Shown one piece after another: positions 1 to 64,000 of a stretch of DNA of 64,000 nt. How positions within the stretch are numbered: position 1 is the stretch's first letter; every line of letters starts with the position of its first letter. The DNA is from an uncultured virus (IMG/VR IMGVR_UViG_3300044825_003036) (Duplodnaviria; Heunggongvirae; Uroviricota; Caudoviricetes): IMG/VR virus record IMGVR_UViG_3300044825_003036, one strand, 5' to 3'. The notes under the pieces were generated by a model that did not search any database, was not told the origin of the DNA, and saw nothing but the letters and a program-made list of their open reading frames with translations. The position numbers were made by a program, and so were the translations under genes.

Positions 1-27
1 TGACCTGACTCGTGCATGTGATCTCTT

Positions 28-657
28 TTGCTGCCCCCCACAGCGAACGGCCGGCGGCATGGGTGGCCCCGATGTCGGAGGTGCGCTGTGACCGACGAAA
101 GTGTCTGCTCGGTCTGCTCGCGCCTCATCGGCTTTGGCGACGAGGAGCGGTTTGAACCGCCCGTGAACCTCGCCCGGTGCCCCGCTCCCGGTGGTATGGA
201 GTGCCGAGCCGTCGCGCAAGCGGTTGCCCCGCTCCGACGCGAGAACGAGGTCCTGCGTTCCAACAGCGACCACCTCAGCTCCGAGAACGCCTCGCTGGCC
301 AGCCAGGTCGAGTCGATGGCGTTGCGCATCGAGAGTCTCGCCGAGGAGCTGGCGAAGCCTGAGGATGTGAGGCTCCGCGAGGTGCTCGACGCGCTGGACG
401 GGCGCGCGGTCATCTTCGACGACCTAGGGGCGCGCGTCAGGCATTTGCTCGACGAGATGGACGAGTGGATCGGTCGGGCCGGCGCTGCCGAACGGAGACT
501 CAAAAAGGCCGAAGAGGTCGTGATGCTGGCCCGTCAGTTGACAGCCTACAGCTGGGAGGATCGCCTGGAAGACTGCGAGGTCAGCGACGCCGCGAAGCAC
601 GATTCGAGAGAGCTGAGCACTGCAATCTGGTTCTACGACCAAGAGGAGAAGTCGTGA
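28..657 (+). CDS. Hypothetical protein with N-terminal Cys motifs and a central coiled coil (real start probably GTG 88)
   Basis: Long ORF with phage-like codon usage; its stop overlaps the next start (GTGA at 654-657). Confidence 0.55.
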   Translation: MLPPTANGRRHGWPRCRRCAVTDESVCSVCSRLIGFGDEERFEPPVNLARCPAPGGMECRAVAQAVAPLRRENEVLRSNSDHLSSENASLASQVESMALRIESLAEELAKPEDVRLREVLDALDGRAVIFDDLGARVRHLLDEMDEWIGRAGAAERRLKKAEEVVMLARQLTAYSWEDRLEDCEVSDAAKHDSRELSTAIWFYDQEEKS

Positions 658-944
658 GCGCGGCGGCGTACAGACGAGGCTCGCGCCTCTTGTCCAGCGA
701 GGCAGATAAGCGCATGCCGGCGGCTTTGTCCCATGCGGACAGGCAGGCCCGCAAAGACGAGGTTTCCAGGTTGCGTGAGCTGGTCGCCGCACTGGAGCGC
801 GATCTGCGTCGGGCGCGCCGATGCCTCGCCTCCGAGCGAGCAGGCCGCGAGGCCCTCCGCGTTCGACTCGCTAACGAGGAGCGGGCAAATGCCTTTGGCG
901 TGGGTGTCCTGTGCAGGCTCGCGTTTCCTGGAGACGAATCATGA
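654..944 (+). CDS. Hypothetical coiled-coil protein
   Basis: GTGA overlap with the upstream gene; frame of ORF 465..944. Confidence 0.45.
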   Translation: MSAAAYRRGSRLLSSEADKRMPAALSHADRQARKDEVSRLRELVAALERDLRRARRCLASERAGREALRVRLANEERANAFGVGVLCRLAFPGDES

Positions 945-962
945 GTTCGTGCAGAGCAACGA

Positions 963-1355
963 ATGCGAAGCCGGGCCAAGAATTCGATCTTACTGACTCA
1001 GGCCAGCGACACTGGTTTTTTGACCTGGCAGGTTTGGGCCCAGGAGTTGCCGCTTACTCACGTGGAGAAGGTGACGCGGGCAGCGTTTGATCTTTGGTGG
1101 GATTCGCTTTTTGGGAGGACTGAGCCTGAAGTGGCGCCAGCCAGCTGCTGGCCACATGGCAATGGTGGGTGCTGGAGGACAGCGCAAGCGACCCCGACGT
1201 GCGATCGAGGACCGAAGACAATGCGCTCATGTGTTCGCGACATGAACCAACGGTGGTTTCGCGATGAGTCCGGCTACCCCAATCCCTGTAAGGACCAAGT
1301 TCGGCTCCATGGAGGGGCCGACTCGTTCGACAACCGAGCCGAAACCAAACTCTAG
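963..1355 (+). CDS. Hypothetical protein
   Basis: ORF fills the gap before the promoter/leader at about 1350-1410. Confidence 0.4.
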   Translation: MRSRAKNSILLTQASDTGFLTWQVWAQELPLTHVEKVTRAAFDLWWDSLFGRTEPEVAPASCWPHGNGGCWRTAQATPTCDRGPKTMRSCVRDMNQRWFRDESGYPNPCKDQVRLHGGADSFDNRAETKL

Positions 1356-1413
1356 CCTCCCGAAAGTCGGGAGCAGAAAGCCGCAAAGGCGGCAACGAAA
1401 GGAAAGAGAACCA

Positions 1414-1761
1414 ATGAGTGGAAGACAAGCAACGCGCTCGGCGCGGAGACCGAGTGGACGAGCCCGCCAAACCGTAGAGGACACGCCCAGCCCACCCCCG
1501 CCCTCAACGGATGGGATGCCCATGGCCGGGGTGACGTTCACGCGCTCTTACCAGTTGAGCAAGGGCGAGACTGGGATCGAGATCTTGGGTGAGGAGTACG
1601 ACGAGGACAGCGTGGGAAACAGGCACCTGACACCGGTTGCGTGCTGGAGCCCTATGGGGGGGTTCGAACTGAGCAGGCGGGAGTTCTTGGCCGATAGGCT
1701 GTACCCCGATGAAGTCGCCATCTTGGCCCGAGCTTGCTGCGAGGTCTGGGCGCGGCCGTGA
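1414..1761 (+). CDS. Hypothetical protein
   Basis: ATG 1414 follows a hairpin + AACGAAAGGA leader; in frame with ORF 1264..1761. Confidence 0.6.
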   Translation: MSGRQATRSARRPSGRARQTVEDTPSPPPPSTDGMPMAGVTFTRSYQLSKGETGIEILGEEYDEDSVGNRHLTPVACWSPMGGFELSRREFLADRLYPDEVAILARACCEVWARP

Positions 1762-1839
1762 GCTATATTGGGGTGGAGTTTCGGCCTATAGGGTTCCCCC
1801 CTCTGGGCCAAACTCTGGGGGACGAAAGGAGAGCAAGTC

Positions 1840-2115
1840 ATGGACGAAACAACCGAGAAGACGCGGGCGGCGGTCGAGCCAGGGACGCGGCTTTACCAAG
1901 CCGCAAAAGCGGTTCTGGCACTGTCATTGGTCGAGCGACGCGCGCTGGAGATCGTGGTCACTGCAGACAGCGGGGGTTACGGGGAGGGCCAGCATGCGGC
2001 CGCTTACGACATGTGGGTTTTGGCCGACGCTCTACTGACGAGCCTAGTGGCACACGGAGACATGCGAGATCCCGGCCTGGGCAAACGCACGTCAGAGGAA
2101 GGCGGTGGGGTGTGA
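1840..2115 (+). CDS. Hypothetical protein
   Basis: Preceded by TAGGGT and an ACGAAAGGAG SD. Confidence 0.65.
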   Translation: MDETTEKTRAAVEPGTRLYQAAKAVLALSLVERRALEIVVTADSGGYGEGQHAAAYDMWVLADALLTSLVAHGDMRDPGLGKRTSEEGGGV

Positions 2116-2369
2116 GCGTGAGATCCAAGAGGTTCACATTGGCGGTTTTGGTCACAAGTGAGTCCGTTCACCGTGGGCTAGCTGTGAAAGGCGAAGCGCT
2201 TCTGCGATATGGCGACGGCGGCGCCCGTCGATTTACCGTCGAGAGAACGTTCGACGTTCTGGAGCGGATAGACGTGCCTTCTGTTGAGGCGATGGTGGTG
2301 GGGGAATTGGCCACAATGGCTTGTGAAGAAGCGCCAGTAGTGGAGCCAGAACCGGCGGTGAAAGCATGA
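2112..2369 (+). CDS. Hypothetical protein
   Basis: GTGA/ATGA overlaps on both sides. Confidence 0.5.
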   Translation: MSVRSKRFTLAVLVTSESVHRGLAVKGEALLRYGDGGARRFTVERTFDVLERIDVPSVEAMVVGELATMACEEAPVVEPEPAVKA

Positions 2370-2596
2370 GCGCCAAGAAGTTCACCCTGGAAGTCTCGAT
2401 TGAGGTCAACGAAACCAAGGGCGACGTCCGGATCAAGGGGACCGCTGTTGGGGTCTACGAAAACGGGATGCGAGGCAAGTTCACTAGTGGGGACCGCGTC
2501 GATGCTGCGGCGATTCGTGGGGGGGCTTCGGTCTCTGCCGTGGCGGAGCAGGTAGCGGCTAACCTAGCCAAGCTGGCCTATCGGAGCTTGCCGTGA
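2366..2596 (+). CDS. Hypothetical protein, weakly paralogous to 2112..2369 (KxFTLxV start)
   Basis: ATGA overlap; similar N-terminus. Confidence 0.55.
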   Translation: MSAKKFTLEVSIEVNETKGDVRIKGTAVGVYENGMRGKFTSGDRVDAAAIRGGASVSAVAEQVAANLAKLAYRSLP

Positions 2597-2958
2597 GCGA
2601 GCCACAGCGACGGTGCCCGTCTTGCGGACTCCCATTGGCTCAAGGGGCGGTCTGCGGGTGTAATAGCCGGCGATGGGGTGCTGGCGCTTCGGCTCCCCGC
2701 GGCTTGGCTCGCTTGAACGCAACGAACTGCACCATTCACCCAGCCGAGATCTTGGAAAAGTTCCAGGCGCGTTACTGCAAGTGCGCCACATCGCACGGTG
2801 ACGACGGGTTCGCGCAGGTTGACTGCCCGACGTGCCAGCGGCCGCCCAATGAGTGGCCCCATAGGCTTCAGCGCCTGCTGGTGCTATCTCGCAGGCTCTT
2901 GCCGCGGTGGCGCGCCGCTGGAGTGCGCGAGTTGCTTGCCGCGGCTGATCGGCGATGA
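2593..2958 (+). CDS. Hypothetical Cys-rich (zinc-binding) protein
   Basis: CxxC motifs; GTGA overlap. Confidence 0.5.
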   Translation: MSEPQRRCPSCGLPLAQGAVCGCNSRRWGAGASAPRGLARLNATNCTIHPAEILEKFQARYCKCATSHGDDGFAQVDCPTCQRPPNEWPHRLQRLLVLSRRLLPRWRAAGVRELLAAADRR

Positions 2959-2964
2959 TAGCTT
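2936..2964 (+). promoter_or_regulatory. Sigma70-type promoter
   Basis: TTGCCG-17 bp-TAGCTT with extended TG, followed by the hairpin/SD leader. Confidence 0.7.
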
Positions 2965-3002
2965 GACGACTCGGAGCGCTTTGGCTCCAACGAAAGGACA
3001 AC

Positions 3003-3779
3003 ATGACAACGATAGAAGAGGCAAAAGCCGCTCGCGTCGAATTGCGAGCCCGCTTTCTGGTTGAGGGGTTTGCGCCGGTGATCAAGGCGACGGGCATCGT
3101 GCAGGATGCTGACTTCCGGCATGGGACGCCGGAAGAGGACTGGGCGAACGTGACGCAGCTGGCGATTGCATTGCTGGTCTCAGATTTGGTGGTGAGTCCA
3201 CGACTGTGGCTGCTCGGCGCTTGCGAGCTTTTGGAGGAGATCGCACCAATCGCCCCAGGCATGGCCACACTAGTGGAGTGCTACCGGTCCCAGGTTTTGG
3301 GCGATGCCCCGGCGCCAGCGCCAGCGGTCAAGATTTCGCTGCTCGGCGCGGTCGACGCTCTGTTGGGATCCCACGGTTGCAGTCGCCACGAGATGGGCCT
3401 GTCGATTATCACGGCGGCAATGTCCGGACTGCCGGAGGAGATGGCTTGGTGGGGCGGCGCAATCTCTTTGCCGTGCGACAAGCGTGCCGTCTATCTCGCG
3501 CTGCGCTCTCTTGTGGGCGTAGGATCGTTGATCTCGGATTGGGCGCATGACGGGATGTTGAATATCGATCGGGTGGTCGGTGTGGCGCGAGACACGCATG
3601 CAGCGCTCTCGTTCAGTAAGATGCCGGCCGACAAGGTCGACGACGTCCCTCTTTTTGAGGCGCTTTCGACGGCCGCCAACGCCACGTTGGTGCGGCGGTT
3701 CAAGGGAGTACTCACGATCGAGGCGATGCGCTCGGACATGGTGTTCGTCACTGCTCCAGGTGCTAGAGGGCAGGCATGA
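3003..3779 (+). CDS. Hypothetical protein
   Basis: 258 aa ORF behind the hairpin-AACGAAAGGACAA leader. Confidence 0.7.
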   Translation: MTTIEEAKAARVELRARFLVEGFAPVIKATGIVQDADFRHGTPEEDWANVTQLAIALLVSDLVVSPRLWLLGACELLEEIAPIAPGMATLVECYRSQVLGDAPAPAPAVKISLLGAVDALLGSHGCSRHEMGLSIITAAMSGLPEEMAWWGGAISLPCDKRAVYLALRSLVGVGSLISDWAHDGMLNIDRVVGVARDTHAALSFSKMPADKVDDVPLFEALSTAANATLVRRFKGVLTIEAMRSDMVFVTAPGARGQA

Positions 3780-4390
3780 GCGAACTGGAGTACGAGTACA
3801 GCGAGCAGGGCGAGGCCCAGGACCAGTATTTCACGAGCAGAGACTTGGCTCGGCGGATTGCGGACTGGGCGGAGCTCTCGCGCGGGCAGAGCGTGTTGGA
3901 GCCGAGTGCGGGGGACGGTGGCCTGGTCCGAGCGTTCCCAATGAACGTGCGGGTGACGGCTGTGGAGCGGGACCCGGCAATGTGCGCGCGGCTCCGGGAG
4001 ATTCGTCACCCGGCGCTAGAGGTGCACGAGGGCGACTTCCTGGCGTGGAAGCCCAGGCGTGACGCGTTCGACGTCGCGATCATGAACTCGCCCTACGCCA
4101 ACGGCGCGGACGGCTCTCACGCTGCTCACGCGCTGCGGTTCGCCAATCGAGTGATCTGCCTGGTGCGGACCAACTTTGAATACGGCAAGGGGCGATACAA
4201 CCAACTGTTCCGCTGGGCCACGGTCACGCGGCGCGCAATCCTGGTGGGACGCCCCGAGTTCTACGGCCCGGCCTGCAAGGGCCACACGGCACGCCACGAC
4301 TACGTGGTGTTGGAGTTGATGCGGCGCGACCGTGACCGAATCGAAGATCCGAGCTCGGACCCCGTCGAAACGGAATGGTGGACGTCGTGA
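3776..4390 (+). CDS. SAM-dependent amino-methyltransferase (probably N6-adenine DNA MTase)
   Basis: QYFTS, motif I VLEPSAGDG, GDFL, motif IV variant MNSPY (NPPY-like). Confidence 0.8.
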   Translation: MSELEYEYSEQGEAQDQYFTSRDLARRIADWAELSRGQSVLEPSAGDGGLVRAFPMNVRVTAVERDPAMCARLREIRHPALEVHEGDFLAWKPRRDAFDVAIMNSPYANGADGSHAAHALRFANRVICLVRTNFEYGKGRYNQLFRWATVTRRAILVGRPEFYGPACKGHTARHDYVVLELMRRDRDRIEDPSSDPVETEWWTS

Positions 4391-5226
4391 CGACGACGCC
4401 GGATTGGGCTGGAACCCCAAGTGTTGTGAGCGTGCCTGCGGAGGTGCTCCTGGTTGAGACCAGGACGAGTTTTGCGCTCGACGTCTATCAACTCTTGGGG
4501 TTCGTGCACTCGCCGACTGGTGAGGTGTACGATCCGTTCGTGGATGGGTGGCGCCCTGGGATCCATCAGGGTCGACTGAAGTTCATCGCCTTTGGCGGCG
4601 CGGTGACGTCGGAGGGCTCCAGCGTCGAGGTGGCAGAGGACGCGACGGGCGACGGCCTCGTCTTCAGCGTGCACAACGGTCACCGCGTCCGCGTCGACTG
4701 GGACAAGCTACTGGTCACAGACGAGGCCTACCGTGTGGGCAATGCGCTCGCGCAGATCCGGCTGGACACGACGCCCCAGGCGATTCCCAAAAAGCCAGAC
4801 ACGATATGGCAGCATTTTGGCGTGATGCCTGGTGTTTTGCCGCCACGGTCCAAGTCGCTCGACGCGGCGGCGCATTTGGTTGGAAAGGACGGCAAGATGT
4901 TGACGGCAGAGAACTACGACATTGCGTTTATCGGTGACGAAGAGCTGGACGAGGCGCGCGCGGCGATCGTCGCTGGGCGAAGCGAGGGGCTCTGGTTTGA
5001 GCACGGGACGCTTTGCGGGATTTTCTACGAGAGCGAGCTCCGAATGGTCTGCCGTCAAAAGCCGGGCTCGTGCGCGAAGGAGCTGGCTCTGGCTTCCGCT
5101 CGTTCGGTGTTCACAAGGATGTTGCTCGGAGAGTTCGAGAGCGCGCCGATCCGATCAACTGGTGTGTCTGAGGAGGCTTTGCGGACGCTTCCGCAGATGT
5201 TGAGGGATGCGAGGAGCAAGTCATGA
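4375..5226 (+). CDS. Hypothetical protein
   Basis: 283 aa ORF overlapping both neighbours. Confidence 0.65.
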   Translation: MVDVVTTTPDWAGTPSVVSVPAEVLLVETRTSFALDVYQLLGFVHSPTGEVYDPFVDGWRPGIHQGRLKFIAFGGAVTSEGSSVEVAEDATGDGLVFSVHNGHRVRVDWDKLLVTDEAYRVGNALAQIRLDTTPQAIPKKPDTIWQHFGVMPGVLPPRSKSLDAAAHLVGKDGKMLTAENYDIAFIGDEELDEARAAIVAGRSEGLWFEHGTLCGIFYESELRMVCRQKPGSCAKELALASARSVFTRMLLGEFESAPIRSTGVSEEALRTLPQMLRDARSKS

Positions 5227-5471
5227 GAAATGTTCTAATTTCTGTCCGACCGGTTGAATTCACGTTGTTTTTTGCGATGGGCGCAGGGGCGGTTGAGGTA
5301 ACCGCAAAAGGGACCGATGCTCCCCTCTATAAAGGGTGGTGGGATCCAGCAGTTGGCCTAAAAAAGGCATCAGGCGATCTGAGCCTGTCTGCGGAACAGA
5401 TTCGGTTGTTGTCAGCCATGTGCGCACGTGAATGGTTGGCCGCTCAGCCAGCAGATGAAGAGGGGTCATGA
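5223..5471 (+). CDS. Hypothetical protein (lower GC than its flanks)
   Basis: ATGA overlaps on both sides. Confidence 0.5.
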   Translation: MRNVLISVRPVEFTLFFAMGAGAVEVTAKGTDAPLYKGWWDPAVGLKKASGDLSLSAEQIRLLSAMCAREWLAAQPADEEGS

Positions 5472-5833
5472 AGCGAGGCGGGGCTATGAACCCAGGGTGG
5501 CGAGCCTTGCGGCTGGCCGTTGGTTTGAGCTTCAACAGCGCAGTGGCGCTGTTGAGGTCTTCAGGTCCTGATCGAATCTCAGCCGTTCGGCTTGGCCAAA
5601 TCGAGCGCGGAGTGATGGCTGGGCCGAGCGTGCTTGAGCTCATGACCTTGGCCATGGTGTACGGTGCTGAATGGGAGCGGCAGCATCCGCAGACCCATCG
5701 GCCTTTCAGGATTCCTGTGCAAGATGGCCCAGTCCAGTGTCTAGGGTGTGGGGCTTGGATGGCCTACGGCGCGGTCACGACCAACGAGGCGACGCAGCTT
5801 TGCTACAAGTGCGAGAACGGCGGCACAGAGTGA
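5468..5833 (+). CDS. XRE-like HTH protein with a C-terminal zinc ribbon
   Basis: LRLAVGLS...ISAVRLGQIERG...PSVLEL, then CLGC/CYKC. Confidence 0.6.
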   Translation: MKRGGAMNPGWRALRLAVGLSFNSAVALLRSSGPDRISAVRLGQIERGVMAGPSVLELMTLAMVYGAEWERQHPQTHRPFRIPVQDGPVQCLGCGAWMAYGAVTTNEATQLCYKCENGGTE

Positions 5834-6187
5834 CAACAACGGCAGAGATCCGGGCGCTCACGGATAGGCTTCAGACCGTGGCGCGCCCAGTGGGCCGCTA
5901 CCACGTCCACGTTCACCAATCGCAGCTGACATGGCTCTTGAGCAAGCGTTCGCGTCCCTCGGTCGTTGCGACGATTCAAGAGCCCACCCCCTGGGACTCT
6001 GGACTTCGAGCGCTCGCGGCTGTTGTGGCTTTTGCGCCAAAAGGTCCGGCGTGCAGAGATCGCCCAGCTCTTCTCCGCTCTCGTTGATTCTCCGGCTGTG
6101 TTGGAGTTGGGGCTGGGTGAGCCGCTGTTTCCTGGCCTTTTGGGGCTATGAAAACTCGGGCAGCCGCGACGGCGACTCTCCTCGTTC

Positions 6188-6216
6188 TTGCTGAGGCGAG
6201 GTCGTGGCGGTAGGGT
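6188..6216 (+). promoter_or_regulatory. Sigma70-type promoter upstream of terL
   Basis: TTGCTG-17 bp-TAGGGT. Confidence 0.6.
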
Positions 6217-6222
6217 CTAGGC

Positions 6223-7767
6223 CTGATCAACCGAACCTCCACTGAGGCCCTGCGGGTATCGCATGGGCCGCGCAACAAGCGCGCTCCGAAGGCGGAGCGC
6301 CTCCGGGCAGAGGCAGAGGCGAAGCGGGCCGAGCTACTGGAGGAGGCTCGGCACTCGGCGCCAGCGTTTATCGAGTACGCGCTTCGCAACGAGGTGGACG
6401 GCTCGCGGCTGGTCAACACGGCGTTTCACCGTGAGTGGCACGCGCACTTTGACGCCAACCCATACGGCGTCCTGATCGCGCCAGTCGAGCACGCCAAGAC
6501 CCAGCAGATCAGCGTGGGGCGTGTGCTCTGGCGCCTCGGGACCGACCCGACTCGGACGATCGCCCTGATTCAGGGCACGGAGAAGATGGCGCAGAAAACG
6601 CTCGGGCAGATCCGAGCGCTGATCGAGCGCAACCCGCGGGTTCAGGAGGTGTTTCCCGACCTAAAGCGCAGCCCAGTCCGAGGCGATCCGTGGACGCAGA
6701 GCCAGATCACGGTTGAGCGCGCGACGTTCGCCAAGGACCCGTCCATTCAGGCGCGCGGCGTGTTCGGGGATATCGTCGGCTCGCGCCTTTCGGACATTGT
6801 CCTGGACGACGTGCTCACGTTCGAGAACACGCGGACGAGCGAGCAGCGCAAGAAGCTGATCGAGTGGTTCGATACCACGGTGTTTACGCGCCTCCTGCCA
6901 GGTGGCGTGATCTGGGTGATCGGAACGCCGTGGCACCCTGAGGACCTGCTCCACGAGCTCTCCAAGCGCCCAGGCTTCGCGTCGAAGCGCTACTCGGCCG
7001 TGCGCAACCCAGACGACCCCGCCAGCCGCTGGGTCACGATGTGGCCAGAGCAGTGGGACCTGCCGCGCCTCCAAAACCGTCGGGACAACATGCCCGAGGG
7101 GACGTTCATCCGGAAATACCTCTGCCGGGTGCGGCTCGACTCGACGTCGCGCTTTCGCAAGCTGTGGCTCGATCGGATGTGCCAGCTCGGCGTGGGGCGA
7201 ACCTTCTACGCCGAGCAACCCCGCGCCTACCATCGCGGCCCGCCGCTGCTGTGCTTCACCGGTGTGGACTTGGCGATCGGCGACACGGACGACTCAGCTC
7301 AGACGTGCCTGTTCACGCTCGCGCTCATGCCCGATGGACGGCGGCTGGTGGTTGATATCGAGTCAGGGCGCTGGCAGGCGCCGGAGATCCTGGACCGGAT
7401 TTACTCGGCACACCGGCGCTACAAGGGCGAGATTCACGTGGAGAGCAACGCGGCGCAGAAGTTCCTGGTCCAGATCGCCAACGGCCAGGTGCCGGTGACG
7501 GCGCACCATACCGGGCAAAACAAGTGGTCCGCGGAGTTTGGCGTGGAGTCGCTCGCGGTCGAGATCCGAAACGGACAGTGGATCATGCCGTCGGGGCTCT
7601 CGGGGGAGAGCGTACCCGACGAGGGCAAGGCGTTCATTTCGGAGTGTCTGCACTTCAACCCGACCGAGCACACTGGAGACCGTTTGATGGCCGCGTGGAT
7701 CGCGCGGGAAGCGCTCCGCAAGTTCAGCTCGCCACGGGCTGGGCGGCTTGATACACAACAGCGATGA
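6223..7767 (+). CDS. terL: Terminase large subunit (start uncertain; the ORF track starts at GTG 6394)
   Basis: Walker A variant APVEHAKT, Walker B IVLDD, GTPWHPED coupling motif, nuclease GVDLA...GDRLMA; the frame is open from 6214. Confidence 0.92.
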   Translation: MINRTSTEALRVSHGPRNKRAPKAERLRAEAEAKRAELLEEARHSAPAFIEYALRNEVDGSRLVNTAFHREWHAHFDANPYGVLIAPVEHAKTQQISVGRVLWRLGTDPTRTIALIQGTEKMAQKTLGQIRALIERNPRVQEVFPDLKRSPVRGDPWTQSQITVERATFAKDPSIQARGVFGDIVGSRLSDIVLDDVLTFENTRTSEQRKKLIEWFDTTVFTRLLPGGVIWVIGTPWHPEDLLHELSKRPGFASKRYSAVRNPDDPASRWVTMWPEQWDLPRLQNRRDNMPEGTFIRKYLCRVRLDSTSRFRKLWLDRMCQLGVGRTFYAEQPRAYHRGPPLLCFTGVDLAIGDTDDSAQTCLFTLALMPDGRRLVVDIESGRWQAPEILDRIYSAHRRYKGEIHVESNAAQKFLVQIANGQVPVTAHHTGQNKWSAEFGVESLAVEIRNGQWIMPSGLSGESVPDEGKAFISECLHFNPTEHTGDRLMAAWIAREALRKFSSPRAGRLDTQQR

Positions 7768-8015
7768 GCGACGTATCGCGCTTACGCCCTGTTGATCCAG
7801 AGCCGGTCCCTGAGGTTGTGGAGGTTTTGGAGCAGCTGTTGGTGGACGCCAAAGACCAAGGGGCTGAGATCAAGTGGTTTTGGTTGGCTGGCAAAAACCA
7901 CGAGAACGAGATCCCTGTTTCAAAAACTGAGCTTGAACAACGGGCGATAGCTGGTGGGGTCGCTCGTTCGTTCTACCAGCTCCAGGGAAGCACGCGGGGC
8001 AAAGATGGGGAGTAG
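7764..8015 (+). CDS. Small hypothetical protein (C-terminal half may be frameshifted)
   Basis: ATGA overlap with terL; plausible N-terminus. Confidence 0.45.
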   Translation: MSDVSRLRPVDPEPVPEVVEVLEQLLVDAKDQGAEIKWFWLAGKNHENEIPVSKTELEQRAIAGGVARSFYQLQGSTRGKDGE

Positions 8016-8110
8016 GCTGCTCTCCCTCGTCGCTCTTCACCGGTTGCAGCGCGGCAAGCTGACGGCGCTGGAGGCGGTGGCGCTGTCGATGGTTGCGCAA
8101 GCGGCAGTAC

Positions 8111-8139
8111 TCGCCAGGCGCGCGGCGCGGTGATAGCTT
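8111..8139 (+). promoter_or_regulatory. Extended -10 promoter giving an apparently leaderless mRNA
   Basis: TCGCCA-17 bp-TAGCTT, 6 nt before ATG 8146, no SD. Confidence 0.55.
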
Positions 8140-8145
8140 GGCGGG

Positions 8146-8589
8146 ATGCGACTGCCCTTTCGAATCCCGCTCGGTGCCGCCGAAACCAATCCCAACCCTC
8201 GTAGCTCTCCGACGACGGTCCCGGAGAAGAACCTGATCTTGATCCCCGACGTCGAGACGGGGACTGATGAATCGCCCAAGTCGCTAGTGTTGGTGTTGGA
8301 AGGGACGGCGGCCAACACGGCTGTGGTTCAGCCTTGGATCGTCGACGATACCGTCAATCCCAAGAATCTGCAGTTTGCGGAAGAGTTCGTCACCGAAAAG
8401 GCGAACCGGAAGTACTACCAGTACGGCACGGCTGTTACCCTGACGGTGGGAGTCGCTCAGCTGCTGGTTGGCACGGCGGGCGCGTCGACGACGGTGCCGC
8501 TCCCCGCGCCCAAAGGCCGTGTTTACCTGCAGGTGACGACCGGGCCGGCGGCAGCTGCTGATCTCAAGGTGGGCTGGCTGGGCGCCTGA
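8146..8589 (+). CDS. Hypothetical beta-rich protein, possibly virion-associated
   Basis: 147 aa ORF whose stop overlaps the portal start. Confidence 0.65.
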   Translation: MRLPFRIPLGAAETNPNPRSSPTTVPEKNLILIPDVETGTDESPKSLVLVLEGTAANTAVVQPWIVDDTVNPKNLQFAEEFVTEKANRKYYQYGTAVTLTVGVAQLLVGTAGASTTVPLPAPKGRVYLQVTTGPAAAADLKVGWLGA

Positions 8590-10205
8590 TGGCTGACGGG
8601 ATCTTGCCCACGCTGCTCCTCAACCCGACGCTGGGGCGAGTGAGCTTGGTTGACCTGGTCAACGGGCCCCGGTCTGCGTTGCTCGCGCAGTACGACGCCT
8701 ACGGCCGCAGTACCCAATACAACGCGCGCCGGTACGACTGGGATGGACGGATGCTTGGCTACGGCGAGCAGGCGGACATCAGCCCAGGCTGGTATGTGCC
8801 ACTCAAGCACCGCCAGCCGGCGGCGCGACTCGATCTGCCCAAGCTGATCAACAGCCGGCTGAGTGCGTTCGCGGTGGGCTCGGAGCGCTGGCCCGAGATC
8901 AAGGTGGCCGGCGACGAGGCCGCGGAGGACTTCGTCAAGGCGCTGGCGGAGGCCTGCGACATGCCGGCCAAAATTCTGGAGGCTCGGCAGAAGGGCGGCG
9001 CCTGCGGTACGGCCGTGGTGTCGTTCAAGTTCGCCGGGGGGTTGCCGCGCCTGCTCGTCCACGACGCCAGGCACATGCACATCCTCCGCTGGGCGGACCG
9101 CGATGAGCTTGTGGTTGGGGCCGTCCTGAAGGCGTACTCGTACCAGCGTACGGTGTACGACGAAGCAACGGGCAAGCCCAAGACGGTTACGCTCTACTAC
9201 GCGCGCTACTGGGACGAGACCGAGGAGCGGATTTGGGACCCGATCCCGGAGTACCTGGCGCGCCGTGGGGATTGGGTGACGACCGTCCCGAGCCAGGCGG
9301 TGGCGCACAATTTCGGGGAGTGCCCGGTGCACTGGTGTCAAAACCTGCCGGATTCAGAGCAGGAGGACGGCCAGAGCGACTTTGAAGGCTTGCTCGACCA
9401 GTTCGACCGAGTGAACGAAACGCTGTCTGCGACGCTCAAGGGCACCGTCGCGAACGTCGATCCCACGCTGGTGATCAACGACGACCCTGGCGCCAACCCT
9501 GGGGTGATTCGTAAGGGCTCGGGGACGGCGATCTACAGCAAGGGCGGCGCGGAGTACCTCGAATTGGAGGGGACTGCGGTGGAGTCGGGTCTGAAGGTCG
9601 TGGACCGCATTGCGCAGATGTGCCTGGACCTGGCGGGTGTGGTGGTCGCCGATCCGAAGGACTTGGCGAGCAAGGCTCAGAGCGCCGCGGGGCTCAAGAT
9701 CTTGTTTCAGCCGCAGATCGCGGTTTGCGACGTGCTCCGCTCGCAGTACGGCGGCTTGATTCGACGCCTGCTCTTGGCGATGCTGCGCGCCGCAAGGCTC
9801 GTGCTGGCATCGCCTGCGGGCCCTGTGGTGGACACCCCAGCTGGCCCAGTCCAGGAGAAGGCCGCGCTTCGGTTGCCGTCGAGGTTCGAGCGGGTCGACG
9901 GCGAGACGGTCGAGACAAAGCGCGAGCCGGGCACGTCGGAGAACATCTCGCTGGCGTGGCCGCCCTATTTCGCTGCGACGGCTGAGGATGTGGCGGCCGA
10001 CGTCAATAGTGCCAAGACCGCAAAGGGTGTGACGATCTCGGCTCGTACGGCGGTGCAGTTCACAGCGCGACACTTCGGCGTGACGGACGTGGACCGCGAG
10101 CTGGCGGAGATCGAGGTGGAGCGCGAGTCGGAAGTAAATGAGATGATCCGGCAGGCGCAGGATTCGGCGATGCCCAAACCGGGCGCGCTCGATGATAAGG
10201 AATAG
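8589..10205 (+). CDS. Portal protein (SPP1 gp6-like)
   Basis: Size and position after terL; HNFGECPV...DGQSDFE, AQSAAGLK, ISARTA...DVDRELAEI motifs. Confidence 0.88.
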   Translation: MADGILPTLLLNPTLGRVSLVDLVNGPRSALLAQYDAYGRSTQYNARRYDWDGRMLGYGEQADISPGWYVPLKHRQPAARLDLPKLINSRLSAFAVGSERWPEIKVAGDEAAEDFVKALAEACDMPAKILEARQKGGACGTAVVSFKFAGGLPRLLVHDARHMHILRWADRDELVVGAVLKAYSYQRTVYDEATGKPKTVTLYYARYWDETEERIWDPIPEYLARRGDWVTTVPSQAVAHNFGECPVHWCQNLPDSEQEDGQSDFEGLLDQFDRVNETLSATLKGTVANVDPTLVINDDPGANPGVIRKGSGTAIYSKGGAEYLELEGTAVESGLKVVDRIAQMCLDLAGVVVADPKDLASKAQSAAGLKILFQPQIAVCDVLRSQYGGLIRRLLLAMLRAARLVLASPAGPVVDTPAGPVQEKAALRLPSRFERVDGETVETKREPGTSENISLAWPPYFAATAEDVAADVNSAKTAKGVTISARTAVQFTARHFGVTDVDRELAEIEVERESEVNEMIRQAQDSAMPKPGALDDKE

Positions 10206-10207
10206 GG

Positions 10208-12307
10208 GTGGCAGCGACCGACGACGAGTTCGAGGCGGTGATCGAGGAGACACTGCGGCGGGCAGGGAAGGCCTACGTTGCGACGGGCTCCCTGCCCGTT
10301 ATCTTGTTGGAGGCAGACAAGCAGCTGGCGGCGAAGCTCGGCAAGGTCGTCGACAAGCAGGGCGCGGACGTGCGGTTCAGCGACGCTAGCGCGCTCTTGT
10401 TCCGTAGTCAGATCAAGCTGGTCCAGCAGTACGTCAACAAGCGGCTGCTCGGGCTCACCCACGAGAAGGCCAAGGAAGCGATCGCGATTGGGACGAAGGA
10501 CACGATCGCCCTGACCAAGAGCCTGGAGAAGCGCTTCACCGGCGTGGCCATTCCGTTGGCCATTGACGTCCAGGGCTGGCTCGACGCCAACGTTCGAGGA
10601 ACGGGCGCCAGCCTGCTGCGACAGCACCAGACGAGCGTGGACCGCTACGGGCAGCGGATGATCGCGGATTTTGAAAAGCAGCTCCGGGTGGGGCTCATGC
10701 TCGGGTTGAGCAATTCGGAGCTGGTGAGCCGGCTCGTAGAGGCTGGCAAGCACGGCGGGATCAACGCGGGCAAGCTCCACGAGGCAACGCCGGGGCACTT
10801 CCCGAAGCCCACGAGCTACGTCAAGCGCCGGTACTGGGCGGAGCGGATCGTCCGCACCGAGGTGGCGTTCGCGCACAACGCGGCCGCGCTCAGCTCGATC
10901 AACGAGCTCCGGGTGACCCAGTTCCCCGACATGGCGAAGAAGATCTTGGCGCACTTCGACAACCGGACCGCGCCGGACTCGGTTGCTGTGCACGGGCAGG
11001 TGCGCAAGGTTGACGAATATTTCATGGACGGTGCCGGGCGGCAGTACCTCCACCCGCCAGGGCGCCCCAACGATCGCGAGACGATCGTGCCGTGGCGGCT
11101 CTCGTGGAAGGAGCTCCCGAACACCGCGAGCCAGGACCCGAAAGAGACGAAGCCGCAAGCGCCGGTCCCGCCCAAGGGCCCCGAGGCGAGCCCTAACACG
11201 TTGTGGGGCGACATCCTGAGCACGAACGAGAAGGTGAAGGCTCAGAAGGCGGCAAAAGCTGAGGCCGAAACGAAGGCGTCCAACGCGAGCGCAGCGACGG
11301 CGGCCTTGGATGCGGCGGCGAAAGCCAAGCTGAAAGAAGCCATCGCGGCGCAGAAAGCGGCGTCCATTGCGCGGGCGAAGGCGCTGAAGGCGGCGCAAAA
11401 GGCGGCAGCTGCTGAGCAGCTCAAGCTGCAGAAGCAGGCAGAGCAAGCGAAAGCCAAAGCCGAGAAGGAACAAGCAAAGGCCGCGGCGAAAGCGGCGAAA
11501 GCGGCTGCCATCGAGAGGCTCAAGGCGCAAAAGGCGGCAGCTCAGGCTGCAAAGGTCGAGGCGCGGCGCGCGGCGCGGCAGAAACAGTCGCTGTCACAGG
11601 CTGATGATGCCCTGAAACGGGCCGAACGGGCCTGGGCTCAAGCCAAGACGCTGGGCGACAAGGCCAAGATCTTGGCGGACGTGCCGCGAGAGGCTCTGGC
11701 GGTAGACCTGAAGGCCCGAACGCATGATGGTGGATTGGTTGATCCGGCGGGGATCGCCTCGCGGTCGGCCGCATTTGGCAAGTCGCTACCAGACGAGCAA
11801 CGTCGCGCGATCCAGTCGTTCGGCGGCGCGCTATACACTGCCATCCGGCAATCGGAAGCCGCTGGGGCCCCGTCTGCAGCCAGCGATCTGATCCACGAGG
11901 CGCTCAAGCAGGGCACGCCGGAAAAGGGGCTCATTGTCTGGCGAGGGATCAGGAATATCCCGCTACAGGCGTTCGATTCGTGGCTCGCGGGCAAGCCGTT
12001 CATGCTGGGCGAGAACGGGGGGGCGGGCACTAGTTCCACGTCCTGGAATCAGGGAGTCTCAGCGTCCAGCTTCGCTGGGTTGGACCACCGCAAAGCCCAA
12101 TGGGGCGCAGGTGGTGGCGAGGGCCCACACAGGAACCGTGTGTTGTTCCGCCTTCGAAACGCTCGCGGTGTGGCTATTGAGGAGTTTGCGCCGTGGTCGA
12201 CGGAGCGCGAATTGGTGCAGCCTCGCGACGCACGGTTCGTGGCGACGAAGATCTATCAGATTGCCCCCCACTGCTATGTGGTGGAGGCCGACGGGTTGGA
12301 GGACTGA
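10208..12307 (+). CDS. MuF/SPP1 gp7-like head morphogenesis protein with an Ala/Lys linker and a C-terminal ADP-ribosyltransferase domain
   Basis: AERIVRTE...DNRT...HGQ...PPGRPNDR (MuF); C-terminal VWRG...STS...ERE (R-S-E ART signature). Confidence 0.88.
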   Translation: MAATDDEFEAVIEETLRRAGKAYVATGSLPVILLEADKQLAAKLGKVVDKQGADVRFSDASALLFRSQIKLVQQYVNKRLLGLTHEKAKEAIAIGTKDTIALTKSLEKRFTGVAIPLAIDVQGWLDANVRGTGASLLRQHQTSVDRYGQRMIADFEKQLRVGLMLGLSNSELVSRLVEAGKHGGINAGKLHEATPGHFPKPTSYVKRRYWAERIVRTEVAFAHNAAALSSINELRVTQFPDMAKKILAHFDNRTAPDSVAVHGQVRKVDEYFMDGAGRQYLHPPGRPNDRETIVPWRLSWKELPNTASQDPKETKPQAPVPPKGPEASPNTLWGDILSTNEKVKAQKAAKAEAETKASNASAATAALDAAAKAKLKEAIAAQKAASIARAKALKAAQKAAAAEQLKLQKQAEQAKAKAEKEQAKAAAKAAKAAAIERLKAQKAAAQAAKVEARRAARQKQSLSQADDALKRAERAWAQAKTLGDKAKILADVPREALAVDLKARTHDGGLVDPAGIASRSAAFGKSLPDEQRRAIQSFGGALYTAIRQSEAAGAPSAASDLIHEALKQGTPEKGLIVWRGIRNIPLQAFDSWLAGKPFMLGENGGAGTSSTSWNQGVSASSFAGLDHRKAQWGAGGGEGPHRNRVLFRLRNARGVAIEEFAPWSTERELVQPRDARFVATKIYQIAPHCYVVEADGLED

Positions 12308-12561
12308 TGACCAGAGTACAGCGACTAGTTGCGACAGGGTACCTTATGGCGAGACATTACGTGCGGGGGACCGAGCCGCCGTACCAACCGGAAGCCTTCC
12401 CGTTTGACCGGGTATCAGCCTACGGGCTCGACGGTGTCCCGCGTCGAGAGCTGGCGATCGCTGTTGCGGCCTTTGGGCATTACGTTAGGGATGGTGGAAA
12501 CGTGCCGGCGTCCGACGAAGAAAACGCGAAACTGATTGCCGCGGAGTTTTTTCCGAGCTAG
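12307..12561 (+). CDS. Small protein coupled to MuF-ART; candidate immunity protein
   Basis: TGATG overlap with the toxin-domain gene; 84 aa. Confidence 0.55.
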   Translation: MTRVQRLVATGYLMARHYVRGTEPPYQPEAFPFDRVSAYGLDGVPRRELAIAVAAFGHYVRDGGNVPASDEENAKLIAAEFFPS

Positions 12562-12564
12562 GTT
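12536..12564 (+). promoter_or_regulatory. Sigma70-type promoter of the accessory cassette
   Basis: TTGCCG-17 bp-TAGGTT followed by the hairpin/SD leader. Confidence 0.7.
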
Positions 12565-12601
12565 TTTTTTCGGGCCAACAAGGGCCCAACGAAAGGACAA
12601 C

Positions 12602-12874
12602 ATGGCTAGTTATCAGGAGGTGACCCTGGAGGTCACTGTCCCGCGTGGCGCCGGCTCGGATGCCGCGCCAGCGACGGGCGAGGTTGGCGAGAGATTGTGC
12701 CCTGTGACGGCGCAGCTGGTCGTTTGTGGCGAAGGGGCCACGCTATCGGTGCCCGAGCACGGGGTCCCAGAGATTCATGGGGCTCTCTTGTGCCAGCTCC
12801 GCGACGAAGGTTGGACTTGCCTGGGCTTGGGGCGCTGGGGGCGTTGGTGGTTTTCTCGCAAGGTGGGCTCATGA
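12602..12874 (+). CDS. Hypothetical protein
   Basis: ATG after AACGAAAGGACAAC. Confidence 0.65.
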   Translation: MASYQEVTLEVTVPRGAGSDAAPATGEVGERLCPVTAQLVVCGEGATLSVPEHGVPEIHGALLCQLRDEGWTCLGLGRWGRWWFSRKVGS

Positions 12875-13512
12875 AAGAGTTCAACGGGGACCTGTGGGCT
12901 TTCCACGAGGAGGGGTACCACGTGGTCGTGACCACCAATCTGGGGTGGGGCGAGCTGAGGAGCCCAACGGCTGTTTACAACAACATGGGGGCCGGCTCTG
13001 TGCAGGCGGCAGCTCGGCGGTGGCCGTGGCTTCCGGCCTGGTACGGGCGTCGCTGTTGTCAGTTTGCGGCTAGCCAGCTAGGCAGCATGCCGGTGCTCAA
13101 GCGCGATGACTTACGGGTAGTGTTTCTGCCAGTGAAGCCGCTGAACCGACGGAACCCGGCGGCCAGCTGGGATCAGTTGGCGTCGGTGCCGCTGATTCGG
13201 TCTGGGTTGGAGCAGCTCAGGAGCTGGTTTCTGGCTGAGAGAAAGCGTGGGATGGCGCTCCAGCTGGCTCTGACGCTGCCTGGCGCTGGTAACGGCGGAT
13301 TGGAGCGCGGGATGGTCTACGGGCTTGTTCGGGAGTGCCTGGACGACCTGGATGTGGCGTTGGTCGATCGACAGTTGGACGTTGCCCGAGCGGCTTGGGA
13401 GCATTCCCAGCGACTGTCCCCTGAGTGGGGCTCTTGTGTGAGCTGTGGCGGCGATCGTTTGGCGGATGAACTCGACCATGAGAGTCGCTGTCACGGGTGC
13501 GCGCGACCGTGA
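12871..13512 (+). CDS. Macrodomain protein (TARG1/DarG/Poa1-like ADP-ribosyl hydrolase) with a C-terminal CxxC-CxxC tail
   Basis: GDLW...VVVTTN...MGAG...FLPVK...W...LIRSGLEQL...PGAGNGGL. Confidence 0.8.
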   Translation: MKEFNGDLWAFHEEGYHVVVTTNLGWGELRSPTAVYNNMGAGSVQAAARRWPWLPAWYGRRCCQFAASQLGSMPVLKRDDLRVVFLPVKPLNRRNPAASWDQLASVPLIRSGLEQLRSWFLAERKRGMALQLALTLPGAGNGGLERGMVYGLVRECLDDLDVALVDRQLDVARAAWEHSQRLSPEWGSCVSCGGDRLADELDHESRCHGCARP

Positions 13513-14234
13513 GCCGGTTCAACTGGGACGCCTGGTCTAAAAAAAACGAGAACGGGTTTCGTAGGCTAGCGGCTTTCCTTGGGGTCCCGTTCGCGTGGAG
13601 CGAGTCGCGGGAGCGAGTCTGCGCTGCGGTCCGGGACATCATGATGGGACGCCAGCGTGAGTGGATGAAGGAGGAAAAAATGTACGACGTCAAAGCGAGT
13701 GAAGGAAGGGTAGCGGAGCTTGGGGGAATGACCATCCCGGGGTTCGGTCGGGTGAAGTCGATGATTGGGGCGTGGGCCTGGACCCCGGTCGAGCATTTGG
13801 AGATCCCGTGGTGGGAGCGGCAGTCTGGGATCGTTAGTGGGGCTTTGGTGCCGGCTTGCTGGGGGAAGCCGCGCGAAACTGAGTGTGAGATTTGCGCGGC
13901 GGCGCGGGCAGCTTTCGCAGAGTGGATCGAGTCGCTCCCAGTGGTACCGGAACACCAGGCGGGCGTTCGTCGCAATGGGGGTGGGCAGATTCACGAGCTC
14001 AAGACAATTCAACCGTTCTTTGGAGAGGTTGCTTCAGGAGCAAAGACGGCCGAGCTGCGAGTTGACGACCGAACGTTTTCGGTTGGTGACCAGTTAGTAC
14101 TCCGAGAGTTCACTGGCTCAGAATACCCAGGCGGCGAAATAGCGGTGGTGGTCACTCATGTGTTGAGAGGTTTCCGAGGCCTGGCGCCTGGATGGGTGAT
14201 GTTATCTTTCAAGAAGCTGGAGGTAGGCAAGTGA
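13509..14234 (+). CDS. Protein with a C-terminal DUF3850/ASCH-like domain
   Basis: HELKTIQPFFGEVASGAKTAELRVDDRTFSVGDQLVLREF. Confidence 0.75.
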   Translation: MSRFNWDAWSKKNENGFRRLAAFLGVPFAWSESRERVCAAVRDIMMGRQREWMKEEKMYDVKASEGRVAELGGMTIPGFGRVKSMIGAWAWTPVEHLEIPWWERQSGIVSGALVPACWGKPRETECEICAAARAAFAEWIESLPVVPEHQAGVRRNGGGQIHELKTIQPFFGEVASGAKTAELRVDDRTFSVGDQLVLREFTGSEYPGGEIAVVVTHVLRGFRGLAPGWVMLSFKKLEVGK

Positions 14235-14689
14235 GCCATGATGCGATGATCGAGGCCTGGATCACGGGCTACGTCCAGCGGGTGACGTCGATGGGCGCGC
14301 TGTCGCACAGGGCGCTAGTCGGACACTGTGGCGTGGCTTCGCGAGAGCTCGCCAAGGTGTTCGGTCTGACGGTGGTTCCGGGTTGGGTGTGCTTGTCTGC
14401 GAACGATGAGCGACCGGAACCAGGGGAACCAGCTCACCGCGCCGAGCACGTCTGGTGCGTGGACTCGACGGGGAAGATCTACGATCCGACCGTGCTCCAG
14501 TTCTTCCCCGAGGCCGTGTTTCGCTACGTACCTTGGCAGCCTGGGGACCGCGTGCGGACGGGTCGTTGCATGAACTGCGGCGACGACATCCACAGAGCCG
14601 TTCAGTCGTTGGACGAGCACGGGGGCCAACGGGACTACGTCTGTTCGCCGAAGTGCGAGCTGGAGCTGGACCGATGGTTCAACGGGTGA
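14231..14689 (+). CDS. Putative transglutaminase/papain-like fold protein with a zinc ribbon
   Basis: GHCGVAS...HVW...IYDPT (Cys-His-Asp order); CMNC...CSPKC. Confidence 0.55.
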   Translation: MSHDAMIEAWITGYVQRVTSMGALSHRALVGHCGVASRELAKVFGLTVVPGWVCLSANDERPEPGEPAHRAEHVWCVDSTGKIYDPTVLQFFPEAVFRYVPWQPGDRVRTGRCMNCGDDIHRAVQSLDEHGGQRDYVCSPKCELELDRWFNG

Positions 14690-15202
14690 GCCTGCGGCCG
14701 GAGCAACGGCACGCGGTGGCGCTTGGCGATCGGGTCGAGCTCTACCAAGGGCGACTACCCCAAGCCCACCGAAACGTTCGCGGAGATCGTTGCGAAGGTG
14801 GAAGCCACGGCAGGATCGGGCGCCGGTTCCGGGGTCCCTCTCTCCCCTCCCTACGGCGAGCGCGTTCGCCGGCCCCTCCGCACCTCCCGGAGGATCGTCA
14901 CAGCGCGGGCGCTTGCTTGCGAAGCGTGATGAGCAATACCGCGAGGAGATGATCGAGCAGCACCCGAGCCAGACGTTCGAGTTTGCTCGCGGCGAGCGTG
15001 AGGAGCTGCTCCGGCGTCGGTCGAGCGGAACCCTAGCTCAGGACCCCTGGTGCCGCCCCACGGATGGCGCGCTCTCGCCCCGAGAGTCGCAACGAGAAGA
15101 AGACTATCAGGCCGCTGAGCGCGAGCTGCGCTACGGGCTTCCGGATTCCCCAGGTGAGGCGATCGCAGTGGTTGGGGGCTCACCAGTTAGGTTTAGGTGA
15201 CT

Positions 15203-15676
15203 ATGAAAAACAACGAGTTGGCAGTGGGCGTGGCCGAAGCTCTCGGCGACTGGACAATCCAATATTGGAGCAAGGACGGTGAAGCGCTGTCCGTGCCGTC
15301 CTCCGTGGTTCGAGAGGCGGTCCACGAGGGAGTCAAGCAGCTGGTCCAAAACGGCGCCGAAGAGCCCGTCCATGTGACGCTTGGCCCGAACCTCATCGTT
15401 ACGGACCTTGACGACTCGACGTTCACGTTGGGTTCGGTGGGGGTCCCGTTGGGTTCCAGTGGGGAGAGGCTCACAATTGACGACGTGAGAGCTGGGGTTG
15501 CTCGGCTTCAACTTGGGCCAGACCGGGATCTGCCTGATGTCCAGCATTTCTTGCGTAAGGCCTACGGCCGCTACACGGCAAACAAGGCTGCAATGCCGGA
15601 GCTCGGGCGACTGGGCCGCGGTGTCCAAGGCGCCTGGGGTGCACGGCTCCTGGCGATCGTGAGCGGGCTGGGCTGA
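15203..15676 (+). CDS. Hypothetical protein (probably extends to 15745 past an in-frame TGA)
   Basis: SD AGGTGA; the in-frame continuation encodes FRCKACHCWHLG. Confidence 0.5.
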   Translation: MKNNELAVGVAEALGDWTIQYWSKDGEALSVPSSVVREAVHEGVKQLVQNGAEEPVHVTLGPNLIVTDLDDSTFTLGSVGVPLGSSGERLTIDDVRAGVARLQLGPDRDLPDVQHFLRKAYGRYTANKAAMPELGRLGRGVQGAWGARLLAIVSGLG

Positions 15677-15778
15677 TGGGGCGCCGTCAACCTGAACATG
15701 TTTCGCTGCAAAGCCTGCCATTGCTGGCATCTTGGGAACCGGTAGACGCGTTCCGGCCGTTGTGTCAGGATGGGGACC

Positions 15779-16069
15779 ATGGCCGAACGCAATCCTCGAT
15801 CAATCGCAATGTCTGGCAGCACTGGCGCAGGGGTCGGGAGCCCGTCGCCAGTGCCCAACCCTCAGGAGAACCCCGACTTCACGCAAGGCGGCGCACCTGC
15901 CGGGAAGTTCTTTTCGGAGGCTGAATTGCCGTCCGTCGCTGTCGTGGGTGGACCGCCCGCAACCTTCAACGGCTACACCCCCGACCCGTCACGCACCCCA
16001 CAGAGCTCGACCGTGGACGATCCTTCGGGCTTCGGCGTAGGCACGGCACCGAGCGGCTTGCGTCGCTGA
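15779..16069 (+). CDS. Small Pro/Gly-rich protein at the start of the head cluster
   Basis: ORF fits the gap; low-complexity sequence. Confidence 0.55.
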   Translation: MAERNPRSIAMSGSTGAGVGSPSPVPNPQENPDFTQGGAPAGKFFSEAELPSVAVVGGPPATFNGYTPDPSRTPQSSTVDDPSGFGVGTAPSGLRR

Positions 16070-16082
16070 GTAGGGGGCTACC

Positions 16083-16796
16083 TTGGCTTGTCAGGTCCAA
16101 CTCTCTGGGAAATTGGTGGTGGGTGGTGAAGGCTGCGGCTGCTCGGGTAGCAGCGCGCCCAGCAAACAAGCCCCGCTGTCGTTCGACTGCAGCGGGCGCT
16201 CTTACAGCGCGGTGGTGAGCTCTGACTGCCCGGTGATGGTTCAGACAGCTGGCGTCTTGGGGACGCATTGGACAGAGCTTGTCCCGGGGCAGCTGAAGAA
16301 CTTCCAGCTGCTCTACTTCAGGAGCCGAATGGTCCCGATGCGGCTGCGGATCGGCGCGGCGCCGGCGACGCTACTCGGCTCGGGCGCGTCGTGGCCGGTG
16401 TTGTTTGCCGGCGGCGAGACGTTCACACCAGTGGTGGACGGAGTTGCTGTGCCGGTGACGTTCACCGCGGGCAGTCGTTCGGCGCAGCAGGTAGCGACGC
16501 TGATCAACCAGGCTGCGGTCGGCGCTGGGCTCATGGCCTTGCCGGCATCGGTGGATGCGACTGGGCAGCTTCGGTTGACCGGGTCGGCGACGGGTGAGCA
16601 GGGGCTCTTGACGGTGACGACGGCGCTGGCGGCGATTGGGTTCGCTTCGACGGCGGCGCGTGACGTTGGCGCCGGTACAGATCTGGACGTCAACGGGCTG
16701 TGCCTGTTGCAGTTCGAGGAGCAGACGGCGCCGACACGGATTCAAGTGAGCGGCGTGGGTTGGGTGGAGTTTCTCGCGGCAGGAGCCGCAATTTAG
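16083..16796 (+). CDS. Putative virion structural protein with a sheath-like inserted beta domain
   Basis: Internal segment aligns by eye with the sheath insertion (VDG...VTFxxG...xQxVxxxINxA). Confidence 0.65.
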   Translation: MACQVQLSGKLVVGGEGCGCSGSSAPSKQAPLSFDCSGRSYSAVVSSDCPVMVQTAGVLGTHWTELVPGQLKNFQLLYFRSRMVPMRLRIGAAPATLLGSGASWPVLFAGGETFTPVVDGVAVPVTFTAGSRSAQQVATLINQAAVGAGLMALPASVDATGQLRLTGSATGEQGLLTVTTALAAIGFASTAARDVGAGTDLDVNGLCLLQFEEQTAPTRIQVSGVGWVEFLAAGAAI

Positions 16797-16825
16797 CAAC
16801 TGGGAACAAGGAAAGCAGGGAAATC

Positions 16826-17470
16826 ATGGGACGAACTCTCAAAGAGATTGCAAACGGTGGCGACACCAACCGACTGGGATTTGCGGCGCAAGCCGGTCGC
16901 TTGGGCTCGGCGGTGGCGCTGATTCCGCGCACGTACAAGGGGGCCGTTGCCTCTCACATCATGACGTTGCCGGCGACGGCGCGCGCCCGGACTGTGATTG
17001 CCGCGTTCGTGACGGCCGGCTCCGTTACAGGCAACATGACGCCGATCCCCGGCGGCGCTCCCACCACGGGCCAGGTTGGCGTGACGGCGGTCGGCAATAT
17101 CATCTTTGCAACGGCGGACGCCGTGACCGCGGCCGAGGTCGTCTACCTGACGCACGATGGTGAGATCATCGAGGAGATCGTCCCGGTGGTGTCCAACGTG
17201 GCAACGCCTTCGGGGGCGCGCGGTCTGAGCTTGCTCTTGGAGGCAGAAGCCAAGACTGGCTCGGTTACGGGTAGCAAGACCATCGACTTTCGTGCCGCCT
17301 CGATCACGACCGGCGAAGCGGGCATCAACCTGCTCGGAACCGGCGTGACGTTCGCGAGCGCGGACGCGGTGACGCTGGCACGGATCAAATACATTGCGAC
17401 GCCCGGTGTGGGCACGGCCAAACCGGCGATCGGGACCAACTGGGATCAGGACACCGGATACGCGTTCTGA
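16826..17470 (+). CDS. Putative head decoration/structural protein
   Basis: Thr/Ala/Gly-rich with an internal duplication (TTGQVGV..FATADAVTAA / TTGEAGI..FASADAVTLA); SD AAGGA. Confidence 0.6.
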   Translation: MGRTLKEIANGGDTNRLGFAAQAGRLGSAVALIPRTYKGAVASHIMTLPATARARTVIAAFVTAGSVTGNMTPIPGGAPTTGQVGVTAVGNIIFATADAVTAAEVVYLTHDGEIIEEIVPVVSNVATPSGARGLSLLLEAEAKTGSVTGSKTIDFRAASITTGEAGINLLGTGVTFASADAVTLARIKYIATPGVGTAKPAIGTNWDQDTGYAF

Positions 17471-17484
17471 CCCACGCCGTTGGG

Positions 17485-17513
17485 TTGTGTGTGGCGCCTC
17501 GCTGGGATACCCT
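17485..17513 (+). promoter_or_regulatory. Promoter upstream of the scaffold gene
   Basis: TTGTGT-17 bp-TACCCT. Confidence 0.45.
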
Positions 17514-17579
17514 GGCGGGGCGCTCCGCATTTGGGCGCTACGTGTACGGCCACGGTAACGGCCGGCGAAAAGGACCAGG

Positions 17580-18281
17580 ATGTTGTTTTACAGAATGCTC
17601 GGGGTGTTGTTGATGAGCGGTGAGCCAGGCGCTGGCGGCGGCGGAGGTGGACCCGCCCCAGTCCCGGACCCAGCTCCGCAGCAGCAGGACGACCCAGAGA
17701 TCAAGCTCACCACCAAACAGCTCAATGCTCGGCTGGAGCGCTCCCGCAGTAGCGCGCTCAAAGAAGTCTGGGGGACGGACAACGTCGACGAGATCAGGGC
17801 GAAGCAGACGCGGCTGAAGGAGCTGGAGGACCAAGAGGAGGCGACCAAACGCGCTCAGATGACCGAGATCGAGCGCCACAAGGCCGACGCTGCAGCAGCG
17901 AAAGCAGCTCAGGCGGCAGCTGAAGAGCAGCTGGCAGAGGTCCGGTTTGCTGGGATCGTGAGCGACAATTGCGCCAAACTCGGGATCACGAATCTGAACT
18001 ACGCCAAGTATTTGGCGGCATCCAGGGCGGACGCCTTGCCGGAAGGGCAACAGCTCGATGTGGAGCAGTTCCTGAAGGAGCAGCTCGACGACCCCCAGGT
18101 GAAAGCCGCGCTCGGGCTGTCGGCGCCGGTGAAGGTGATCGATAAGCCCGTGGACACCAGCCCCGCAGGGGGGAAGCCTCCGGCTCCTCCCCCGCCAGCA
18201 GGTGGGGTGCCGGCGGGCGGAAAGGCCGTCAAGGACATGACCCAATCCGAGTTCCAAGCGCACTTGGCCTCATTGAAGTAA
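17580..18281 (+). CDS. Capsid scaffolding protein
   Basis: Gly/Pro N-terminus, coiled coil with KRAQMTEIER, Pro-rich tail ending KDMTQSEF; directly upstream of the MCP. Confidence 0.8.
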   Translation: MLFYRMLGVLLMSGEPGAGGGGGGPAPVPDPAPQQQDDPEIKLTTKQLNARLERSRSSALKEVWGTDNVDEIRAKQTRLKELEDQEEATKRAQMTEIERHKADAAAAKAAQAAAEEQLAEVRFAGIVSDNCAKLGITNLNYAKYLAASRADALPEGQQLDVEQFLKEQLDDPQVKAALGLSAPVKVIDKPVDTSPAGGKPPAPPPPAGGVPAGGKAVKDMTQSEFQAHLASLK

Positions 18282-18342
18282 CCGCGGAGGCGCCAACACG
18301 GGCCCATCGAGACGTTTCGGCGCCTCCTGGGCCCGTTGCCGT

Positions 18343-18371
18343 TTGACGCTAGGAAAAACCGCTGTTAGGGT
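18343..18371 (+). promoter_or_regulatory. Strong sigma70-type promoter for the major capsid gene
   Basis: TTGACG-17 bp-TAGGGT with extended TG. Confidence 0.75.
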
Positions 18372-18472
18372 TTCTGGGAACCCAAGACGCGCAAACGCGA
18401 ACGCGGACGACGGCGGAAACGGTCGGGATAAAGCGGGAGGTCGTCACGGGAAAACCATGAAAGGGATTTTCT

Positions 18473-19861
18473 GTGTCGCTAATTTTGCAAGGTATACCGA
18501 GTTCGCTGAGCGCGATCGTCCAGGACGGCACGCTGGAGCGCGTGTTCCACGATGCAACGATGCCCAAGCTGCTCTTCCGCGGCGAAGCGGTACCCGATCG
18601 CTGGGAAGCCAACCTCGGCGAGCGCATGATCTTCACCCGGCGCGGTCGTCCGTTGCCGTCGATCAAGCCGCTGATCCCGGGCCAAGATCCGGTCCCGCGT
18701 CAGTACGAAATGGAGCAATGGGACGTGACCGCCGCTCAGTACGGCGACAGCAACGTCACTCACATGCCGACGTCCTACGTCACGCTCGCGTCGACGTTCC
18801 TCAGCAACACCCAGCAGCTGGGCCTGGGCGCGGCGCTGACCATGAACACTCTAACGCGCAACCGTCTGTTTGCGTCGTACCTCGCGGGCGAGGCGATGGT
18901 TCGGGCTACGGCTAGCGCCAGTGCGTTCCAGGTCCAGGTGACCACCCTCAACGGCTTCACCGAGCGACTGTTGAACGGCAAGCTGCTGCCGGTCAGCCCG
19001 GGAAACCCGCTCCCGGTGACGTTCAGCGTCGCGGGCGAGCCGGCAAACACCGTGGTGGGTTACACGCCCAACGACCCGGCAGAGCCGCTGGGTTCGGGTG
19101 TGCTCACGCTCTCGGCGGCGCTCACGGTTGGTTTGGCTGCCCGTGATGCGGTGTATGCCGCCACCCGCGCGCGCCGGTTGCGCGTTGGCGGTGGCGCGAC
19201 GGTCGACGCCCTCAGCTCGACGAACATTCTGACGCTCAACGACGTGATCGCGGGCATCACTCGTCTTCGGGACCAGAACATCCCGCCCCACGCTGATGGC
19301 CGCTATCACGTGCACGTCACCCCGACCGGTGAACAGCAATTGTTCGCCGACAATCACTGGCAGCGCTTGCACCAGTCGCTTCCGGATTCGATCGCGTATC
19401 GGGACTTGGCGCTCGGCGACGCGGTGGGTGGCCGGTTCTACCGCAACACGGAAAACCCGAGTCAAGCCAACTGCTATGGCGGCTTGGAGGTCTCGCCCGG
19501 TGGCGACGGTGGCGCTCGCTTGGCAAAGGAGATCGGCGCCGAGGTCACCAACGAGAACGGCTACGACATTCGTCGTTGCATCATCACCGGTGGCGGCGTG
19601 ATGTCCGAGAAGTACTTGGACGAGTCCAAGTTCATCACCGAGGCCGGTGTGATGGGTAAGATCGGTGAGTTCTCGATCGTGAACGGTGGCGTCGCGGTGA
19701 TGACTCAGCGCATTCGCTACATTCTCCGCGCGCCCCAAGACGCTCTCCAACAGACTGTGACCCAGTCGTGGAGCTGGTCGGGCGACTTCGCCACGCCGAG
19801 CGATGCGCTCTCGGGCGACACGGCTCGCCACAAGCGCGCGGTCGTGATCGAGCACGGCTGA
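18473..19861 (+). CDS. Major capsid protein (N4-gp56-like HK97 fold with an insertion domain)
   Basis: 462 aa after the scaffold; DGRYHVHVTP...LFAD, DALQQ...SW motifs; followed by a terminator. Confidence 0.85.
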   Translation: MSLILQGIPSSLSAIVQDGTLERVFHDATMPKLLFRGEAVPDRWEANLGERMIFTRRGRPLPSIKPLIPGQDPVPRQYEMEQWDVTAAQYGDSNVTHMPTSYVTLASTFLSNTQQLGLGAALTMNTLTRNRLFASYLAGEAMVRATASASAFQVQVTTLNGFTERLLNGKLLPVSPGNPLPVTFSVAGEPANTVVGYTPNDPAEPLGSGVLTLSAALTVGLAARDAVYAATRARRLRVGGGATVDALSSTNILTLNDVIAGITRLRDQNIPPHADGRYHVHVTPTGEQQLFADNHWQRLHQSLPDSIAYRDLALGDAVGGRFYRNTENPSQANCYGGLEVSPGGDGGARLAKEIGAEVTNENGYDIRRCIITGGGVMSEKYLDESKFITEAGVMGKIGEFSIVNGGVAVMTQRIRYILRAPQDALQQTVTQSWSWSGDFATPSDALSGDTARHKRAVVIEHG

Positions 19862-19893
19862 CGAACTTCCGGGTTGAAGCTCGGCGGTGTTTG

Positions 19894-19926
19894 AACCCGG
19901 TGGTCCTGTGGGGCTGCCGGGTTTTT
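19894..19926 (+). terminator. Intrinsic terminator after the MCP gene
   Basis: AACCCGGTGGTCC-TGTG-GGGCTGCCGGGTT followed by TTT. Confidence 0.75.
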
Positions 19927-20023
19927 GCTATTCTGGGAGCATGATTCGGCGCGTTGCTTTCTGGTTGGTCGTGGTTGGAGCGATAGCTTTTGCGTTGGCG
20001 CCTTTGGCCATGGCGGTGGGTAG

Positions 20024-20224
20024 GTGATCGATCTAGCGGGACTGGCCGCAGCCTTGAGTGCGGGGGCCAAGTTTCTGGGGGCGCTCCGAGGGCTTTGGGC
20101 GAAAGAGCGGAGCCTTTCGGAGGCCGAACTTTTGAACCAGCGCCAAGAGCAGACCGCGGGTGCGGCGCGGAACTACGCCAGCCGAAAGACGGAGCTGGCT
20201 GAACGTGCAAAGCGATCGAAGTAG
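20024..20224 (+). CDS. Small protein with a hydrophobic N-terminus
   Basis: 66 aa ORF fits the gap. Confidence 0.5.
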   Translation: MIDLAGLAAALSAGAKFLGALRGLWAKERSLSEAELLNQRQEQTAGAARNYASRKTELAERAKRSK

Positions 20225-20251
20225 CGATATCCTGCCGTGGAAAGGACCACC

Positions 20252-20986
20252 ATGGCGGAATACAGCGAGAAGCAGGCACGGGCAGAGTACGAGACGTTTG
20301 ACCGCGACTTCCTTTACGAGGTCGCGAAGGAGCGCGGGATCAAGGGGCTGAGCAAGAGCACCAAGCCGGAGTTGGTCGACGCTTTGGTGGCTCACGACAA
20401 GGGGCAGCTACAGGGCGAGACTCCGACCAACCCAGTTAACGAGATACCCCCAGCCCCTGGGGCGACCGGCGCGACGGCACCGAACGGCGCTAGCGGCGCA
20501 GCTGCGACAGTCGATCCGGCTGGCGCAACGGGAGCTACCGGGTCTTTGGCGCAGCCGAACCCGGATGATCCCGAGGTGAACAAGCCTCCGAAGGACCCGT
20601 TGTTCCCTGATTCGACGCTGGCGGAGCAGACCCGGAGAATTCGCGCAAACCCCACGTCCCGGCTACAGGCGAAGCTGGAGGACAAGGACTTGCCCGACCA
20701 TCTGCGCACGCTGATTACTGCTGAGCTGCGGGAGCGCGAGCAGTACGAGAAGGACGAGGCGCAGCGCCAGCAAACGAGTACCAAGATCGCTCGCTACCGA
20801 ATCACGGTTGGTGGACGCTACGTCACGCGTGGCGGCTACATGACAGAACTCCCGGTGAACTCCTTTATCACCGAGAAAACGCACGATCTGGCCCACGTCT
20901 ACCAGCAGGGGATCCGGTTCACTCCGGCTGAAGCCGTGGTCGTGTCGCGCGATCAACTGGGGAACCAGGTTACGAGGGTTGTATGA
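20252..20986 (+). CDS. Protein with an N-terminal Rho-N/HeH-like helical domain
   Basis: LYEVAKERGIKGLSKSTKPELVDAL; SD AAAGGA. Confidence 0.7.
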   Translation: MAEYSEKQARAEYETFDRDFLYEVAKERGIKGLSKSTKPELVDALVAHDKGQLQGETPTNPVNEIPPAPGATGATAPNGASGAAATVDPAGATGATGSLAQPNPDDPEVNKPPKDPLFPDSTLAEQTRRIRANPTSRLQAKLEDKDLPDHLRTLITAELREREQYEKDEAQRQQTSTKIARYRITVGGRYVTRGGYMTELPVNSFITEKTHDLAHVYQQGIRFTPAEAVVVSRDQLGNQVTRVV

Positions 20987-21146
20987 AGCAGAGCGGGATC
21001 GGCAACACCAACCAGGGACGCGACGACAAGCCGGATAGCAAAGACCTTGGCGACGACCAGACGCCAAAGGTAAAACCCAAATCGTCGGTACCGAAGAAGG
21101 GCAAACCGATCCCGGCGTCGCGGTTGGTCGGAAAGGTCAAAGGGCT

Positions 21147-21554
21147 ATGAGCTTCAGCGATTCGGAGAAGGCGCGGATCAAGTATTTCCTGAGCTACCCG
21201 GATTGGAGCTCGACGGCGCAGTCGATTCAGCTCGGGTACCCTGCGGCGAGCCAGCCGGCATTCCTTGTCGACGATGCGTTCCACCGGCTCACGCCAAGTG
21301 GCGAGGTCCAGGTGCGTCACGTGCTTTGCGAGTGCGAGGCTGTGGAGCGTCAGATCTCGACATCGCGCAAGCGCCTGGAGGCGGCGGAGGTCGGCAACGT
21401 CAAGCTCAATGCGGGCGAGTTCGAGGCGCTTCAAGGGCAGCTGAAGTTCTGGGCCTTGCGTCTGGCGAGCACGCTCGGGGTGGTAAGCAACCCGTACAGC
21501 CAGTACGAGCACTTGGGTGGCGGCGGAGGCCGCAACGCTACGGTGATTGGGTAG
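21147..21554 (+). CDS. Putative head-tail adaptor
   Basis: MSFSDSEKARIKYFLSYP start; size and position. Confidence 0.65.
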   Translation: MSFSDSEKARIKYFLSYPDWSSTAQSIQLGYPAASQPAFLVDDAFHRLTPSGEVQVRHVLCECEAVERQISTSRKRLEAAEVGNVKLNAGEFEALQGQLKFWALRLASTLGVVSNPYSQYEHLGGGGGRNATVIG

Positions 21555-21586
21555 CGCGAGTGGGGCGGCTGGTGTACCGTTCCACG

Positions 21587-22156
21587 GTGACCGAGCCAAA
21601 CCCTCGCACATCGACGCCCAACGATACCCAGCATCCTCTGGAGGCTCCAGAGCTGTCGTTGGCCGAGTCGTTGGGCGCAACGGTTGATGGGGCCCGTCAG
21701 TTGATGGCGGACATGGGGATGCGCCCCTATCGCGTTTGGATCGTGACGGTGCAGTGGGAGGGTGGGGAGATTGGGCGCGGCGAGTCGCGGGTTGTCGCTG
21801 AGCGCGAGCTGCTCCCTACGCCGTTGGTTGACACCCGACCGATTTACACTGAGTCCAGGAGCGGCGGTACCGTTGACCAGGGGATGCTGCGGCTCCGCGA
21901 GATCAGTCCGCGCTACACCGAGGCGGAGATCTGGGGTGTGTTCCGCGCCGACCAGGGCCAGCAGGTGTTCGTGGAGCAGCGCGTGGACTCTCGCGACGGC
22001 GAGACACAGCGGCGGCGCTACGTGGTCCGTGGGCAGCCGTGGCGCGACGCAGAGCGTTTTCAGTGGGTCGTCAACATGAGCACCGAGCAGCAGGCGCGCT
22101 CGCCTAGCGGGCAGCTGGAGCAGGCGCAGCTGTATCCCGAGCGCGGGGCCGTGTGA
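21587..22156 (+). CDS. Putative head-closure protein
   Basis: Position in the neck cluster; GTG 6 nt after TACCGT. Confidence 0.55.
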   Translation: MTEPNPRTSTPNDTQHPLEAPELSLAESLGATVDGARQLMADMGMRPYRVWIVTVQWEGGEIGRGESRVVAERELLPTPLVDTRPIYTESRSGGTVDQGMLRLREISPRYTEAEIWGVFRADQGQQVFVEQRVDSRDGETQRRRYVVRGQPWRDAERFQWVVNMSTEQQARSPSGQLEQAQLYPERGAV

Positions 22157-22641
22157 GAAAGCGGATAACGCTGGAGGAGCTGCCGGCGATGATCTCGAAG
22201 CTGGAGCCTGAGGTGGCGCAGGCTGTTCTGCGGGGGTTGAGCTCGGCGACGGTGCGCGGCAAGTCCGAGGTGGTAAAGGAGATCGACCGCTCGGTCCCTT
22301 ACCCCGCGGTGGACACCGGGCGCCTGAGGAACAGCGTCAAGGCGAACGGGTTCACCCGAGAGCTCTGGGTCGATGCGCCTCACGCGGCGCCGATCAACTA
22401 CGGGACTCGGCCGTTTCGTCCGCCGCTGGCACCGTTGTTGACGTGGGTGGTTCGCAAGGGCTTGGCCGACGACGAGGACGAGGCCTATGTGGTGGCGCGA
22501 GCCATCCAGAACAAGATTGCGGCGGAGGGGATCGCGCCGCGACACTTCTGGGAAAAGGCTATGACGACGGTTCAAGATCAGCTCGTGCCGGTTGAGGTGC
22601 GCGCCGAACTGGGAAGGCTGGCAGAGCGTGGACACTACTGA
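22153..22641 (+). CDS. HK97 gp10-like neck/tail completion protein
   Basis: PAVDTGRLRNS...INYGTRP...GIAPRHF. Confidence 0.8.
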   Translation: MRKRITLEELPAMISKLEPEVAQAVLRGLSSATVRGKSEVVKEIDRSVPYPAVDTGRLRNSVKANGFTRELWVDAPHAAPINYGTRPFRPPLAPLLTWVVRKGLADDEDEAYVVARAIQNKIAAEGIAPRHFWEKAMTTVQDQLVPVEVRAELGRLAERGHY

Positions 22642-23278
22642 TAGCGCGGGACGGTTGCAGGCAGAGATCGGCGAGGATCGGTTCGAGCTGGTGCGCCAAA
22701 ACACGATGGATCCGCGCGGCGCGGCGGCGCAGGCGCTGGCGGTGTACCTGGAGAAGGTGGTGTTTTCTGTGGCAGGGGGCCATCAGTTTCACTTCGCGCA
22801 GGTGTTGCGGGAGTGGCCCGAGTCGTTCGAGCAACTCAAGTACCCCAGCGCGGCGATCACGTCGGCGAGCGAGCCCCGAACCCCTCACGCTCTCACGCCG
22901 GTGGCGCTGGAGTGGTCGTGGAACGAGTACGCGCCCAATTCGGTGCTGTGGCAAACAGACGATCTGGCGGTCGAGTTCCAGGTGGACTGCTGGCTCACGA
23001 CCAAGCCTGAGCGCCAAGCGGTGATCGCGCGGCTCGACGATGTGTTTTCGCCCACCGAGACCCGGAGCGGCCTGCTGCTGCAGGCTCCTCCAGAGTATTT
23101 CTGCCTGCCGATCCGCTATTCGTACCGTGGCGGGGACCGCGTCGACAATTCGGCGGCGGCATTCAATCGGGATCGGGAGTACCGCGCCAAGGTGCTGGCG
23201 GAAGTGCCTGTGGTCCATCTACGGCGCGCGGTGGAGCTGCAGCCGTTGACCCGACTAGAAGTGCTGGAATCGGCGTGA
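22628..23278 (+). CDS. Putative tail terminator/completion protein
   Basis: Position before the sheath; LKYPSA motif. Confidence 0.6.
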   Translation: MDTTDSAGRLQAEIGEDRFELVRQNTMDPRGAAAQALAVYLEKVVFSVAGGHQFHFAQVLREWPESFEQLKYPSAAITSASEPRTPHALTPVALEWSWNEYAPNSVLWQTDDLAVEFQVDCWLTTKPERQAVIARLDDVFSPTETRSGLLLQAPPEYFCLPIRYSYRGGDRVDNSAAAFNRDREYRAKVLAEVPVVHLRRAVELQPLTRLEVLESA

Positions 23279-23311
23279 TAGGCTTTTGGCCAAGAAAGGA
23301 ACTGGGAACCA

Positions 23312-25510
23312 ATGTCAGGATTTTTGCGGCGATACACCTCGCTCCCGTCGATTGAAGTAATTCGACAGATCGAGGGTGTGGTGGTTGTGGACCAGGCTCC
23401 CCCCGATCCCGCCACTGGCGTTGGATCTGGTGCGGTGCTGTTGGTCGGCGAGTTCGAGGACGGCCCGTTCGCGGGGGAGGTCAAGGGCGCGCTGGAGGTG
23501 TATGGCAGCGCGGACTACGAGTCCAAGTTCGGAGGTTTCGGCTACACCTACGGCGGCGTGGTGGCGAACAACCCGAGCGCGCGGCGCCATTTGGCCGAGC
23601 TCTGGAACGGCAACGGCTGGCTGAAGAGTTTCAAGCTCCGAGCTCAGCGGCTGTTCATTTCGCGCGTGGATACGTCGGTGGGCGCGGTGGCGTTCTCTGC
23701 GTTGGCGGCGCTGGTCGGTGGCGTGGGTCCGTTTCAGCTCACGACGGGCGACACTCTGTCCGTGACGACGGACGCAGGCACTGGCAGCTCGGCGGCGATC
23801 TCGGCAGCCGTAGCGACGGTCACGGGCAGCGGGGCCTCGTTTGGCAGCGTGCTCCCTGGTGAGTCGTTCGGGGTGCGTGTCGACGGCGGGCAACAGGTGA
23901 CGGTGACGTTTGCCGGCGGCGACACGACGCAGGCCGCGGTGATTGCTCGGATCAATGCGGCGCTGGGTTACACGGCTGCGGCGACGTCAACGACGCAGAT
24001 CGCGCTGAGCGGTATTCGTCCGGGCACAGGCGGTTCGCTGGTTCTGTCCTCGATCACGAGCGGCCTGCTCGCAAAACTCGGGCTCACGGCGGGCACGACC
24101 GCAGGAACCGGCAACGTCGCGGACGTCAATGCGGTAACGAGCGACGAGCTCGTGGCGCTGATCAACGGCACGGTGGGCCTTTCCTCGATCAACGCCAGAG
24201 CGAGCAAGACAGCAGGCGGGCAGCTGCGGGTTTACAACAGCGCCACGGCGACGACGTCCACGCTGCTGATCAACAGCGGCGGCCCCATCGGTGGTAAGGC
24301 TGGTTTCACGATCGGAACGACTGTGGGGACGACCAGCCACAACGGCGGTACGATCCCGGCTGGCACCCGAGTGCGGACATCGGGTGGCGCGGAGTGGGTG
24401 ACGATGCAGACGCTGGTTGTCCCAGCGGCTGCTGCTGGTCCGTACCTGGCCAAGGTCCGTCCGGCGCTCGACGACGGCACGGCAGTTGGCGCGACGGCGA
24501 ACACGGTGCAGACCCTGGTGGATCCCGTGGCGTGGGTCGCTCTGTCCGTCAGCAACCCCGCGGCGCTCACTGTGGCACTCAACGAGAACGCGTTGGACAA
24601 CGCCTACGCGGCGGCGTTCGCTGCGACGCTCGACGACACAGGCCCGGCGTCGGAGGCCAACTACCTACTGAGTGCGCGCCGGAGTGACTCGACGGTTCGC
24701 GAGGGCCGCGCCAATGTGCTCCGCGCCGCGGAGTGCGGGATCACGCAACGGATCTACATCACCGGCGATCCGCTCGGGACGACGACGACTCAGATCGTCG
24801 CGAACGTCGCCAACTACCGCTCCGAATCGGTGTTCTACACCGGCAAGGGGCTGCGCGTGCGGATCCCGCAGATTGCGACGCGCGGCGAGGCGGGCGGGCT
24901 CGGGTTCACTGCCGACGGCGTGATTACGGTGCGTCCCGACGGTCCGCTGGCGACGATCTGCGCGCTGCTCGCTCCCGAGGAGAACCCTGGGCAGCAAACC
25001 AACCTGATCGATGACTTTTTCGAGGTCGACGCGGGTGGGGAGGCCCTCTCGATTGACCACTACATCGCGTTTCGGCGCGCAGGTGTGGAGGTCCCGCGCC
25101 TGGACAAGGTGGCCGGCATGGTGTTCCAAAGCGGTGTGACGTCCAGCTTGGACAGCGGGCGCACCACGGCGGCGCGGCGCAAGATGGCCAATTTCATTCA
25201 GGACTCGCTTTCAGGCTTGGTGAAGCCGTTCTCGAAGAAATTGGGGACGCAGTCCCGGCGCGACGCTTGCCGCGGCGTGATCGATGGGTGGCTGGATGGG
25301 CTCCTGAGCGCAAGCCGCCCTGAGCAAGCGCGGATCTTGGGCTTCACGGTGGACGACGGGGCGAATGCCGGGAACACCGCGGCCAGCTTGGCCCTGGGTG
25401 TGTTCTACGTGGCGGTGGTGGTCAAAACCCCATCTTCGATGGATGATATCGTGCTCGTGACCCAAATTGGGCCGAACGCAGTCGTTACGCGAGAGGTTGG
25501 TGCACAATGA
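23312..25510 (+). CDS. Contractile tail sheath protein with inserted beta domains
   Basis: 732 aa; LLVGEFEDGP...FGG N-terminus; RRKMANFIQDSL C-terminal domain; precedes the tube gene. Confidence 0.9.
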   Translation: MSGFLRRYTSLPSIEVIRQIEGVVVVDQAPPDPATGVGSGAVLLVGEFEDGPFAGEVKGALEVYGSADYESKFGGFGYTYGGVVANNPSARRHLAELWNGNGWLKSFKLRAQRLFISRVDTSVGAVAFSALAALVGGVGPFQLTTGDTLSVTTDAGTGSSAAISAAVATVTGSGASFGSVLPGESFGVRVDGGQQVTVTFAGGDTTQAAVIARINAALGYTAAATSTTQIALSGIRPGTGGSLVLSSITSGLLAKLGLTAGTTAGTGNVADVNAVTSDELVALINGTVGLSSINARASKTAGGQLRVYNSATATTSTLLINSGGPIGGKAGFTIGTTVGTTSHNGGTIPAGTRVRTSGGAEWVTMQTLVVPAAAAGPYLAKVRPALDDGTAVGATANTVQTLVDPVAWVALSVSNPAALTVALNENALDNAYAAAFAATLDDTGPASEANYLLSARRSDSTVREGRANVLRAAECGITQRIYITGDPLGTTTTQIVANVANYRSESVFYTGKGLRVRIPQIATRGEAGGLGFTADGVITVRPDGPLATICALLAPEENPGQQTNLIDDFFEVDAGGEALSIDHYIAFRRAGVEVPRLDKVAGMVFQSGVTSSLDSGRTTAARRKMANFIQDSLSGLVKPFSKKLGTQSRRDACRGVIDGWLDGLLSASRPEQARILGFTVDDGANAGNTAASLALGVFYVAVVVKTPSSMDDIVLVTQIGPNAVVTREVGAQ

Positions 25511-25938
25511 GCGCGAGACTCAAAGGTCAGGAGACCAAGATCAGCTTTACCGGACCGGGCGGAGATTTCGATCTGCCCTTCATTCTGTCGTTCGAGTGGA
25601 CGATGGACATGGAGATTCTGGAAAGCCAGTTCCTCGGCAACACGTCCAAGTCGTTCGACGACATTTTCCACGGGTTTTCGGGGCAGGTCGAGGCTCAGCT
25701 GGACAGCGCAACGATTCTCAAGATGCAGGAGCGGATCCAGTTTCGAGCTCAGCGGCGTGAGGCGGCCGGCGGCGTGTTCTCCGCGACTAGCCGGTTTGCG
25801 TTTGCGCGGGGTGGGAGCGCGAGAGTTGTGTTCCCGGATATTTTTTGGGGCCCCATCCCAATGAAAGCCTCGGAGCGAGCGCAGTACGTCACCACCACGC
25901 TAGAGTGGAAGTGCGACTCCATCCGGCGTATCCTGTAG
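25507..25938 (+). CDS. Tail tube protein
   Basis: 143 aa beta-rich protein directly after the sheath. Confidence 0.8.
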   Translation: MSARLKGQETKISFTGPGGDFDLPFILSFEWTMDMEILESQFLGNTSKSFDDIFHGFSGQVEAQLDSATILKMQERIQFRAQRREAAGGVFSATSRFAFARGGSARVVFPDIFWGPIPMKASERAQYVTTTLEWKCDSIRRIL

Positions 25939-26055
25939 TTCCGTCGCGGCTTGGGTTGGTTTTTTGGAAAGCGAGTGCCTGGCGGTGCTCGCTTTTCGCT
26001 TTTCCACGGGTCCCCAATCCAAGTCGCGGCGGGCTAAAACCGTGGAAGGAAAAGC

Positions 26056-26538
26056 ATGAGCAACAACGAGACTGAAACCACTCCCGCGCCTCCCGCGCCG
26101 TCACGCCTCAAGGCCAACCCCGAGCTGATCACTCAGCTGTTTGAGCGCAAGACCAGTGTGGGCCTCACGACGGACAAGCCGCTGATCGAGCGGCGAAAGT
26201 TCGAGTTTCAACTGGACGGGTCGGCGTGCGCGCCGGGGGTCTTCGTGGACGAGGATGGGGAATACTTTGACGTCATGGTGACGCTGCAGAGCCTTTCCTC
26301 TGCTGAGGAGATTGAGGCTCTTACTGGCGTGCGTGACCCGAACCAGGCCCCGTATGTGTTGGCCAAGCGCAGTCTGCTGGCGCTCAATGGCCACGTGCTC
26401 AGCGCCGACGAGCGAGAGTTCTTTTGGGAAGCGCTCGGGATGGGCGGACGCCAGTTGGCGTTTTTGGCATTCGGGACGATCGGTAGCGCAAGCGGCGTCG
26501 CGTTGGGAAAATTCCGAGCCACCTTTTCCCCCTGCTGA
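26056..26538 (+). CDS. Tail assembly chaperone (G-type)
   Basis: Between tube and tape measure; slippery GGGAAAA near the 3' end. Confidence 0.8.
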   Translation: MSNNETETTPAPPAPSRLKANPELITQLFERKTSVGLTTDKPLIERRKFEFQLDGSACAPGVFVDEDGEYFDVMVTLQSLSSAEEIEALTGVRDPNQAPYVLAKRSLLALNGHVLSADEREFFWEALGMGGRQLAFLAFGTIGSASGVALGKFRATFSPC

Positions 26539-26777
26539 GGGTGCGGCTTCCAGAGCTGCTCTCGTTCTGGGTCGCGCACGCACTGGCATGGCCGGCGGTG
26601 TCCGTCGAGGCGGGGCGGGAGTTGGTCTGGAAGCGCGTAGCCTACGCGACCCGCTACGGCAAAGGGTGTTCGCTGGGCGAAGCGTTGGCGCTCGACACAG
26701 AGGCGCTCGGCGGGTACCTGCAGGCGCTTGGGCAGCTGGTGAAGGAAGAGAACGAGGCGGCCAAGAGCAAAGCCTGA
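26511..26777 (+). CDS. Tail assembly chaperone GT-type extension via -1 frameshift
   Basis: The -1 frame is open from the slippery site through ORF 26541..26777. Confidence 0.75.
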   Translation: MPSHLFPLLRVRLPELLSFWVAHALAWPAVSVEAGRELVWKRVAYATRYGKGCSLGEALALDTEALGGYLQALGQLVKEENEAAKSKA

Positions 26778-26789
26778 TAGGCTTTGGGA

Positions 26790-28676
26790 ATGGCTCAGGA
26801 GAACTTTGACGTAATCGCCCGGCTCCGGCTGGAGGCATCCAAGGGAGCTGGGCAGCTCAAGTCGGCGGGTCGTGACGCTCGTGGTCTCAAGCAAGGGCTT
26901 GATAGCGCCACAAGTTCGGCAGCTGGATTGTGGAAACAGGTGGCTGGGCTCGGCGCGGCGTACCTGAGCTTCAATGCGATCAGCGGGGCAGTCGCGAGCG
27001 TGACGCGTAAGGCGGTGGGCTACACCGCAGAACTCGAAAGGATGGGCGTGGGGCTCACGTCGGTTCTTTCGGCTGTTGAGGGGGTCTCGTGGGAGAAGGC
27101 GGCTAAGCGCAGCGCGCTAGCGTTCGACGTTCTGAAAACCGCTGCGATCGAGTCACCTGCTGGGCCGCAGGAACTGTTCTCGATTTTCCAGGGGATCGTT
27201 GGTCCGATCGAGGCAGCCGGTTTTTCGATGCAGCGGGTATTGGACATCACGACCGACACAGTGTCCGCGGCGTCGGCTCTCCACGTCGATTTCGGGCAGG
27301 CGCAGCGTGACATTTCGCTGATGGTGCGCGGCGCGGCCGGTATGGACGTGAAGTTGTTTTCCCTGCTCCGTTCGACCGGCGCGATCGTCGAGACCACCGA
27401 GGAATGGAACAAGAAGCTCACTCAGGCGGAGCGCGTGAACAAGGTAGCTGCGGCGCTCGCGAGATTCCGCGCTGCGGGTGACAAGTACGCTCACACCTGG
27501 GCGGGCATCACCCAAACCATGGGGGGCATCTTCCAGGAGTTTGGGCGTGCCGCGGTGTCGCCAGTGATGGCTGCGGTGGCTAGCCGACTAGAGCGGCTCA
27601 ATGACTACCTGTTGAAGAACCGAGTCGAGTTCGAAGCCAACCTCACGCGGTTTGGGGACCAGGCAGCGGCGAAGATCGATCGGGTGTTTGCTCGCGCTCA
27701 AGCTGGGTTCGAGTGGACGGTTTCGCATTGGGACCAGATCTTGGCGCGCGCTGAAGTTGTCGGCGAAACGTTGAAACGGTGGGCGCCGTTGGCGCTGGCT
27801 CCTACTGCGCTCAATGCCGGCGGCGCAGTGTTGGGTGCGGCTGGTGGGATTGGTAGCTTTCTGGCTGGCGGCGGCGGTGCTGCGGCGGCTGGTGGGACAG
27901 CGGCTGGCGGGGCTGCAGCTGCGGCGGCTGGCGGTGGTGCGGCGGCGATTGGCGCGCCGGTGGTGGCAGCATTGGCCGGCATTGCTGCAGTTGCAGCGTT
28001 TGCTGGGGACCACCTGCAACTGTTCTCGGAGATCTGGACGAGCATGACCGCAGGCCTGGGCGGGCAGTTGATGGAGCTTTGGGAGTCGCTCAAAGGGGCC
28101 TTCCTGCCGCTGCTCAAGTCGTGGGGCGGAGTATTGAGTGCTGTACTGATCCCGACGCTGCAGCTGGCGGTGTTTGCATTTCGCGGACTGATCAAGGGGT
28201 TGTCTCTGCTGCTCGACGTCGCGGGGGCGGTCTACGGCTACATCTACGACAAGCTTGGCCCTGTGTTTGAAATGGTGCTGGAGCTCTTTACGGCGATGGG
28301 GGAGGGGCTGCGCGAGCTCGGCAAGATCCTGGGGTTCGAGGTCGACCGGATCCGCGGGTTTTCGGTTGAGGACAAGGAGTCGGGGAAGTACGAGGGCGGC
28401 CTGGACCGATTCTTTGAGGAGCACTCCGGCTTCATGCAGCGGCGCCTCAACGGCGACCCGGAGGCGCAGAAGCAGGCCGAGCTGCTCCGTCGAGTGCCGG
28501 CGCAGCGAAGCGTTTCGCAGGTCAACAACGACTTTCGCGGCAGCCGGATCACAGTAAAGCAGGACTTCAAGGGCAAGGCCGACCCGGACCGGATCGTGTC
28601 GGCGATGATGACCGATCTCACGCGCCAAGCAGAGCGCCGCATTTCGTCGGGTTTCCTCCCGGCGTTTTCGCGGTAA
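26790..28676 (+). CDS. Tape measure protein
   Basis: Ala/Gly-rich helical protein of about 628 aa after the chaperones. Confidence 0.85.
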   Translation: MAQENFDVIARLRLEASKGAGQLKSAGRDARGLKQGLDSATSSAAGLWKQVAGLGAAYLSFNAISGAVASVTRKAVGYTAELERMGVGLTSVLSAVEGVSWEKAAKRSALAFDVLKTAAIESPAGPQELFSIFQGIVGPIEAAGFSMQRVLDITTDTVSAASALHVDFGQAQRDISLMVRGAAGMDVKLFSLLRSTGAIVETTEEWNKKLTQAERVNKVAAALARFRAAGDKYAHTWAGITQTMGGIFQEFGRAAVSPVMAAVASRLERLNDYLLKNRVEFEANLTRFGDQAAAKIDRVFARAQAGFEWTVSHWDQILARAEVVGETLKRWAPLALAPTALNAGGAVLGAAGGIGSFLAGGGGAAAAGGTAAGGAAAAAAGGGAAAIGAPVVAALAGIAAVAAFAGDHLQLFSEIWTSMTAGLGGQLMELWESLKGAFLPLLKSWGGVLSAVLIPTLQLAVFAFRGLIKGLSLLLDVAGAVYGYIYDKLGPVFEMVLELFTAMGEGLRELGKILGFEVDRIRGFSVEDKESGKYEGGLDRFFEEHSGFMQRRLNGDPEAQKQAELLRRVPAQRSVSQVNNDFRGSRITVKQDFKGKADPDRIVSAMMTDLTRQAERRISSGFLPAFSR

Positions 28677-28685
28677 GCTGCGGGC

Positions 28686-29960
28686 ATGGCGTTCGGCTTC
28701 GACGAGTTGGTTTCAGCGGGCGCGACGGCCCTTGGCTTCCCGGATCCATTCGGCGCGGCCGGCGGCGGCGTCCCCGGGACCAGTATCGAGATCTCCCAGG
28801 AGGAGGGCGACCCGGCGCGGCGCTTACGGGTGGTGCTGCGCGGGCGCGCGATGCCTTTCGAGCTGGTCGAGTTCGGGGTCGCGCAACGCACCAAGGTCAC
28901 GCGGTATCCCGGTAACCCGGTCGCCACCCAGCAGGTGCTTGGCCCCGAGGAGCTCCCAACGCAGATGAGCGGCGCCTGGTCCAATCGCTACCTGACGGGA
29001 GCCATTACGGTGAACGGCGACGACAAGCGGGTAACGACCGTGCGCGAGGCGGTCGAGCTGTTCGGCTCGCTGTGTCGCTCGGGCAAGCGCGTGCGCGTGC
29101 AGTGGGGTAGCGAGATCCGGACTGGATTGCTCAAGAGCTTCACGCCACGATGGCAGCGTGAGCAGGATGCGACGTGGGAGGTGGAGTGGGAGTGGAGCAG
29201 TCGCAACGATGAAACGACGGCGCGCGGCGCCTCGGGCTTGGACGCGGGTGTTTCCACGGACCTGTTCGCCTATCTGAACCGTGTCGAAGACATTGCCGCG
29301 CTGGTGCCGCTGGCGGCGGAGCTGGCGGCCAGTGCGGTGGCGCAGGTGGTCGACACGATCAACCGGGTCCGCGACGTCGTGAGCGACGTGGTGCAGGTGC
29401 TGCGGATCGCAGAAACGGTCGTGAGCGTGCCGTCCACGGTGTTCGGCGCGGCCAAGGCGGCCGTCACTTCACTGGAGCTCGAAACGTCGGAGCTCGTCCG
29501 GCAGCTCACAACGTCGCGCGCGGGCACCAGCAGCAGCGCGGGCGCGGCGCTTACCGGAGACACGACGTCCCCGCTTTACACGAGCAGCGGCGCGGCCTTG
29601 AACAGCTCAAGCAGCACCCAACAGCTCCAGTTCGAGGTGTGGCGGCGCTCGACGGCGCGCGCGGCGGAGAACCTGCTTTACGCGACACAGCAGCAGGTGG
29701 CGGCGCTCACACGACGGGTGCAGCCGCAGACGGTTCAGACTTACACCGCCAAGGGCGATCAGGACCTCTACGCGATCAGCCGGCAGTTCTACGGCGCGCC
29801 GGACTTTGCCAATTTCCTGGCGGTGGCGAACCGGCTGTCGTCGGTGCGTGTGAAAGCAGGGACTCAGCTACGGATTCCGCCACGTCCGCTCGGCGCGAGT
29901 GCGCGCGTGGATCTCGTGCACTCGCCGAAGCTCTCGTGTGATGCCCGCTGCTCCTGCTAG
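28686..29960 (+). CDS. Tail tube initiator / baseplate protein with a C-terminal LysM-like domain
   Basis: YPG...QVLGP N-terminal domain; YTAKGDQDLYAISRQFYG...AN...AGTQLRIP. Confidence 0.75.
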   Translation: MAFGFDELVSAGATALGFPDPFGAAGGGVPGTSIEISQEEGDPARRLRVVLRGRAMPFELVEFGVAQRTKVTRYPGNPVATQQVLGPEELPTQMSGAWSNRYLTGAITVNGDDKRVTTVREAVELFGSLCRSGKRVRVQWGSEIRTGLLKSFTPRWQREQDATWEVEWEWSSRNDETTARGASGLDAGVSTDLFAYLNRVEDIAALVPLAAELAASAVAQVVDTINRVRDVVSDVVQVLRIAETVVSVPSTVFGAAKAAVTSLELETSELVRQLTTSRAGTSSSAGAALTGDTTSPLYTSSGAALNSSSSTQQLQFEVWRRSTARAAENLLYATQQQVAALTRRVQPQTVQTYTAKGDQDLYAISRQFYGAPDFANFLAVANRLSSVRVKAGTQLRIPPRPLGASARVDLVHSPKLSCDARCSC

Positions 29961-29969
29961 GCTGGGGGC

Positions 29970-31835
29970 ATGACCGTTTTTCGTCCGTCGTGTCGCGTCC
30001 GGGTGCAGTTGCGGATCGATGAGCTGGCGGAGACGGCTGCGGTGCGACGCATGCTGGAGCGCGAGCCGTCGGTGAGCTCGTTTTCGCTGTCGGGCTCGAC
30101 AGTAGCGCCCAAGGCTGGTCTGCGCGCCAACCTGGCGAAACGGTTGCAGTTCGCGAGCGCGGCGGCGCAGGTGCTGCAGGCTGCAGACGCGCGAGACCAG
30201 TCGGCGCTCGATCAGGAGCGTTTGGCGTACCAGCGGAAGCTCGTGGCCTCCACCGAGGCGCAGAGCAAGCCGGCGGGGTTGATCGAGAACCCCAACGACG
30301 AGCGGAACGTGCTGTTTGAGATCTTGCCCGAGGGCGCCAAGGTGTCGCGTAACGGGCTACAGGACGCGGACACGGCGGAGGTGACGCTGGATTTCCGGGA
30401 CATCCCAATCGATCCGCGGGTGATTCGCTCGGCGCTGGTCTCGATTGCGATCGGGACGGTGTCTGCCGACGACTGGGCGCTCGGGGTTGAGCAGCAACGC
30501 GTCCGCGACACGGATGGGTCGCTGCTGTCGCTGGTTGAGCGTTCACCCGGCGAGGAGCTCCAGTTCAACTCGCCGTCCACGTTCGTCGGGTTCGTTGACG
30601 AATGGCTGGTCGAATACACCGAGGACGGGGATGTGGTGAAACTGCAGTGCCGCGACGTCTCGGCGCTGCTCCGCGACGAGCGGCTCCCAGCAGGCGGCGG
30701 CGTCGATATGCACTTGCCGATCGATCAGGGCGTGCAGGAGTTGGTTGATCGCTTCCCAGCGAGCCGCGGGTTGCGGGTGGTGTTTGGCGCGCCGAAGGAC
30801 CCGCTGGATCCGTTGCGCGAAGTGGTCGCTACGATCCCGCCTCCGGTTCCCGACGACAGCTTGCCCGACCTGTACAAGCCGAAGGTCGGAACGAAGGGTA
30901 GGCGCAAAAAACGTACGGAGAAGGATGAGTCGGTGTGGGACCACATCTGCAAGATCACGCTGCAGACGGGGCTCGTCCCTGTGCTCCGCGGGTTCACTCT
31001 TTTTTTGAGCGAACCGCGGGTGATCTTCTCGCAGCTCGCGGCCGCGCGGCGGATGGTGTGGGGGCGCAATTTGAAGCGGCTCAGCTTTGCGCGGAAGCTT
31101 GCGGGGCGACGCAACGACACGATCGAGGTGCGGTGCCCCGACCCCTCGATCGGGCGCACGCTGTGGGCTCGTTACCCGGTGGTCGGTGACGAGCCGCGCT
31201 CCGGTGTGCTCGGGCTGGCTGGCTCCCCGCAGCCGGTGGTAACGCGCGCGAACAACGTCACGCCCAACGGGCTTGGGACGGAGACGGTGCGAATTATGAC
31301 GGTGCGTTCGGTTACGGACTTGAAGGCGCTGGAGCGGATCGCGGAGTCGGTGTTCGAGCAGGAGGCGCGCCAAGAGGTGGAGGGCTCATTCGAGACTGAC
31401 GAGATCTCGTCATTCGACGACGACGGGAGCGGCGACTTGCTGTCGTTGCAGGCGGGCGAACCGATCACGATCGAGGTGGCCCCACCGGCCGAGCTGGCTG
31501 TGCCTGAGGCTACCGACGGCGGGACGTCGCGCGCGGTGACTGGGTCGTCACTGCAGGAGTTGCAGGCGCAAAGCGCGGCGCAGCGTCAGCAGTACCTGGA
31601 GGGGCTGGGGATGTCCCCGCAGACGTCGCGGCGGCTCGCGGCGGCGCAGGAGCAGGTGGCGCTGCTCACGACGTTCCGCGCGGGCAACGTCAACCTGACG
31701 TGGTCAGCCGACGAAGGGATCGCAATCGATGCCGACTTCCACAATTTCATCGTGGTCCGCGATGGCGGTGGCGCGGTGACTGCCCCGGCGTCGGAGTCGT
31801 TGACTCAGAGCGTCCGCACCTTGGGGGCGCGGTGA
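29970..31835 (+). CDS. Baseplate hub protein (P2 gpD/Mu gp44-like)
   Basis: Position; FVGFVDE...LQCRD and WGRNL motifs. Confidence 0.7.
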   Translation: MTVFRPSCRVRVQLRIDELAETAAVRRMLEREPSVSSFSLSGSTVAPKAGLRANLAKRLQFASAAAQVLQAADARDQSALDQERLAYQRKLVASTEAQSKPAGLIENPNDERNVLFEILPEGAKVSRNGLQDADTAEVTLDFRDIPIDPRVIRSALVSIAIGTVSADDWALGVEQQRVRDTDGSLLSLVERSPGEELQFNSPSTFVGFVDEWLVEYTEDGDVVKLQCRDVSALLRDERLPAGGGVDMHLPIDQGVQELVDRFPASRGLRVVFGAPKDPLDPLREVVATIPPPVPDDSLPDLYKPKVGTKGRRKKRTEKDESVWDHICKITLQTGLVPVLRGFTLFLSEPRVIFSQLAAARRMVWGRNLKRLSFARKLAGRRNDTIEVRCPDPSIGRTLWARYPVVGDEPRSGVLGLAGSPQPVVTRANNVTPNGLGTETVRIMTVRSVTDLKALERIAESVFEQEARQEVEGSFETDEISSFDDDGSGDLLSLQAGEPITIEVAPPAELAVPEATDGGTSRAVTGSSLQELQAQSAAQRQQYLEGLGMSPQTSRRLAAAQEQVALLTTFRAGNVNLTWSADEGIAIDADFHNFIVVRDGGGAVTAPASESLTQSVRTLGAR

Positions 31836-32572
31836 CGAGCGCGCGCGTGCGGCGTCCGGCAGACGCTCAGCGATTGAGCGAGCTGGTGGCACGGCCAGGG
31901 ATTGACCCTCGCACGTGGGTGTCGGCGGCGCGAGTGGATGCGCACTCTCGGCGCTGGGAATCGGCATACGGTTGGGTGGTGGACGTCACGTTCTACGGCG
32001 GCGGCTTGGACGAGCCTGAAGTGACGGCGCGCGTCCTTGGAACTGGGCCGACTGGAGACGGCTGCGGGGAGTATCTGCCCCCCAGTGACGGCGTCGAAGT
32101 GCTGGTGGGACTGCCTGACGGTGACCCGGATGGCGGTCCCGTGGTGCTCGGGGTGCTGCGCAACCAGTCCGAGCAACCCCCAGCTGAGATCCATGGACGG
32201 CCGATTGACGGCGCGGCGGAGGCGAGCACCGAGCTCAAGGTCTCGCCCTTCGATACCGAGCTCAAGGTCTCGCCGCATTCGCGGCGCGAGCAGTACGCGG
32301 GGGCGCTGGCGGTCGCGGCGGAGGCAATTTCGCTGATCGGTCGCGTGAATCTGGCGTCGGAAGAGTCTGGCCAGTCGGCGGTGCGCGGTGACGACTTGGT
32401 GGACGCCTTGGGCACGCTGCTCGATGGGCTCGACGTTATGGCGGCGGCGTTCGCGGGCATGACGGGCCCGCTGGCGCCGTTTCAAGCCGTGGGCGCCAAT
32501 TTGTCGCAGGCGTTGCTGCAGGCGCGCCAAGGGCTTGCGGTGGCGCTCAGCGAGCGCGTGAAATTGGACTGA
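31832..32572 (+). CDS. Baseplate spike (gpV/gp45-like OB fold)
   Basis: GEYLPPSDGVEVLVGLPDGDP...VVLG; AVRGDDL; SERVK end. Confidence 0.75.
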   Translation: MTSARVRRPADAQRLSELVARPGIDPRTWVSAARVDAHSRRWESAYGWVVDVTFYGGGLDEPEVTARVLGTGPTGDGCGEYLPPSDGVEVLVGLPDGDPDGGPVVLGVLRNQSEQPPAEIHGRPIDGAAEASTELKVSPFDTELKVSPHSRREQYAGALAVAAEAISLIGRVNLASEESGQSAVRGDDLVDALGTLLDGLDVMAAAFAGMTGPLAPFQAVGANLSQALLQARQGLAVALSERVKLD

Positions 32573-32593
32573 GGCGGTGATAGCCTGTTGCCC

Positions 32594-34051
32594 ATGTTTC
32601 GGATTGACCAAGCTGGGCTGACGACGGGGGTCTCGGGGCGGAGTCGCACGGACGGGCTGCTGAACGGGGCGCTGGTGACGCTGACCAACACGTCGGGCGG
32701 GACTACGCTGTTTCGCCTGTTGTGGGTGGCGGTCGGGGACACGACGGCGGTGGCGTCCCTGGCGCCGAACTCGCCAGGGAGTAACGTGTGGACGTTCTCG
32801 CCAACGGCGAACCGCCCAGGGACGTATCGGATCGAATTGATCAAAGATCAGGGTCTGCCAACCGAGAGTAAGCGCGAGCTGGTTTTCCGCGTCCGGACGG
32901 CGGTGCGGGGGATAGCGATCCCGGCGCTGAACGAGCGTGCGGATCCAAAGGCATCGCTGCTCAACAATGGACCGGAAGTGGTCGAGGCATCGGCGGACAA
33001 CGCGACTGACTACGGGGACGCGGCCCTGGCTGCGCTCGACTATGCGGGTTGGCTGCGTGCCGTCCATGAGCTGATTGTGATCGTTGACGCGATCACGGGC
33101 GGGGGGGGCTCGGCGGTCGTGAACAACGTGGCGGCTGGGCTTGCTCCTGCAACGACGTCGGCGCCGTTTGCGTCGGTGCTTGGCTACACTGGCGGGGCAA
33201 AGACTGGCGCCTGGGTCGTTCCGCGGGATGCGCGGATCTACCCTGTGGGATCTGGGTACGGGCAGTACGCGACGATCCACGACGCGCTCGCAGCGATCGC
33301 GGCGGGCACGGCTCCGAGTCGCGACGACCGGGCGCAGATCCTGGTCTATCCGGGGCTCTACACCTCAGTGACGCCCTACGTGATTCCGGCATTTGTGGAG
33401 GTGGCCGGGGTCTCCAAATTCACGGTTGAGTTGTACAACACCACCACGGATCTGTTCGACATCCAGGGGGACAACGTCCACTTTACTAATTTCCTCATCC
33501 GAGGGGCTCCAGCGCCATCGCTGGTGGCCTTCAGGTGCAACGACCACAGCGCGATCCACGTCAGATATGTGGACATGCTCCACAACAACGAGCTGAGCAC
33601 CCAGAAGTTCCTGGTCCAGTCCGGTTCGAACTGGAAAATCCTGTTCTTGGAACACCTGGTCATCGATAGCTGGAGGACGACTGCCGGCTATCTGATCCAG
33701 CTCAGCAACACGGCCAGCGCCGCGCGCTTCTGCGACGTGATCGTCAACGACGTGTTCGCGGACACCTTCCACCTGACGGACTATGGCGGGGAGTTCTTGC
33801 TGGAAGGGTGCCAGGATGTCCGTTTCGGAGATTGCACCCTTCGGGGCATCGCGGTGTACCACACCGCGGTGTACGTCAAGCGGTTGAGTGGGCAGACGGG
33901 CACCCCGGAGTTCTTGATGCGGAACTCTTATTGCCAGGGGGCGGTCACTCTATGGGCAGAGGCGAACTGTAGCTACACGCTCGTCAACTCAGATTGTGTC
34001 GGAGCCAACACTCCGGCGGGCACCCGCACAGTGAGGAATAGCGCGACGTGA
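32594..34051 (+). CDS. Putative tailspike/fibre with a C-terminal pectin-lyase-like beta helix
   Basis: YATIHDAL...ILVYPGLY capping motif followed by beta-helix-like repeats. Confidence 0.65.
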   Translation: MFRIDQAGLTTGVSGRSRTDGLLNGALVTLTNTSGGTTLFRLLWVAVGDTTAVASLAPNSPGSNVWTFSPTANRPGTYRIELIKDQGLPTESKRELVFRVRTAVRGIAIPALNERADPKASLLNNGPEVVEASADNATDYGDAALAALDYAGWLRAVHELIVIVDAITGGGGSAVVNNVAAGLAPATTSAPFASVLGYTGGAKTGAWVVPRDARIYPVGSGYGQYATIHDALAAIAAGTAPSRDDRAQILVYPGLYTSVTPYVIPAFVEVAGVSKFTVELYNTTTDLFDIQGDNVHFTNFLIRGAPAPSLVAFRCNDHSAIHVRYVDMLHNNELSTQKFLVQSGSNWKILFLEHLVIDSWRTTAGYLIQLSNTASAARFCDVIVNDVFADTFHLTDYGGEFLLEGCQDVRFGDCTLRGIAVYHTAVYVKRLSGQTGTPEFLMRNSYCQGAVTLWAEANCSYTLVNSDCVGANTPAGTRTVRNSAT

Positions 34052-34109
34052 AGCGCTGGTGACCAGGAGAATCCCGTGATAGGGTTTTTCCCGAAGGAGT
34101 TCCTGGGAA

Positions 34110-34961
34110 ATGAACAGACTTACTGAATTGGGCGCGGAGCGGCTCGCAGGAGCCGGCGACTGGGTGGCGATGAACGGTCGGGCGGCGCTGCTCGATCTCT
34201 CGGTCACGGATACGCACGTGAAGGCGATCACGGGGGTGAGCACGGCGACCCCTGCGGTGGTCACCGTTGGTTCGACGACTGGGTGGGCCGTCGATGACGT
34301 GGTGGCGATCTACAACGTGGGCGGCACCCTCAACACCAACCAAACCTTCAAGATCAAAACGATCCCAAACGGCACAACGTTCACGTTGAAGACGTTGGAG
34401 GACGGCCTGGACGTGGTCGGGACTGGCACCTACACGTCGGGCGGCGTCGTGGTGAACCTGAGTAAGCTGGACATCGTTGGCGACGTCAACGCTTGCCGGG
34501 TTGGCTCGGATGCGACGGTCAGTTCGAAGACCCAGACATCTGGGAATTTGGGTTGCGGGGCGATCAACTGGGCAGCGTTCACCGGCTCGTTTACGGCGAT
34601 GCTGATCTCCGAGCTGATCACTGACGACACCGATTCCAACCCACTGATCTGGGTCGATGGTCGAATCAAGGTGACGGTGGCGGCTGCGGCGTCAACGTCG
34701 GCAACGTCGATCGCGGTGCAGCGATTGAGCGCGCCGATTCCCAACGGCACGGTGCTCCGATTTTCCAACGGCATCGCGGCGACACTGACCGCTGCAGCAG
34801 CTGCGGGGGACCGCACGTTGACGTGTTCGGCTCTTTCCGGGGGTATCGCGGTTGGTCATGAGGCGGAACCTTACAAAACGTCTCCCGGCTTTCCGGGCTC
34901 CAGTTCCGGGAGCTCGTTTTCGGTCACGTTCGACAACAATCTGATTTTGACTCGAATCTGA
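34110..34961 (+). CDS. Phage structural protein with an FCCH-like inserted domain
   Basis: ITGVSTATPAVVT...GWAVDDVVAIYNVGG...N...F.L...G.YTSGG; SD GAAGGAG. Confidence 0.65.
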   Translation: MNRLTELGAERLAGAGDWVAMNGRAALLDLSVTDTHVKAITGVSTATPAVVTVGSTTGWAVDDVVAIYNVGGTLNTNQTFKIKTIPNGTTFTLKTLEDGLDVVGTGTYTSGGVVVNLSKLDIVGDVNACRVGSDATVSSKTQTSGNLGCGAINWAAFTGSFTAMLISELITDDTDSNPLIWVDGRIKVTVAAAASTSATSIAVQRLSAPIPNGTVLRFSNGIAATLTAAAAAGDRTLTCSALSGGIAVGHEAEPYKTSPGFPGSSSGSSFSVTFDNNLILTRI

Positions 34962-35052
34962 GCATTGCTGGGCCTCCCCCGGAGTGGCTGGGGCCAAGTA
35001 TTAGGGTCCCTAGCCGTGCCGCTGGGGGCCCTTTGCTGTTTTTGGGCGCAAG

Positions 35053-35430
35053 ATGAAAGCTTGGAACCTCAACCCTCGGTCAGTCGCAAAGCTGATGCCA
35101 GCTGGCTCCACGCTGGTTGTCGTCGAAATTGATTGCCCATGTGGCTGCGGGGTACCGTTCGCGTTGCCCCCGATTGCCGGGTTTACGCCGCCAGCGGCGG
35201 GGGCTGTGCTTACGCAGCTGCAGTGGCGGCAGGCCTTGAATGGGTATTCAATCAATCCGATCCATCGGGTACTGAACGGGCTCGATGTGCAGTGCGGCTG
35301 GGACGGCAGGATCGTTGCCGGTCGTATTTTCTATCGCGAAGCAAACGCGGAGGACGACGCCAAGTTCGGTGCCCGTGTGCAGGAGGCACTAGCGAGGATC
35401 GAAGCACGGGAGGTGGCCCGTGGCCGGTAG
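35053..35430 (+). CDS. Small Cys-containing protein (DUF6527-like)
   Basis: CPCGCG...SINP...CGWDGRIVAG. Confidence 0.55.
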   Translation: MKAWNLNPRSVAKLMPAGSTLVVVEIDCPCGCGVPFALPPIAGFTPPAAGAVLTQLQWRQALNGYSINPIHRVLNGLDVQCGWDGRIVAGRIFYREANAEDDAKFGARVQEALARIEAREVARGR

Positions 35431-38400
35431 CATTCGTAGCGCGAACAGCGGCTTTCTGGGCGCGAGCATCTCGATGTCCGGGTCCGATCACACGATCGGG
35501 ATTTGGATCAAGGAACAGGCGGACGCGTACACCCACAACCCCAACTACCAGTTCGCTCTTACGGCGAGCAGCTGGGCCTACAAGCACCAGATCTGGGCTC
35601 TGGGGAATGTCGCCGGGTACGACAACATCCTCTACACCTCAGAGGCTGGTGATGTCGTCGTCGCGACGGCGTCCGACACGACCTGGCGCTACTACCTCAT
35701 CCGCAAGGTTGGGACCAGCGTCACCGTGAAGGCGCGCGTGGCGGGCAGTGACACTTGGACCACGGTGGCGTCCTACACGGTCACCGACACGCCACTCGAT
35801 CAGTTCGGGATTTTTCAGTCGGAGTGGCCGTACAACATCGCGGCGTACAACGCGAACGTTAGATCTGGTCGCCTTTGGAGCGTCAACAAATCGGACGCTG
35901 ACGTGCTTCTTGAGAGCAAGTCGCGAACGCCGCTCGACACCACCAATCTCAAGATTTCGGTCGCTGATGGTGACACACCGGCGGTCGCTGGGACCAACTG
36001 GAATGGTGGGTCGTACGGGTCCATCACGCTCACAAAAACCGGGACGGCCGTCTACGACGCGGACGACCCTATTTCGGGCGGCAGTTCGATCGATGTTGCT
36101 GGGCACACCGAGCGGTATCGGCAGTTCGCTGCGGGCTTTGCGCCCAACTTGGCGCTGGCGGCAGCGACCGAGCGCGCGCGGGTTACGGGGAATGGTGTAC
36201 TCACGGGGCTAACCGTGGCTGGCGCAACGGCGCAGCCGATGGCCTTTGCTGGGGGCTACAGCTCGACTCTTGCCGAGGCAATGACGACGGGGCTTGCTCG
36301 CTTCAGTCCTCCAAGTTTTGGCGCGGCACTGGGGCAGTCCGCGCAGACCGAGCCGGCTCGCTCAAAAGCGGGAGACTTCGCTAGCGGCGGCGTGGTGACG
36401 GTGGCAGCGGCCACCGAGCGCGCGCTGGTCCGTGACGGCGGCCTGACGTCTGCGCTTGGCGCGAGCGCGGTGACAACGCCAGTGCCAGCGGCAAGCGCGG
36501 GGATCACGTCTGCGCTTGGCGCTGCCTTGCGAACAGAAGCGGGCCGCATGCGCGCGGGCGACTACTCCAGCAGTGGCGCGGCGGTCGTTGTTTCGCACAC
36601 CGAGCGCGCGCTGGTTCGCGATGGCGGCTTGGTAGCAGCTCTGACGCTGGCAGCATCGACCGAGCGCGGGAGCGCGCGGGACGCTGGGTTGGCGACAGTG
36701 TTTGCCATCGCTCTCCCTTCGGAAAGGGGCTCAGTTTCAAGCGCGGGCGTGACAACGTCAATGGCTGGCGCGGTCGTTGGGACCGGGGCGGCCGCATCTC
36801 GGGATGGCGGGACCAGTGCTGCGCTGGTCGCCAGCCTACCAACCGAGCAAGCCCGCATGCGCGCGGGCGACTACTCCAGCAGTGGCGCCGCGCTGCTGTT
36901 TGCGCATACCGAGCGCGCGCTGGTTCGCGATGGCGGCTTGACGTCTGCCATGGCGGCTGCCCCAGCGACTGAGCGCGCGTTGGCACGGAGTAGTGACTAT
37001 GCGGCTGGATTCGCGGCTATTTCGGCGAGTGCAGCCACTGAGGTTTCGCGGTCACGCGACGGGGCGCTGAGCTCGGCGCTGGTCGCTAGCGAGACGACGG
37101 AGCGCGTGCGCGAGGCAGGCGCGGGGCTCACGTCGGCAGCCGCTCTGGCTCTAGCCACCGAGGCGCTCCGAATTCGTCCAGGCGACTTCAGCAGCAGCGG
37201 CGCGGCGGTGCTTTTCGCGCACACTGAGCGCGCGCTGGTTCGTGATGGTGGACTGAGCTCGGCATCGGCGGCGGCGGCGGCAACCGAGCGCGGGACGGCG
37301 CGGGGCGGCAGTTTTGCGCCTGCGGTTGCCAATGCGCAGGCAACCGAGCGCGGGCTGGTTCAGCCAGCGGGTTCTGCGTCGGCGGTGAGCTTCACGGCTG
37401 CGACGGAGGCAGCAACGGCGCGCGGGCGCGACCTGGCCGCGGCGTTGACTCTTGCCCTGGCTACTGAGGCGGCTCGCACAATCCCGGCGGGCTACTCGAC
37501 GGGTGCTGTGATCCTGGTCTCTGCAGCTACGGAGAAGAGCCGGAGCGTTCCCGGTTCGTACGCAGCCCAGCTCGCGCTTGTTGCGGCGTCGGTGGCGAAT
37601 GGCGAGCGCTCGGCGGGGCTAGTTTCGAGTGCAACCATTACGGTGGCGACTGAGGCAGCTCGGGCTGTCCCGATAGGCTTTGGGACGGTGGTCGGGGTGC
37701 AGATCGCCACTGCTCACACCGAGCGGGCTCGGGTGCGCGACGGCGCCATGACGGGCGAACTTTCGGTGGTGACGTTCGTGGAGCCAATCCCGGGCGGCGG
37801 TGGTTTTGGCTCGATGCCGTTTGGCACTGGCCCGTTTGGCTCTCAGATGCCCGACGGGACGCCGGTGCGCAGGATCCGCGCTGTCGCCGATTCGGTCGTG
37901 TTCGTCCCCTACGTTGGCGGGTTGCCCAACGCGAACGCACGCAACCCCCAGTCCCCGCTTCACCCCTCGAATTGGGCGCTTGCCCCCATGGATCCAGTGG
38001 GTGCAGTGGTCCGGTTGCCCCAGCGCGTGCTGTACCTGGCCACGGCTGGGCGTCTCGACGGGTTGCCGTATGTGCCGGAGGGCGGCTTCTTGTTGGTGTT
38101 CGACGGCACCCTGGCGCAGGGCGCGCAGTATCGGCTCGCAGTGGCGCCGGCCAGTTTGGATCTCAGCCCCGAGGCGGGCGTCGTTCGCGAGTTCGCAGCC
38201 GTGCGGATCCGTTGCGACGCGCTCCCGCAAGACGAGCGCGACAGCACTGGCGGGATCCGAGACATCGCCAACCCGTACCTGAGTCGCGACGCGCTCCAGT
38301 TCCCCCCAGCGTTGGGCACCTATCAGATCTCGGCGACGGGCGACTTGGCAAGTGACTCTGGTGACGCCAGCTTGCGCAAGCGGATCCTCCGGCGCGTCGA

Positions 38401-38662
38401 GGCGACGGTTGGGGATTTCTTCCACCTTTCGAACTACGGCGCGGGCGTGGTTGGGCGCGTCAAGCAGCTGCTGCGGCCCGATGAGCTGGAGCGGATTCAG
38501 TCGCGTGTGAAGGCCCAGGTCTCGCGAGAGCCCGAGGTTTTGACCTGCTCTGTGGCGGTGCGCCCGGTCAACGGGGAATCGTCGGCGGTGTCCGTGTCGG
38601 TGACGGTGACGACGGTTTCGGATCCCGCGCCGTCAACGGTGGTCGTCCCGGTGGCGCTCTGA
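35420..38662 (+). CDS. Large virion protein: lectin/LamG-like N-terminus, about 20-aa TE-repeat stalk, C-terminal gp25/GPW-like baseplate wedge domain
   Basis: Repeats (A/H)TERALVRDGGL; C-terminal LRKRILRR...GDFFHLSNYGAG...QVSREPEV; directly upstream of baseplate J. Confidence 0.7.
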   Translation: MAGSIRSANSGFLGASISMSGSDHTIGIWIKEQADAYTHNPNYQFALTASSWAYKHQIWALGNVAGYDNILYTSEAGDVVVATASDTTWRYYLIRKVGTSVTVKARVAGSDTWTTVASYTVTDTPLDQFGIFQSEWPYNIAAYNANVRSGRLWSVNKSDADVLLESKSRTPLDTTNLKISVADGDTPAVAGTNWNGGSYGSITLTKTGTAVYDADDPISGGSSIDVAGHTERYRQFAAGFAPNLALAAATERARVTGNGVLTGLTVAGATAQPMAFAGGYSSTLAEAMTTGLARFSPPSFGAALGQSAQTEPARSKAGDFASGGVVTVAAATERALVRDGGLTSALGASAVTTPVPAASAGITSALGAALRTEAGRMRAGDYSSSGAAVVVSHTERALVRDGGLVAALTLAASTERGSARDAGLATVFAIALPSERGSVSSAGVTTSMAGAVVGTGAAASRDGGTSAALVASLPTEQARMRAGDYSSSGAALLFAHTERALVRDGGLTSAMAAAPATERALARSSDYAAGFAAISASAATEVSRSRDGALSSALVASETTERVREAGAGLTSAAALALATEALRIRPGDFSSSGAAVLFAHTERALVRDGGLSSASAAAAATERGTARGGSFAPAVANAQATERGLVQPAGSASAVSFTAATEAATARGRDLAAALTLALATEAARTIPAGYSTGAVILVSAATEKSRSVPGSYAAQLALVAASVANGERSAGLVSSATITVATEAARAVPIGFGTVVGVQIATAHTERARVRDGAMTGELSVVTFVEPIPGGGGFGSMPFGTGPFGSQMPDGTPVRRIRAVADSVVFVPYVGGLPNANARNPQSPLHPSNWALAPMDPVGAVVRLPQRVLYLATAGRLDGLPYVPEGGFLLVFDGTLAQGAQYRLAVAPASLDLSPEAGVVREFAAVRIRCDALPQDERDSTGGIRDIANPYLSRDALQFPPALGTYQISATGDLASDSGDASLRKRILRRVEATVGDFFHLSNYGAGVVGRVKQLLRPDELERIQSRVKAQVSREPEVLTCSVAVRPVNGESSAVSVSVTVTTVSDPAPSTVVVPVAL
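36100..37770 (+). repeat. Coding tandem repeat (20-21 aa unit, higher-order period of about 309-315 nt)
   Basis: Near-identical blocks CGCATGCGCGCGGGCGACTACTCCAGCAGTGGCGC...ACCGAGCGCGCGCTGGTTCGCGATGGCGGCTTG at about 36545 and 36854; a diverged third copy at about 37170. Confidence 0.85.
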
Positions 38663-38677
38663 TACCCTCTTTTGGGT

Positions 38678-39826
38678 ATGGCGACTGACCTACCCACCAG
38701 AGCGGACCTGTTCCAGGTTGGGGCCCAAGCCGTTTTCGCGCGCTCCGCGGCGAGAGCGGAGGGCCAGCGGATTACGCCCCAGGCGGTGTTCACTGAGGGG
38801 ACGGATATCAACATCATTCTGGCTGCCGCGTCGGCGATGGCGGATGAAGGGATCCGTCACCTGGCGATGCGGATCGCGGCGCTTTACCTCGATTCCGCGG
38901 AGGGGGAGGATCTGGACCGGCTGGTGGCCGACAGGTTCAGCCCCGAGCTCTTCCGTAAGCCGGCGTCGCCAGCGGTGGTCCTCCTGTTTTTTACTCGCGC
39001 CCCGCCGAGTACTCTTGCTTCGATCGCTTTTGCGGTGGGGACCAAGTTCCGCACCGAGACTGGGATCGAGTTCCAGTTGCTGGAGCCAGTGGGATTGGCC
39101 CCGGGTGCGACGGGGCCAGTCACGGCACGGGCAGAGGCTGTGTTGGCAGGCGTTGGCGGCAACGTTGACCGCGGGCAGATCCGCGCCTTCGTTCAGACGC
39201 CGACCGACCCATACGTCCAGGTAGTGAACGCTGGAGTTGCGGCAGGCGGAGCGAACCGCGAGAGTGACTCGCAGTTGCGGCAGCGCGCGCGGGCGTATTA
39301 CCAGACGGTACGGCGCGGGACGTTGCCGGCTATCGAGCTTGGCGCGCTGTCGGTACCGGGGGTTGCGTCGGCGTCGGCGGAGGAGGTGATCGATCCGGTG
39401 AGCGAGTTGCCGGCAGGCCCGATCCGCCTCTCGATCGCGGATGCCAACGGGCAGGCCAATGCACTGCTGGTTGCGGCGGTGCGCCAAGGGTTGCGGGAGT
39501 ACCGCGCTGCGGGGGTTCCGGTGGACATCCTGGCAAGCAAGCCTCAATACGTTTCGATCTCGTACGAGGGCTTGGCGTTTCGGGCCAACGTCGACACGAC
39601 CGCGGCGGCCGCGCAGCTCCGACGGCTCACGGTTTCGGCGGTGAATCTGCTCGGTCCGCGCGAGCCGTTGCTGCGGTCGTTGCTGTTCTCGATCGCCCGT
39701 TCGATCCCGGGCGCAATCGTGACGGCGTCGGTGGTGCGGGTGCCTGCAGGGGACTTGTTCCCAACGTCGGGTGAGTCGGTCTCGTTTCGCACGACGATCG
39801 ATCGGGTGAAGGTGAACGGCGTATGA
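38678..39826 (+). CDS. Baseplate J-like wedge protein
   Basis: YLDSAEGEDLDRL, GVGGN, GGANRESDSQLRQR, GTLPAI. Confidence 0.92.
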   Translation: MATDLPTRADLFQVGAQAVFARSAARAEGQRITPQAVFTEGTDINIILAAASAMADEGIRHLAMRIAALYLDSAEGEDLDRLVADRFSPELFRKPASPAVVLLFFTRAPPSTLASIAFAVGTKFRTETGIEFQLLEPVGLAPGATGPVTARAEAVLAGVGGNVDRGQIRAFVQTPTDPYVQVVNAGVAAGGANRESDSQLRQRARAYYQTVRRGTLPAIELGALSVPGVASASAEEVIDPVSELPAGPIRLSIADANGQANALLVAAVRQGLREYRAAGVPVDILASKPQYVSISYEGLAFRANVDTTAAAAQLRRLTVSAVNLLGPREPLLRSLLFSIARSIPGAIVTASVVRVPAGDLFPTSGESVSFRTTIDRVKVNGV

Positions 39827-41160
39827 AGCCAGCGACCGAGGCCGACTTCTTGGACCTGTGGCGGTCGGTTCTGCCGCGCTTCTACACGGCTCCCATCGAG
39901 AATGAAGGGGATGGGCGTGGGCTCGATGTACCGACGCTGCAGGCTGCCATCATGGCGCGGCTGGAGCGCGCGGCGAACGTGAACCAGCAGGCGTACTACT
40001 TGCGCCCGCACTCGACGCAGACCGGCGAGATCGCTCGCAGCGCGGCGCGTGCGCGCGGGACGGTGCGCTTCACTCGGGTGGGGTCGGTCGCGGCGGAGCT
40101 GCGGATCCCGTCGCAAACAATCTTGGAGGCGGAGCAGCTTGGCCCCACTGGTGAAACGGTGTCGCTGGGGCGATACCTCACGACGACCGAAACTGTGATG
40201 GAGAGCGGCTTTGCCGGACCTGAGTCGGTCGTGATCGAGGCAGAGCATCCAGGATACCACGGCAACCTGGACTACCCGGGTCAAGTCGTGAGGTTTGCGG
40301 CGCTCGGACGCGCCCAAGTGCGGGCGGTCGCCACTCAAACCACGACGCTGCTTCGCAACGTCGATGACGCTGCAGACCAGGATTGGGACCGTTTTACGCC
40401 GGAAAGCTTGGGGCGTTACGTGCGTCTGGTGCAGATTGGGCTGCCCTTGGTGACGACGTCCGAGCCGCGTCGAGTGGTGGGCCTGCTGCAAGCCAGCGGG
40501 CAAGTGATTGGCATCCGGCTCGATCCGCCGTTGGCGGCTGGGGACATCGGCAAGCCATTGTCGGTCGAGTTCGAGGAGTGGGCGGACGTCGGGCTAGTCG
40601 TGTCGCAGCCAACGCCGATCACTGGTGGGCGCGGCGATGGGTTGGGCGCTATTGGGTCTGATCGCGGCGTGGCGCGAGTGACGGGCGAGACTGACGACCA
40701 GTATGCCGACCGCATCATGTACGCGCCGGACACGATCAGCCCGGCGGCAATCGAGCGGACGGTGGATGCGATCTTGGGCCCGCTGGGAATCGAGTGGTGC
40801 TTGCGAGAGACCGCTGACCTGGACACGCTGATGGGCTTCACTTTCGACGTGCACCCCTGGGATCTGGAGGGATTGCCCACGGTTGAAAAAGTTGTCGGCT
40901 CTGAGCTCGTGGGGCAGGGATTTGTTTGGTTGGGGACACGGACCGCGCGACGGTTTTTCCTGATCTGCGTGAAGCGGTCACAGCTTGGCGACTTCGGCTT
41001 CGGGTATGATGTGCTGACCAATCCGATCAGCGCATGGGACCTGGCGGCGTTTGACGGCTGGGCGCTGGGCTTTGGACGGGCTATTGCGCGAGTCCACTCG
41101 GCAGTGAATGCTGCTCGGGCGGCAGGCGTAGGGTTTCGGATTTCGCTGGATTGTTGCTGA
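39823..41160 (+). CDS. Baseplate wedge protein (J-related / gpI position)
   Basis: Follows baseplate J; J-like segments and GETDDQYADRI; ARAAGV end. Confidence 0.7.
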   Translation: MKPATEADFLDLWRSVLPRFYTAPIENEGDGRGLDVPTLQAAIMARLERAANVNQQAYYLRPHSTQTGEIARSAARARGTVRFTRVGSVAAELRIPSQTILEAEQLGPTGETVSLGRYLTTTETVMESGFAGPESVVIEAEHPGYHGNLDYPGQVVRFAALGRAQVRAVATQTTTLLRNVDDAADQDWDRFTPESLGRYVRLVQIGLPLVTTSEPRRVVGLLQASGQVIGIRLDPPLAAGDIGKPLSVEFEEWADVGLVVSQPTPITGGRGDGLGAIGSDRGVARVTGETDDQYADRIMYAPDTISPAAIERTVDAILGPLGIEWCLRETADLDTLMGFTFDVHPWDLEGLPTVEKVVGSELVGQGFVWLGTRTARRFFLICVKRSQLGDFGFGYDVLTNPISAWDLAAFDGWALGFGRAIARVHSAVNAARAAGVGFRISLDCC

Positions 41161-41171
41161 GGAGTTTTGAA

Positions 41172-42863
41172 ATGGACCAAGTAGTTCTGAACGAGTTGGA
41201 GCGGGCAGCGTCGGCGGACGTGAACAACCTGCAGCACCTGGGCTCTCGCTTGCTGACGGATTCGCTCCGCTGGCTCGGTTCGCAGCGTCGTTACCCCGCT
41301 GTGACGCCAGCGAGCGGTGCAGACACCGCGCAGTCGCCACAGACGTGGTGCTTGGGGCTGACCGTCGAGGTGGTCGGGACCAATTACATGGTCAACCCCG
41401 GGATGTTGTCGTCGGTATTCCCCGACAACCTGACGCTGGACTCGTTGGAGGGGCAGCAGCCGATTGGCTTCTTGCGCGCTGCGGTTGTTCGTCCGTTGCC
41501 GTCGTGCAACCCGGCGCGGACGCAGGGTGAATATTACCTGATCAGTGCTCGGATCGTGCGCACCACCACTTCGCAGGTGGTGGAAGTGTTCGACGTCCCA
41601 ACGCAGACCTTCGTGCCACAGAATCGCCCCAAGCGGGCTGAGTTTACGGTCGAGTTCCGCGAGGACGCCGGCCCGCAGGTCCCAGGGCAGCCCACTTATG
41701 GTGCATGGCCTGCGCTCAACGCTTACCCTTCGAATGCCGGGTGGACGCCGATTGCGATCGTTCGAGTGTTCACGTCCAGCGCCAACGCAGACTACGGGCA
41801 GGTCTACGACGTGCGACGCGACTTGCGCGACGAGCTCCGCGCCGCGCCATGGGACCCATTCCCCTACTCAGCAGATACCCCTCTGGCTCCTCCTGAGGTT
41901 CGGATCCGTGCGTGTGAGGCGACGGCTAGCCCCAGCGACAACAGTTGGGGCCGCTTCCTGTGGGGCCATTTCCGCGCCTCGTTGCGCGGCGGGGATTATT
42001 CGGCGGCGGTACCTCAAGGGTTCGTGATCCCGCAAACGTATGTTTTCGCCAACGAGCTGGAGACGTTGACCCCAGGTGCGTTGACGCACTTCTATCTGGT
42101 CCCGCTTCGAATTGGGTCCACCTACCGGGTGCCGAGTTACGGCATGAAGGGGACAAACGGGCTCACTGGGTCAATTGCGATGCGCGGCGTGATCGTTGCC
42201 TGCCAGAGTGGGGCTGCCCCTACTCGTCAGGGCGTAAACGGTGGCGCGATTCGGTTGCCTCGGACGACTGGACTTGCTCTGTTCCCCGATTATGACGACG
42301 TTCAGATTGGGGAGGCTGTGTGGGTCTACTCCGCTCAAAGCACCTCGGGCTCGGCTACTGACGCAGTGCCGTGGACCATGGCTGGCAATCGGTTCATGTA
42401 TGCCCTGAACGCGTCGGCATCAGATCAGCGCAGCGCGCCGCGGGTGGTCAACGTGGCGCTAGCTAGTGGGTCTACGGTGTGGGCATGCGACCTAACCGCC
42501 TACGTCCCGCAAAATGCGCGCTGGGTGGAGCTCGCAGTTCGCCTGGCCCCGGGCAACACAGCAAGCGGGCCCGCTCGCTGTGAGGTCAAGATCGCCAAAG
42601 AGGACGCCAAGATTGGCACTCCTGGGACGAGCGCCCTGGATACCAAGTTGGTGCTAGACTCGATCAGCATCGGGACCGGGCACCCCAATACCGAGTGGTG
42701 GGGGAAGCTGCGGGTCCCGCTTTTCTCACTCTCCGACGACGACCCGATCGCCAAGGTCCCAGGCTATTTCGGGCTGGCGATCGAGTTCGAATACGAGGCG
42801 CTTTCGGGTTCGACTTTCGGCTCATGCCAGGCAGCGGTCTACGTGGCAGGGTGGGAAGTATGA
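41172..42863 (+). CDS. Putative tail fibre/baseplate attachment protein
   Basis: Last structural gene; ends YVAGWEV; SD GAGGAG. Confidence 0.6.
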   Translation: MDQVVLNELERAASADVNNLQHLGSRLLTDSLRWLGSQRRYPAVTPASGADTAQSPQTWCLGLTVEVVGTNYMVNPGMLSSVFPDNLTLDSLEGQQPIGFLRAAVVRPLPSCNPARTQGEYYLISARIVRTTTSQVVEVFDVPTQTFVPQNRPKRAEFTVEFREDAGPQVPGQPTYGAWPALNAYPSNAGWTPIAIVRVFTSSANADYGQVYDVRRDLRDELRAAPWDPFPYSADTPLAPPEVRIRACEATASPSDNSWGRFLWGHFRASLRGGDYSAAVPQGFVIPQTYVFANELETLTPGALTHFYLVPLRIGSTYRVPSYGMKGTNGLTGSIAMRGVIVACQSGAAPTRQGVNGGAIRLPRTTGLALFPDYDDVQIGEAVWVYSAQSTSGSATDAVPWTMAGNRFMYALNASASDQRSAPRVVNVALASGSTVWACDLTAYVPQNARWVELAVRLAPGNTASGPARCEVKIAKEDAKIGTPGTSALDTKLVLDSISIGTGHPNTEWWGKLRVPLFSLSDDDPIAKVPGYFGLAIEFEYEALSGSTFGSCQAAVYVAGWEV

Positions 42864-43495
42864 CCGGCTTTGGCGTCAAAAACGGTCTGCTCACGGTCCC
42901 GCCCGGTTGGGAATTCTCCGTCAATCCTGACAAGGTGAAGGGCGTCAAGATCAAGCCCACGCTGCTCGTGGTCCACTACGGCGTGACGCAGGCCCACAAG
43001 GAGCTGGAGAGCACGCTGCTCAGCAACGATTACGTAAGCGCTCACCTGGCGCTCACCGCTCGCGACGGCCGGCGGCAGATTACCCAGCTGGTGCCGTTTG
43101 ACGTCCAGGCTGGGCATGCTGGGCCCACGGCGGTTTACCGCGGTGGTCGGTCCAACGTGAACTCGTTCTCCATCGGGATCGAGATCAACAACCCCGGGCC
43201 ATTGTTTTTGACGAACGACGGGCTCTTGGTCGATGTGTACAAGCGCCCGTGGCACGGGGAGCACTACGTGGGGCCACACCAGTCAGGGCGCTTTCAGAAT
43301 TGGAAGCGATGGGCGCGTTACACGGACGAGGAGATCGAGGCAGTGTGGGAAATCAGCGAGGCCCTTCGCGACCACTACGCGTTGCAGGACGTGGTTGGGC
43401 ACGACGAGATCCGGCAGGACAAGGCTGACCCGGGGCCAACGTTTCCGATGCCCTGGTTGCGCTCACAGCTGTTTCCTGGCACCGTTGTGGCATGA
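42860..43495 (+). CDS. Endolysin, N-acetylmuramoyl-L-alanine amidase (Amidase_2)
   Basis: LVVHY, SAH, HAG, SIGIE, GHDEI...KADPG. Confidence 0.92.
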   Translation: MTGFGVKNGLLTVPPGWEFSVNPDKVKGVKIKPTLLVVHYGVTQAHKELESTLLSNDYVSAHLALTARDGRRQITQLVPFDVQAGHAGPTAVYRGGRSNVNSFSIGIEINNPGPLFLTNDGLLVDVYKRPWHGEHYVGPHQSGRFQNWKRWARYTDEEIEAVWEISEALRDHYALQDVVGHDEIRQDKADPGPTFPMPWLRSQLFPGTVVA

Positions 43496-43725
43496 CCCTC
43501 CGACTCAAGATCTCTAGCCCCGAGAAGGCCCCTTATGCTGCGGTGGTTACCCGCACTACACAGACCGGATCCGCGGAGAAGCTCGCGGTGATTGAACCAG
43601 GGGGTGAGGCGGATGTGTATCTGTGGAATGGCGTTAGCCTGGTCATAACGGAACAACCCGCGGCGCCGGTCGCGGTCGAGCCAAATCCGGAAGCGGAAAC
43701 CGCCGAGCCTGCTGCAAACTCCTAA
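43492..43725 (+). CDS. Small hypothetical protein
   Basis: ATGA overlap with the amidase gene. Confidence 0.55.
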   Translation: MTLRLKISSPEKAPYAAVVTRTTQTGSAEKLAVIEPGGEADVYLWNGVSLVITEQPAAPVAVEPNPEAETAEPAANS

Positions 43726-43747
43726 AAGCGGTGTTAGCTTCCAGGCC

Positions 43748-44083
43748 ATGCAAAGGGTTCTGGAGGCTGTGCAGGACGGTTTGGTGGTGCTGGTTCCGTT
43801 GCTGGTGACTTGGCTGGCCGCCGAGCTCCGGCGACGGATCCAGGCCAATGTGGTTCGGAAAGCCGTAGAGACGGTCGAGGACGAGAACTGGGAGGAGTGC
43901 GAGAAGAGCAAGAAGGCGCGCGCTGTCGAGCTGGTTCGAAAGAACACGGGAGTGTTTACGCGGATGCGGCCAGAAAAAGTTGGCCAGCTCGTGGAAAAGG
44001 CCCTGCCTAAGGTGCGCGAGCAGAACGCCAGCCGCAAACCCGCTCCCGACCGCAGAACGGTTGACGTGACGTTCAAGGAGTAG
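43748..44083 (+). CDS. Putative holin (LL-H-like, one N-terminal TM helix)
   Basis: Hydrophobic LVVLVPLLVTWLAA, then VRKAVETVE...KKARA; next to the endolysin. Confidence 0.6.
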   Translation: MQRVLEAVQDGLVVLVPLLVTWLAAELRRRIQANVVRKAVETVEDENWEECEKSKKARAVELVRKNTGVFTRMRPEKVGQLVEKALPKVREQNASRKPAPDRRTVDVTFKE

Positions 44084-44096
44084 ACAGGCTCGCGGG

Positions 44097-45641
44097 ATGG
44101 AAAGCACCCTACGAATCGAATACGAGCCGATCGAGAGCGCCAAGCTGGCGGTCGGCAACCCCAAATCTCACGACCTGCCCCTGATCAAAGCCTCTATCCA
44201 GCGATGGGGCTTTGCCGAGCTGGCGGTCGTCAACGAAAAGACCGGACGCCTCGTGGCCGGGCACGGCCGGCGGGAGGCGCTCGTGGAGCTTCAGCGCAGT
44301 GGCGCGCCGCTGCCCGGCAACATTCGGCAGGACGAGCAGGGACGCTGGCTGTGGCCCGTCGTTCGAGGGGTGAGCTTCCGCAACCAGGCGGAGGCCGACG
44401 GCTACTTAGTGGCCGTCAACCGGTCGGTGATGGCTGGCGGCTGGGACGCCGATCGTTTGGCGAAGCTGCTCGACGGTGTCCGCGCCAAAACCGATCTGGT
44501 TGGCACAGGCTTCACGTCGAAGGAGCTCGATCGGATGCTGAGCAAGGCGAAGGTCTCGGCAGTCGAACAGCAGGGCGAGCCGGATGCGGGGGAGCTGCCG
44601 ACCGAGCCGATTTCCAAGGCCGGCGATCTTTGGCTGCTCGGGGACCATCGGCTGGTGTGTGGGGACTGCCGCGACTCGACGGTGATGGCGCGCCTCATGG
44701 ACGGCGACTTGGCGGACGAGCTGTTCGCCGATCCGCCGTACGGCATGGGCAAGGAAAAGGATGGGATCGTGGGCGACAACCAGTACGGCCCGAAGCTTGA
44801 CCAGTTCCAAAGCGAGTGGTGGCGTGCTGTGCGTCCGCACCTCAAGTCGACGGCGGCGGCGTACATCTGGGGCAATGCGCCGGACTTGTGGCGCTGGTGG
44901 TTTGGCTGGCTGTCGCTGAGCGAGACGCTCACGTTCCGCAACGAGATTGTTTGGTACAAGGGGGATTACGCTAACGGGCAACGAACCGCGGTGGCCCTGC
45001 AGTACCCGGTTCTGTCCGAGCGCGCGCTTTTTTTCGTTCTGGGGAACCAAGCTGCTGGAGCGCGTAACCAGGCCCGCTATTGGCAGGGGTGGGAACCGAT
45101 CCGTAGTTACTTGGCGGAGGAGGCCAAGGCGGGCGGGCTCAACGCGGGCAGGGTCAAAGAGCTCACGGGTGCGGGGATGTGGCAACACTGGTTTTCCAAG
45201 AGCCAGTGGCTATTCCTGCCTGAGGACGCCTACCAAGCGCTTCGGGCCGCAACTGGACGTTTCGAGAGGTCCTATGCGGCGCTTAGTGCCCAATATGAGG
45301 CGCTCCGGTTTGAGTTCGAAAAGCTGCAGACGGCGGAGCGCGCCTACCACGACAACACCCACGAGAAGATGGGCGACGTGTGGGAGTTCCCGCGGCTCGT
45401 GGGCGCCGAGCGGCATGGGCACGCGACGCCGAAACCCGTGGCGCTCGCCAAGCGCGCGCTGCTCACGTCGTGCCCGCCTGGCGGCGTCGCGGTGAGCCCT
45501 TTCGGCGGGACGGGCCCCGAGCTGTTGGCGGCGGAGCAAACGGGGCGTAGGGCTCGCCTGGTGGAGCTCCAACCGGCTTACGTGGACGTCGTGATCGAGC
45601 GGTGGCAGCGATTGACTGGAGGGAAAGCGAAGCGGGGCTGA
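44097..45641 (+). CDS. ParB-N domain fused to a beta-class N6/N4 DNA methyltransferase
   Basis: NPKSH...SIQRWGF...VAGHGR; GDLWLLGDHRLVCGD; DPPY; HATPKPV; SPFGGTG. Confidence 0.92.
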   Translation: MESTLRIEYEPIESAKLAVGNPKSHDLPLIKASIQRWGFAELAVVNEKTGRLVAGHGRREALVELQRSGAPLPGNIRQDEQGRWLWPVVRGVSFRNQAEADGYLVAVNRSVMAGGWDADRLAKLLDGVRAKTDLVGTGFTSKELDRMLSKAKVSAVEQQGEPDAGELPTEPISKAGDLWLLGDHRLVCGDCRDSTVMARLMDGDLADELFADPPYGMGKEKDGIVGDNQYGPKLDQFQSEWWRAVRPHLKSTAAAYIWGNAPDLWRWWFGWLSLSETLTFRNEIVWYKGDYANGQRTAVALQYPVLSERALFFVLGNQAAGARNQARYWQGWEPIRSYLAEEAKAGGLNAGRVKELTGAGMWQHWFSKSQWLFLPEDAYQALRAATGRFERSYAALSAQYEALRFEFEKLQTAERAYHDNTHEKMGDVWEFPRLVGAERHGHATPKPVALAKRALLTSCPPGGVAVSPFGGTGPELLAAEQTGRRARLVELQPAYVDVVIERWQRLTGGKAKRG

Positions 45642-45647
45642 GACCGC

Positions 45648-45760
45648 TTGCGCGCCGCTCCGGTCCTGATAGTCTCGACGGGTAGCTACGGCATGGCTAC
45701 GCCTCGTGTGTTGAGTGGAGCTCCCCCGTCTGGTAACCCCAGGCGGGGGTTTTCTTTTTG
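45648..45760 (+). ncRNA. Candidate small RNA of about 80 nt with its own promoter and terminator
   Basis: TTGCGC-16 bp-TAGTCT (extended TG); hairpin GTAGCTA/TGGCTAC; terminator CCCCCGTCTGG/CCAGGCGGGGG + TTTTCTTTTT. Confidence 0.55.
45723..45760 (+). terminator. Intrinsic terminator
   Basis: GC stem followed by TTTTCTTTTT. Confidence 0.85.
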
Positions 45761-45794
45761 GGGGTGACGAAACGTGCCGGGCTCTTGTTGGACA

Positions 45795-46273
45795 GATCCC
45801 CCCCATTCTTCCCTGGTAGTGACTAGGGAAGGTGTTGGATCTTGGGGACCAGGGGATCCGGGGTCAGTCCTGCTACGCTCTCCGAACCTGCGAGACCAGG
45901 GGTTCTGTGGTGCGCTCTTGGGGACCTATGTCGCTAGCCTGAGGCGGCAGTTACCCCGCCTCGGATACCGAGTGCCTACCGAGGGGGGGTTGTGCGCGTG
46001 GGGCCGTTCGAGCCCACGAGCGATCGGCTGCCTGTTCGAGGCGCGAGAGAGCGCCCCTTGCCAACATGCGGCTGGGTACTGACTAGGGTTGCTGACCATT
46101 TCGGCTCACGCCGCACACCGGTCCCGCGGGTGCAATGGGGCGCCATCAGCGAAAGCGCTTGGCCCGAAACCGCTTGGCGGCTGCAGGCGAACAGGGTAGA
46201 CCTGTGTCCGGGACTGGACTGATACACCGCCCAACCCTACCTCGGACGTAATGCCCCTGGGGTAGGGTTTTTT
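45795..46273 (+). ncRNA. Candidate large structured ncRNA
   Basis: Nested long-range helices and many hairpins, no credible ORF, 3' terminator. Confidence 0.5.
46233..46273 (+). terminator. Intrinsic terminator
   Basis: AACCCTACCTC...GGGGTAGGGTT followed by TTTT. Confidence 0.75.
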
Positions 46274-46408
46274 GATCCAATTTGGGGAGCTGCCGGCTGT
46301 CCCGTTCTGGGGCTGTGGACAAGTCAAAAAGTCCTAGCGTTCGGCTCTTGCTTCTGTCAGAAGCCCCCTTGCCAGCAAAGCCGCCTGAGGGGTGGGGCTG
46401 GCCCCTGA

Positions 46409-46482
46409 TGCGGTTTAGAGCAGCTCGGTAGCTCGCTAGGCTCATAACCTGGAGGTCGTTGGTTCAAATCCAACAGCCGCAA
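46409..46482 (+). tRNA. tRNA-Met (CAT), initiator-type; CCA not encoded
   Basis: Cloverleaf: TGCGGTT/AGCCGCA acceptor, GAGC/GCTC D-stem (A11:U24), CTCATAA loop, GTTGG-TTCAAAT-CCAAC T arm. Confidence 0.93.
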
Positions 46483-46488
46483 CTGAAA

Positions 46489-46693
46489 CGTCCAGAGTCC
46501 CTGCTTTGACTTCTCCCCCGCCGGGAACACCGATGGGAAGGGGAGCAAGATGGTGCGGGATGATGCAGGATCCTGTTAAACGCAGGGAATTGACCCTGAG
46601 TCCGGCGAGTATGGGCGGCCAGCCTTGAGCCGCACCGCGATGACCCGGGCGATTTGTGCGCCCGCCAGCGGGAAGCTGGTGGGACTCTGGACG
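46489..46693 (+). ncRNA. Candidate 205-nt multibranch RNA immediately 3' of the tRNA
   Basis: Perfect 13-bp closing helix CGTCCAGAGTCCC/GGGACTCTGGACG enclosing several stems. Confidence 0.5.
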
Positions 46694-46739
46694 GTTCGCC
46701 CAAGGGCCTGGGGCAGGTGGCACAGAAAAAACCTGCCCA

Positions 46740-46786
46740 CCAAAACTTTTCCTTGCCGATTTATTCTGGCTAAGGGAAGTTTTGGG
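46740..46786 (+). promoter_or_regulatory. Early promoter bracketed by inverted-repeat operator-like boxes
   Basis: AAAACTTTTCC-TTGCCG-17 bp-GAAGTT within GGGAAGTTTTGG; the same architecture occurs at about 50019-50064. Confidence 0.6.
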
Positions 46787-46821
46787 CATGCCGCGGTTGG
46801 CGGCAACGAAAGGACAAGATC

Positions 46822-47022
46822 ATGGACGCAGTATTCAGCAAGATCGGCACGACTCGTGCGGGCAAGCTCACTCACTGGATCAAGGGTGAGGTGCGCGGCC
46901 ACCAAGCCCCAGCTTGTGGCCAGAATCGTCGGGCTTGGGGTGCTGGGGACATGAGGACCCTGGCAGCGGAGACCCGCCCAACCTGCGCTCACTGTCGCAA
47001 GATTCAGGCGGCGAAGGCATGA
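46822..47022 (+). CDS. Small Cys/His protein
   Basis: Hairpin-SD leader; H...ACG...TCAHC. Confidence 0.65.
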   Translation: MDAVFSKIGTTRAGKLTHWIKGEVRGHQAPACGQNRRAWGAGDMRTLAAETRPTCAHCRKIQAAKA

Positions 47023-47651
47023 GCGACGCGACAGCAGCAGCCCCGCTGTTCGCTGTCGTCTCGCTTGCGATGTTGGCGTGCCTGGTGGTGGCCTGGTGGC
47101 TCGAAAGGCCCCGGTCATGACCAGGCTGCAGCAGCAAACGAACCGACTGGCGGCGCTGAATGACTTGGTGGAGCTGCGCAAGAGCGCGCGGCAGTTGGCG
47201 GCGGAGCGCAGCGCGGAGGAGATCCGGCAGTTGCTCCGCGAGTGGCGACGGAGACAGCGGGATGCTCGCGTTGGTGCGTAGAATTCTTGGGCGGTGCCTG
47301 CGGTGCAGTCAAAAGCTCGGAGAACTAGCGCCGAGGCATCATGCCTACTGCCAGCGGTGCTGGCTTGGCTACGAGTGGCCGCGCCACTGCTATGAACGCA
47401 TTCTGAGGGCTGACAAGGAAAGGGAAAGGGGTGGGGATCATGGGCACAACGGCAAAGATCAGGCATAGACGGGCGCGAGCCCGACGGCTCACGGCTCAGC
47501 GGTGGTTCACCGAAAAGGAGCTGGTTGAGTCTGGGCTATACCGCGAGATCCGAGTGATCTCGGGCGATGAGCTCAGGCAACGGTTTTTTTTGGATGCGCG
47601 ATCAGCTGAGCGCGTCAGGGCGAAATTGGCGAAGTTGAAAGCGGAGGTGGT

Positions 47652-48287
47652 GTGATGGTCTGGGATCCAGAGGCAGCAAAAAAGAAAGAGAGCGAGATTC
47701 GGCAGCGGCTCAAGGCGGAAGCCGAGGTTCTGTTGGAGTTGGTGGTTGCGGAGCTCGTAAAGCGTGGTTTCAAGGCCGAGCCGATTGCCTTGGGCCAGCG
47801 TGCAGGGGTTGGCTCAGGATCCGCTAGGCGGCGCGCGATGTTGCTGATCGGGCAGCAGCGTGTCCCGTTGTGGATTGAACAGGACCGCGAAACTGGCACC
47901 CTTGGCCGCTCCATATGGCAAGATTGGTTGCGGGTTTCGTGCGATGGGATTTACGGCGGTTTTCGAACCCGCGAAATCCCGATGCGAAGCAAGACGTTTG
48001 CTCGGTCGAAGTCGCGAGAAGCGACCTACGGTTTTGACGTCGAGAAGATTGCAGACCACTGCGAGGCGTGGGCAGCGCTGGATGTCTCCACTCGCCTGAA
48101 AGAAGAGCTCAGTGACTCGGCCCTGGAAGCCTGGGAAAAGGCCAAGGAGCGCCTCGTGTTACAATTCCCCTCGGCAGAGGGACACCTGAGCGCGACGGAC
48201 AAGGGTTTGAGCTTGAAACTGTTGGTAAACGAGGGCCAGGCGGTAGCGTTGCTGGAGCTCCTGAAGTTGAACGAAAAGGGCCGCTGA
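47652..48287 (+). CDS. Hypothetical protein
   Basis: 211 aa ORF; SD GGAGG. Confidence 0.7.
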   Translation: MMVWDPEAAKKKESEIRQRLKAEAEVLLELVVAELVKRGFKAEPIALGQRAGVGSGSARRRAMLLIGQQRVPLWIEQDRETGTLGRSIWQDWLRVSCDGIYGGFRTREIPMRSKTFARSKSREATYGFDVEKIADHCEAWAALDVSTRLKEELSDSALEAWEKAKERLVLQFPSAEGHLSATDKGLSLKLLVNEGQAVALLELLKLNEKGR

Positions 48288-48312
48288 GGCGGCAACGAAA
48301 GGACAAGAGGAA

Positions 48313-49290
48313 ATGACGACGACGAAAGAACAGGTGGGCGCGGTGTTGGCTTCGGGCGGCACCCAAACGATTGGAGCTTTGGTGTTCTGGTCGCTGGCTT
48401 CGGTGAGAGTGAAGCGAGACGAGTTCCGCGAGCGGCTGACCTCCCTCGGACTGGACAGTGCCATGGGCAAGGACCCGTCCCCCCGCAGCGCGCTGAGCAA
48501 GGCCGTTGCGGCGGCCTTCACTGGGCGCAAAGGCGTGATGGCGCGGCGTTTGGCGAACGGCAACGTCGGGATCGTGCTGGAGCGAATTACGGCCGGGCAC
48601 GCCAAGTATCGGCACGTCGCGACGGTTTCGGCACATTCCGGGGCTTTTCAAACAGACGCTGAGGTCGAACCGTTGCCAGCAACCAGCTCCGGCCCCGTCG
48701 TGTCCTATGAAGGGGAGACTGAGGGAGTTCCCGCGCGTGAAGCGCTCACAGCTGTGGCCCCGTCGCTCTTGGCTGAGCTGGGCGCGGCGTACGAGACCGC
48801 CAACAGCTACCTGCTCACCAACGACCTGAGTGAGGTGTTGATTTCGGCAGTCAACGGAAGCCCGCACCGTGGGCTTCTGGCGGGGCTCAGCCTGCGCGAG
48901 CGGACCGGCGGGCTCTACTTCATTGCTGGGCCCTACGTGGAGCGGATGCAGCAGCTCCAGCACCTGATCCAGGACGTGGCACCGTCGTGTGTCGTGTCGG
49001 TGATGACCATCACTGGATCCAAAGAGAACCTTGGCGAGGCGGCTCGCGCGGCTAAGCTGACGTTTGCGGCGCAGCTCGACGAGCTGAAGACCGAGCTGGT
49101 GGACTTCAAGGCGGGGCTGCAGATGAAGGGCAAGGGCGCGTCCGAGTATTCGATCGAGACCCGGATCGAGCGGTACAAGGACTTGGCCGCGCGAGTGGCG
49201 GTGTTCAAAGACTTGCTTGGGGTCGATGACCTGGAGCGTCAGATCGAGGCGGCCAAGACGGAGATGGTCAAAGAGCTGGAGGGCCTGTGA
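48313..49290 (+). CDS. Conserved phage/MGE protein (DUF3150/DUF6744-like)
   Basis: GALVFWSL N-terminus, GGLYFI motif, C-terminal coiled coil; near the AAA/VWA genes. Confidence 0.55.
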   Translation: MTTTKEQVGAVLASGGTQTIGALVFWSLASVRVKRDEFRERLTSLGLDSAMGKDPSPRSALSKAVAAAFTGRKGVMARRLANGNVGIVLERITAGHAKYRHVATVSAHSGAFQTDAEVEPLPATSSGPVVSYEGETEGVPAREALTAVAPSLLAELGAAYETANSYLLTNDLSEVLISAVNGSPHRGLLAGLSLRERTGGLYFIAGPYVERMQQLQHLIQDVAPSCVVSVMTITGSKENLGEAARAAKLTFAAQLDELKTELVDFKAGLQMKGKGASEYSIETRIERYKDLAARVAVFKDLLGVDDLERQIEAAKTEMVKELEGL

Positions 49291-49706
49291 CGCCACGGCA
49301 GCAGCTGGTTTGGGCTCGCCGGTGGCTCCAGGTTCATAAGTTTTGGCTGTTGGTGTTTTCCTGCATTCATCAGCCACGTTGCCTGCTCCTGCGAGTTGCT
49401 GCAGTGCTTGACCGTCATGGGCACAAGGCTCTCGACCGAGCCGGAACCGCGAGAGCCAAGGCGCAGTTTCTGCTCGATGAGATCGCGAAGAACCCAGAAC
49501 AGCAGGCCTTTTGGGCTGCAGAGAAGGATCGAACGTGAACGACGACCGGGAAGTGTTTTGGACTCGGATGGTGGTTGCCGCGCTGTCGAATCCCGCGGTG
49601 ACGGACGGGCCAGCGGCGCACGTGGCGGAACGAGCTGCCGATCTGGCGGATTGTGCGCTAGTGGAGTTCGATGCCCGTTTTCGCAGGGACAGCAGCTCGG
49701 ACCAAG

Positions 49707-50051
49707 GTGATCCTGAGGAGGCACAAGCCGATCTACCAGATCAAGAACTTCCGTGAGAAGTTCCTCTGGCGGCTCGCTGAGCTTGGGCTGGACCAGGTGG
49801 ACGTCGCTCAGCGAATGGGCGTGATCCATCGGCGGGTGAAAGCGATCCTCCATGCAAGGCGGATCGAGGAGGCTACTCTGGCGCGGGTGAGCGCGGCGCT
49901 GGAGTGGCCGATCGAGCGGTGGCAGCGCCGGCTACGGGTGCCTAAGTCGCCAGCCAAGACGGCGCTTCGGCACCTCATGGCGCACGCCGAGCAACAAGCA
50001 AAAAAACTGGAGCAGCCGAAAACTTTCCGCTTGCCCCGCTCCGGCGAGTAA
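49707..50051 (+). CDS. XRE-like HTH protein
   Basis: LAELGLDQVDVAQRMGV...TLARVSAALE. Confidence 0.65.
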   Translation: MILRRHKPIYQIKNFREKFLWRLAELGLDQVDVAQRMGVIHRRVKAILHARRIEEATLARVSAALEWPIERWQRRLRVPKSPAKTALRHLMAHAEQQAKKLEQPKTFRLPRSGE

Positions 50052-50064
50052 GGGAAGTTTTGGG
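50019..50064 (+). promoter_or_regulatory. Second copy of the early promoter/operator
   Basis: AAAACTTTCCGC-TTGCCC-17 bp-GAAGTT within TAAGGGAAGTTTTGGG. Confidence 0.6.
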
Positions 50065-50100
50065 GGTCGCGGTTTGGCGACAACGAAAGGACAAGCGGAA

Positions 50101-50316
50101 ATGGCAGCTGAAAAGGCACAGGTTGTTGTGGGTGGGTTCGTTCAGGCTCACGTCATGCTACATGCGGACGCGAACGTTCGAACGATGTTCCCCTTGCTCC
50201 GTCGCAAGGGCTGCCTGGACTCCCAGATCTGGGACTCGATCCGTGAGCTCCGCGCTCGCGGGCTGAACTACGACGCGGTCACTGGGGCTTTGCAGTTCGT
50301 CAAGGTGGCTGGGTAA
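50101..50316 (+). CDS. Small hypothetical protein
   Basis: ATG after the hairpin-AACGAAAGGACAA leader. Confidence 0.6.
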   Translation: MAAEKAQVVVGGFVQAHVMLHADANVRTMFPLLRRKGCLDSQIWDSIRELRARGLNYDAVTGALQFVKVAG

Positions 50317-50498
50317 AGAAGGGGCCGGGGGGCTATGAGCGAGGACGAGCGAGACACGATTCGCTGCAGTCCCGAGGAGCCGACGATCCCTGCGCAAGCG
50401 CCAAGCTGCGCGGCGGAGCCGGAGGTTCCACGGGACTCAGAGTGGGCAGGTTTTTCAACTGAAATGGCCGCAATTTTGGCCGAGATACTGGAGGCAGA

Positions 50499-51632
50499 GT
50501 GCAAGATTTGTTCGTGAACTTGGGGAAGTCATTGGGTGCTACGTTTCGTGAACGTGACGAAGTGATCAATGGGCTGATGTGTGCGGCGCTGGCGCAGGAG
50601 CACGTGCTTCTGCTCGGGCCACCTGGTACGGCCAAGAGCGCGCTGGCGCGAGCGTTTGCGGAGTCGGTGGGCGGCCACCATTTCGAGTGGCTGCTCAGCA
50701 AGTTCACCGCGCCGGAGGAGCTGTTTGGGCCGATCTCGTTGCAGGGGCTCAAGGCAGATCGCTACCGTCGAGTGACGACCGGCAAGCTGCCCGAGGCGGA
50801 AACGGTGTTCCTGGACGAGATCTTCAAGGGCGGTTCGGCGATCCTGAATACGCTCCTGGCCGCGATCAACGAACGCGTGTTCCACAACGACGGCCAGGTG
50901 CAAAAGCTGCCGCTCCGAATGGTGATCGGCGCGTCCAACGAGCTACCCGAGGGCCCCGAGCTCGGCGCACTCTACGACCGGTTCTTGTTGCGCTACTGGG
51001 TGGGTTACCTGCAGGGCCCGACCCAGTTTATTTCGATGATGCGTTCGTCGGAGCAGCTGTTCTCTCGGGTCATTTCGACCGAGCAATGGGACACGGCGCG
51101 GGCAGAGGTCGCTAAGCTTCCGGTCGATCCGGACTTGTACCAGAGCTTTTTCAAGCTCCGCACCGAGGCGCAGAAGGTCGGTCTAGCGCTCTCGGACCGA
51201 CGTTGGATGCGGATGATTCGCCTAGTCAAGGCCAGCGCTTGGCTTGCTGGGGACAAGGTCGCCGACCTGGAGCATTTCGACGTGTTGAAGGCGGCGCTGT
51301 GGAGCGACCCAGGCGAGCGCGACGCAGCCAACAAGCTCGTGGAAGACACGGTCGGCGGCGTGCTGACGCTGGCGGCGTCGGTGAGCCAGACGATCGAGCG
51401 GCAGGTGCAGAATGCTCAGCTGGACTTGGCTATTCCGGCGCGTGATGCTGAGTGGCAGCGGAAGCTGATCACAGCGCAGCAAGAAACGTCGCGCGGCGTC
51501 GCGCGGCTCAAAGAGCTGCAGACGCAGGCGGCAACCAAGAGTCAGAAGGCCAAGCTGGCGGCGCTGGTCGAGAAGGCCGAGCAGACCGTGGCCCCGGTGA
51601 AAGCCACCCTCAAGGCATCGCTGGAGATCTGA
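50499..51632 (+). CDS. MoxR-family AAA+ ATPase (RavA-like)
   Basis: GPPGTAKS, PEELFGP, FLDEIFK, ILNTLL, GASNELP, ALYDRF, SDRRW. Confidence 0.92.
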   Translation: MQDLFVNLGKSLGATFRERDEVINGLMCAALAQEHVLLLGPPGTAKSALARAFAESVGGHHFEWLLSKFTAPEELFGPISLQGLKADRYRRVTTGKLPEAETVFLDEIFKGGSAILNTLLAAINERVFHNDGQVQKLPLRMVIGASNELPEGPELGALYDRFLLRYWVGYLQGPTQFISMMRSSEQLFSRVISTEQWDTARAEVAKLPVDPDLYQSFFKLRTEAQKVGLALSDRRWMRMIRLVKASAWLAGDKVADLEHFDVLKAALWSDPGERDAANKLVEDTVGGVLTLAASVSQTIERQVQNAQLDLAIPARDAEWQRKLITAQQETSRGVARLKELQTQAATKSQKAKLAALVEKAEQTVAPVKATLKASLEI

Positions 51633-53509
51633 TGACGCATCTTATTACTGCGGGCGATGGTACCCAAATGACGGTTGCTGACGATGCCTTCGATCCAGAC
51701 CCTGGGAGCTCGATTCGCCGAGACCGCTTTACGGTTCGGTCCGCTCGACGGGTTGAGATCGGGGGCCGTTTCTCCGCTTGCCTCGATCTCAACGGCGGTG
51801 GCTTTTGGGCGGTGCAAAACACCTCCAATTCCAAAGGCGGTCCGCCGGTAGCGACTTTGGCTGGTAGTGTTTGGAGCAAGGAGCACTCGCGCCAACTCGC
51901 GGCCTTGGCTGACGGCGTTCCCTACGTCCCTGGGGTGCCCGCTTTTGGCAAGCCTAGCCAGAGTCCCGAGGATATCGCCAAGGCGATGCTGGAGGTGCTT
52001 GTGCAGAGTCGCGACGCCACAGTGGAGTCAACGGACATGGTTCGTTACTTGGTAGGCAACGAGGCAGCGGCAGGAGGGACTTTTCGCGAGGCGTGCCTGC
52101 GCCACGAGAACGAGACATGGCCAACGTTCGCGCGTGAGCTGTTCGCCTCGCTCTACGATGAGCCAAAGCCAACAGACAGCAGACCGCAAGGACCCGAGTG
52201 GATAGTTACGTTGCTGCAGGCCGCCAAGAACAGCGCAAGCTGGCCCGATCTGCAGCGCCTAGCCAAGGGCGAGCCGTGGTCGGCGGGAGTAGGCGCCGCG
52301 GAGATCGTCCAGGCCCTGGGCGAGACAATCAACGATCTGCTGGAGGAGCTCCCGAAAGAGGACCCACAACGACTGCAGGACCAGGCGGACCAGCTGGCGG
52401 AGATGGTCGGAGAGGACCACGAGGCGACGACGGAGGAGCAAGCAAAGGCGGACGCGGTGCAGGCAGCCCAGCTGAAGGTCGCGGAGGCGCTACAGACGCT
52501 CGATTTGGCCAGCGTCCCGGCGGCTGTGACGGCCGCTGTCCAAGCTCTGGCTGGCATCGATGGGCAGCTGCAGGCGCTTGGAGCGGGGAGCAACAACCCC
52601 AACCCGTTGCTTGCCAGCACCCCTCACGAGGTGCGCGAAGCCCTGGCAAAGAACCCCGTCCTGCGGGGGATTGCTGACGTCGCGGGGCGACTGCGCGTCG
52701 CGGCGCGCGCTGTAAAACGGAACAAGGTTCGGTACCTGCCCGAGCAGATCGTGGACGTGTCGTTGGGGGCAGAGCTCTCGCGGCTGCTTCCTGCTGAGCT
52801 GCTCCAGTTGGCTGAGCCTGACGTCGAGGACAACCTGTTGCGGAAGCTGTCGGAGTCCCAGGCGATGGTCTACGACCTGGAAGGGTCAGAGCCGGTCAAG
52901 ATGGGGCCGATTGTGGTCGCCATCGATTCGTCCTCCTCGATGGCTGGCCAGCGTTACGAGTGGGCAATGGGCGTGGCGCTCGCGCTGGTTGAGCGAGCGG
53001 TGTCGGACAAGCGGCCTTTCCGGCTCTTCACGTTCGCAATGCGACCCAACACGGTCTACACCGTGGACAAGCCGCGGGACATTACCGTGCATCTGCTCCA
53101 GGAAATGCTGACGACATTCTCGGGCGGTGGGACCGACATTGGTCGAGCGGTGCGCCAAGCGGCGGAGCTCACTCGGGACAAGACGTGGACCAAGGCGGAC
53201 CTGGTGCTGATCTCCGACGGTGAAGACGGCGATTTCTCGCCCAGCTTGTACGAGCTTTCTGAGCAGGGCGTCTGCGCTTACGGGATCTCGATCGGATCGA
53301 CGTTCTCGGAGCCGGTCAAGTCGGCGATGAGTGGCGTAGCGGCGGTCTCGGACCTACAGATCCAAGATGGCAGCGCCAACGTGGACGTGGTGTTTGGGCT
53401 CGATGGGGTTCCCAGAACGCTCCCAACACCTGCAGTTGTGAGTAAAGTGGATTCACTTGCAGCGGAGACAGCGGCGGCTCGTAAGCGAGCGATGGACACT
53501 CCGTTTTGA
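51632..53509 (+). CDS. VWA-domain protein (ViaA-like), partner of the MoxR ATPase
   Basis: LLPAEL, GPIVVAIDSSSSM (MIDAS), GGGTD, DLVLISDG; TGATG overlap. Confidence 0.88.
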   Translation: MTHLITAGDGTQMTVADDAFDPDPGSSIRRDRFTVRSARRVEIGGRFSACLDLNGGGFWAVQNTSNSKGGPPVATLAGSVWSKEHSRQLAALADGVPYVPGVPAFGKPSQSPEDIAKAMLEVLVQSRDATVESTDMVRYLVGNEAAAGGTFREACLRHENETWPTFARELFASLYDEPKPTDSRPQGPEWIVTLLQAAKNSASWPDLQRLAKGEPWSAGVGAAEIVQALGETINDLLEELPKEDPQRLQDQADQLAEMVGEDHEATTEEQAKADAVQAAQLKVAEALQTLDLASVPAAVTAAVQALAGIDGQLQALGAGSNNPNPLLASTPHEVREALAKNPVLRGIADVAGRLRVAARAVKRNKVRYLPEQIVDVSLGAELSRLLPAELLQLAEPDVEDNLLRKLSESQAMVYDLEGSEPVKMGPIVVAIDSSSSMAGQRYEWAMGVALALVERAVSDKRPFRLFTFAMRPNTVYTVDKPRDITVHLLQEMLTTFSGGGTDIGRAVRQAAELTRDKTWTKADLVLISDGEDGDFSPSLYELSEQGVCAYGISIGSTFSEPVKSAMSGVAAVSDLQIQDGSANVDVVFGLDGVPRTLPTPAVVSKVDSLAAETAAARKRAMDTPF

Positions 53510-53635
53510 GGGCCGATCAGGTTCTACCCGGTGACCAGGTAGTTGACCCTGGCACCGAGGGGCCGCGCCAAGGATGCACGGTCCCTGCAGGACGAAAGAT
53601 GCGAGGGCGCAGGCCCGTACGAAAGGACAAGAGCG

Positions 53636-54928
53636 ATGCGACGACTACAGATCCTCACGAATAGCGAGGTCGAGACCTACCGCAATTGCGGGGCAAAACA
53701 TGGGTTTGCCTACCAGCAGTTGCTCCGGCCGCGAATCGATGGCGAGGCCAAGCCCGCTGGCTCGATCCTCCACGCTGGTATCGAGGCGGGCTGGCGTGCA
53801 GCGTGGGAGCAACCCGACACGCTCGACGGGCGCCTGCAGCGGGCGATCGCGGCGTCGGCGGAGACGATCGCGTCGGCGACGCTGGACGAGTGCAAACGCG
53901 TCGCGCTGCTCGGCGGCGAGGGCTCGGACGAGCTGATCGCGAAGCTGGAGGGGCAAAGCGAAGCACTTCGCTGGAGCGTGGAGAACTACTTTCGGGCGAC
54001 GCGTCCCGATCTGGACTACGTCCCGGTGTGCATTGAGCGGCAGTTCTCGTTCCTTGTGCCGACCGACCGCGGCAACGACTCGATGGTGTCCTATCAGGGT
54101 AAGACGGACCTGGTGTTGTGGGACCGCGAGGCGAACCGTTTGATCGTCCAGGACCACAAGGGGACGGGGCTCGGCGTGCGGCAACTGGAGCGCAAGATCC
54201 CGCTCGACACCCAGCTTTCTGGGTATGTTTTTTGGGTTCGGAAAGCGCTACGTGACCTTGCAGCACAGCCGGAATCCCCGTTGCTCGCGATGGCCGTAGG
54301 CGCTCCGGTTCACGCCTGGGAGACGATTCGGGATAACCCACCAATCACGGCCCCAGTGGTTGGCTCGATTGCCTTCAACGTGCTCCGTCGCAAGCAGCCG
54401 GAGACGCCCGGGATCAACATCCTCAAAAAGAACGAGGCAGTGACCGAGTGGCAGCGAGAGCTGCTGGCGTTACAAGCCACGGACGGCAAGCCGCGGGGGT
54501 TGGTCTCTGTTGCCGACTGCGACACCACGCCAGGCATTTACGGCGACGCGTTGACGGAGCAGCTGGTGGGTCGCGGGCTAGAGATCACGGACAAGCAGCG
54601 CGAGCGGCTGGAGAAGATCCGTCACAAGGCGGGGTTCTTCGCCCAGCTGGAGTATTACCGAGGCGAGGCGGAGCTGGAACGCTGGCGCCGCGAGTTGTTG
54701 CTGGACGCCAAGAAGATCCGCGACGACGGCCGAGCCGGGCAGCGCTCGCGCAATCCCGGGGCGTGTGCCCAGCCGTGGAGCCCGCCGTGCGCATACGCGA
54801 CCGTTTGCCAGGCGCCGGCCGATCCGGTAGCACTGGCGCAATACGTGGTGGTGGACAGGCCCCACCAGGAACTGGAGCAGCAAGACCATGGCAGCGAAGA
54901 AGACCAGCAAATCCACGACTACATCTGA
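53636..54928 (+). CDS. PD-(D/E)XK RecB/Cas4-like exonuclease with a probable Fe-S Cys set
   Basis: SEVETYRNC, GSILH, GKTDLV...DHK, QLSGY, C...CAYATVC. Confidence 0.85.
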   Translation: MRRLQILTNSEVETYRNCGAKHGFAYQQLLRPRIDGEAKPAGSILHAGIEAGWRAAWEQPDTLDGRLQRAIAASAETIASATLDECKRVALLGGEGSDELIAKLEGQSEALRWSVENYFRATRPDLDYVPVCIERQFSFLVPTDRGNDSMVSYQGKTDLVLWDREANRLIVQDHKGTGLGVRQLERKIPLDTQLSGYVFWVRKALRDLAAQPESPLLAMAVGAPVHAWETIRDNPPITAPVVGSIAFNVLRRKQPETPGINILKKNEAVTEWQRELLALQATDGKPRGLVSVADCDTTPGIYGDALTEQLVGRGLEITDKQRERLEKIRHKAGFFAQLEYYRGEAELERWRRELLLDAKKIRDDGRAGQRSRNPGACAQPWSPPCAYATVCQAPADPVALAQYVVVDRPHQELEQQDHGSEEDQQIHDYI

Positions 54929-55319
54929 CGCGGCGGAGGCAACGGAGAAGCTCTCCAAGCGAGCAGCGAGCGGCGACAAGGGCGCGCTAGCCGCGGTGAC
55001 GGAGATCGTCACCAGTTACAACCAGGTCCAAGACGCGAAAGAGCGCAAGGTCAAGGTGGCAAAGACGACGAAGTCTCGCGAGGAGCAGGAGTTTGCCGCG
55101 GTGAAGAACGCGATCGAGGACTCGCTTCCGACGGATGCAGGCGCTCAGACGGTGCTCGGTAAACTGCAGACGATCGAGCAGTCTTGGCAGGACTACCAGG
55201 AGGCGCTCGCGCAGGGCGTCGAGGAGCGCAAGGAGTCCAAGGAAGCGCTCAAGGCCGCGGAGAAGCGGTTCGAGCGGGCTGTGAAGGATTCGGCGCAATT
55301 GGCGCTTGATTTCGAGTGA
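54888..55319 (+). CDS. Hypothetical coiled-coil protein
   Basis: 143 aa; ends QLALDFE. Confidence 0.65.
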   Translation: MAAKKTSKSTTTSDAAEATEKLSKRAASGDKGALAAVTEIVTSYNQVQDAKERKVKVAKTTKSREEQEFAAVKNAIEDSLPTDAGAQTVLGKLQTIEQSWQDYQEALAQGVEERKESKEALKAAEKRFERAVKDSAQLALDFE

Positions 55320-55375
55320 TCTGGATGCTTGATTGAGGCTGCCGCGGTTGGCGGCAACGAAAGGACGAGGACGAA

Positions 55376-56449
55376 ATGAAACGGTTGGACGATCGGGAGT
55401 CGGTGTGGCTGAAAGCGGCGATCTACGGAAAGCCAGGCACGGGAAAGACGTCTATCGGGGTTAGCGCGCCCAAGCCGCTGATTCTGTTGGCTGAGGCGCA
55501 AGGCCTGGTCCATGTGCGGCAGGCGGCGAAGCGGCTGGGGGTTCCCGTGCCACCCACGTTTTTGATCGAGAGCGTGGACGACTACCGGGCTTGGCTGCGC
55601 GCCCTCAACGGGGACCGGTCCAAGCCGCTAACGGTGCGCGAGCGGCACACAGTCGACGGCAAGATCGAGGAGATCGTTGTGGTCCAGCTCGACGAATGGC
55701 CCGAGACGGTGGTGTTGGATTCGCTGACGGAGGCAGGGACGCTGATCGTCCGTGAGATCCGTTGGTTGTCGCCTCCGACGAAGGGTAAGGACGGGCTCCC
55801 AACGGATTCGCAGCGCTTTTGGAACGTGCTGGGGGACCGTTTCAAAGCGCTCGTCCATGGTTTCCGCGATTTGCCAATGCACGTGCTTTTCCTGGGTCTG
55901 ATGGACGACCGCTCGGAGGGCGAGGAGGACGCAAAGACCCGCAACGTCACGATGGATCTGCCGATGCGCAAGCTCCCAGCGCTTGTGAGTTCGGCGGTAA
56001 ACGTCGTGGGGTATTCGTACCGTCGCGAGGTGCGCAAAGCGAACAAGCCCACCGAGCTCCAATATGGCGTCATGACCTCCGGCCCGGAGTACATGATGCT
56101 AAAGCCAATGAGGCCGCTCCGCGACACTGAAGTGCCCAACTTCGCGCGATGGGTTGCGGCTGTTCGTGGGCACTTGGCTGACGCGAGTCCAGCGCCGGAG
56201 CCGTCTGGGGAATCCCTGATGGCCGGAGACCTGGAGCCGCAGCCGCAGCCAACGACGGCAGAAGGCGAGCCGGTTCAAGAAGGGGCGGCGCCCGACGGTG
56301 AACCACCGCGCGCTCAGGTTGTTGATTTGTTCGATGCCCAGACCAGCCTAGCTGGTGTGGGCGAGGCAGAGGAAGGGGCTGAGCCCCAGGCAAAGAAGGC
56401 CAAGAAAGGAAAAAAGAACGATGCCCAAGATGGGTCCGAGGGGAACTGA
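55376..56449 (+). CDS. AAA_24 / Sak4-like recombination ATPase
   Basis: IYGKPGTGKT, APKPL, ETVVLDSLT. Confidence 0.85.
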   Translation: MKRLDDRESVWLKAAIYGKPGTGKTSIGVSAPKPLILLAEAQGLVHVRQAAKRLGVPVPPTFLIESVDDYRAWLRALNGDRSKPLTVRERHTVDGKIEEIVVVQLDEWPETVVLDSLTEAGTLIVREIRWLSPPTKGKDGLPTDSQRFWNVLGDRFKALVHGFRDLPMHVLFLGLMDDRSEGEEDAKTRNVTMDLPMRKLPALVSSAVNVVGYSYRREVRKANKPTELQYGVMTSGPEYMMLKPMRPLRDTEVPNFARWVAAVRGHLADASPAPEPSGESLMAGDLEPQPQPTTAEGEPVQEGAAPDGEPPRAQVVDLFDAQTSLAGVGEAEEGAEPQAKKAKKGKKNDAQDGSEGN

Positions 56450-57095
56450 AAGCAACAACGAGCAGCGCGAGCAGCGCGGCGCGGTACCAGGCGGGCGCTA
56501 TCCCAGCGCCATGGTGTGGTTCAATCGGCGGCAGGCCAAGAGCAGCGGAAACGACTTCCTTCGTGGGACGTTCGAGATCTGCGGTGGGCCGCTCAAAGGG
56601 CGGCGCTACTACGCGATGCTTTCGTGTGACATCACTCGCGCCGGAACCATGAAGCGCTGGGAAGTGCTGATGGAGAGTTGCGGCGTAACCGAGGAGTTCG
56701 AGATCGGTTCCAATCATGAGGGCAACGCTCGCGAGGGCGACCGGAACATCAGATCTCGGTTCTTGGGTCGTCCGTTCGTGGCGATCGTCAAGCGAGAGCG
56801 CGACGGCAACTACGAGAACAACGATATCGAGTCGTTGGTGTTCCCGAACCGGTGGACGGACGAGGAGCGCGAGCAGATGGCCGAGTGGGCGCACGCCTAC
56901 CAGTGCGAGCAGGAGAAGAAGGGCTACAATCGAAACCGCTCACCCGAGGCGAGCGCTCAGCGTCCAGAGGACGACGGCGGAGAGTTCACCGGCGAGGGTG
57001 AGGATCGGTACGATTCGTTCGAGGATGCCGGACAGTATGGTGACACCGAATTCGACGACAGCGGCGACAGCCCCCCTCCCCCCGACGAATTCTAA
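56421..57095 (+). CDS. DUF669-like single-stranded DNA-binding protein with an acidic tail
   Basis: VPGGRY...AKSSGNDFL...FEI..GP.KGR; acidic C-terminus ending DEF; follows AAA_24. Confidence 0.7.
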   Translation: MPKMGPRGTESNNEQREQRGAVPGGRYPSAMVWFNRRQAKSSGNDFLRGTFEICGGPLKGRRYYAMLSCDITRAGTMKRWEVLMESCGVTEEFEIGSNHEGNAREGDRNIRSRFLGRPFVAIVKRERDGNYENNDIESLVFPNRWTDEEREQMAEWAHAYQCEQEKKGYNRNRSPEASAQRPEDDGGEFTGEGEDRYDSFEDAGQYGDTEFDDSGDSPPPPDEF

Positions 57096-57756
57096 GCCCC
57101 GAGAGATCGCGATCCGAGTCACGGGGCTTCTGCATCGGTTTCTGTCGTCCAAGTTGACGGCGTCAAAGCTGGCGCAGGAGCTCCGGGCTCTAGCCGACTG
57201 GATCGAGCCGGCGGTTGGCTCCAAGGCTGTCCAGCAGCCGGTGGAGGCCCCAACCGGTCAAGAGGTGGAGCTGTTCCGCTACTGGCAGACGGCGATGGGC
57301 AAACCCCAGGCCAAGCTCACGCCAGAGCGGCGCGCGAAGCTCCGGGCTCGGCTCAAAGAGGGCTACACTCCCGAGCAGATTAGGCTAGCGATCGACAACG
57401 TGGCGGGGTCTTCCTACCACCGAGGCGAGAACACGAACGGCCAGGAGTACGCAGATCTTACGTTGATCTGTCGAAACGGCAGCAAGCTGGAGCAATACGC
57501 GGCAATGGGCGCGGGGACGATCCAGCTTTCAGAACCAGGCGGTCGCGAGTCGGCCGTCCCACAAGGACAAGAAGCGCTGATCCAGCGTCTACAGCGAGAG
57601 GCGGCTGCGCAATTGGCGGCCGGTGACGTGAATGCCTACAATGCGACCCAGCAACAGATCCTCGCGCTCCGAGGAGGCGGCTCAAGCGCTGTCGACCGTC
57701 GGGGCGCCAACGGCGCTGGCCGATCGAGTTCGGCAGGCGTTGGACGTGGTGCGTAA
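57037..57756 (+). CDS. Replisome organiser-like protein (Phg_2220_C-type C-terminal domain); start uncertain
   Basis: YW...LTPERRAKLRARLKEGYTPEQIRLAIDN...GEN...YADLTLICRN. Confidence 0.65.
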   Translation: MVTPNSTTAATAPLPPTNSKPREIAIRVTGLLHRFLSSKLTASKLAQELRALADWIEPAVGSKAVQQPVEAPTGQEVELFRYWQTAMGKPQAKLTPERRAKLRARLKEGYTPEQIRLAIDNVAGSSYHRGENTNGQEYADLTLICRNGSKLEQYAAMGAGTIQLSEPGGRESAVPQGQEALIQRLQREAAAQLAAGDVNAYNATQQQILALRGGGSSAVDRRGANGAGRSSSAGVGRGA

Positions 57757-58264
57757 CCTCGATCGGTTCGCGCCCCAGGCGTTCCCGTTGCGTCCTGAGA
57801 TCGTGACGTACGACGACAACCAGCTGGTCGAGGCCTACCAGGCCAAAGACCACGGCAAGCTGGGCAAGGCGGCGTCGGAGCAGCTCCGCTACTTCGCGGC
57901 TTGGCGTGTCGCGGTGTGGCGCGTCGAGGGGATCCACGAGGGTAACCTGATCGTGTTGGCTGCAGCAATCGGGGCGCTGGAGCTGGGTGGGGACCACCAC
58001 CGAGAGGTGACGCAGCTGCGCGCTTTCGTTCGGCAGCACTGGCGCTGCTCGCTGCCCGATCCAGTCCCGGGAAACCGGCTCTGGGTCGAGCGGTGGGCGG
58101 TGCGCTTCGCCCAAAACCGTCGAGTACTCCCGCTTTACATGCGAACAATGACCAAGCCCCCACTGGGGGCAGGCGGGCAACGGAGCGGCGTCAACCCCCA
58201 ACAGTACTTGGACTACGGAGCAGAGAACGACGATGACCGAGACGAAAACGAACCGGGTTTCTGA
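57632..58264 (+). CDS. Hypothetical protein
   Basis: About 210 aa ORF in the replication cluster. Confidence 0.55.
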   Translation: MPTMRPSNRSSRSEEAAQALSTVGAPTALADRVRQALDVVRNLDRFAPQAFPLRPEIVTYDDNQLVEAYQAKDHGKLGKAASEQLRYFAAWRVAVWRVEGIHEGNLIVLAAAIGALELGGDHHREVTQLRAFVRQHWRCSLPDPVPGNRLWVERWAVRFAQNRRVLPLYMRTMTKPPLGAGGQRSGVNPQQYLDYGAENDDDRDENEPGF

Positions 58265-58571
58265 GGCCGATCTTGATCGGATCCGTGAGTTGGCGAAGGC
58301 AAAGCCCGGCGACGCGCTGGCGCAACGAGAGTGGATCGCGCGCGCTCGGCATGAACTGCTGTTGCTGGTCGACGACCTGACCGACCGGCAAGCGGCGAGC
58401 GGCGGCGAGTTTGCCACTCGCTTGCGGGAGGCCCTGGAGGCCAAGGTGCTGGAGCAGGTAGGCGAGCGGGCCGCCTTGACCAACCAAACCGAGATCCACA
58501 GCCTGAGCGTGCATTTGACGGCGCAGGCCGCGTGGGTCGATGTGCGGCTGCGGCTAGGGGTCGGGCAGTAG
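58233..58571 (+). CDS. Hypothetical protein
   Basis: 112 aa ORF. Confidence 0.55.
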   Translation: MTETKTNRVSEADLDRIRELAKAKPGDALAQREWIARARHELLLLVDDLTDRQAASGGEFATRLREALEAKVLEQVGERAALTNQTEIHSLSVHLTAQAAWVDVRLRLGVGQ

Positions 58572-59098
58572 TGGAGCGCTGGGACTGGAAGCAGAAGCGG
58601 CACGTGGCGAAGTTCCGCGGCGAGCGCTTCGCGGCGCTAGACCCAGGGCAACACGGTTGCCTGATGGTGTGCGACTGGGAGCTCGGCGTCCTGCCAGTTC
58701 GTTTGGCTAACCCGCTCCACGTCGAGGTCTGCGCCAAGATGCTAGCGGCGCTGGACGTCCACGTGTTGGTGGCGGAAACGCAGTATGTCACCAATCCGCG
58801 GCTTGCGCGCGCGGTGACGGAGTTGACGTTCTCGATGGGGATCTTGGTTGGGTTTGCGGCGGCGCGGTTGGAGTGGCCGCTCCAGCTGTTCGAGGTGGCC
58901 CCAGCGTCGTGGCAGGCGGAACAGAAACGTCGGCACGCCCCAGAGGAACCCAAGCGCAAGGGGTTTGCGGCCGATCTGATGATGACGGTAGGCAAGGCCC
59001 AGCTTGGGCAGACGCTCGATTGGCGGCAGGCGGACCAGTCCGCGCAGACGGGACTTGCCGCGGCATGGGCGATCGCAGAATGGTGGCGGGCGCTGTGA
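58571..59098 (+). CDS. RuvC-like Holliday junction resolvase fold
   Basis: AALDPG...VLVAE...V.P.SW...K; the C-terminal acidic residues are not evident. Confidence 0.6.
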   Translation: MERWDWKQKRHVAKFRGERFAALDPGQHGCLMVCDWELGVLPVRLANPLHVEVCAKMLAALDVHVLVAETQYVTNPRLARAVTELTFSMGILVGFAAARLEWPLQLFEVAPASWQAEQKRRHAPEEPKRKGFAADLMMTVGKAQLGQTLDWRQADQSAQTGLAAAWAIAEWWRAL

Positions 59099-59297
59099 AC
59101 ATCTACCAGCAACGCGCCGAGCTGCGCCGCAGCTACCATCGGTTGGCGGCGGCGGCGGTGTTCTACGAGCTCAGCTCGCGCCCAGCTTTTCTCTGGGTGC
59201 ATGTTGAGCAGCGCGGCCCACGGCTGACGGTGACGTTCTGGCTGGGCAATCGCGCTTGGTTGGGTCTAGGGTTGGTGCACGTTTACAGGTGGGTGCA

Positions 59298-59705
59298 ATG
59301 TCGGAGCGTAGCAAAGCGGGCGATCAAACGAGTTCGGGTTCCAATGGGGCTCAAGGTGAAGATCCAGAGCCGACGCCCCAAGAGCGGATAGACGCGACGA
59401 TGTGGCGCGTGATTCGAGACTTGGCGCTCGTGGTCTGCTTGCAAGGGAGCAACAAGCGCCCCAGCGATCTGACGACGCAGGCACAGAACGAGCTGCTGAC
59501 CCCGTTCATTTCGACGCTGGTGGGAGCCCACGGCATGCTTCGAGAGTGTGGGCAGCAGTATGTCCTGCTTGGGTTGCGAGAGGTGCACCAACGCCTCCAC
59601 GGTCAGCCCGGCGTGGACCACGAAATGCTCGATCAGACGCTGGAGTTTCACAGCAACCAGAACGGCGCGGAGTACGAGGACGAGCCGTATATTTTGGAGA
59701 AATGA
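59298..59705 (+). CDS. Hypothetical protein
   Basis: ORF frame 59256..59705. Confidence 0.5.
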   Translation: MSERSKAGDQTSSGSNGAQGEDPEPTPQERIDATMWRVIRDLALVVCLQGSNKRPSDLTTQAQNELLTPFISTLVGAHGMLRECGQQYVLLGLREVHQRLHGQPGVDHEMLDQTLEFHSNQNGAEYEDEPYILEK

Positions 59706-60469
59706 GGACAAGGATGAAAAGGATTAGCTTGTTTTTACTGCTGTTTTTGGCAGCGGCGACACCGGCCCCAGTGGCGCCGGAGTGGACGGCTGTGCACGCT
59801 GTGGTTCATGGGTTCGCTCGGTCCAATTCGGACCTGAAAGAGGACACTGCAGATCTGGCAGAGGCGCGCCGCAACGTCACCAACGCAGTGTTTGCCGCCA
59901 CCGCGGTCACGACTGAGCGCGCCGCGCTGTTGGCTGCTGGCCACGCTGAAACGCTTTTCGCTCTGCGCCTCGGGCTCGATGAGTGTCGGCCAGGGGAATG
60001 TGACGATGGCCTAGCTCGTGGTTACTGGCAGGTGCACGAGCCGCTTTGCCCTGACGCTTGGGCGATGGACCCCGGCGCCGAGCGCGCGAAGCTGGAGGCC
60101 GTTTGCGCGCTCCGGTTCCTGCGCTACAAGGCTGGTCAGTGCGGCTCACTCAAAGCGGCCGTGTCTGGCTTTACGGGGGATTGCCGCCCAAGGGACCGAG
60201 CGATTCGGGATCGAGCCTATGAGGTGGCGCTGGATGTGCTGACGCGTGGGGAGTGGCCGGCGGCGCCGCAGTTCGCCAAGCCAGCGGGCGACGTGCCTCG
60301 GGCGGTGATCGCTCGTGGGGTCGAGTTGACCAAGCGGCTTTCCATGGGCGATACGGTGGTGGTGGACGAGACGTTCGGCGCGATGGTCGACTGGCACTGG
60401 CACGATCCATCGGGGGAGCATCGCCCCAAGGGCTGGCATCGAGGCGTCACGTTCTACCGGCACCCCTAG
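59702..60469 (+). CDS. Signal-peptide protein with a lysozyme/SLT-like domain
   Basis: MKRISLFLLLFLAAA signal; LLAAGHAETLF...CDDGLARGYWQVH; C-terminal WHWH...KGWHRGVTFY. Confidence 0.6.
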   Translation: MRTRMKRISLFLLLFLAAATPAPVAPEWTAVHAVVHGFARSNSDLKEDTADLAEARRNVTNAVFAATAVTTERAALLAAGHAETLFALRLGLDECRPGECDDGLARGYWQVHEPLCPDAWAMDPGAERAKLEAVCALRFLRYKAGQCGSLKAAVSGFTGDCRPRDRAIRDRAYEVALDVLTRGEWPAAPQFAKPAGDVPRAVIARGVELTKRLSMGDTVVVDETFGAMVDWHWHDPSGEHRPKGWHRGVTFYRHP

Positions 60470-61032
60470 TGTATGTCTTGGATGTGCCACAACCCCGCGC
60501 GGCGGCGTTGATTGCGGGACAGTTGGAGGCCTTGGATTTCTACCGAGCGCCTCCAGCTGACGTTTTGGGTCGGCGAGTAGCAATCCGAGCTGGCGAGATG
60601 GTTAGTTTCGATCTGTGGGCGTTGCGAGTGGGGGCCAAAGTGACCTGGGGCCCAAAGCAGACGTTTGGGCGGGGGATTGTTGGCACAGCCGTCATAGAAG
60701 GGTGGGTCGAGTGGGAGCGCGGCGAGATCGTGAGGCAGACCAGGCCGGGGAATAGTCGGCCTTTCCGCAAGCCTCGGGGTGTGTGCGGACCGTTCTCGTG
60801 GATCTTGCGGCACGCGTCGCTTTCAGGCGCGCCGCCTGGGCCTGATTTGGTGCCGCTTCGCGCTGGATATTGGGACTTGCCAGAGGTGCAAGAGCACCTG
60901 CTATGCTACGCTGAGCGCTATGGGGTGTCAGGACTGGCACCCGATCTGCTGGCGAAGCTGGAGCAGCTGAGGGCGGAACGAAAGGACAAGACGAATGAAG
61001 ACGGCAGTCCCCAAAGAGGGGGTTTGGTTTGA
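60469..61032 (+). CDS. ASCH-domain protein
   Basis: LDVPQPRAAALIAG...GRRVAIRAG...GIVGTA...GPFSWIL...GYWDL. Confidence 0.7.
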   Translation: MYVLDVPQPRAAALIAGQLEALDFYRAPPADVLGRRVAIRAGEMVSFDLWALRVGAKVTWGPKQTFGRGIVGTAVIEGWVEWERGEIVRQTRPGNSRPFRKPRGVCGPFSWILRHASLSGAPPGPDLVPLRAGYWDLPEVQEHLLCYAERYGVSGLAPDLLAKLEQLRAERKDKTNEDGSPQRGGLV

Positions 61033-61306
61033 TTGTGAAACTGACGCGGAAGGGAGCCTCCGAACGTACTGGAAGGGCGGGGTGGTTGTGCTGCGGATCG
61101 CGGTCAAGCGAGCCAGGGACCATTTGGGTTGGGCGGTTCTGATTGCTTGGGTTGGGCCTGAGAAGGCTCACACCCACGAGTCGGGCCCGTTCATCCAGCG
61201 CGAGACGGCGGAAGCTGTGGCTATCGCGGCGGGGATTGGTGTTCAGGTAGTGATGCCAGCTCGGCACGTATCGACGATCCCAGCGACGGGCATCAGTGGG
61301 GATTGA
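60995..61306 (+). CDS. Hypothetical protein
   Basis: AACGAAAGGACAA leader. Confidence 0.6.
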   Translation: MKTAVPKEGVWFDCETDAEGSLRTYWKGGVVVLRIAVKRARDHLGWAVLIAWVGPEKAHTHESGPFIQRETAEAVAIAAGIGVQVVMPARHVSTIPATGISGD

Positions 61307-61550
61307 TGAGCGAGCTAACAGCAGCGCCGGAAGATGCGGCGCCAGAGACCTACATTCTGAGCGACGAGGAGCACTTGCGCTGCCTGATCGCTGGCGCAGC
61401 CCAGTTGGGGTTGGTGCCGGCTGAACGGTTGGCGCGAGTAAGCCGGGCTCGGTTCGAGCAGGTGGCCAACGGGGCAGTGTTGGCGCTCTGGGTTCGGCCG
61501 GCTCCAGTTGAACCGCGAGCACCACGCCCAAAGCGGAAGCGGAACACCCA

Positions 61551-61844
61551 ATGATCGAGCCCCAGCGGTCGGAGCCATACCTGACGTTCATTCGTCAACT
61601 GCCGTGCTTGTTCTGCAAGCGTGCACCTGGCGGGCAGGCCCATCACGAGGGCAAGCGGCAAGGCGGCGGGGTGTCGCTCAAGGGCTGCGACTTCCACACG
61701 GTGCCGCTGTGCGCTGGCTGTCATGCGGAGTACCACCAACGAGCTCGGATCCAATTCTGGTCGGTCGAGGAGACTCAGCGGCGTTTCGCGCGCTCAATCG
61801 AGCGGACAATGAAGCGCTGGAGGACAGAGCATGGCAGCGCGTAA
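61551..61844 (+). CDS. DUF968/HNH-like zinc-binding nuclease
   Basis: RSEPYLTFIRQLPCLFC...AHH...K..D..TVPLCAGCH..H. Confidence 0.8.
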   Translation: MIEPQRSEPYLTFIRQLPCLFCKRAPGGQAHHEGKRQGGGVSLKGCDFHTVPLCAGCHAEYHQRARIQFWSVEETQRRFARSIERTMKRWRTEHGSA

Positions 61845-62331
61845 GAAGAAAATGTCCAAGCGGGAGCAGCTCCTGGCTCGGCACGTCGCGATCCGTCTGC
61901 TCGCTTCGATGGCGGAGGACGATGAGGTGATCGAGGCGCTGGTCAAGCAATACAACATCCAGGACGCGCTAGCGAAACGGATCGTGGTGTCGGCCTGGGA
62001 CGAAATTATCAGCGCGGACGACGGTATGGTGACGAGCCAAAAGAAGGGGCTCCTGCTGATGGCGACCCGAGAACACTACCGCCGCTGCCTGGAGGCGAAA
62101 GACCTAGCGCAGGGGACGGCGTCGCTCCGGCTCTTGGCGCGGCTGTTCGGCGTGGACAAGAGCGATCCAACGTCGATCGACCCATCGCAACCAGCGAAGG
62201 ACGAGTTCGCGGGACGGAGCCCCGCAGATCTGCGGTTCTACGCTCAAAACGGCCATTTCCCGGAGGAGGCACGGGCCCCTCAGGCTAAGAAGTCAACGAA
62301 AACGGAGGACCCCCTTTCGGGGCTACACTGA
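61831..62331 (+). CDS. Helical DNA-binding protein; possible terminase small subunit
   Basis: HTH-like N-terminus and LLARLFGVDK motif; no other TerS candidate seen. Confidence 0.35.
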   Translation: MAARKKKMSKREQLLARHVAIRLLASMAEDDEVIEALVKQYNIQDALAKRIVVSAWDEIISADDGMVTSQKKGLLLMATREHYRRCLEAKDLAQGTASLRLLARLFGVDKSDPTSIDPSQPAKDEFAGRSPADLRFYAQNGHFPEEARAPQAKKSTKTEDPLSGLH

Positions 62332-62334
62332 CCA

Positions 62335-62697
62335 ATGAACGAAGTCGCTACAGACCAACACGGCCGCCCGCTGCTCAAGGGGCTGGCAAAAAAACTGATC
62401 GTCCTAGAACGCCGTCGGGAGTTCCTGTTGGAGTCGCTGGATCGTCGGACCGGGCCCGGCGGAAACAAGGGCCGGCAGTTTGCCGAGCAGGAGGCGGACG
62501 CGCTGGGCACCGCGATTGTGGCGCTAAGATACCACCTTGCTGTAATCGAGGGGCTCGACACTCCCATTTCTGTGTTGCGGGAGGTGGTTACTGCCTACGA
62601 CGGACCACCAAACGGAGAAGCGAAGTTGCGCGCGGCGGTGCGTCGCGGTAGGGCTGTCGTGGACGAGTTCGAGGCTCTTACGAGGACGACGGCATGA
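62335..62697 (+). CDS. Hypothetical protein
   Basis: 120 aa ORF. Confidence 0.55.
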   Translation: MNEVATDQHGRPLLKGLAKKLIVLERRREFLLESLDRRTGPGGNKGRQFAEQEADALGTAIVALRYHLAVIEGLDTPISVLREVVTAYDGPPNGEAKLRAAVRRGRAVVDEFEALTRTTA

Positions 62698-63107
62698 CTC
62701 AACGACGGCGCGCAGTGGTGGTGGAGTTCCCCAACGGGGTCGAGACGAAACCCACGTTGCAGCGCCGACGACGTCAGTCGGGGGTGGTGGCTGTTACGTG
62801 GCAGAAAAGAAAAAGGGGGCCGACAGAAAGTTTCCCTTTGCTGCGCGGATGACCAGAGCTAGGTTTGCGGTGGGCTAGGGCCCGAACGAAAGGGTTAGTG
62901 GGATGTTGACGAGAAAAACCCAAAAGGTGGGTCTGTGAAGTGCCTGTTTTGCAGGCAGTGGTTTGAGTTGTCGTCGCTGCCAGACCCGCGGATCGCTTGT
63001 TGTGCGCGCTGTGGGCAGCAAACCACGCGGAGCGAGCAGCGCGATACGGTGCAGATCCCAGCGTCGCTACAGCGGGCGCTGGTAGCCGCTAGTCGGGGTG
63101 CACAGTG

Positions 63108-63590
63108 ATGGCCGACACGCGCAAGCCGCCGAGCCGCCGACAAGGCGACGCGCTCAAGGTGATCCGCACCTACGTGGCGGAGCGGGGCATGCCGCCCACG
63201 TTGCGTGAGCTTGGGCAGGCACTAGAGATCCGCTCGACGCAAGGCGTGTCTTGCCTGCTGGATGGTCTGATCCGCAAGGGCTGGCTCCGTAAGGACGAGA
63301 TGAAGTCCCGCGGGTTGCAGCTCGTGAACGAAGCTGGCGAGATCGAGCCGGGCGGCATGGCATCAGCCGTGATGGTGCAGCCGGTGGCCAAGTGGCTGGA
63401 CTTTCGCGACAGCCCGCCGATTGGGCTGTCGATCTGCTTGCGCGCCCCGGCGAAAGACAGTCGGTTCCTGCTGGGCGGCATTCGTCGAGGGGCTTACGAC
63501 TACATTCTGGTGGTCGCGGGCTCTCGGCGGATGCTGTACCTGATGGGGCTTGGCTTCAACGAGTGGAGCTCAGTGGAGGGCTTCCTATGA
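63108..63590 (+). CDS. LexA-type winged-helix DNA-binding domain fused to an unrelated C-terminus (no S24 peptidase)
   Basis: RQGDALKVI...GMPPTLRELGQALEIRSTQGV..LL..L.RKGWL.....SRGL. Confidence 0.8.
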   Translation: MADTRKPPSRRQGDALKVIRTYVAERGMPPTLRELGQALEIRSTQGVSCLLDGLIRKGWLRKDEMKSRGLQLVNEAGEIEPGGMASAVMVQPVAKWLDFRDSPPIGLSICLRAPAKDSRFLLGGIRRGAYDYILVVAGSRRMLYLMGLGFNEWSSVEGFL

Positions 63591-63781
63591 GCCGAGTTGA
63601 TGTGGTGTGCGTGGCGGCGTGCGTAATCGTCGTGGCGATTGTTTTGGGCTGGCTCATTCAAAAGAGTGAGGAATGCGAGCAGCGGCGATGCCCAGGAGCT
63701 CAGCATGCGGAGTTGTTAGGTGGCTGGCGCGCGCGCGAGTGGCGCTGCCTTTGCGTCCAAGAACCGGAGGCCAGCCCGTGA
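63587..63781 (+). CDS. Small membrane protein with a Cys-rich ectodomain
   Basis: ATGA overlap; TM segment VVCVAACVIVVAIVLGWLI. Confidence 0.5.
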   Translation: MSRVDVVCVAACVIVVAIVLGWLIQKSEECEQRRCPGAQHAELLGGWRAREWRCLCVQEPEASP

Positions 63782-64000
63782 TCCATGGGTTCCTTGGTCG
63801 CAAGCTGTCCATCGGGCGGCGCGCTTCCGTTACGGTGGACGGCGTGAGGTATTCGCTGCTGGTCACGGATGAACCGGATAACGGATTCGTTGGCGTTCCG
63901 TGGGCGAAGGTCTGGAGGATCGAAAGCATCCCGGGAAGGGATTCGTTTGAATCCGCGAAGTTAACAACCGGAGAATTTAACGAGCCATGAAACTCTGCAT

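What the first reader, a model, noticed from the sequence alone, without database searches (positions are those of the whole stretch)
45795..46273. Candidate large (about 400-480 nt) structured ncRNA upstream of the phage tRNA
Seen: an otherwise gene-dense genome leaves this stretch without a credible ORF. It shows nested long-range pairings: TCAGTCC 45864-70 with GGACTGA 46216-22, CTGCCTGTTCG 46028-38 with CGAACAGGGTAG 46188-99, and TGCGGC about 46067 with GCCGCA about 46110. It also has local stems (CTTCCCTGGT/ACTAGGGAAG, CTGAGGCGG/CCGCCTCGG, CGTGGG/CCCACG, GGCGC/GCGCC, an AGC-GAAA loop) and ends in an intrinsic terminator. Established: large phage ncRNAs such as GOLLD and ROOL lie beside tRNA genes. 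Inference: this could be a new class of large phage RNA. High GC inflates chance pairing, so this remains a candidate.
Basis: partly seen in the sequence, partly recalled or inferred. Interest (0 to 1): 0.8.

Follow-up and report, generated by a model that had tools for sequence, protein, structure and literature searches.

The report
Conserved orphan non-coding RNA in phage
An uncultured bacterial virus carries a roughly 400-base protein-free gene, closed by a transcription stop signal, that a distantly related virus also keeps (flipped, and with no tRNA beside it), so it is probably a new, uncatalogued RNA, although its fold and expression are not yet shown.

Summary
The stretch is non-coding and lies between two strong terminators. 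One homologue was found: L304:2181-2553, minus strand, in a related myophage. It follows the same methyltransferase but is inverted and has no tRNA on its 5.3-kb contig. Global alignment beats 2000 of 2000 shuffles, while silent sites of neighbouring genes are near saturation. Each copy ends in a rare strong terminator on the same strand. So a selected, stand-alone ncRNA gene is likely (core 45860-46223). No Rfam family matches; a GOLLD control worked.

The ornate fold is not established. The core folds no better than shuffles (z -0.07). Two-sequence structure tests range from modest (2 of 84 nulls; 16 of 16 coding controls lower) to null (z -0.4). No further homologue and no RNA holder was found. 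The tRNA link is not conserved.

An earlier scan note (e1-5816141) describes a ~475-nt RNA before a tRNA-Met in another phage; I could not test whether it is this family. Verdict: probable new phage ncRNA family, n=2.

The parts
45860..46223 (+). Conserved core of the candidate ncRNA (homologous to L304:2181-2553, minus strand)
   Evidence: Global alignment 23 vs -60+-13, 0 of 2000 shuffles, best of 18,498 windows in 20 related loci; non-coding
45860..45876 (+). 5' conserved block (GGGGTC..CTGCTAC); includes the 5' arm of the closing helix
   Evidence: 13 of 17 identical in L304
45863..45870 (+). 5' arm of closing helix P1 (pairs with 46216-46223)
   Evidence: Pair probability 0.93; L304 can form a 7-bp helix at the same motif with two both-sided changes (read by eye; runs of 7 bp or more arise in 20% of random arm pairs)
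46216..46223 (+). 3' arm of closing helix P1
45912..46054 (+). Middle domain closed by helix 45912-19/46047-54 and inner helix 45972-77/46039-44; poorly alignable inside
   Evidence: Pair probabilities 0.73 and 0.84 in the window alone; L304 can pair the motifs GCTCTT and TGCCT with matching 3' arms (chosen by eye); unbiased consensus fold of the 5' half gives no support (z +1.9)
46091..46163 (+). Most conserved 3' domain: CCATT/AATGG enclosing hairpins CGGC/GCCG and CACC/GGTG, followed by GGCGC/GCGCT
   Evidence: Exact 10- and 12-nt shared blocks; 22 of 27 model pairs invariant, 2 changed on both sides, 2 on one side, 1 broken; recovered by the Sankoff script; but pair probability about 0 in the window's own ensemble
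46233..46275 (+). Intrinsic terminator closing the RNA
   Evidence: One of 9 strong sites on both strands of 64 kb; the only strong site in L304 lies 14 nt behind the homologue's closing helix on the same strand
45795..45859 (+). 5' hairpin region; membership of the RNA uncertain
   Evidence: 11-bp hairpin, probability 0.99; similarity to L304's 5' flank not significant, 169 of 2000 shuffles
45723..45758 (+). Upstream intrinsic terminator, after the methyltransferase at the end of the late genes
45648..45675 (+). Promoter-like site (TTGCGC, 16 nt, TG-extended TAGTCT); lies upstream of the 45723 terminator
   Evidence: One of 4 such matches on the + strand of the window; pattern match only
46409..46483 (+). 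tRNA-Met (CAT), neighbour; not conserved beside the homologue
   Evidence: none on L304, none in 5 of 5 related near-complete records

Best explanation
A stand-alone non-coding RNA gene of about 400-480 nt, carried as an accessory cassette at the junction of late and early genes in some members of an uncultured myophage group. SHOWN: no coding frame; sequence conserved in a distant relative; same-strand terminator behind both copies; either orientation; no fixed downstream gene or tRNA. INFERRED: it is transcribed as its own unit and acts in trans as a folded RNA. A closing helix joins its ends, a variable middle domain sits inside, and the invariant 3' junction domain is the working surface. 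By analogy with GOLLD and ROOL, it most likely accumulates in infection and acts as a scaffold or decoy that binds a host macromolecule or other copies of itself, rather than as a leader or an antisense RNA. Odds: real ncRNA gene about 0.7; also extensively structured about 0.5; self-assembling cage about 0.15.
For: Homology: (35.6 bits, E 7e-6; the model's structure was drawn with L304 in view). Four-fold sites of the neighbouring genes are near saturation (56 of 136 identical vs 34% expected; 24 of 69 vs 37%), yet the element aligns at 54%, like coding DNA at 50-69%. The similarity spreads over frames of both strands, with a stop in L304's best + frame. Terminators are strand-consistent in 2 of 2. 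In the 3' domain, loop lengths differ while stems are kept. The shared structure captures 0.449 of the free folding energy, vs 0.39 for the reverse strand and 0.13-0.34 for 16 of 16 coding controls from the same two phages; 2 of 84 and 3 of 84 column-shuffle nulls reach it.
Against: Core folds no better than shuffles in either phage (z -0.07 and +0.5). RNAalifold on a sequence-only alignment: whole z -0.4 (43 of 150); 5' half z +1.9; the 3' domain folds better on the reverse strand (7 of 1000) than on the forward (83 of 1000), although 1 of 60 coding windows reaches that level too. Sankoff gain is reached by 6 of 106 nulls. Pair counts are reached by 117 of 500 shuffles. My hand-made shared model costs 24 and 39 kcal/mol over the minimum. 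No promoter-like match inside 45759-45860. n=2; recent transfer of the cassette could also explain the similarity.
Confidence: 0.55

Rival explanations
1. A DNA-level element (protein-binding array, recombination or replication site) whose short inverted repeats are operator half-sites; the terminators only insulate it.
For: It occurs in either orientation; folding is at chance level; the conserved blocks are short inverted repeats; strand asymmetry of folding is inconsistent.
Against: Spacing between the inverted halves differs between the two phages. The terminator follows the element's own orientation in both. The element was not found in 7 of 7 related records at least 90% complete (best E 0.39), which is unlike an essential site. 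An O-like initiator gene lies about 10 kb away, and such origins usually lie within that gene (recalled).
Confidence: 0.15
2. A decayed or passively carried mobile cassette, recently exchanged between phages, with no current function.
For: Patchy presence and inversion at an accessory-gene hotspot; identity is fairly even along the core, 11-22 of 30 columns per bin.
Against: At about 50% identity the two exact blocks of 10 and 12 nt sit together in one 70-nt domain, and both terminators are intact with unrelated sequences. I saw no coding remnant.
Confidence: 0.12
3. A cis-acting leader or attenuator (for the tRNA and early genes) or an antisense RNA against the methyltransferase.
For: It lies upstream of the tRNA and early genes in the window, behind a promoter-like site and a terminator; in L304 its terminator overlaps the methyltransferase 3' end.
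Against: Neither relation is shared: in L304 it points away from the early genes and has no tRNA; in the window it is on the methyltransferase's own strand and does not overlap it.
Confidence: 0.12
4. A small protein gene (for example 45992-46222, 76 codons).
For: Open frames of 57-102 codons exist; one frame gives a similar HFG...QWG peptide in both phages.
Against: All four candidate ORFs score -0.14 to -0.21 on the codon model; L304 has an in-frame stop within that peptide; third positions in the blocks are invariant.
Confidence: 0.04

Closest known systems
GOLLD RNA (Rfam RF02032)
   Same: Large phage ncRNA of unknown function, often near tRNAs, one member next to a Met-tRNA; conserved 3' part with a more variable 5' part (PMC12286853 section 7; PMC12990946 passages).
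   Different: No match at E up to 10 for either copy, while the model found 5 of 48 other viral records at 117-309 bits. No alignment signal against 3 fetched GOLLDs. About half the length of full GOLLD (700-833 nt) and G+C-rich (67-71% in the 3' domain; 42% in L630).
ROOL RNA
   Same: Phage and prophage RNA, often near tRNA islands, function unknown (PMC12286853 passages).
   Different: No Rfam match (no positive control run for ROOL); shorter than 550-659 nt; no pseudoknots shown here.
Candidate structured RNAs of viruses (PMC10690425)
   Same: Uncatalogued structured elements from IMG/VR.
   Different: Those are 29-151 nt long (passages). The two conserved blocks were not found in 6 supplementary files searched; files 1, 2 and 4 were not searched, so a sub-domain could be listed there.

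Membership tests
GOLLD | Conserved 3' domain scoring on RF02032 (gathering score 150 bits) | tested here: not met
   No hit at E up to 10 in the window or L304; control positive
GOLLD | Sequence likeness to known members | tested here: not met
   6 of 6 pairwise scores within or below the shuffle range
GOLLD / ROOL | Usually near tRNA genes | tested here: inconclusive
   Met in the window; not met on the 5.3-kb L304 contig
ROOL | Match to the Rfam ROOL model | tested here: not met
   No hit among 4227 families; no ROOL positive control run
Large ornate RNAs as a kind | Extensive secondary structure with significant covariation | tested here: inconclusive
   Only two sequences; tests split (for; against or null)
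Large ornate RNAs as a kind | Discrete, abundant transcript | not testable with these tools
   No RNA holder was listed
GOLLD / ROOL | RNA-only oligomer or cage | not testable with these tools
   Needs in vitro transcription with mass photometry or cryo-EM
tmRNA, RNase P, SRP, 6S, group I/II introns, riboswitches | Match to their covariance models or ARAGORN | tested here: not met

The most novel reading that the evidence does not exclude
A new class of large ornate phage RNA, unrelated to GOLLD and ROOL and independent of tRNA arrays, moving between phages as a self-contained invertible cassette. Its invariant 3' junction domain does not form in the single-molecule prediction because it is held by tertiary or intermolecular contacts, so the RNA self-assembles into an RNA-only oligomer or carries a catalytic core. 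The tRNA-Met and a second, strongly folding 210-nt element behind it would make a 1-kb island of three RNAs.
Probability: 0.3. Interest if true: 0.85.

Novelty: new variant of a known kind. Interest (0 to 1): 0.55.

Why it matters
Only a few classes of large phage RNAs are described, and their function is still open (PMC12286853). A G+C-rich class of about 400 nt that is accessory, orientation-free and not tied to tRNA arrays would show that such RNAs arose more often than the catalogue suggests. It would also give a compact object for probing and cryo-EM. It is a case that folding-energy screens would miss, since the core folds at chance level.

Tried and rejected
Homologue searches that gave only chance hits. 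Genomes: a 22-base motif over one genome per species (75). BLAST of phages and plasmids. The best near-miss, L323 (E 0.29), lies inside a 72-codon ORF and was rejected. Related phage records: no significant match in 14 viral records and 7 genomes (best E 0.29). L301, L302, L303 and L305 are fragments that start within about 1 kb upstream of, or inside, the DUF6744 gene, so they say little. Expression: no RNA holder listed; contigs of 3 same-study runs left the element uncovered; neither bears on expression. Host: not identified (no match in 301 and 168 genomes of two unnamed phyla; uninformative). A first Sankoff run timed out. The L304 fold had a misplaced helix and was redone. Rejected readings: CsrA-type sponge (4 GGA in 371 nt, below the genome rate); tmRNA-like ends (by eye; ARAGORN negative). 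Kissing-loop candidates were not shared by both copies. Literature: four searches listed no paper on such an RNA; this covers only the held library.

Full report
Setting. The window is almost all of a 64.5-kb tailed-phage contig (longest contig 64,481 for the window's own protein). It has terminase, portal, major head, baseplate and amidase genes, then a ParB-like/DNA methyltransferase at 44097-45641, and afterwards DUF6744, MoxR, vWA, exonuclease, Sak4-like and initiator genes (55 ORFs scanned). Between the methyltransferase and the first small ORF at 46822 lies about 1.2 kb with one tRNA-Met. No genome is held for the window and the host is unknown.

Observation. The interval is non-coding: best frame -0.27 against at least 0.049 for 97 of 97 gene pieces, with the caveat that the codon model was trained on those genes. 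Stems of 7 bp or more are in excess (0 of 100 shuffles), but not at the 6- or 8-bp thresholds. Rfam gives nothing but the tRNA and sub-threshold hits.

Homologue. A DUF6744 alignment retrieved 2 viral and 5 metagenome loci. One, L304 (Ga0070692_10005733, 5,332 nt), has the same methyltransferase (50% identical) and DUF6744 (37%). Right behind the methyltransferase it carries a copy of the element on the opposite strand. The global score is 23 against -60+-13 (0 of 2000 dinucleotide shuffles); the local score is reached by 1 of 2000; and it is the best of 18,498 windows in 20 related loci. A model built from the window's 3' domain finds it at 35.6 bits, E 7e-6, and nothing else in 349 kb; I chose that model's structure after seeing L304, so this test is partly circular. 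Four-fold degenerate sites of the two shared genes are at or near background (41% vs 34%, 35% vs 37%), so neutral DNA of this age should not align. The element does, at 54%, with exact blocks of 10 and 12 nt. Coding windows of the same phages have similar or longer exact runs (up to 17 nt), so the element is about as conserved as a gene, not more.

Strand and unit. A scan for stems of 9 bp or more followed by a U-tract finds 9 sites on both strands of the window and 1 in L304. Two of the window's sites bracket the element (45723, 46235). L304's only site lies 14 nt behind the homologue's closing helix, on the homologue's strand. This is the least biased evidence that the element is a transcription unit read as the window's + strand. 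The only good promoter-like match (45648) lies upstream of the first terminator, so the RNA's start is open: read-through or an unrecognised promoter. The 5' hairpin region 45795-45859 is not significantly like L304's flank (169 of 2000).

Structure. Helices that both copies can form at shared motifs: P1 (45863-70/46216-23), 45912-19/46047-54, 45972-77/46039-44, and a 3' domain of CCATT/AATGG, CGGC/GCCG, CACC/GGTG and GGCGC/GCGCT. The first three are also predicted from the window alone (0.93, 0.73, 0.84); the 3' domain is not (about 0), although three of its hairpins have probability 0.5-0.8 in L304. I wrote a simplified Sankoff aligner (stacking energies recalled from the Turner set, flat loop penalty). 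Its score gain is reached by 6 of 106 nulls. The true energy of its shared structure is reached by 2 of 84 nulls, the ratio by 3 of 84, and it exceeds 16 of 16 coding controls and the reverse strand. Against this: RNAalifold on a sequence-only alignment is null for the whole (43 of 150), adverse for the 5' half (295 of 300) and better on the reverse strand for the 3' domain (7 vs 83 of 1000). Only 2 of 27 model pairs change on both sides. With a slip of 6 nt, random arm pairs give runs of 5 bp or more 75% of the time, so helix agreement by eye has little power. The fold is therefore plausible and unproven.

Distribution. Five motif scans and four BLAST searches gave no third copy (see Tried and rejected). 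Seven related viral records at least 90% complete lack a significant match and 5 of 5 tested lack any tRNA. The element is accessory and rare in what could be searched; closer relatives exist as proteins but their DNA could not be fetched.

Mechanism. Orientation and neighbours differ between the copies, which argues against a leader or antisense role. A terminator that follows the element's strand, and stems kept while loop lengths change, argue for RNA over DNA. The most likely reading is a trans-acting folded RNA whose invariant 3' domain is the binding or assembly surface; a scaffold or decoy role is inferred by analogy only. Rivals are listed with odds.

Comparison. It is not GOLLD: the model that scores 117-309 bits on 5 of 48 other viral records gives no hit here, and three fetched GOLLDs do not align. 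It is not ROOL or any other Rfam family by score. It resembles them in size class, phage origin, a conserved 3' part and, in one copy, a tRNA neighbour. Papers seen: PMC12286853 (search passages and all of section 7), PMC12990946 (passages), PMC10690425 (passages and a term search of 6 supplementary files, 3 files not searched). PMC5737381 and the others were seen only as search listings. Supplements that I could not see, and papers outside the library, may already list the motif.

Earlier notes. e1-5816141 reports a 475-nt RNA with about 15 covarying helices upstream of a tRNA-Met in another phage.

Verdict. Probable new phage ncRNA family known from two copies; gene status about 0.7, ornate structure about 0.5 and unproven. 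Interest 0.55.

Noticed in passing
window 46485-46697: A second ORF-free element starts 2 nt behind the tRNA. A 17-nt inverted repeat (16 of 17 complementary) closes a multi-branch fold of six hairpins; z -3.85 on + and -4.53 on -, 0 of 150 shuffles, lower than 43 of 43 sampled genome windows. No Rfam match, no homologue found. It could be a second ncRNA or a miniature inverted-repeat element; I saw no target duplication by eye.
   Followed up: partly
window 45648-45758: A promoter-like site followed about 75 nt later by a strong terminator: possible small RNA, 24-codon leader or attenuator ahead of the large RNA.
   Followed up: partly
window 46409-46483: The tRNA-Met looks initiator-like (A11:U24 pair, recalled criterion) but has only two of the three anticodon-stem G:C pairs and a U1:A72 pair (read).
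   Followed up: no
window 48313-53509: DUF6744 - MoxR AAA - vWA module shared with related phages in the same order.
   Followed up: no
L628-L632: GOLLD RNAs in five IMG/VR records that were fetched for other reasons.
   Followed up: partly
L300 8217-8245: A related phage has a promoter-like site at the same place, just behind the methyltransferase, followed by a 330-codon ORF instead of the RNA: the junction is an accessory slot.
   Followed up: no
window 46707-46785: Two further hairpins before the first early gene; one shares an A-tract/CCTGCCCA motif with the 5' flank of the L304 copy (by eye).
   Followed up: no

What the first reader, a model, noticed from the sequence alone, without database searches (positions are those of the whole stretch)
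46489..46693. Second candidate RNA: 205-nt multibranch domain closed by a perfect 13-bp helix 6 nt after the tRNA
Seen: CGTCCAGAGTCCC (46489-501) is the exact reverse complement of GGGACTCTGGACG (46681-93). Inside are a CTTCTCCC/GGGAAGGG stem, GGTGCGG/CCGCACC enclosing CAGGG-AATTGA-CCCTG, CGGGCG/CGCCCG and CCAGC/GCTGG. Inference: the RNA is co-transcribed with the tRNA and released by tRNA 3' processing. It might be a 6S-like or Y-like decoy or an unknown class. I do not recognise a known ribozyme core.
Basis: partly seen in the sequence, partly recalled or inferred. Interest (0 to 1): 0.7.

Follow-up and report, generated by a model that had tools for sequence, protein, structure and literature searches.

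The report
Orphan folded RNA behind phage tRNA
A virus of bacteria carries, directly behind its one tRNA gene, a roughly 210-base non-coding stretch whose two ends pair into a long stem; it probably makes a stable folded RNA, but it matches no catalogued RNA family and no relative was found, so its inner shape and its job are unproven.

Summary
The closing helix is real. 46489-501 pairs perfectly with 46681-693, and three more pairs extend it to 46485/46697, 2 nt after a CCA-less initiator-type tRNA-Met. A 13-bp repeat is ordinary across the whole 64 kb (26 of 60 shuffles), but not this close to the tRNA end (0 of 4000; 46 of 4000 if G-U is allowed). The interior is weaker than claimed: alone it folds no better than shuffles on + (51 of 300), one named stem has a mismatch, and the GGTGCGG/CCGCACC helix is not in the best fold. 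There is no Rfam, HDV/theta, tRNA-like or coding match. No homologue turned up in related phage records, phage and plasmid collections or bacterial genomes, so there is no covariation test. The context helps: this late/early boundary is a variable non-coding cargo site in a 55-68 kb phage family. A neighbouring ~380-nt element has a diverged homologue, and two other relatives carry their own covarying element there. Best reading (0.42): a stable RNA released by tRNA 3' processing, acting in trans as a decoy. Strand and function are inferred.

The parts
46409..46482 (+). tRNA-Met(CAT) with initiator-type features (A11-U24, GGCTCATAAC anticodon region), but with a paired U1-A72 and only two G-C pairs closing the anticodon stem; no encoded CCA
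   Evidence: ARAGORN; Rfam RF00005, 63 bits; the initiator hallmarks are recalled knowledge read against the cloverleaf
46485..46501 (+). 5' arm of the closing helix P1 (perfect core 46489-46501)
   Evidence: pairing probability 0.96 on +, 1.0 on -
46505..46549 (+). P2: irregular ~45-nt arm, register uncertain; strain variant G46543A keeps pairing
   Evidence: variant from run X4, folded
46552..46636 (+). Middle domain: possible 7-bp helix 46552-58/46630-36 around an 85-nt stretch; competes with local hairpins and is not in the best fold
   Evidence: 94 of 300 shuffles of 46550-46645 fold as well
46583..46598 (+). 5-bp hairpin with 6-nt loop; on the minus strand the loop is one base short of a tRNA T-loop (recalled consensus)
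   Evidence: pairing probability 0.91 on +, 1.0 on -; T-loop pattern not met
46646..46679 (+). Two perfect hairpins (P4 46646-64, P5 46665-79) that abut each other and, over one base, the closing helix
46681..46697 (+). 3' arm of the closing helix P1 (perfect core 46681-46693)
46711..46820 (+). Downstream boundary: an 8-bp hairpin around an A-tract, then a putative early promoter/leader cassette repeated at ~50020-50095 and in relative L136; not part of the RNA domain
46393..46404 (.). Strain-variable spot just upstream of the tRNA: 12 bases here, 133 other bases in a contig of run X4
   Evidence: table 5
45861..46237 (-). Separate ~380-nt structured element, divergent from the tRNA, with a diverged homologue in L138 in the opposite orientation relative to the genes
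   Evidence: (z 6.5, 0 of 100 shuffles)

Best explanation
46485-46697 is a non-coding RNA domain of an uncatalogued class on the same transcript as the phage's only tRNA. SHOWN: the closing helix, its position, non-coding character, and no match to known families. INFERRED: the CCA-less pre-tRNA is cut after the discriminator by a host RNase Z-type enzyme, which frees the trailer with a 2-nt 5' overhang. The 16-pair stem joins both ends and protects it from exonucleases. The released RNA then works in trans as a stable binding partner or decoy for a host protein (most plausibly a nuclease or RNA-sensing defence factor, the pressure usually invoked for phage tRNAs), not as a ribozyme or mRNA. 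It is one of several exchangeable RNA cargos at this family's late/early boundary.
For: Helix position: 0 of 4000 shuffles. Whole-domain fold z -3.2 to -4.1 on +. Two perfect hairpins abut the closing helix. No coding signal: the one candidate ORF (55 aa, minus strand) scores below the 5th percentile of real genes, has no PHROG match and one repeat-type hit among 1.84 billion proteins. The only change seen inside the domain (G46543A, run X4) keeps pairing, a single event. The site carries structured non-coding cargo in relatives: the upstream element is homologous to L138, G013/G022 share an intergenic element with 8 of 274 predicted pairs changed on both sides, and a strain has 133 other bases beside the tRNA. 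Phage tRNA islands are known homes of structured RNAs of unknown function (PMC12286853, passages).
Against: No homologue, so no covariation. The interior is not more stable than shuffles on +. Coding regions of this genome reach equal or better local fold scores: the + domain has z -3.75 and is not in the top six of 108. In the unprocessed precursor, thermodynamic folding prefers pairing with the tRNA and gives P1 only 0.14. No sigma-70-type promoter was found upstream of the tRNA and no terminator after the domain. The decoy role has no direct evidence. 0 of 38 related records carry a tRNA and relative L141 has no non-coding block here, so the cassette is dispensable.
Confidence: 0.42

Rival explanations
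1. Chance inverted repeat in GC-rich spacer or decayed DNA between the tRNA and the early promoter; no functional RNA.
For: 26 of 60 whole-window shuffles hold such a repeat. The interior is unremarkable on +. No homologue was found. The 3' half has a borderline codon score in one frame.
Against: Position at the tRNA end (0 of 4000; 46 of 4000 with G-U); 37 of 5000 intergenic shuffles; hairpins abutting the helix; neighbouring cargo is conserved structured sequence.
Confidence: 0.2
2. Cis-acting trailer only. The stem folds out the trailer so that the tRNA 3' end is processed cleanly and tRNA-promoter read-through is decoupled from the early operon; the released piece is waste.
For: The helix begins 2 nt after the discriminator of a CCA-less tRNA. 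There is no terminator before the early cassette. Trailer and tRNA can mispair when P1 is absent.
Against: A short hairpin would suffice; 180 nt with extra perfect hairpins is more than such a role needs (inference).
Confidence: 0.18
3. The functional RNA is the minus strand, transcribed leftwards from the early-promoter region like the upstream element.
For: It is the best of 72 non-overlapping minus-strand local structures of 150 nt or more (z -5.7). With arms fixed only 6 of 300 shuffles fold as well. P1, P4, P5 have probability 0.98-1.0. The upstream element has G-U pairs and GNRA loops on the minus strand.
Against: The energies are alike (-102.5 on +, -100.8 on -), and the z gap partly reflects the G-rich + strand raising its shuffle background (inference). 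The transcript would run into antisense tRNA. No minus-strand promoter or terminator passed the scan.
Confidence: 0.12
4. A small non-autonomous DNA insertion (MITE-like) with 17-bp terminal inverted repeats that landed behind the tRNA.
For: Terminal inverted repeat; tRNA 3' ends are common insertion spots (established knowledge).
Against: No target-site duplication at either boundary. Single copy in the window. No transposase or integrase family among 75 genes. No copy in 401 and 151 bacterial genomes searched, though the host is unknown. No contig joint skipping the element in 4 runs.
Confidence: 0.05
5. A self-cleaving ribozyme that matures the tRNA 3' end, as theta ribozymes do.
For: It starts within a few bases of a CCA-less phage tRNA, the context of theta ribozymes (PMC10879173, passages).
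Against: No HDV-like double pseudoknot starts within 0-3 nt of the tRNA end. The one + strand descriptor hit lies 85 nt inside, and 6 of 20 shuffles also give hits. No hammerhead core motif. No Rfam ribozyme match.
Confidence: 0.03

Closest known systems
GOLLD and ROOL RNAs (PMC12286853, passages read)
   Same: Structured non-coding RNAs of unknown function in phages and prophages, often near tRNA islands; GOLLD env-38 lies downstream of a Met-tRNA.
   Different: GOLLD often exceeds 800 nt and both are defined by covariance models; this domain is 213 nt and has no match. It is not one long RNA with an embedded tRNA, because the upstream element is on the other strand and occurs in L138 without tRNA or trailer.
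Theta ribozymes, minimal HDV-like (PMC10879173, passages read)
   Same: Begin at the 3' end of a phage tRNA.
   Different: No HDV topology with a cleavage site at the tRNA end; about three times larger (size recalled); closed by an end-to-end helix.
Phage T4 stable RNAs C and D (species 1 and 2) of the tRNA cluster (recalled; search gave no paper on them)
   Same: Non-tRNA stable RNAs cut from a phage tRNA transcript, function unknown. T4 precursors with CCA-less tRNAs are described in PMC11143913 (passages).
   Different: No sequence match to annotated phages; this is an analogy of logic only.
6S RNA and bacterial Y RNA
   Same: Similar size for 6S; ends joined by a stem.
   Different: Branched rather than a rod with a central bubble; no Rfam match; no tRNA-like module at near-default ARAGORN thresholds; no Ro60/TROVE gene.

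Membership tests
Theta / HDV-like ribozyme | Cleavage site (start of P1) within about 5 nt of the tRNA 3' end, with nested double pseudoknot | tested here: not met
   Own descriptor found none starting 0-3 nt from the tRNA end, and its only + strand hit in 46483-46745 starts 85 nt in; feature from PMC10879173
Theta / HDV-like ribozyme | Self-cleavage in vitro | not testable with these tools
   needs bench assay
6S RNA | Match to the Rfam 6S models | tested here: not met
   no match at gathering score or at E<=10
6S RNA | Long rod with central bubble | tested here: not met
   multibranch after 16 pairs on both strands
Bacterial Y RNA | Ro60/Rsr (TROVE) gene nearby | tested here: not met
   0 of 75 predicted genes; the vWA protein pairs with a MoxR ATPase and has no TROVE hit
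Bacterial Y RNA | tRNA-like module with T-loop | tested here: not met
   T-loop pattern absent; ARAGORN finds nothing until thresholds that flood the region with noise
SRP RNA, RNase P RNA, tmRNA | Covariance-model match or hallmark motifs | tested here: not met
   the weak RNase P hit (E 6.7, 8 bits) lies outside, on the promoter cassette
GOLLD / ROOL | Covariance-model match and size | tested here: not met
Group I / group II intron | Conserved core (P7 elements; domain V) | tested here: not met
   no Rfam match; core patterns absent, though GTGCG occurs
Retron msr-msd | Terminal inverted repeats plus adjacent reverse transcriptase gene | tested here: not met
   inverted repeat present; no RT family among 75 genes
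MITE-like insertion | Target-site duplication and multiple copies | tested here: not met
   host unknown, so copy number in the true host is untested
Conserved structured ncRNA (any class) | Compensatory base changes among homologues | tested here: inconclusive
   no diverged homologue; one pairing-compatible change in one strain contig

The most novel reading that the evidence does not exclude
This widespread family of 55-68 kb contractile-tailed phages keeps, at its late/early boundary, an exchangeable cassette of uncatalogued structured RNAs: this 213-nt tRNA-released domain, the ~380-nt invertedly placed neighbour, and a ~410-nt element in G013/G022. The 213-nt RNA would be a new class of counter-defence decoy delivered together with an altered initiator tRNA.
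Probability: 0.15. Interest if true: 0.75.

Novelty: new variant of a known kind. Interest (0 to 1): 0.38.

Why it matters
Why phages carry non-tRNA stable RNAs in their tRNA transcripts is an old open question (T4's RNAs, GOLLD, ROOL). A compact 213-nt example with sharply predicted ends, next to a single tRNA, would be cheap to test by in vitro processing, probing and pull-down. The stronger lead is the locus: several different uncatalogued structured elements occupy one syntenic slot in one phage family, two of them with comparative support. Without homologues, this domain alone is an unverified orphan.

Tried and rejected
Homologue searches, all without a true hit.
- Annotated phages by blastn: the 20 listed of 445 records matched on the tRNA part; 26 records with short matches for the trailer. 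Plasmids: 7 short matches.
- IMG/VR pattern scans: hairpin 16-mer, 39 hits, none extending; junction plus hairpin, 14 hits, none extending; tRNA pattern, 0; upstream-element pattern, 1 hit inside a gene.
- Related virus records: DNA, 18 of 37 with short matches at E<=1, best E 0.005 inside coding DNA. One-sequence covariance model: 1 of 48 (11 bits, poor alignment), 0 of 50 (50 of the 76 further loci I had listed), and only self-matches among 83 sources.
- Bacterial genomes around a Deltaproteobacteria bin: 24 of 401 by DNA, 3 of 151 by model; the 23 matches re-found in the 24 loci fetched all lie in open frames of 116 codons or more.
- These searches have low power: the model rests on one sequence, many records are fragments, and the closest relatives (50-53% DUF6744 identity, 65-67 kb contigs) could not be read as DNA.

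Other leads.
- Expression: no RNA holder listed, which is not evidence either way.
- Likeness to the G013/G022 element: z about 1, rejected.
- Antisense targets in the phage genome: only chance-length matches.
- Alternative register (46498-504/46582-88 plus 46595-603/46682-90): 12 kcal/mol worse, not pursued as a switch.
- The TTTGACTT inverted repeat around the tRNA (46311-28/46505-22, 15 of 18): chance level by my estimate.
- Resemblances recalled from memory (FMN, lysine and cobalamin riboswitches, group II domain V, 16S helix 27): no Rfam support.
- Permuted-tmRNA calls appear only at the lowest ARAGORN threshold, amid 28 noise calls.
- Literature searches (listings only) showed no description of this RNA or phage group. 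The library lacks most subscription papers and I opened no supplements; motif tables in supplements of ncRNA surveys could hold it.

Full report
Setting. The window is nearly a whole phage genome; the DUF6744 protein's longest contig is 64,481 nt. It has terminase, portal, capsid, baseplate and amidase genes on the + strand, then a ParB-fused methyltransferase ending at 45641, a non-coding block 45642-46821, and an early region with DUF6744, MoxR ATPase, vWA protein, exonuclease, Sak4-like protein and an O-like initiator. The capsid protein has 551 relatives at E<=0.001, many on 60-68 kb contigs. The host is unknown; one relative sits in a bin titled Deltaproteobacteria. No genome is held for the window.

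The observation. The 13-bp helix is exact and is the only such repeat within 300 nt in the window. It extends to 46485/46697 with one mismatch, leaving 2 nt after the tRNA discriminator at 46482. The tRNA is a CCA-less tRNA-Met with initiator-type features (hallmarks recalled). Chance was tested at three levels. Whole-window shuffles contain such a repeat in 26 of 60 cases and intergenic shuffles in 37 of 5000. A Watson-Crick helix of 13 or more starting within 10 nt of the tRNA end arises in 0 of 4000 shuffles, or 46 of 4000 with G-U pairs. The helix is therefore notable for where it sits.

On +, 51 of 300 shuffles of 46502-46680 fold as well, and 48 of 300 with the arms fixed. The CTTCTCCC/GGGAAGGG stem has a mismatch and the predicted arm uses another register. 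The GGTGCGG/CCGCACC helix is 2.5 kcal/mol from the best fold. The CAGGG/CCCTG hairpin and the two 3' hairpins are well predicted on both strands. In a genome-wide local-fold scan the domain is the best of 72 long structures on the minus strand (z -5.7), but on + it scores -3.75 and coding regions reach -6.2. The strand cannot be read from folding; I favour + because of the tRNA.

What it is not. Rfam gives only the tRNA at gathering score and nothing relevant over the domain at E<=10. An HDV-type descriptor finds no core starting at the tRNA end, the defining position of theta ribozymes (PMC10879173, passages). Hallmark patterns of hammerhead, SRP, RNase P, tmRNA, T-loop and intron cores are absent (patterns recalled). 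None of 75 predicted genes matches a reverse transcriptase, TROVE, transposase or integrase family, and there is no target-site duplication. A 55-codon minus-strand ORF (46743-46579) scores between non-coding and real genes and has no credible relatives.

Relatives. No homologue was found: phage and plasmid collections, IMG/VR pattern scans, related virus records (18 of 37 short chance-level DNA matches; 1 of 48 and 0 of 50 with a one-sequence model), 83 sources, and 401 plus 151 bacterial genomes. 0 of 38 related records have a tRNA, and L141 goes from lysis genes straight to the early promoter. These searches are weak, because the closest relatives exist only as proteins here. Near-identical copies occur in contigs of two other studies: X4 over 46405-47200 with 2 differences and X5 over 46544-46761 with 1. 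The single change inside the domain, G46543A, keeps pairing on either strand. That is one event and no proof of selection.

Context. The slot behaves as a variable non-coding cargo site. The stretch 45861-46237 has a collinear homologue in L138 (z 6.5, 0 of 100 shuffles), in the opposite orientation relative to the genes, with matching helices of different sequence. Its G-U pairs and GNRA loops point to the window's minus strand (helices placed by hand, and the script picked the nearer of two possible partners for L138's closing helix). So it diverges from the tRNA and is not part of one GOLLD-like RNA. G013 and G022 carry a different element in the same slot, with 8 of 274 predicted pairs changed on both sides. 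A strain in X4 has 133 other bases just before the tRNA. Downstream, 46740-46820 is a promoter-like and leader cassette repeated at about 50020-50095 and in L136, which bounds the domain on the right.

Mechanism. Most likely (0.42), the tRNA and trailer are one transcript. A host RNase Z-type cut after 46482 frees a 213-nt RNA whose ends are sealed by the 16-pair stem, and it acts in trans as a stable decoy or binding partner. Only the anatomy is shown; processing, stability and the decoy role are inferred. The defence angle rests on analogy: phage tRNAs are proposed to counter host tRNA nucleases (PMC10264068, passages), and structured RNAs of unknown function cluster near phage tRNAs (PMC12286853, passages). 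Against it: no promoter or terminator passed the scan, and the unprocessed precursor is predicted to mispair with the tRNA, leaving P1 at 0.14. Rivals: chance (0.20), cis-acting trailer (0.18), minus-strand RNA (0.12), small insertion element (0.05), ribozyme (0.03).

Verdict. The closing helix is real and well placed, the interior is partly supported, and there is no family membership and no comparative test. It works, if at all, like the stable non-tRNA RNAs of phage tRNA transcripts, and belongs to none of the catalogued families. Paper searches (listings only) showed no description; supplements were not opened. Earlier scan notes on other genomes describe comparable orphans and tRNA trailers; I used them as analogies only. 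Interest 0.38. The neighbouring element and the cargo slot are the better-supported leads.

Noticed in passing
window 45861-46237 (-); L138 ~2183-2550 (+): About 380-nt structured element, no Rfam match, homologous between two phages and placed in opposite orientations relative to their genes. It shares a three-way junction with different stem sequences. Better comparative support than the finding itself.
   Followed up: partly
L133 3150-4050 (-) / L134 9150-10060 (+) (G013, G022): Three TTGAC-led promoter-like units at the late/early boundary, the last followed by a ~410-nt ORF-poor element; compensatory changes between the two phages; no Rfam match at E<=0.5.
   Followed up: partly
window 46393-46404: Replaced by 133 other bases in a contig of run X4, at the place where the -10 box would fall behind a TTGCC box at 46369; the letters could not be read.
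   Followed up: no
window 46409-46482: The only tRNA; initiator-like but with a U1-A72 pair and an A-U in place of the first of three anticodon-stem G-C pairs. Could alter formylation or nuclease sensitivity (inference). 0 of 38 related records have a tRNA.
   Followed up: partly
window 45648-45760: Promoter-like boxes (read by eye), about 80 nt, then a strong intrinsic terminator (45723-45759): a possible small RNA right after the methyltransferase gene.
   Followed up: no
window 46233-46275: 9-bp inverted repeat followed by a T-run on +, terminator-like, overlapping the 5' end of the minus-strand element.
   Followed up: no
window 46799, 48288, 50074, 55340, 1388, 2988, 12587, 53619, 60977: Repeated leader/ribosome-binding motif, mostly just before gene starts, up to 27 identical bases.
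   Followed up: no
window 46753 and 50031; L136 ~1148: Conserved early promoter-like cassette with an A-tract and a non-consensus -10 box; the second copy overlaps the end of the 49671-50051 gene.
   Followed up: partly
window 46423-46444 with 46597-46616; 46394-46403 with 46617-46626: The middle of the domain is complementary to the tRNA D/anticodon arm and to the strain-variable spot upstream; it could mask the tRNA in the precursor, or be chance.
   Followed up: no
window 48313-53509: DUF6744 + MoxR ATPase + vWA module opens the early region in most complete relatives (ATPase in 7 of 9 records at least 90% complete).
   Followed up: partly
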